A stretch of 14,014 nucleotides of DNA from a virus (lineage: Duplodnaviria > Heunggongvirae > Uroviricota > Caudoviricetes): the IMG/VR virus record IMGVR_UViG_3300031088_000819; one strand, 5' to 3'. Both the position numbers and the translations under genes were made by a program. The notes under the pieces are model-generated. The model was given only the letters and a program-made list of their open reading frames with translations. It did no database searches and had not been told where the DNA came from. How positions within the stretch are numbered: the stretch's first letter is position 1; every line of letters begins with the position of its first letter. Below are positions 1-14,014 of this stretch, in pieces.

Positions 1-693
1 TTGAAGCTCACCATCGCAGAATGTTCAGCCGTCTACAGTGGCCGGGGTGATAGCACTCTCGCTCGAGGGCTACGAGCCATACTCATCAAAAGCGACGGAT
101 CTGTCTCTATCCACAACGACAATAGCAACAAGCCTCTAAACTATATGAAGACAGCTTCTCAGACTATCTCTAGGAATAGCGAAGGCGAAGAGGTTTGGAG
201 CTTCGATGCGAGGCATGAGACGCTGTCTATCACGATCCACCAGCTCTACAGCAGCTTCGAGGAGCAGCTGCTGGATAAGTCTAACGAGCCGGGGCTCAAA
301 GCGGATGGCACCGAGGCGCAGCTCCAACAGTGGCTCTTCGAGAATCCCAGCGCTCTTGGTGATGGCATAGTGCCTATTCAGCGGGAGTTCCAAACGGGCG
401 CTGGCGCTGTGGACATTCTCGCAGTGGGCGCGGATGGCCTACCCATCGCCGTTGAAATCAAGAGAACAGCAACTGCAGAAGCCGCCGATCAGGTGCGGCG
501 CTACGTGGAGAACATGAGATTGCTTCCTCCAGCTAGCCTACCCCATCCCATCACCGGAGCTCCTATCAGCCTCGATTTTTCTCAAACTACTGGCATGATT
601 GCTGCGTTGGATCTCCGGCCCAAGCTCCTCGATCTCGCAAAGCGCCGTGGCGTGGAGACAGTTCAAGTTCCCGCCTATTGGAAGAAACCCTAG
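1..693 (+). CDS. nucS: Mismatch-specific endonuclease NucS/EndoMS homolog, divergent
   Basis: Colinear with actinobacterial NucS: MKLTIAECSAVYSGR, IKSDGSVSIH, KPLNYM (normally KPLNWM), PGLKADGTEAQLQ, REFQTGAGAVDIL, AVEIKR (PD-(D/E)xK catalytic motif) and DQVRRY (RecB-type QxxxY). TTG at base 1 matches the usual N-terminus, so the gene appears complete. Confidence 0.92.
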   Translation: MKLTIAECSAVYSGRGDSTLARGLRAILIKSDGSVSIHNDNSNKPLNYMKTASQTISRNSEGEEVWSFDARHETLSITIHQLYSSFEEQLLDKSNEPGLKADGTEAQLQQWLFENPSALGDGIVPIQREFQTGAGAVDILAVGADGLPIAVEIKRTATAEAADQVRRYVENMRLLPPASLPHPITGAPISLDFSQTTGMIAALDLRPKLLDLAKRRGVETVQVPAYWKKP

Positions 694-732
694 TAAGGAG
701 AGGGGGCTTAAAGGCCTCCCGCTACACCGTAG

Positions 733-855
733 GGCATGATCTGAGCGATTTTCAGGGCTCCAACGTAAACACATGTGTATCCCCGGTTTTGGACGCTCAG
801 ATCGCCGCTTATAGCTTGGGCGATAGTAGCTATCCTGGATTCAACTAGAATCCAG
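733..855. other. Palindrome-rich intergenic element between nucS and the thioredoxin gene
   Basis: Perfect inverted repeats: GATCTGAGCG 738-747 / CGCTCAGATC 794-803; TCCAA 759-763 / TTGGA 789-793; palindrome ACACATGTGT 769-778; ATCGCC 801-806 / GGCGAT 819-824; CTGGATTC 835-842 / GAATCCAG 848-855. Function unknown. Confidence 0.45.
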
Positions 856-871
856 AGAGGAGCGCAGAGCT

Positions 872-1189
872 ATGGTTACTATTCAGACAACTGCCGCCAA
901 CCACAAGCAGCTGATTTCAGAGGGCACAGTAGTGCTCGACTTCTGGGCGCCCTGGTGTGGTCCCTGTATTAGCTTTGCACCAGTCTTCGAAGAGGCCAGC
1001 GAGAACAATGTTGGAATAGCTTTTGGCAAGGTGAATGTGGATGAAGAACCAGAACTTGCAGCTCAATATGGAATTCGTTCTATCCCCACTCTAGTGGTGC
1101 TCAAAGATGGTAGAATCGTCCGCAGAGAGGTGGGTGCGTTAAGTGCAGGCGCCCTCGAAGAGCTTCTGAAAAATTTTTCCAATTATTAA
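872..1189 (+). CDS. trxA: Thioredoxin
   Basis: VVLDFWAPWCGPC active site, GKVNVDEEPELAAQYGIRSIPTL cis-Pro motif, 105 aa; AGGAG at 858-862 upstream of the ATG. Confidence 0.95.
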   Translation: MVTIQTTAANHKQLISEGTVVLDFWAPWCGPCISFAPVFEEASENNVGIAFGKVNVDEEPELAAQYGIRSIPTLVVLKDGRIVRREVGALSAGALEELLKNFSNY

Positions 1190-1227
1190 TTATTAGAAAA
1201 TCTTCCCACTAAGGTAGGAGGTTGCAA

Positions 1228-1812
1228 ATGTCAAATGCACCACGATTTCATACTGGCCCCAATGGCCCAGGTCCGTGTCGCGCTCAATCTGGCGGTCGAG
1301 GTTGTCCCTTTGACCCCAACGCCACAGGAGAAAATCACTATGATTCTATGGAAAAGGCAGTTGCGGCCTTCGAAGATAAAATGGCTAATGAATATGGTTT
1401 AAATGTCACAGTTGAGAAGCCTGAACATGGTTGGGACATAAGTGAGGGTAAAGAGCTCTTTAGCTATAGCAATTCTATACATGGTACTTCGGTAGATGCT
1501 AAAGTTGCCAACATAGATGAAGATGGCACAGCAACTGTCGCTTTGGATTTTTATGCTATAGACGAGGGTGATTCTGACGCTGTAATAGATGATGTTCTTA
1601 GCAGACTCGATGAGAGTGGCTATGGAAATGATGAAGTCAATTTTGAAATCACCAGCAAGTATGGCATTGATAGATCTGAGGCAATCTATGATCCCGAATA
1701 CGAAGATGATGAACCAGATGTTAAATATCCTCTAGAACTGGGTGGGGTTGGGAAAGCCTACGGCGTAGCAAGACGCGGGAGTGACGGGAAATGGGAAAAC
1801 GCTAGTGAATAG
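1228..1812 (+). CDS. Hypothetical acidic protein with N-terminal H-C-C-H (CxA..CPF..HY) leader
   Basis: AGGAGG at 1216-1221, 6 nt before ATG 1228, so this start is preferred over TTG 1222. N-terminus RFHTGPNGPGPCRAQSGGRGCPF...HYDSMEKAVAAFEDKM; the remainder is about one quarter Asp/Glu. Followed by a terminator. Confidence 0.8.
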   Translation: MSNAPRFHTGPNGPGPCRAQSGGRGCPFDPNATGENHYDSMEKAVAAFEDKMANEYGLNVTVEKPEHGWDISEGKELFSYSNSIHGTSVDAKVANIDEDGTATVALDFYAIDEGDSDAVIDDVLSRLDESGYGNDEVNFEITSKYGIDRSEAIYDPEYEDDEPDVKYPLELGGVGKAYGVARRGSDGKWENASE

Positions 1813-1848
1813 ATTTTGAACATCTAAAGGCATTCAACTTGCTCAATT

Positions 1849-1881
1849 GGGGGCGCCAGAAATTTCTGGTGCCTCCTTTTT
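1849..1881 (+). terminator. Intrinsic terminator after the acidic-protein gene
   Basis: GGGGGCGCCAGA-aatt-TCTGGTGCCTCC, a 12-bp stem with two G-U pairs, followed by TTTTT. Confidence 0.8.
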
Positions 1882-1894
1882 GTGTTCAGATCTT

Positions 1895-1903
1895 TGTTAG
1901 ACT
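1895..1903 (+). promoter_or_regulatory. Extended -10 element (TGnTAGACT) for a probably leaderless glf transcript
   Basis: TG 1895-1896, TAGACT 1898-1903, then 6 nt to ATG 1910. No Shine-Dalgarno, and it lies just past a terminator. This geometry is typical of actinobacterial leaderless mRNAs. Confidence 0.6.
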
Positions 1904-1909
1904 GAATCT

Positions 1910-3307
1910 ATGACACAATTTGAACCGGATCTTCTCGTAGTTGGTGCAGGCATCTTTGGCCTCACCGTTGCCCGCAAGGCTGCCGATGACGGCCATAGAG
2001 TGCTTGTGCTCGAGCGCCGAAGCCACATCGGTGGCAACTGCTATGATTACCGCGATCCAGAGACTGGCGTCATGGTACACAAGTATGGCTCCCATCTTCT
2101 CCACTCCCCCAACGCTGAAGTCTGGGACTTTCTAGGTCGCTTCACAGATTTCTCCAACTATGAGCACCGAGTTTTTGCCAACGCCGGCGGACAGGTCTAC
2201 TCCTTTCCCATGAACCTGAGCCTCATTGCTCAGGTCTATGGTCGCTATTTCAGTCCCGAAGAGGCTAAGGAACTCATCACAGAGGAAGCTTCGGAGTTTA
2301 GCTCCAAAGAGGCAAAGAACCTCGAAGAGAAAGCCATCAGCCTCGTGGGTAGGAAGCTCTACGAGAAGTTCATCAAGGGCTACACCTCGAAGCAGTGGCA
2401 AACTTCTCTCACAGAGCTCGATCCCTCCATCATCACTCGTCTGCCGGTGCGCTACAGCTTTGACAATCGCTACTTCAGTGATAAGCACCAGGGGCAGCCA
2501 GCCGAAGGCTACACGGCCATGTTTCAGAAGATGGTGGATCACCCTCTCATAGAGGTTCGCTACGGTGTGGACTACTTTGCCGAGAAAGCTGCAGGAAACT
2601 TCGAGAACATTCCAACGGTCTACACGGGGCCTCTGGATGAGTACTTCGGCTACGATCTAGGTAGGCTCCAGTGGCGCACGGTGGACTTCGAGAACGAAGT
2701 TCTGGATGTGGATGATTTCCAGGGCACTTCGGTAATGAACTACAATGACGAGGAAGTTCCCTACACTAGGATCCTTGAGCACCAGCACTACGATCCCCAA
2801 GCCGCTGATAGCAAGGTCGCTGGCAAGACAATCATCAGCCGGGAGTACTCCCGCTTCGCTGAGCCCGGGGATGAGGTCTACTACCCCATCAATAGCGATG
2901 CTAACAGGGAGCTGGCAGCTGTCTACAAGAGGCGAGCTAAAGCCGAAGAAGAGCGGGGAGTCTACTTCGGTGGAAGGCTGGCTACTTTCACATATCTTGA
3001 TATTTGGCAGGCAACAAATAGTGCTATGCATCTCTACGGAAAGAAGCTCCAGGATAAGCTATCCATTGCTGCCTCGGTTCCGTTGAGAGTGCAACAGCTC
3101 CGAGATCTCATAGAAGAGCTTGTGCTGATTGTTCGGGAGTTCGGCGGCGAGGGTCCCGGCGATGAGATTAAATACGAGCTCGTTAGGCGCACTGGAGTGG
3201 CTATGAGCGATGCTCATTACATCGCCAACAGTGCAGTGGCTGACCACAGGATTGAATATAGTCTGCGCAGCGATAGAATCAAGCTGATCGGAGAGATCGG
3301 GGACTAG
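1910..3307 (+). CDS. glf: UDP-galactopyranose mutase (Glf/UGM) with an ~80-aa C-terminal extension
   Basis: FAD Rossmann motif VVGAGIFG, ERRSHIGGNCY, YGSHLLH, YEHRV, KQWQT, RLPVRYSFDNRYF, YTRILEH, YYPIN and GGRLATFTYLD match the flavin-dependent UGM family along its whole length. The ORF continues about 80 aa past where known UGMs end. Confidence 0.95.
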   Translation: MTQFEPDLLVVGAGIFGLTVARKAADDGHRVLVLERRSHIGGNCYDYRDPETGVMVHKYGSHLLHSPNAEVWDFLGRFTDFSNYEHRVFANAGGQVYSFPMNLSLIAQVYGRYFSPEEAKELITEEASEFSSKEAKNLEEKAISLVGRKLYEKFIKGYTSKQWQTSLTELDPSIITRLPVRYSFDNRYFSDKHQGQPAEGYTAMFQKMVDHPLIEVRYGVDYFAEKAAGNFENIPTVYTGPLDEYFGYDLGRLQWRTVDFENEVLDVDDFQGTSVMNYNDEEVPYTRILEHQHYDPQAADSKVAGKTIISREYSRFAEPGDEVYYPINSDANRELAAVYKRRAKAEEERGVYFGGRLATFTYLDIWQATNSAMHLYGKKLQDKLSIAASVPLRVQQLRDLIEELVLIVREFGGEGPGDEIKYELVRRTGVAMSDAHYIANSAVADHRIEYSLRSDRIKLIGEIGD

Positions 3308-3515
3308 AGCTCAGCGGGAGCCTAATTCCAATCTACCATGATCCCACGAGCTGCCATCCTGAAGGTCGATGTCTTGTTTTTCTAGAATCTGGCAAAACCG
3401 AACCTCATGGGTCTTTAGATATAGCTTTCACAGGGAATCTCTGGCGGAAATCTCGTTAGAGTGATCTCACTAGTAGCACCACCCAAAATAGGTTGTAGAG
3501 AGGGAAACCAACACA

Positions 3516-4997
3516 ATGGCCGAAACACCAAAAAAGCCCAAGAGCAGAGGGCCGATTCCGCTCTTAGGCGATGGCGCCAAGAATAGGAATCGCAGGGTTA
3601 GCCTCCCCGCGGAGAGCACCATGGAGTTCCATCCGGAGTTCCCCATCGGAGACATCGTTCCCCGGGAGAAGGAAACTCGCTACCACTCCGAGGACACTCG
3701 CCAGGTGATCCTCGACCAGCTGGAAAACTTCGGCTGGGTTGCTCCCATTGTGTTGGATGCCGATCACAACATCGTGGATGGCCAGTATCGCTATGAGATC
3801 GCCCTCGACCAGGGCTTCAAAACGGTGCCCGTGGTGGTGAGCACGGGCGTCTCCAAGGAGAACGGCACTACGGACCTCTTCCACATGCTTGGTAACAGGA
3901 TTGTGGAATGGGACAAGTGGAACTTTGCGGCAACTGATGCTGTGCTCAAGGAGCTCGATGGTGGCCTGACCACTGAGAAGCTCCTTGGCCACGACGTGCC
4001 CTCGGAGAAGGGCAAGTTCCGTGAAATCGCCAAGCGGATCGGCTGGTTTGTGGACATCGTCCCCAAGGTGCTCACGGGTTCCTCCGTAACGCTGGAGAAG
4101 CTGGCTCGGCTGCTCACCAAGCAGCTCGCTGGCAAGTACCACTACGATCCCGCACAGCTGCTCTTCATCGAGTCCTTCAGGGAAGAGCTCGAAAACACTC
4201 GCAAGGAAATGATCGCCAATGGCGATGTCGTGGGCGGTGTGGAGATGAAGCTCAAGAAGCACCAGAACGAAGAGGCCGATCTCATGGCCCGCTCCCAGAA
4301 GGTGGCCGAAGAGCAGGGCATCGAACTCGAGTACCAGTGGATTGACACAGACGCCACGGAGAGCACTCCAGCTGAGGATGTGGATAGCGGCGTTCGAGCC
4401 ATCGAAGATAGTGAGGTTCTAGGCACGGCCGTCTTCAGCGCAGACGCTGAGATCCAGTACATCATCGAAAAGGTGGCCCGACTGGACAGGGAGGGCCGCG
4501 TCCAGGTGCAGACAGCTGCCGACATGAGGGCGCTTTTCAAGCCCCAGCCCGACGCCAAGCTCATGAACCTCCGGCAGTTCAAGCTCATGGCCTACCACTT
4601 CGGCGACATGGGTCTCCAAGAGGCGGAAGATTTCTACAATCTCCACTCCGCCGAGGCCTTCAACGCCAAGGTCGAAGAGATCATGGCCAACGGCAAGTCC
4701 ATTCCGGCAGCCCGCTCAAAGAACTTCCCACAGAACGAGGAGGAGACCCGGGCGGAGCTCAAGAGGCTCGCCGAGGAGGATGAGGCTCGGCTCGCCAAGG
4801 AGTTGTCCAAGTCCAAGGCCGCTGGTCCAAAGGAGCTAACTGTGGCTCAGCTTAGGAAGCTCATCTCTGACAATGGCGCTAAGCCCTCTGGCACCAAGAA
4901 GCAGGAGCTCCAGGATCAGCTCCGTGAGCTGGGCTTCGATGGCTATGGGAACCCCATCGAGAAGACCGAAGAGCTAGCAGGGGGAGAAGAGCAGTAA
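3516..4997 (+). CDS. Phage-type ParB/Srx-like domain protein with C-terminal SAP/Rho-N-like DNA-binding motif
   Basis: N-terminal ETRYH..LENFGWVAPIVLD..IVDGQYR..VPVVV..GNRIVEWDKWN resembles the ParB-like domain of phage DNA-modification proteins. C-terminal ELTVAQLRKLISDNGAKPSGTKKQELQDQL is a helix-extension-helix pattern. The stop overlaps the next start (TAATG). Confidence 0.8.
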   Translation: MAETPKKPKSRGPIPLLGDGAKNRNRRVSLPAESTMEFHPEFPIGDIVPREKETRYHSEDTRQVILDQLENFGWVAPIVLDADHNIVDGQYRYEIALDQGFKTVPVVVSTGVSKENGTTDLFHMLGNRIVEWDKWNFAATDAVLKELDGGLTTEKLLGHDVPSEKGKFREIAKRIGWFVDIVPKVLTGSSVTLEKLARLLTKQLAGKYHYDPAQLLFIESFREELENTRKEMIANGDVVGGVEMKLKKHQNEEADLMARSQKVAEEQGIELEYQWIDTDATESTPAEDVDSGVRAIEDSEVLGTAVFSADAEIQYIIEKVARLDREGRVQVQTAADMRALFKPQPDAKLMNLRQFKLMAYHFGDMGLQEAEDFYNLHSAEAFNAKVEEIMANGKSIPAARSKNFPQNEEETRAELKRLAEEDEARLAKELSKSKAAGPKELTVAQLRKLISDNGAKPSGTKKQELQDQLRELGFDGYGNPIEKTEELAGGEEQ

Positions 4998-6013
4998 TGG
5001 ATCACATCTACATCCCCTCTCGCGGCAGAGCGAAGACGGCCTCCACCCACAAGCACTTCGAGTTCTTCGGCCACCACGGCTGGACCTATGTGGTGGAACC
5101 CCAGGATCAGCTCAACTACATTCGGATGCTCGAAAAGCAGGGCATAGAAAACCCCTATGAGCATGTCTTTGTCTTCGACGTGGACATCTACAAGGAGGCC
5201 TACGACAGGGTTAACAATCCTCTGGGCTACAACTACTTCGATGACCTCGGTTGGCGCCCTGGCCTCACCACGGGCCCTGGCCCAGCGCGCAACGCGATCC
5301 ACCAGCTGGCTCGGGAGCGGGGCCAAGAGCACTACTACATGCTCGACGATGACATCCTCAACTTCGGAGTGGATTCCTTCTTCTTCCAGAAGGGTGTCTA
5401 CAGGCAGGCCACGAGCAAGGCGCCCGCCAAGGAGCGGATCAATCTCGTAAAGTTCTTCGAGCTCTTCGAACGCTGGCTCGATAAGTACGAGAACGTGGGC
5501 CTAGCGGAGTTCGAAAAGGCCGGCATGGCCATGAACCACCGTAAGAACAAACATCTTTCGTTCAACTCGAAAACTTACTCCTGCATTAGGATCCCCACGA
5601 AGATCGAATCTCCCTGGGAAGGCCGCTACAATGATGATGTCTGCGCGAGTCTCAATGTGCTGAGAAAGGGCTTCGTCAATGTGAGCTCCAAGATGGTGGC
5701 CTACCAGACCCCCGAGTCCCAGAAGCAGGCCGGCGGCATGACGGAAGCTTTTGCGGCAGTTGGTGGAACCTTCGACAAGGTGAAGTATCTGCTGAAGGCC
5801 TACCCCGAGGTTTCCGATCTGGCGCTGAAGTTTGGAAGAATGCACCATCAGGTTTCCTACAACCGCTACAACAGCCCCCTGATCCTCAAGCCGGGCGCCT
5901 CGCTGGATGACCTGGTCTTCGACCTCGAGGATGTCTTCGGCGACCAGTTGGCCGACAGGGTGCTAGCCGAGGGGAAGTTCTTGGATGGCATAGCTCTGGA
6001 GCATTTGCTCTAA
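4997..6013 (+). CDS. TAGT/GREB1-like GT-A fold glycosyltransferase (phage DNA-modification type)
   Basis: IYIPSRGR, YVVEPQD, FDDLG..TGPGPARN, metal-binding YYMLDDDI, KTYSCIRI, WEGRYNDD, QKQAGGMTE and FGRMHHQVSY follow, in order, the motifs of the TET-associated glycosyltransferase family related to T-even beta-glucosyl-HMC alpha-glucosyltransferase. Confidence 0.85.
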   Translation: MDHIYIPSRGRAKTASTHKHFEFFGHHGWTYVVEPQDQLNYIRMLEKQGIENPYEHVFVFDVDIYKEAYDRVNNPLGYNYFDDLGWRPGLTTGPGPARNAIHQLARERGQEHYYMLDDDILNFGVDSFFFQKGVYRQATSKAPAKERINLVKFFELFERWLDKYENVGLAEFEKAGMAMNHRKNKHLSFNSKTYSCIRIPTKIESPWEGRYNDDVCASLNVLRKGFVNVSSKMVAYQTPESQKQAGGMTEAFAAVGGTFDKVKYLLKAYPEVSDLALKFGRMHHQVSYNRYNSPLILKPGASLDDLVFDLEDVFGDQLADRVLAEGKFLDGIALEHLL

Positions 6014-6024
6014 GTTCTGGTTTT

Positions 6025-6066
6025 CTAGAGGGTGTCTGATTTTCATTGGACACCCTCTAGTTGTTT
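6025..6066 (+). terminator. Intrinsic terminator after the parB-glycosyltransferase pair
   Basis: CTAGAGGGTGTC 6025-6036 / GACACCCTCTAG 6049-6060, a perfect 12-bp stem followed by TTGTTT. Confidence 0.8.
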
Positions 6067-6139
6067 CCAGGTGATAGGAGAACGTAGTTGTCAGAACGGT
6101 AACTGTGGGATTTTTCCCAGTGCGATTTGCATTGGTGTT

Positions 6140-6145
6140 TAGACT
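6140..6145 (+). promoter_or_regulatory. Possible -10 element (TAGACT) of the M23 gene
   Basis: Same hexamer as upstream of glf, located after a terminator and ~55 nt before the preferred GTG start. No convincing -35. Confidence 0.35.
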
Positions 6146-6199
6146 ATGTATGATTGTTCTGACACCACCCGTTCCCAACTAACAAAGGCAACGCTCAAA

Positions 6200-7960
6200 G
6201 TGAGTAAATTTATCACCACAATCCTCGCAGGTAGCCTCGTGTTTTCTCCCCTGTCGGCCGTTGCGGCTCAGGATTCTAGCGAAGAGCCTGCTCCCCTGCC
6301 CAGCTTCGAAGCTGCCATCCCCACTGCCCCTCCCGTGACCCAGATGCCTCTTCCCGTCGAGGAAGAGAACCCCACGGAGACACCGTCACCGAGCCCTTCT
6401 CCTTCGGATCTCCCCACTGTGGCGCCTCAGCCAAAGGCGGAGGTTCCAGAAGTTGAGCTTTCGGAGGTCGAGGAATCCCCTGCTTCCGAAGAGCCCGCCG
6501 AGGAGACCCCTGAGGATGTCCCCCAGGAGGACCTCGAGGCGGTTCAGGAGAAGTCTGCCGATGATCTCGAGCTCGATGCCGCTCTGCAGGCGAGCGCTAA
6601 GAAGGTGGTCAATGGTAACTATGTGCTTCCCCTGGCCTCCAAGAGCTACTGGCTTTCGAGCTATTTCGGTCCTCGCTGCCCCGTGGCTCCGGGTGCTAGC
6701 ACCTTCCATGGCGCCATCGACATGGCTGCACCGCGTGGTACTGATCTCTACGCTATTACCAGCGGCACGGTTGAATCCGTTGACCGAGCCAACGGCACAC
6801 TGAGGATTCGCTTCTCCAAGGATCTTCTCATTAGCTTCGGCCACATTGACAACCCCACGAAGTTCGTGAGCATCGGCCAGAAGGTCTCCAAGGGCCAGAA
6901 GGTCGCCGAGGTTGGCAACACGGGCATCTCCAACGGTCCCCACCTCCACCTCGCTATCCAGCACAAGGGCACTTGGGTTGATCCTCTGAAGTTCCTCGCT
7001 GATCGCGGCATCAATGTGAAGAGCCACGCTACTCGTGTGGCGGCAAACACTCCCACGAATTGCACTGTCTACACAACCGCTAAGACGGGGCTCAAGCAGT
7101 CTGCTAGCAATGATTCTAAGACCCTGCGGGTGCTCCCCAAGGGCACTCAGCTCTCCATGGCTGCCACTAACTCTTCGGGTTTCTGGAAGGTGAAGACAAC
7201 CGATGGTAAGACGGGTTACATCCACGCCCAGCGAGCCAGCACCCACAAGAACCCGAACACTCAGCCTAGCGTTTCCTACGGTTCCCGCAAGGCCAATGAG
7301 AAGTACTCTCTCCGCTATTCGCGCCATCTCTTCGACTACCCCGGTAGGACCGAGTGGTCCCGAGGCATCATGGAGACAATTAAGGCCAAGCAGCATGTTG
7401 TGACCACTGGCCGCACGGCTAACGGCTACACTGAGGTTAAGTGGGGATCCCAGAAGGGCTGGCTGGCTCTGGATGCCGCTGATAAGGTCACGGAGAAGCC
7501 CAAGAGCGTGTCTGTCTACCGCTTCTGGTCTCCCAAGTTCGGCGATGCCCACTTCTATACCTCCAACAAGGCTGAGGCCGACAAGGTCCGCACAACTGAC
7601 AAGAACTGGACTTACGAGGGCGTGGATTTCAAGATCTGGCCCCTCCAGGGTGGCAAGTGCGCTGAGGGAACTGCCCCCATCCATCGCTTCTGGTCTTCGA
7701 AGCTGAGCTCCCACCTCTACACTGCTAGCGCTACCGAAGCCAAGAATCTCCGCAAGGCTGGTTCGGGTTGGTCGTCGGACGGCATTGTCTTCTGTGGTGG
7801 CACCCAGGCGGCCAGTGGCACTAAGGCTGTCCATCGCTTCTGGTCCCCGAAGTTCAAGAAGTATTTCTACACCGCTAACCAGGCGGAGGCTAAGAAGATC
7901 CGCAGTAGCGACCGCAACTGGAACTACGAGGGTGTGTCCTTCTATGCTCCCAACTCCTAA
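6200..7960 (+). CDS. Secreted M23-family peptidoglycan endopeptidase with two SH3-like domains and three C-terminal RFWS..HFYT repeats (DUF5648-like)
   Basis: ORF is open from 6146. GTG 6200 is preferred because it starts a signal peptide (SKFITTILAGSLVFSPLSAVAA). A Pro/Glu linker follows, then Zn motifs HGAID (HxxxD) and HLH, SH3b-like blocks ending KTGYIH and KGWLA, and three repeats V/I-Y/H-RFWS..H/Y-F/L-YT..EA. Confidence 0.9.
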   Translation: MSKFITTILAGSLVFSPLSAVAAQDSSEEPAPLPSFEAAIPTAPPVTQMPLPVEEENPTETPSPSPSPSDLPTVAPQPKAEVPEVELSEVEESPASEEPAEETPEDVPQEDLEAVQEKSADDLELDAALQASAKKVVNGNYVLPLASKSYWLSSYFGPRCPVAPGASTFHGAIDMAAPRGTDLYAITSGTVESVDRANGTLRIRFSKDLLISFGHIDNPTKFVSIGQKVSKGQKVAEVGNTGISNGPHLHLAIQHKGTWVDPLKFLADRGINVKSHATRVAANTPTNCTVYTTAKTGLKQSASNDSKTLRVLPKGTQLSMAATNSSGFWKVKTTDGKTGYIHAQRASTHKNPNTQPSVSYGSRKANEKYSLRYSRHLFDYPGRTEWSRGIMETIKAKQHVVTTGRTANGYTEVKWGSQKGWLALDAADKVTEKPKSVSVYRFWSPKFGDAHFYTSNKAEADKVRTTDKNWTYEGVDFKIWPLQGGKCAEGTAPIHRFWSSKLSSHLYTASATEAKNLRKAGSGWSSDGIVFCGGTQAASGTKAVHRFWSPKFKKYFYTANQAEAKKIRSSDRNWNYEGVSFYAPNS

Positions 7961-7993
7961 GCGCTAAGCTGCCGGATTGCTCCGGTAAACCCT

Positions 7994-8030
7994 AGAGGGT
8001 CGGAACCATTTGGTTCCGGCCCTCTTTTGT
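7994..8030 (+). terminator. Intrinsic terminator after the M23 gene
   Basis: AGAGGGTCGGAACC-attt-GGTTCCGGCCCTCT, a 14-bp stem with one G-U pair, followed by TTTGT. Confidence 0.85.
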
Positions 8031-8169
8031 AGCGCTGGAGAGGGTAGGGTTGGACGGGGCGGCGATGTGATATGCCAAAGAAATAACTAAAGATTTTCGG
8101 TGCTAAATTAGCGCGCGAAATGCCCCTTTGACATCTAACCAGAGCAGTTTTCTTGCCAGAAGGAATGTA

Positions 8170-11100
8170 ATGTACAGAAAAAAGAAACCCACTGGAGATT
8201 CTTTCTTCAGGAAAAAAATAGTACCGCTTGCCCTCGTGGGTAGTTTAGTTTCCGGTGGGCTCATTCTCACCGCGGCTCCAGCTAATGCAGACATTCCTGG
8301 TGCCACTGTCTCCGGTTGGGATGGAGAGCCGATTGCTGTTGGGCCGAATGTTGAATCGGAAGTTGTTAGCCTCTCTGGTCTTCGGCCGGGAGCGGACGTA
8401 ATCTACTACAGGAACATCAGCAGCACTGGCCAGCTGAACTCTTCTTTTACCAACGTGGGAGCTAGGCTAACGGTTGGCGAAGATGGCACCCTCGATGCGC
8501 CAATTGGTTGGTTCGCAGCCTCCTCTGCCCCAGCCTATAACATAACCCTTGGAGCAGACGGTAAAATCAACTGGGCTGCAAAAACAACCTCCGCGGGCAA
8601 GGTGAGGCTCGTTCAGGAGCAAGAGAGCGGCCAAACTAACATCAATAATCCCGACAACTACTTCGAGTTCCCTGTAGAACTAGAGGAACATGTGCCGGAA
8701 GTTGGAGAGCTTCCAGCGGATGGCTATGTGGGCAGTGAGATCACAGCAGAGGTTGGCAATGTTCAAGCGTCAGCTCGCACCAATCCTGTAAACACGGGTC
8801 AAGGACGTGGGAATTCAGCAACTGCGGCTGCCCTTGAGCTTCTGGACGCTTCAGATGGGAGTCTCGCCCGTAAGAACGTATCCTACAGTGAAACTGATGC
8901 CAATGGAGATCAGACACTCACTATTAGGATTCCCGAAAATGCACCAAGTGGCACTGCCACTCTCCAAGCCGGCGGCATGTCAAATATTGAAACATTGAAT
9001 AGCCCTCTGAGCGATACCCGCTTGGCTGAAGCCGCCATGGAGAGGGTTGACCCCAGTGAGATCTCTCTGGTTGAGCTTCCCGGCGGAGATGATGAAACCT
9101 ACGATCAAGTGGTAATGGACATTCCGTTCTCTGGTGATGATCTCCTCGGACTCGAACGAGATTTCACCATCTATACGGCTCTGCTGGAAAATGTAAATCC
9201 CGTTGAAAAGGGCGATTTCGTAGTTGTCAGCGGAGCCGACTATCGCCCCGGCGACGTAGTACTCGTTAGCGTGGATGGCGTGGGAGCCATTGAGGTTGAA
9301 GTAGATGCAGATGGCAACTACTTGGCGGAGATTCCAACCACAGAATCGACGCCCTCCGGTGAACACGCTGTAGTGGTAACTACTCCAAATGCCGATGCGC
9401 CTCGCCGCACAGGTGTGGCAGAGGTTGAGGGGGATGACTCAGCCCCAATAGCATCTGCAGAGCTTGTCGTCCCAACGAGGACATTCGATGTCACTGGAAC
9501 TGGATTCACTCCGGGTGTTACCTATAGGCTTAATCTCGTCGATACGGCCAACGGAAATGCTCTTAGCTCTAGCGTTACGGGTAGATCCCTCATCACCAAT
9601 GCCGAAATGGGTGCGTCAGTGACGGGGGTCGCCGACGATGAAGGGAATCTCACCATCACGGCGGCATTCGATCCCGCAAAAGCTCCCCACGAAGTGCGAA
9701 ACGCAAATGGCGAGCTCCTCCCCAATAGGATGGCCATTACAGTGCAAGGAAGCAGCGAGATAGTTGCCGAACTACCCTTTACGATCTTCCATGCTGATCC
9801 CGCGATTGACGAGATTCCCAAGGAAGTCTACGCTGGCCAAGAAGTGGCTGTGGTCGGTCACAATCTGTTCAAGCTCGAAGGTGCTGGCGCAGGCATCTAT
9901 GGCGGACTCGTTCGTACTAGCTTGGGCATTCTCGGACTTCCCGAAGACGCCCCCATCGATCTCAATGCTTTCCTCATCAATGTTAAGGACTTCGAAGCTG
10001 CAGGTCAACTCGAAGGAACCGTAGAGGAAAAATTCGCTGCGATGAGGGCGGCGGTTGCTGATCTGGGAAGCGCAGCCGTTGAAAACATTGGAGACAGTGC
10101 TACAATCGCCCTACGAGTGCCCTCCGATGCAAAGTCGGGCGAATACATGATTATGCAGCACGCCTATGCGAATCCCGCCTATGTGATTGGTTCGGGTGCT
10201 GTTGAATCTGGCGCTGGAGTCACCCAGGAGCTTACAGTTAGGACAGCAATACTCAATGATACAGACGCTGTAAAGCAAGGCGAAACAATCGTGGTAACCG
10301 GTTCCGATTACATCCCCGGTGACACTGTAACAGTTACCATCGAGGGCATCGGCGAAAGAACCGCTGTCGTTGCTGATGATGGAAGCTATTCCGTCGAGTT
10401 CCAAACTACTGGAGCTACTACTGTTGGAAATCACACTGTAACAGCAGTTGTTGAAAACGCTCCCACTCGCGAAGGCTCTGTAGAGGTAATTGCCGACGAG
10501 CAGGTCGTCTACGATCCCGTAGTTGAAGCTGGTTCCAGCGTGCCCGGTGGAGAACTCCCCGTGTCCGGTGGTGGTTGGATCCCAGGTAACGAAGTTGAGA
10601 TCGTTCTTACAGATCCCGACGGTAACCCCGTGGGCGAATCCGTAGTGGTCACAATAGATGAAGATGGCAACATCCCCGAGGGCACAGTTCTTCCAGTTCC
10701 CGAAGGTGCTGAACCTGGAAGCTACACTGTGGTTGCCACCGATCCCGTAGCTGAACTTGTCAGGGAGGCTCCAGCGGAAATCGTTCCCTCCGAGGGTCCC
10801 GAAGTTCCCGTCTACGACCCCACAATTAGCGGAGAAAACGTCGAAGCAGGACAGCGTGCTGCTATCGAGGGTGGCGGATGGCCAGCTCTTACAGAGGTTG
10901 AGATCGTCATCCTTGACGAAAATGGTAACACCATCGGGGAACCCATCACTGTTATAACAGATGAGAATGGAAACCTTCCCGAAGGCACTTCCTATCTCAT
11001 TCCCGAAGGCACTACACCAGGAAGCTACATAGTACGCGGTTCTACCGAAGAGGGTCTTGTGAGAGAGTCTACTCTCGCAGTTCTTCCCACAGAGCAAGAA

Positions 11101-11511
11101 CCCGGTGAGCCTGGTGAACCTGGTGAACCTGGAGAGCCCGGTGAACCTGGGGAGCCTGGAGAGCCCGGTCAGCCCGGTCAGCCCGGTGAACCTGGTGAGC
11201 CTGGAGAGCCTGGTGAGCCTGGTCAGCCCGGGGAACCTGGTGAGCCTGGAGAACCTGGTGAGCCTGGAGAGCCTGGAGAGCCTGGAGAAACAGAAATTCC
11301 CACTCCCACAGATCCTGGTAAGAAACCAGAACCCCAGGAGAATGGCAACGAAGAAGGTCGTAACGGTGGCGCTAAGACAGATCCCGAAGAGGGCTCCCTC
11401 GCAAAAACCGGTGGTGAAGTTGCTACTCCGCTACTTGTAGGAGCTGGTGCTACAATCCTCGGAGGATTGGCGCTTCTCATTGGTGGTCTTCGCCGGCGTT
11501 TCCGCGCCTAA
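8170..11511 (+). CDS. Large sortase-anchored surface protein with Ig-like repeats, collagen-like stalk and LAxTG sorting signal
   Basis: AGGA at 8161-8164 before ATG 8170 (ORF track starts at TTG 8128). Signal peptide ending AAPANA; several V.V.G.G(Y/F/W).PG..V beta-sandwich repeats; (PGE/Q)21; LAKTG followed by a hydrophobic helix and RRRFRA tail. Confidence 0.92.
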   Translation: MYRKKKPTGDSFFRKKIVPLALVGSLVSGGLILTAAPANADIPGATVSGWDGEPIAVGPNVESEVVSLSGLRPGADVIYYRNISSTGQLNSSFTNVGARLTVGEDGTLDAPIGWFAASSAPAYNITLGADGKINWAAKTTSAGKVRLVQEQESGQTNINNPDNYFEFPVELEEHVPEVGELPADGYVGSEITAEVGNVQASARTNPVNTGQGRGNSATAAALELLDASDGSLARKNVSYSETDANGDQTLTIRIPENAPSGTATLQAGGMSNIETLNSPLSDTRLAEAAMERVDPSEISLVELPGGDDETYDQVVMDIPFSGDDLLGLERDFTIYTALLENVNPVEKGDFVVVSGADYRPGDVVLVSVDGVGAIEVEVDADGNYLAEIPTTESTPSGEHAVVVTTPNADAPRRTGVAEVEGDDSAPIASAELVVPTRTFDVTGTGFTPGVTYRLNLVDTANGNALSSSVTGRSLITNAEMGASVTGVADDEGNLTITAAFDPAKAPHEVRNANGELLPNRMAITVQGSSEIVAELPFTIFHADPAIDEIPKEVYAGQEVAVVGHNLFKLEGAGAGIYGGLVRTSLGILGLPEDAPIDLNAFLINVKDFEAAGQLEGTVEEKFAAMRAAVADLGSAAVENIGDSATIALRVPSDAKSGEYMIMQHAYANPAYVIGSGAVESGAGVTQELTVRTAILNDTDAVKQGETIVVTGSDYIPGDTVTVTIEGIGERTAVVADDGSYSVEFQTTGATTVGNHTVTAVVENAPTREGSVEVIADEQVVYDPVVEAGSSVPGGELPVSGGGWIPGNEVEIVLTDPDGNPVGESVVVTIDEDGNIPEGTVLPVPEGAEPGSYTVVATDPVAELVREAPAEIVPSEGPEVPVYDPTISGENVEAGQRAAIEGGGWPALTEVEIVILDENGNTIGEPITVITDENGNLPEGTSYLIPEGTTPGSYIVRGSTEEGLVRESTLAVLPTEQEPGEPGEPGEPGEPGEPGEPGEPGQPGQPGEPGEPGEPGEPGQPGEPGEPGEPGEPGEPGEPGETEIPTPTDPGKKPEPQENGNEEGRNGGAKTDPEEGSLAKTGGEVATPLLVGAGATILGGLALLIGGLRRRFRA
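11101..11289 (+). repeat. In-frame 9-bp tandem repeat encoding 21 x Pro-Gly-Glu/Gln
   Basis: CC(C/T)GGN(G/C)A(A/G) repeated 21 times, counted from the sequence; synonymous variation between copies. Confidence 0.97.
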
Positions 11512-11556
11512 AAGCTGGCTATCATAGGTATGCTCTAGGATAGTTATTTGGGCATC

Positions 11557-11598
11557 AGAAGAGGCCTTGGACGCGCGTCCAAGGCCTCTTCTTGTTTG
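11557..11598. terminator. Perfect 36-bp palindrome, likely terminator
   Basis: AGAAGAGGCCTTGGACGC|GCGTCCAAGGCCTCTTCT at 11557-11592, followed by TGTTTG, ~45 nt after the surface-protein stop. Confidence 0.75.
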
Positions 11599-11739
11599 AA
11601 GCTGTTGGGGCTATGTAGCTGGTGAGTTGCCGAATGGCTTTTAGTGGTGTAGCATAGGTCTATGGATACCAATAAGGCTGTTTTCGGCTCGATGGTGTCT
11701 TTGAGGGCGTTCTCGAGGTTAACTTGAAGGGATTGGCTG

Positions 11740-12111
11740 ATGGCCAACTGTGCGGCTTGTGGATTAGAGCTCAAAGCTGTGGAGCCTACCACTCCAGATT
11801 CTGAATCCACCTATCAGTTCGACAACGCTCTCTGGATCGGATTTTTCGGCGGCTACAGCATGTTTGTGGACGACATCGACAGGAGTTTTGGCCACAGCGC
11901 ACCGATGCTCGAAGGGGCTGCAGAAGAGGCTGTGATTTGCCATGACTGCGCCCACGAACTCTGTGAGCGAATGCCTTGGATCGGGAATCTTCTCAAGCCC
12001 TGGCTTTCCCATGCGCACAGCAAGGAGTTCTGGGAGAAGAATCCCCACCACGTAGGCTGGGACAGGCCCGACCTCTCTGGCGAATCACCAACGGATGCTG
12101 AGCAGCGCTAA
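11740..12111 (+). CDS. Hypothetical protein with two CxxC motifs (putative Zn-binding)
   Basis: CAAC at the N-terminus and CHDC(AH..C) later; AAGGGA 7 nt before the ATG; coherent core FFGGYSMFVD. Confidence 0.75.
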   Translation: MANCAACGLELKAVEPTTPDSESTYQFDNALWIGFFGGYSMFVDDIDRSFGHSAPMLEGAAEEAVICHDCAHELCERMPWIGNLLKPWLSHAHSKEFWEKNPHHVGWDRPDLSGESPTDAEQR

Positions 12112-12141
12112 GCGCTGACTAGCGATGGAGACCTAAATCCT

Positions 12142-12615
12142 ATGTATGTTTTCGAAGAGCGGGGCCAATCGAATCCGCAGGCCTCTTCTGTAGAAAAGCT
12201 TTCTAGCGATGCTGCTACTCAAATCAGCTATATTCCTCCGGTCTACGAAGATCCAGTGGCTGTTTTTAATAGGGTTCTCATAGAGGCCTACGAGTTGGGC
12301 CGGAGGCTCACAGCACTTGAGGTTAAAGAGCTCGCAGTGGCTGCCATCGAAGATGATTGGCCAAAAGATTTCCCCTTTAGGAGCCAGCTCCATAGGGACA
12401 TTCAGCTGAGGCTCGATGGAAAGTTCATCGGTGTGGAGCGCGATGTTCAGGAGAACAAGAGGTGGCAGACACTTATCCCAATTGCAGGCGGCTCTGCTCC
12501 GGTATCCACTTACCCTAAAATCATGGCGGCAATCCGCGAATCGCTGTCCTACTACCCCAAGGATCGATGGCGGCTACTCCGCAAAAAGCCCCGCGTTCCG
12601 AAGGCTCATAGATAG
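12142..12615 (+). CDS. Hypothetical protein
   Basis: 157-aa ORF packed between co-oriented genes, GGAG upstream, basic C-terminal tail. No family recognised. Confidence 0.65.
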   Translation: MYVFEERGQSNPQASSVEKLSSDAATQISYIPPVYEDPVAVFNRVLIEAYELGRRLTALEVKELAVAAIEDDWPKDFPFRSQLHRDIQLRLDGKFIGVERDVQENKRWQTLIPIAGGSAPVSTYPKIMAAIRESLSYYPKDRWRLLRKKPRVPKAHR

Positions 12616-12641
12616 CTGTTCCAATGGGATGCAGATTAGTG

Positions 12642-12647
12642 TATGAT
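12642..12647 (+). promoter_or_regulatory. -10 element (TATGAT) for a probably leaderless exonuclease transcript
   Basis: TATGAT followed by exactly 6 nt and then ATG 12654, the same spacing as at glf. No strong SD. Confidence 0.5.
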
Positions 12648-12653
12648 GGAACT

Positions 12654-13295
12654 ATGAATAGATCAACCATCCCTCCAGCGCTGGGGCCTCGGATTCCTGT
12701 GCCAACGGGCAACTTCGTCATCCTCGACTTTGAGGCCACCTGTTCAGATAAGAACGAGTTCTCCCGCTCAGAGATGGAAATCATCGAGATCGGCGCAGTC
12801 GCCTACGATGATGATCTCAACTATCTGGAAAGCTTCTCTTCCTTTGTGGCGCCCGTGCGGAATCCCCTGCTCACAGATTTTTGCAAGGAGCTCACCACCA
12901 TCACTCAGGCGGATGTGGATGCTGCCGAGCCCTTCTACCAGGTGGCCTCGGGTCTGAGCCTTTGGGCTGCGGAGCTGGAGATCAGCTGGTGGGGCTCCTG
13001 GGGTGACTACGACCGCAAGCAGCTCACACAGGATGTCCGCTACCACAGGGTTCCAGATCCCCTTCCTCAGCCCCACTTCAACATCAAGGAGGGCTTCTCT
13101 AGCCGCCAGGGGCTCAAAAAGCGGTTGGGCTGTGCAGGAGCGGTGAAGCTGGCAGGTCTTGAGTTCGAAGGCACTCTCCACAGGGGCGTAGATGATGCCA
13201 CCATGATGGGGAAGCTGCTCCCGTTCATTCTAGGCGATCAGCGGGTTCCCAGCCGCGACTATCCCGCTAGCTCTGTGGAAGAGCGGCGTAAGTAG
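12654..13295 (+). CDS. DEDDh 3'-5' exonuclease, ERI1/3'hExo/KapD-like
   Basis: ILDFEATC..EIIEIGAV (ExoI), FVAPVRNPLLTDFCKELTTITQADVD, WGSWGDYD (ExoII), LHRGVDDA (ExoIII). ORF is open from 12624; ATG 12654 preferred. Confidence 0.92.
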   Translation: MNRSTIPPALGPRIPVPTGNFVILDFEATCSDKNEFSRSEMEIIEIGAVAYDDDLNYLESFSSFVAPVRNPLLTDFCKELTTITQADVDAAEPFYQVASGLSLWAAELEISWWGSWGDYDRKQLTQDVRYHRVPDPLPQPHFNIKEGFSSRQGLKKRLGCAGAVKLAGLEFEGTLHRGVDDATMMGKLLPFILGDQRVPSRDYPASSVEERRK

Positions 13296-13318
13296 AACCC
13301 CAAAGAAAAGAGCGCAAA

Positions 13319-13753
13319 ATGACCCCCGCAGATTTCCCTGCAGCCGACTATACCACCGCTATTGTCGTCGGTCTCATCTTTCTTGCCACAATAGTTGTGG
13401 CGGTGATTGGTTTTACGCTAACGATGGAGAACGCTGTTCGTCGGATTAGCTATTTCCTCGGCGTCACGGGAGTTCTAGTGGTGGTAAGCGCCATGGGTAT
13501 TTGGAGCTATTTCCTTATAGGTGGCGCTGAAGACAGGCGCAATGAGCTAATAGGCTCTGCAGTGGAAGAATGGCTACAGGAGGACTACGGTATTTCTGCC
13601 TCCATTGATGCCAATGCAGGATTGCTGGATGATCCTAAGATCGAGGGCATGAGAGTGAGCGACGGGGAAAGAATGCTTACTATCGTGCTCGAAGGTGGAA
13701 GCAGCTATGCCCTTGTGGATGACGATTCCAAAGTAATAGAGCCCCACCAGTGA
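13319..13753 (+). CDS. Hypothetical membrane protein with two N-terminal TM helices
   Basis: Hydrophobic segments AIVVGLIFLATIVVAVIGFTL and YFLGVTGVLVVVSAMGIWSYFLI, followed by a polar acidic domain. Confidence 0.75.
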   Translation: MTPADFPAADYTTAIVVGLIFLATIVVAVIGFTLTMENAVRRISYFLGVTGVLVVVSAMGIWSYFLIGGAEDRRNELIGSAVEEWLQEDYGISASIDANAGLLDDPKIEGMRVSDGERMLTIVLEGGSSYALVDDDSKVIEPHQ

Positions 13754-13780
13754 GCAGTAACGAGAAGATCGGATGATTCC

Positions 13781-14014
13781 ATGATGTCCTTAGATAAAGT
13801 AGCCCCCTCCGAAGCGGAAAGTGATCTCCGCGGTAAAGAGCCTAGGCATGTTCGGGGAGCGAAGTTCCTGGATTCTGACACAGGAGAGATCTATGAAGCC
13901 ATCATGGGAGAGCTTCCCGGGAGCGGCATGGGTGATAGGCCTCTGTGGCTCCGCCTATCGGATAGGAATCTTCTGAGATCCGTTGATCTTCCCGCAACTC
14001 TTGTGATGATCTGG
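13781..14014 (+). CDS. Hypothetical protein, 5' part only (runs off the window)
   Basis: Reading from ATG 13781 gives 78 stop-free codons to the end of the window (MMSLDKVAPSEAES...DLPATLVMIW), co-oriented with its neighbours. Not in the supplied ORF track. Confidence 0.5.
   Translation, partial: MMSLDKVAPSEAESDLRGKEPRHVRGAKFLDSDTGEIYEAIMGELPGSGMGDRPLWLRLSDRNLLRSVDLPATLVMIW

Follow-up and report, generated by a model that had tools for sequence, protein, structure and literature searches.

Three consecutive genes lie on the + strand of the 14,014-nt stretch of viral DNA analysed here (henceforth referred to as the window): glf at 1910-3307, a gene for a ParB-N/SAP protein (henceforth parB) at 3516-4997 and a gene for a TAGT glycosyltransferase at 4997-6013. 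An earlier reading made from the sequence alone had placed three co-oriented genes here, assigned them to the UDP-galactopyranose mutase (UGM), ParB-SAP and TAGT families and taken a TAATG to couple the last two; the ORF coordinates, the profile and structure matches described below and a stop/start overlap at 4997 bear this out. Terminator-like hairpins were also found where it had set bounding terminators. Upstream of glf (1849-1886, + strand) a stem-loop at 1849-1876 with 12 pairs, 8 of them G-C, is followed by the T-rich tail TTTTTGTGTT, and downstream of the TAGT gene (6025-6070, + strand) a 16-pair stem at 6025-6060 is followed by a weak T-rich tail. Inside the trio the sole + strand terminator candidate listed is a weak 6-pair site that coincides with the TAGT stop codon (5997-6012), in agreement with the claim that no convincing terminator separates the genes. 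A -10-like hexamer, TAGACT, at 1898-1903 (+ strand; element 1898-1909) ends 6 nt before the glf ATG and may be the promoter of a leaderless glf mRNA. The 208-bp spacer between glf and parB (3308-3515, + strand) holds no + strand terminator in the terminator listing of the window, and its 3' half (about 3395-3515), with an A/C-rich leader at its end, is shared with a relative whose TAGT is 94% identical. Since this conserved element lies upstream of parB, parB and the TAGT gene probably have a promoter and leader of their own, separate from glf; the earlier reading had allowed for separate transcription in view of the 208-bp gap. A gene for a 1127-aa collagen-repeat protein is found 2 kb downstream of the trio.

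The glf product (465 aa) matches PF03275 at E 2e-74, the TIGR00031 equivalog with 328 bits (cut-off 303.75) and, over residues 6-390, solved actinobacterial UGMs at E 2e-140, and these profile matches identify it as a true UDP-galactopyranose mutase. The mutase core (residues 1-385; 1910-3064, + strand) contains the FAD Rossmann motif and conserved RLPVRY, YTRI, YYPIN and GGRL stretches, and belongs to a phage-type GLF clade of 63-95% identity from which actinobacterial GLFs, 60% identical at most, are distinct. The C-terminal 80 residues (386-465; 3065-3307, + strand) form an extension which AF2 models with a pLDDT of 87 and a pTM of 0.76 in a helix-strand-helix-helix-hairpin topology. The top PDB matches of this model are all winged-helix proteins (BrxR, CapW, STIV F93, MarR and cullin WHB; E about 0.01, TM 0.55-0.7), and on this model the extension gives the mutase a winged-helix domain. 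GLFs of 64-74% identity also have the extension; relatives that are 95% and 87% identical lack it, which indicates that the tail is dispensable.

The parB product (493 aa; 3516-4997, + strand) has a ParB/Srx domain at its N-terminus, with matches to PHROG ParB families (E 1e-14) and to phrog_498 (ParB-methylase; E 4.5e-14); the structural matches of its AF2 model are ParB-CDP, Noc, KorB and sulfiredoxin. This nucleotide-binding fold covers about residues 36-150, with GQYR where canonical ParB has GERR, and is followed by a family-specific conserved middle and a helical region, to about residue 430, and by a SAP motif at about residues 439-471; the tails of the protein are lysine-rich. The SAP match of the window protein is weak (PF02037 E 0.002, 18.1 bits, under the 23.9 cut-off); PF02037 is recorded in 27 of 34 homologues, and the family profile also picks up solved SAP domains, at E 0.01-0.02. 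Profile and structure searches found neither a canonical ParB HTH or dimerisation domain in the protein nor a ParA. The third product (338 aa; 4997-6013, + strand) is identified as a TAGT, of the TET-associated/beta-glucosyl-HMC-alpha-glucosyltransferase family, by its matches to PF20691 (67.4 bits, cut-off 27.5) and phrog_842 (E 7e-27), and going by the published fold of the family it would be a GT-A enzyme. Its DDD motif (residues 117-119) is invariant across 21 homologues, seven lineage-specific replacements occur at positions otherwise conserved, and its identity to the phage TAGTs of the reference collection is 24-31%. The sequence-only reading had credited both partners of the mutase with extra DNA-binding-like modules: this held for the ParB protein (SAP) and not for the TAGT, in which no such module was found, so that with the winged helix of the mutase two of the three proteins carry one.

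Adjacency of parB and the TAGT gene recurs in megaphage contigs (L005, L020-L023 and L035-L037), where the genes often touch, and in integrated elements of Microbacterium and Leucobacter (L003 and L004), where the pair is convergently arranged. Judged by this gene order, the ParB-TAGT pair is an old, conserved core. Within this family glf joins the pair only in the close lineage of the window; for most pairs no glf lies within 10 kb, and in a complete 419.7-kb relative (G001) it is absent from the entire genome. In a 94% relative (L019) the trio is kept although both flanks differ. In a 673-kb relative glf, the TAGT gene and the ParB-SAP gene are dispersed, each in a different stretch, with glf tens of kb from the TAGT gene by the coordinates of two near-equal-length assemblies, and across the clade the conserved neighbour of glf is nucS, not the TAGT gene. 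ParB-SAP is encoded away from the TAGT in a 66%-identity clade, and a Curtobacterium homologue has no TAGT within 8 kb.

A second, unrelated lineage was found to combine the same gene families. In an 84-kb viral contig of 43% GC from a siphovirus-like lineage (L060, in record G004), overlapping genes follow the order glf, ParB-like, ATP-grasp, short TAGT, MgsA_C-like, PLP decarboxylase and terminase; a further contig (L059) holds glf, parB and ATP-grasp and then ends. The proteins are not orthologues of those of the window (GLF 38% identical, low hhalign probabilities). In the sister contigs L076 and L077 the core from the ParB-like gene to the TAGT is retained and glf is lacking. Instead they encode a PLP decarboxylase, a Mur-ligase-like protein and a homologue of thymidylate synthase (PF00303, E 7e-52), a set which beside this core points to a pyrimidine-hypermodification cluster. 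The idea that glf co-occurs with parB-TAGT elsewhere thus finds support in L060 and L059 and none in most of the pairs. Since glf sits upstream of parB in both lineages and is absent from relatives, it is an optional module that was added at one and the same position on two occasions, which fits a donor-supply role for DNA glycosylation.

The sequence-only reading had also noted that no wzx/wzy, ABC transporter or cell-wall glycosyltransferase accompanies glf, and profile searches of the window ORFs, which represent part of a roughly 475-kb genome, gave no match to wzx/wzy, to an ABC transporter or to a further glycosyltransferase family; nor does another glycosyltransferase lie beside glf in L049 and L051. 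An enzyme that would generate an acceptor base was not seen in the window, G001, G004 or near the cellular copies: no thymidylate-synthase homologue was found in G001 or G004, and a TET/JBP search of the same two records, which had no positive control, gave no match.

Known systems provide partial parallels. The earlier reading, which knew of no characterised Galf-DNA pathway, is outdated on this point: arabinofuranose on phage DNA has been shown by NMR, with arabinofuranosyl-5-hydroxycytosine in RB69 and DLP3, and Lee et al. (NAR 2026) proposed that UDP-Galf made by a phage UGM serves the glycosylated 5-hydroxycytosine of Rhizobium phage RL38J1 (PMC13326640), so the idea of Galf on phage DNA is not wholly new. 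As is proposed for the window, Pootjesviridae such as RL38J1 have a UGM in a DNA-glycosylation gene neighbourhood (PMC13326640). However, they use a 5hodCMP synthase of the thymidylate-synthase family, and their glycosyltransferases were not picked up by tblastn with the window TAGT (zero Rhizobium matches), whereas the window has a TAGT, a ParB-N/SAP partner and a winged-helix mutase tail and shows no acceptor synthase; ParB and TAGT are unmentioned in that paper. The founding phage TAGT, the beta-glucosyl-HMC-alpha-glucosyltransferase of T2/T6, shares Pfam PF20691, the PHROG and a DXD-type motif with the window protein and adds glucose to glucosyl-hmC in DNA (PMC13216743, PMC13390438), but that glucosyl-hmC is made by alpha-GT, and neither an alpha-GT nor a beta-GT nor an hmC synthase is seen in the window. 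Phage T-dioxygenases need ParB-like proteins in order to act on dsDNA (5mYOX176 with ParB176; O'Toole et al., PNAS 2026, PMC13229309), and there too a ParB-fold protein without canonical HTH is encoded beside a DNA-modifying enzyme, in that case post-replicative. The window partner is a glycosyltransferase rather than a dioxygenase, and its ParB protein is much longer than ParB176, with a family-specific middle region, a SAP motif and GQYR instead of GERR. Mobile elements likewise link the ParB nucleotide-binding fold with DNA modification in the ParB-N/DNA methyltransferase fusions of phages (PNAS 2025, PMC12704722); there the fold and the enzyme are fused, whereas here they are separate, translationally coupled genes, and glycosyltransferases are unmentioned in that survey of the ParB-CTPase fold.

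We give an even chance to the reading that the trio is a DNA-glycosylation (hypermodification) module, with ParB-SAP and TAGT as its core and UDP-galactofuranose made by glf as the donor. The strongest alternative, though unlikely, is that the ParB-TAGT pair glycosylates DNA with a common host donor (UDP-Glc, UDP-Gal or UDP-GlcNAc) and that glf is unrelated, its Galf going to another glycan, such as one on the virion or one in an altered host envelope, that a different transferase would make. Actinobacteriophages are able to glycosylate their virions. Such a role of glf would agree with the synteny of glf with nucS, its dispersal in the 673-kb relative, the many pairs without it and the separate conserved element upstream of parB; virion glycosylation is also suggested in one genome note (PMC11256854). 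Yet two unrelated lineages have glf immediately before parB, as an optional gene in both, no other glycosyltransferase accompanies it in the window, L049 or L051, and phage UGM is already linked to DNA glycosylation clusters in Pootjesviridae (PMC13326640). We consider it rather improbable that the TAGT glycosylates protein, with or without Galf, whether the target is ParB-SAP, some other protein bound to DNA, or a protein of the virion, for instance the collagen-like one. GREB1, a eukaryotic protein with a homologous glycosyltransferase domain (as PF20691 is named), O-GlcNAcylates a protein, ER-alpha, with UDP-GlcNAc (PMC7968844), searches of G001, of G004 and around the cellular copies yielded no enzyme that would make an acceptor base, and the collagen-repeat gene is close by; but the context and partners of GREB1 are unrelated to the trio, the T2/T6 TAGT works on DNA, L076 groups ParB-TAGT with a thymidylate-synthase homologue, and L019 has the trio without collagen-like and M23 genes. 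Less probable again is that ParB-SAP serves megaphages in genome organisation or partition and that its adjacency to TAGT is inherited synteny without a functional tie: the 66%-identity clade, where it is encoded apart from TAGT, its lone Curtobacterium homologue and its nucleoid-protein-like lysine-rich tails would suit this, but megaphages and cellular integrated elements share the adjacency in differing orientations, a short ParB distinct from this one is likewise paired with another TAGT in L060 and L076, and ParA, the canonical ParB domains and GERR are missing.

Overall, the analysis shows to which families the three proteins belong, that the pairing of ParB with TAGT is conserved, and that glf recurs independently just upstream of this pair. 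In the DNA-glycosylation module that we favour, the ParB-like protein would bind DNA through its nucleotide-binding ParB fold, SAP motif and basic tails and, comparable to the ParB-like activators of thymine dioxygenases, would load, activate or retain the TAGT on double-stranded phage DNA. With an NDP-sugar as donor, the TAGT would glycosylate a modified pyrimidine, either at a hydroxyl of the base or at a sugar that it already bears. As an accessory donor-supply gene recruited beside the ParB-TAGT core, glf would convert host UDP-galactopyranose to UDP-galactofuranose, and galactofuranose would then be placed on the DNA. The winged-helix tail may tether the mutase to the DNA or to its partners, which would be useful given that the equilibrium of the mutase lies on the pyranose side. 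Galactofuranose on DNA would be unlikely to be recognised by host nucleases and glycosylases, and the huge, uncultivated and probably actinobacterial phage that carries the trio probably uses it to coat its DNA with an unusual sugar and so escape host nucleases.

The three genes of interest in the window, glf (1910-3307, + strand), a ParB-N/SAP gene (3516-4997, + strand) and a TAGT glycosyltransferase gene (4997-6013, + strand), were named in the sequence-only reading, and profile, fold and motif evidence bears out all three identities. The TAATG overlap between parB and TAGT and the 208-bp gap between glf and parB, both part of that reading, are seen in the sequence, and the two hairpins said to bound the block were both found; between these hairpins, the sole terminator-like site listed on the + strand is weak, with 6 pairs, and lies at the TAGT stop. 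On the same strand, the block is preceded by nucS (1-693), a thioredoxin gene (872-1189) and a 196-aa ORF with no assigned family directly upstream of glf (1222-1812), and it is followed by an M23/SH3/DUF5648 peptidase gene (6146-7960) and a gene for a 1127-aa collagen-repeat protein (collagen/MG2/Ig-repeat; 8128-11511), 3' of which lie small ORFs and then an RNase T-like exonuclease gene.

The window GLF protein scored above threshold against the TIGR00031 equivalog in an NCBIfam profile search (328 bits versus a cut-off of 303.75), matched PF03275 in a Pfam profile search (E 2e-74) and aligned over residues 6-390 with solved actinobacterial UDP-galactopyranose mutases (UGMs), 5eqf included (E 2e-140). 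The alignment to 5eqf shows that GxGxxG, RLPVRY, YTRI, YYPIN and GGRL are kept, which we take to be the FAD-binding Rossmann motif and the substrate-loop stretches. The glf product is thus, as judged from its sequence, a member of the UDP-galactopyranose mutase family, and is predicted to interconvert UDP-Galp and UDP-Galf. Its last 80 residues (window 3065-3307) form a confident winged helix in the AF2 model and the fold search. The same domain family also occurs in stand-alone proteins of 82-127 aa (within the set P0196-P0206), fused to a dATP/dGTP pyrophosphohydrolase (P0199), in about seven tandem copies within one protein of 826 aa (P0198) and in the 5' part of the gene that lies 3' of glf in the relative locus L051 (L051:9878-10072). 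The winged helix might anchor the mutase on DNA or on its partners; however, it is not essential, since it is missing from GLFs that are 95% and 87% identical and is gained or lost between GLFs that are 95% identical.

The TAGT protein exceeded the cut-off for PF20691 (67.4 versus 27.5 bits), matched phrog_842 (E 7e-27) and contains an acidic DXD-type DDD motif (D117, D118, D119) that is invariant in 21 homologues. The TAGT family has a GT-A fold (PMC13216743), and its characterised phage member, the TAGT of T2/T6, adds glucose to glucosyl-hmC on DNA (PMC13216743, PMC13390438). When the window TAGT was used as a tblastn query, only 25 of 50,697 phage records matched. The TAGT of the window lineage differs from its relatives at seven sites that are otherwise conserved in 16-18 of 18 sequences (P68A, W114Y, I205S, R208E, D220N, Y221V and R224K), five of which cluster round the invariant W..R.NDDV motif. 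We set these replacements aside as a sign of donor switching, because the consensus residues are still present in a glf-bearing relative of 673 kb.

The ParB-SAP protein has a ParB/Srx N-terminal nucleotide-binding fold and matches PHROG ParB families (E 1e-14). Its AF2 model (mean pLDDT 62, with 70-88 in the N-domain) matched ParB-CDP, Noc, KorB and sulfiredoxin structures in Foldseek, with 6sdk and 7bm8 among the entries, and all matches were restricted to the N-domain. The GERR box of Spo0J aligns with GQYR in the window protein, in which the GERRxRA box II motif was not found. Because GQYR replaces GERR, and G89, Q90 and R92 are invariant across the ParB-SAP family, the protein is suggested to bind nucleotide with altered or absent hydrolysis. 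Pfam gave no HTH or ParB_C match in ParB-SAP and there is no ParA among the window ORFs, which, together with the restriction of the fold matches to the N-domain, argues that this is not a partition ParB of a ParABS system. The SAP motif (PF02037) scored 18.1 bits in the window protein, i.e. below the gathering score of 23.9; it is recorded in 27 of 34 homologues, the family profile matches solved SAP domains (E 0.01-0.02), and the AF2 model places two helices in the SAP region, at residues 443-471. Complex prediction with ParB-SAP residues 30-430 and TAGT returned a score of 0.00, which weighs neither for nor against binding.

We searched every fetched locus by tblastn with all three window proteins. 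A ParB-family gene directly adjoins TAGT in the window, in its relative L019, in megaphage-type L005, L020, L021, L035, L022, L023, L036 and L037 and in the short contig L038, and the two genes are more loosely arranged in L040. Convergent TAGT/ParB pairs are found in integrated elements of Microbacterium (L003, 10001-12845) and Leucobacter (L004, 10001-12877); here, the 3' ends of the two genes overlap and a conserved gene of ~185 aa follows, and the elements around the pair carry resolvase, integrase and FtsK/SpoIIIE genes. Together with Curtobacterium, these two genera hold the closest cellular homologues of the pair. No ParB was found within 10 kb of TAGT in a clade in which TAGT is ~66% identical to that of the window (L002, L027-L034), and the ParB-SAP gene of this clade, 48% identical to that of the window, is located in another region (L047, L048). 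Scanning species genomes with the TAGT profile gave nothing, and with the ParB profile gave one locus, that of Curtobacterium, near whose ParB-family gene no TAGT was found. Overall, ParB-TAGT pairing is frequent and old but not obligatory, because the ~66% TAGT clade and Curtobacterium keep ParB apart from TAGT.

TAGT relatives are found on an IMG/VR record of 419.7 kb that has terminal repeats and is complete per CheckV, and on contigs of 525 and 673 kb. The window locus itself is also present on a 38.6-kb Logan contig, and the same look-up reports a 0.2-1 Mb contig; the sole run containing the whole block is a phyllosphere metagenome, possibly the one from which the window derives, no RNA data sets containing it are listed, and megablast with the DNA of the block gave no match in the phage collection. 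Three separate lineages have a gene of the thioredoxin fold (Thioredoxin_4/DsbA-like or plain) a few genes at most from ParB-TAGT (L022:6539-7438, L023:11196-12080 and window 872-1189), which may be a coincidence.

Within the clade of the window, the evidence linking glf to TAGT is weak. Phage-type GLFs (63-95% identity) group apart from actinobacterial GLFs (60% at most), and glf-parB-TAGT adjacency is confined to the immediate lineage, i.e. the window, L001 and L019, to which a 20.2-kb contig with a 95% identical GLF and a 94% identical ParB probably also belongs. The trio of L019 (TAGT 94%, ParB 90% and GLF 87% identical to the window proteins) is intact even though both flanks differ, with another gene located upstream of glf. 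By contrast, the 673-kb relative has TAGT tens of kb from glf (coordinates of two near-identical assemblies), its glf being preceded by nucS, GH16, AAA_28 and RHS genes and followed by genes with no recorded family match, and the complete 419.7-kb relative (G001) has ParB-TAGT and no glf; it is this dispersal and this absence that weaken the evidence. The locus L051 has glf directly 3' of nucS. Neither ParB nor TAGT was found in four 'Bacteriophage sp.' faecal scaffolds with GLF, and the T4-like Aeromonas phages were rejected as further cases of GLF and TAGT co-occurrence, since 65 and Aeh1 have a TAGT-like gene and no GLF domain.

Several further differences were seen between L019 and the window. 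The M23/SH3/DUF5648 and collagen-repeat genes (window 6146-11511) are absent from L019 (compared at L019:10322-10964), where the gene 3' of TAGT is a different ORF of 157 aa, succeeded by a homologue of window ORF 12142-12615, so that the gene pair looks like a cassette that has been inserted or lost. The nucS homologue of L019 (L019:3469-4157) aligns with window NucS as two pieces lying in different frames (residues 1-115 and 113-230), and the gene caller gives only a 171-aa NucS_N product; a frameshift or a misassembly in L019 is probable. The 3' half of the glf-parB spacer (window 3395-3515 versus L019:7700-7825) is conserved and contains GGTCTTTAGATATAG and a ACCACCCAAA leader, whereas the 5' half is not conserved. 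Since a TAGACT hexamer stands 6 nt before the glf ATG and immediately follows the upstream terminator, parB has a conserved element and an A/C-rich leader in front of it, and the terminator sites listed for the window include no convincing one between glf and parB, we infer that read-through from glf is combined with an internal promoter for parB-TAGT.

A profile of phage GLFs scanned against IMG/VR gave 17 loci, one of which, L060, is located on an 84-kb viral record of 43% GC from an unrelated phage lineage. Its genes, which overlap or nearly touch, are arranged in the order two Lar-like genes, glf, a ParB-like gene, ATP-grasp, a short TAGT, an MgsA_C-like gene, a PLP-dependent decarboxylase and terminase/portal/minor capsid genes. 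The glf product is 38% identical to the window GLF, and the ParB-like gene (202 aa) matches phrog_620 (E 2e-22). With E 6e-4, the short TAGT (243 aa) does not reach the Pfam cut-off; phrog_842 matches it at E 4e-8, both the YIPS.GR and the DDD motif are present, and TAGT/GREB1 families make up 96 of its 100 nearest Atlas clusters (~0.98). The two Lar-like restriction-alleviation genes just upstream of the trio (L060:6775-8148) fit an anti-restriction neighbourhood. A second locus, L059, repeats glf (69%), parB (60%) and ATP-grasp (32%) up to the contig end. Two sister loci, L076 and L077 (TAGT 75% identical), have kept ParB, PLP decarboxylase, ATP-grasp, TAGT and the MgsA_C-like gene and have no glf; upstream of their parB are a thymidylate-synthase homologue (PF00303, E 7e-52) and a Mur-ligase-like gene. 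Thymidylate-synthase homologues, PLP enzymes and ATP-grasp enzymes are the usual set of pyrimidine hypermodification clusters, and their joint presence therefore places the ParB-TAGT core of L076/L077 in a DNA-modification context. The seven genes at L076:1571-9536, and at the same coordinates in L077, form a compact candidate thymidine-hypermodification cluster. In the 5hodCMP synthase, itself a thymidylate-synthase homologue, Asn replaces the residue equivalent to E. coli Asp169 (PMC13326640); by the criteria of that study, the L076 homologue, whose residues at the Asp169 and Asn177 positions are unchanged on visual comparison with the E. coli motif, classifies as dUMP-type, without the 5-hydroxycytosine signature.

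In profile comparison, the window TAGT and ParB families gave low probabilities against the L060 proteins, indicating that the two trios are analogues drawn from the same families and not orthologues. On two occasions, in phages that are unrelated, glf has therefore come to lie directly upstream of a parB-TAGT core, and it is optional in both lineages, which is the pattern expected of a donor-supply accessory; the same pattern is hard to explain if glf serves an unrelated envelope or virion glycan. The expectation that glf would accompany parB-TAGT elsewhere is thus borne out in the L060 lineage and fails in G001, which has no glf, and in the dispersed arrangement of the 673-kb relative.

No acceptor-base synthase producing a hydroxylated base and no alpha/beta-GT was found among the window ORFs, and a thymidylate-synthase homologue was found neither in G001 nor in G004, the record containing L060. 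Tet_JBP gave no match in G001, G004 and five other TAGT-bearing viral records, a result of little weight as the family gave no control match. Atlas look-ups gave no candidate acceptor maker in the 196-aa ORF upstream of glf or in a 253-aa protein of L060. Solitary TAGT transferases are encoded by 288 of 753 glycosyltransferase-encoding phage genomes, their role and acceptor having been left open (PMC13216743). One reading, which we consider improbable, is that the ParB-loaded TAGTs of megaphages and actinobacterial elements glycosylate DNA on an acceptor that does not come from a thymidylate-synthase-family or TET/JBP enzyme, the sugar in the window lineage being galactofuranose. If true, either the acceptor chemistry on DNA would be new or the ParB-fold protein would prepare the site itself, and a second class of ParB-dependent DNA-modifying enzymes would be defined.

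In the model we propose for the window, the mutase would convert UDP-Galp from the host into the UDP-Galf used by TAGT, and ParB-SAP would load or hold TAGT on phage DNA, by analogy with ParB-dependent dioxygenases; we give the full model roughly an even chance of being correct. A subclass of phage thymine dioxygenases needs HTH-less ParB-like proteins to act on dsDNA (PMC13229309), whereas the partner in the window is a glycosyltransferase, and fusions of ParB-N to DNA methyltransferases are common in phages (PMC12704722). We found no published description of a ParB-partnered glycosyltransferase, and none is reported in PMC13229309 or PMC12704722. Arabinofuranose on 5-hydroxycytosine is an established furanose on phage DNA (PMC13326640). 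The idea of a mutase supplying a furanose donor for DNA, reached from the sequence alone, also has a published precedent, as a phage UGM has been proposed as the source of UDP-Galf for glycosylated 5-hydroxycytosine in Rhizobium phage RL38J1 (PMC13326640). In contrast to the RL38J1 pathway, the window locus has a transferase of the TAGT family, a ParB-N/SAP partner and a winged-helix mutase, and no visible acceptor synthase. The glf-parB-TAGT trio, moreover, recurs in unrelated phages.

Sugar-coated phage DNA is a main means of escape from restriction enzymes, CRISPR nucleases and DNA glycosylases, and DNA-glycosylating enzymes are a source of tools for DNA labelling. Whether ParB-like activators also assist enzymes other than dioxygenases has been left open in the literature, and the window trio and its independent L060 twin offer a compact three-gene set linking a donor maker, a DNA-loading factor and a transferase. 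If the model is confirmed, galactofuranose would join the list of DNA sugars, the ParB-activator principle would extend to glycosyltransferases, and phages would be seen to gain and lose donor-supply genes around a fixed ParB-TAGT core.

What the first reader, a model, noticed from the sequence alone, without database searches (positions are those of the whole stretch)
3062..3307. UDP-galactopyranose mutase fused to a winged-helix-like C-terminal domain
Seen: after the normal UGM end (GGRLATFTYLD..AMHLYGKKL) the frame continues for ~80 aa with the pattern helix (QQLRDLIEELVLIVREF), GG loop, helix (GDEIKYELVRRTG), helix (MSDAHYIANSAVAD), beta-hairpin (RIEYSL-RSD-RIKLI). Established: that order is winged helix-turn-helix topology, and characterised bacterial UGMs lack such a tail. 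Inference: the domain tethers a sugar-nucleotide enzyme to DNA or to the modification complex, or autoregulates the gene. This would independently support a DNA-linked role.
Basis: partly seen in the sequence, partly recalled or inferred. Interest (0 to 1): 0.7.

Follow-up and report, generated by a model that had tools for sequence, protein, structure and literature searches.

The report
Sugar mutase with detachable winged helix
A sugar-converting enzyme of a giant phage-like element really does carry a small winged-helix domain at its end, but that domain is an optional module that is fused, free-standing or missing in close relatives, so it does not independently link the enzyme to DNA modification.

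Summary
The fusion is real. ORF 1910-3307 is an intact UDP-galactopyranose mutase (aa 1-384), a loose linker and a ~70-aa domain that AlphaFold models as a winged helix (pLDDT 91). An independent assembly carries the identical gene, and 11 of 33 mutases in this metagenome clade carry the tail (dN/dS about 0.12), so it is no read error. The 95%-identical sister locus, with the same ParB-TAGT neighbours, lacks exactly 292 bp including the whole tail. A second ParB-TAGT locus also lacks it, and none of six other fused loci shows ParB or TAGT in the flanks held. Elsewhere the domain is a separate gene behind a GIY-YIG-like gene, occurs as tandem paralogs, or is fused to unrelated proteins. Tails are swapped between near-identical mutases (99% body, 67% tail). 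Best reading: an unnamed small winged-helix family that is joined to and split from the mutase at a recombination hot spot, each part working largely on its own. A true DNA-tethering role stays possible (about 0.22). No paper on this fusion was found; the scan noted it only on this window.

The parts
1910..3061 (+). UDP-galactopyranose mutase domain, aa 1-384
   Evidence: Pfam GLF E 2e-74 and NAD_binding_8 E 3e-21; PDB UGMs E 2e-140 over residues 6-384; active-site residues invariant
3062..3082 (+). Linker, aa 385-391, poorly ordered; length and sequence vary among fused homologues
   Evidence: pLDDT under 50 at 387-391; 18 to 30 residues between the last UGM helix motif and the first invariant tail leucine
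3083..3289 (+). Winged-helix domain, aa 392-460 (H1 392-410, S1 414-416, H2 417-428, H3 432-444, wing 448-459), unnamed family
   Evidence: AlphaFold models; fold searches; no Pfam or PHROG family above cut-off
3263..3268 (+). Invariant Leu452-Arg453 at the wing tip, the best candidate nucleic-acid contact
   Evidence: 24 of 24 aligned members
3061..3352 (.). 292-bp segment (tail, stop codon and spacer) absent from sister locus L006, bounded by a 4-bp AGCT repeat at 3057-3060 and 3349-3352
   Evidence: blastn and exact junction
1849..1876 (+). Terminator-like hairpin upstream of the mutase
1898..1903 (+). Possible -10 hexamer 6 nt before the ATG (leaderless start); inferred from sequence only
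   Evidence: sequence
3415..3422 (+). Conserved TTAGATAT motif upstream of the ParB-like gene; probably a promoter element, suggesting ParB-TAGT can be transcribed apart from the mutase
   Evidence: same motif in L006, L011 and about 50 nt upstream of the mutase in six other loci
3516..4997 (+). ParB-like / SAP-like protein (neighbour, weak Pfam hits); not linked to the tail
   Evidence: ParB_N E 0.027, SAP E 0.002, both under cut-off; present beside tail-less mutases
4997..6013 (+). TAGT glycosyltransferase (neighbour); not linked to the tail
   Evidence: PF20691 E 2e-18

Best explanation
The tail is a member of a small, unnamed winged-helix family of phage-like elements, probably nucleic-acid-binding (inferred from the fold and the invariant wing arginine). 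Its gene is an optional cassette directly behind the mutase, at a site where GIY-YIG-like genes and other cassettes come and go. Recombination there repeatedly puts it in frame with the mutase, swaps it for a relative, splits it off or deletes it. The mutase ends in a helix followed by a loose linker and tolerates the passenger. Each half is kept by selection for its own job: the mutase makes a furanose nucleotide sugar, the winged helix does whatever the free protein does. Shown: fold, distribution, exact indel, swaps, purifying selection. Inferred: DNA binding, functional independence, the role of the endonuclease-like genes, and the order of events (gain in the window's lineage, then loss in L006).
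For: Sister L006 (94% DNA identity, same NucS-thioredoxin-mutase-ParB-TAGT order) lacks exactly 292 bp between AGCT repeats and encodes a 386-aa mutase; L011 is also tail-less. One 90% cluster holds 4 tailed and 4 tail-less members. Presence needs at least 7 changes on the mutase tree. P0023 and P0150 are 99% identical in the body, 67% in the tail; the window's tail is closest to P0150 (84%) although the bodies share 75%. L002 (fused) and L003 (split) are 95-98% identical, L003 having a 275-aa GIY-YIG-like gene and a 105-aa gene between mutase and free tail gene, whose DNA is 97% identical to the fused tail. Tandem paralogs follow in L003, L007, L012. The domain is also stand-alone or fused to a dATP/dGTP pyrophosphohydrolase and unknown proteins. 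Linker length varies from 18 to 30 residues. dN/dS is similar for fused-fused (0.11-0.12) and fused-free (0.11-0.14) pairs with the window.
Against: Three divergent tail types (about 70-84%, 51% and 31% identical to the window's) are all fused in frame to the mutase, and a third of the clade is fused; such recurrence is what selection for proximity would also give. The only mutase-linked free copies seen (L003, and L004 by synteny) lie behind an endonuclease-like gene, so the fusion may be the older state. Short contigs limit the neighbourhood test, and whole genomes were not available.
Confidence: 0.57

Rival explanations
1. Functional tether: the winged helix binds phage DNA and so concentrates UDP-furanose production where a DNA glycosyltransferase works; it is beneficial but not essential.
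For: Winged-helix fold with invariant wing Arg; recurrent in-frame fusion of three tail types and purifying selection; a relative is fused to another nucleotide-pool enzyme, PF04447; a phage UGM is proposed to supply UDP-galactofuranose for DNA galactosylation in Rhizobium phage RL38J1 (PMC13326640); TAGT is next door in this window.
Against: No co-variation with ParB-TAGT. Phage UGMs of the RL38J1 group align only to about residue 368 of the query and the tail has no match in 50,697 phage records. The window's tail is net acidic (10 K/R, 14 D/E, pI 5.1) and helix 3 has no conserved basic residue. The product is a small diffusible metabolite (own knowledge).
Confidence: 0.22
2. Protein-docking module: the winged helix binds another phage or host protein rather than DNA and brings the mutase to it.
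For: The best VIA-align rows are protein-binding winged helices (cullin WHB, Z 9-10); acidic surface and non-basic helix 3; the domain is appended to unrelated proteins.
Against: Z-scores are near-tied with DNA-binding members; no partner gene co-varies with the tail; the invariant wing Arg fits DNA contact.
Confidence: 0.11
3. Autoregulation: the fused protein binds an operator at its own promoter and couples expression to nucleotide-sugar or flavin state.
For: Fold shared with MarR, IclR and BrxR-type regulators.
Against: Fused loci do not share an upstream region: the window and L002 have different leaderless-type starts, and the one shared motif lies upstream of tailed and tail-less mutases alike. 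The linker is loose and variable.
Confidence: 0.08
4. Artefact or recent read-through of non-coding DNA.
For: Close homologues stop near 3060.
Against: Identical in an independent assembly; ten other fused proteins; dN/dS about 0.12; confident fold.
Confidence: 0.02

Closest known systems
Actinobacterial UDP-galactopyranose mutase Glf (PDB 5EQF/5BR7, 4RPG; Pfam PF03275)
   Same: Full-length alignment over residues 6-384, E 2e-140, invariant active-site residues kept
   Different: No solved or cellular homologue examined has the tail (97 cellular hits, longest 436 aa, none matches the tail profile); the loop at 358-366 is hypervariable in this clade
Phage UGM of Rhizobium phage RL38J1 and Pootjesviridae (PMC13326640)
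   Same: Phage-borne mutase near DNA glycosyltransferase genes, proposed to supply UDP-galactofuranose for DNA modification
   Different: About 43% identical and no tail match; T4-like hosts and a 5-hydroxycytosine pathway, which was not tested here
Winged-helix domains (BrxR/CapW WHD, MarR, IclR, STIV F93, cullin WHB, DsrD)
   Same: Same H-S-H-H-S-S topology; TM about 0.6-0.7, Z up to 10
   Different: No sequence-level family match; acidic, no basic residue in helix 3
T4 free-standing Seg endonuclease loci (PMC2988022)
   Same: GIY-YIG-like genes sit beside a conserved gene whose flanks are mosaic, as expected from co-conversion
   Different: The 275-aa protein has only a sub-threshold GIY-YIG hit (E 0.077); no cleavage site or activity shown
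Deletion-born gene fusions (PMC12803068)
   Same: In-frame fusion between genes that are separated by extra DNA in a near-identical relative (L002 versus L003)
   Different: Here two whole domains are joined, the state flips several times, and the direction is not established

Membership tests
UDP-galactopyranose mutase (Glf) | GLF domain plus N-terminal FAD-binding Rossmann motif | tested here: met
   PF03275 250 bits (cut-off 26.3), PF13450 75.8 bits
UDP-galactopyranose mutase (Glf) | Conserved active-site residues (His62, Tyr158, Trp163, Arg177, Tyr188, Asn277, Arg287, Tyr325, Arg356, Tyr362, Asp364; roles from own knowledge) | tested here: met
   Present in the query and invariant in the clade; aligned to PDB 5EQF
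UDP-galactopyranose mutase (Glf) | UDP-Galp to UDP-Galf activity and sugar specificity | not testable with these tools
   Needs an enzyme assay; sugar-pocket loops vary in the clade
Winged-helix (wHTH) fold | H1-S1-H2-H3-S2-S3 topology | tested here: met
Winged-helix (wHTH) fold | Structural superposition on solved winged helices | tested here: met
   VIA Z 10.1, rmsd 1.8, 66 residues; Foldseek probability 1.0
Winged-helix (wHTH) fold | Binds DNA through helix 3 and wing | not testable with these tools
   Invariant wing Arg453 for; acidic charge and non-basic helix 3 against
A named wHTH family (MarR, ArsR, IclR, BrxR WHD, DsrD) | Profile match above the family cut-off | tested here: not met
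   No Pfam hit for the tail; best HTH hit among 24 members E 0.015; Atlas named clusters under 0.9
Component of a ParB-TAGT DNA-modification module | Tail co-occurs with ParB-TAGT | tested here: not met
   1 of 3 mutase-ParB-TAGT loci has the tail; 1 of 7 fused loci shows ParB-TAGT in the flanks held
Component of a ParB-TAGT DNA-modification module | Physical binding of the tail to ParB or TAGT | not tested
   No job was run for this pair
Free-standing GIY-YIG homing endonuclease (neighbour in L003, L015) | GIY-YIG catalytic domain above cut-off | tested here: inconclusive
   PF01541 E 0.077, under cut-off; repeated Cys/His motifs seen

The most novel reading that the evidence does not exclude
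Giant actinobacterial phage-like elements have repeatedly attached a new winged-helix family to a nucleotide-sugar mutase (and a relative to a dNTP pyrophosphohydrolase) to localise precursor supply on their own DNA, with variable active-site loops tuning which furanose sugar is put on DNA.
Probability: 0.2. Interest if true: 0.7.

Novelty: new variant of a known kind. Interest (0 to 1): 0.36.

Why it matters
It adds an undescribed domain architecture (mutase plus winged helix) and an unnamed winged-helix family, and gives a natural matched pair: two 95%-identical mutases in the same gene context, with and without the tail, which makes the tail's effect directly testable. It also removes one supposed line of support for the DNA-furanosylation idea at this locus; that idea must rest on the TAGT neighbour and the RL38J1 precedent. 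If tethering were true, it would be a rare case of a metabolic enzyme addressed to phage DNA.

Tried and rejected
Sequence error or read-through: rejected. Pfam, PHROG and PDB-sequence searches gave the tail no family; ESM Atlas gave only unnamed clusters at 0.92-0.93 and named ones under 0.9. P0009 (826 aa repeat hit) was dropped as a low-complexity match; it does not match the tail profile. Tail searches in IMG/VR, JGI and GTDB contigs and in cultured phages found nothing. A two-copy complex prediction of the tail gave no verdict. No whole genome is held and the related records could not be searched. Literature searches found no mutase-winged-helix fusion. The TAGT region of Aeromonas phage 65 shows no annotated mutase within 5 kb. 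No in-frame start with a clear ribosome-binding site was seen at the head of the window's tail (by eye). No model coordinates were available for a surface-charge map.

Full report
Observation. The frame 1910-3307 encodes 465 aa. Residues 6-384 align with solved actinobacterial UDP-galactopyranose mutases at E 2e-140 and those proteins end there; Pfam gives GLF and the FAD-binding motif and nothing for the last 81 residues. An AlphaFold model of the tail from 14 homologues has pLDDT 91 and the order helix, strand, helix, helix, hairpin. The full-length model repeats this for residues 392-459 behind a low-confidence linker at 387-391. Foldseek, VIA-align and the Atlas return winged helices almost throughout, with no single family standing out. 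The sequence is not an error: an independent assembly is identical over 11.6 kb.

Setting. The mutase belongs to a clade of 33 metagenome proteins at 63-95% identity, clearly apart from cellular actinobacterial Glf at about 58%. Some lie on contigs of 570-670 kb, near NucS and, in several, NAD-salvage, SMC-like, pilus or RHS genes. Earlier notes of this scan call the window's genome a phage of about 475 kb; I could not test that, as no genome is held.

Distribution of the tail. Eleven of the 33 proteins carry it; none of 97 cellular homologues does. Its presence needs at least 7 changes on the mutase tree, and one 90% cluster contains four tailed and four tail-less members. The closest relative, L006, has the same gene order including ParB and TAGT, 94% DNA identity, and lacks exactly 292 bp (3061-3352) between two AGCT copies, giving a 386-aa mutase. 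Its end keeps the KLQDKL junction typical of tailed members, so a deletion in L006 is the likelier direction (inference). The next relative, L011, also has ParB-TAGT and no tail. Conversely L002, L005, L008, L012 and L014 are fused and continue into a different conserved 166-aa gene; L014 has no ParB or TAGT within 10 kb either side; L007 ends after a paralog. So the tail does not track the ParB-TAGT pair.

A mobile module. The domain exists as stand-alone genes of 82-90 aa and fused to other proteins, one being a dATP/dGTP pyrophosphohydrolase from Tsukamurella. L003 is 95-98% identical to fused L002 but has a 382-aa mutase, then a GIY-YIG-like 275-aa gene with Cys/His repeats, a 105-aa gene, the free tail gene (97% identical in DNA to the fused tail) and a paralog. 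L015 has a similar endonuclease-like gene behind a tail-less mutase and no tail nearby. L005, first seen as a free tail, is a fused gene with a one-base frameshift on a 737-bp contig. Tails are exchanged: P0023 and P0150 share 99% of the body and 67% of the tail, and the window's tail is nearest to P0150 (84%) though the bodies share 75%; other fused tails are only 51% and 31% identical. Linkers run from 18 to 30 residues. Free-standing endonucleases are known to co-convert flanking DNA (PMC2988022), which would explain the mosaic 3' end; that step is inference.

Function. The tail is under purifying selection: dN/dS 0.11-0.14 against four relatives, like the mutase body. This shows that the domain matters, not that the fusion does, because fused and free histories are mixed. 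Leu452-Arg453 in the wing are invariant in 24 members, and Tyr437 and Ser441 in helix 3 nearly so, which fits nucleic-acid contact; but the window's copy is acidic (pI 5.1) and helix 3 has no basic residue, and the best structural matches include protein-binding winged helices. No tail-specific operator was seen: the one shared upstream motif precedes tailed and tail-less mutases, and in the window it lies before ParB instead.

Mechanism. Most likely (0.57) the winged helix is an autonomous small protein whose gene is an optional cassette behind the mutase and is joined, swapped, split and lost by recombination, both halves working largely on their own. A real but non-essential tether to DNA (0.22) is not excluded, since three divergent tail types are fused in frame and a third of the clade is fused. 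Protein docking (0.11) and autoregulation (0.08) are weaker.

Comparison with known systems. The enzyme meets the sequence criteria of Glf. A phage mutase has been proposed to supply UDP-galactofuranose for DNA modification in RL38J1 (PMC13326640), and TAGT is described as a DNA-sugar transferase in T-even phages (PMC13390438), so a DNA-linked role for this mutase is reasonable on other grounds; those phage mutases show no such tail. I found no paper on a mutase-winged-helix fusion.

Verdict. Observation confirmed; interpretation partly supported; new variant of a known kind; interest 0.36.

Noticed in passing
window 2981-3007 (aa 358-366) and homologues: The stretch between invariant Arg356, Tyr362 and Asp364 is hypervariable in this clade: 23 variants of a 14-residue motif among 33 proteins, against 3 among 97 cellular homologues; aa 51-60 and 151-160 are likewise more variable. 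Could reflect changing sugar specificity or escape from a neighbouring endonuclease. The cellular set is only the top hits, so it may understate cellular variation.
   Followed up: partly
window 3415-3422; L007, L008, L009, L012, L014, L015 about 50 nt upstream of the mutase: A conserved TTAGATAT-like motif, possibly an element-specific promoter.
   Followed up: partly
window 1222-1812: A 196-aa acidic ORF in an AT-richer patch with its own terminator; absent from sister L006 and replaced by an endonuclease-like gene on the other strand in L011. The 5' side of the mutase is also a variable cassette site.
   Followed up: partly
L003 857-2302 and 3465-4292; L002 64-1509; L011 4753-5946; L015 11171-12733: GIY-YIG-like genes with many Cys/His repeats flank the mutase on either side in several relatives.
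   Followed up: partly
L003 4882-5133; L007 9878-10072; L012 1656-1901: A basic paralog of the winged helix (pI about 9.4) directly follows the first, neutral-to-acidic copy; a heterodimer is conceivable but untested.
   Followed up: no
P0010 / P0139 (Tsukamurella tyrosinosolvens): The same winged helix at the C-terminus of a dATP/dGTP pyrophosphohydrolase (PF04447).
   Followed up: no
L011 3469-4157: NucS is broken by a frameshift near codon 115, intact in the window.
   Followed up: no
L068 1771-2490: An unrelated mutase with a different C-terminal extension of about 200 aa, not matching the tail profile.
   Followed up: no
L009 4814-9883; L015 3848-9211: RHS/YD-repeat proteins directly upstream of the mutase in two relatives.
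   Followed up: no
window 8128-11511 and 6146-7960: A 1127-aa surface protein with a Gly-x-Pro repeat and a sortase-like end, and an M23 peptidase-SH3-DUF5648 protein, on a phage-like element.
   Followed up: no
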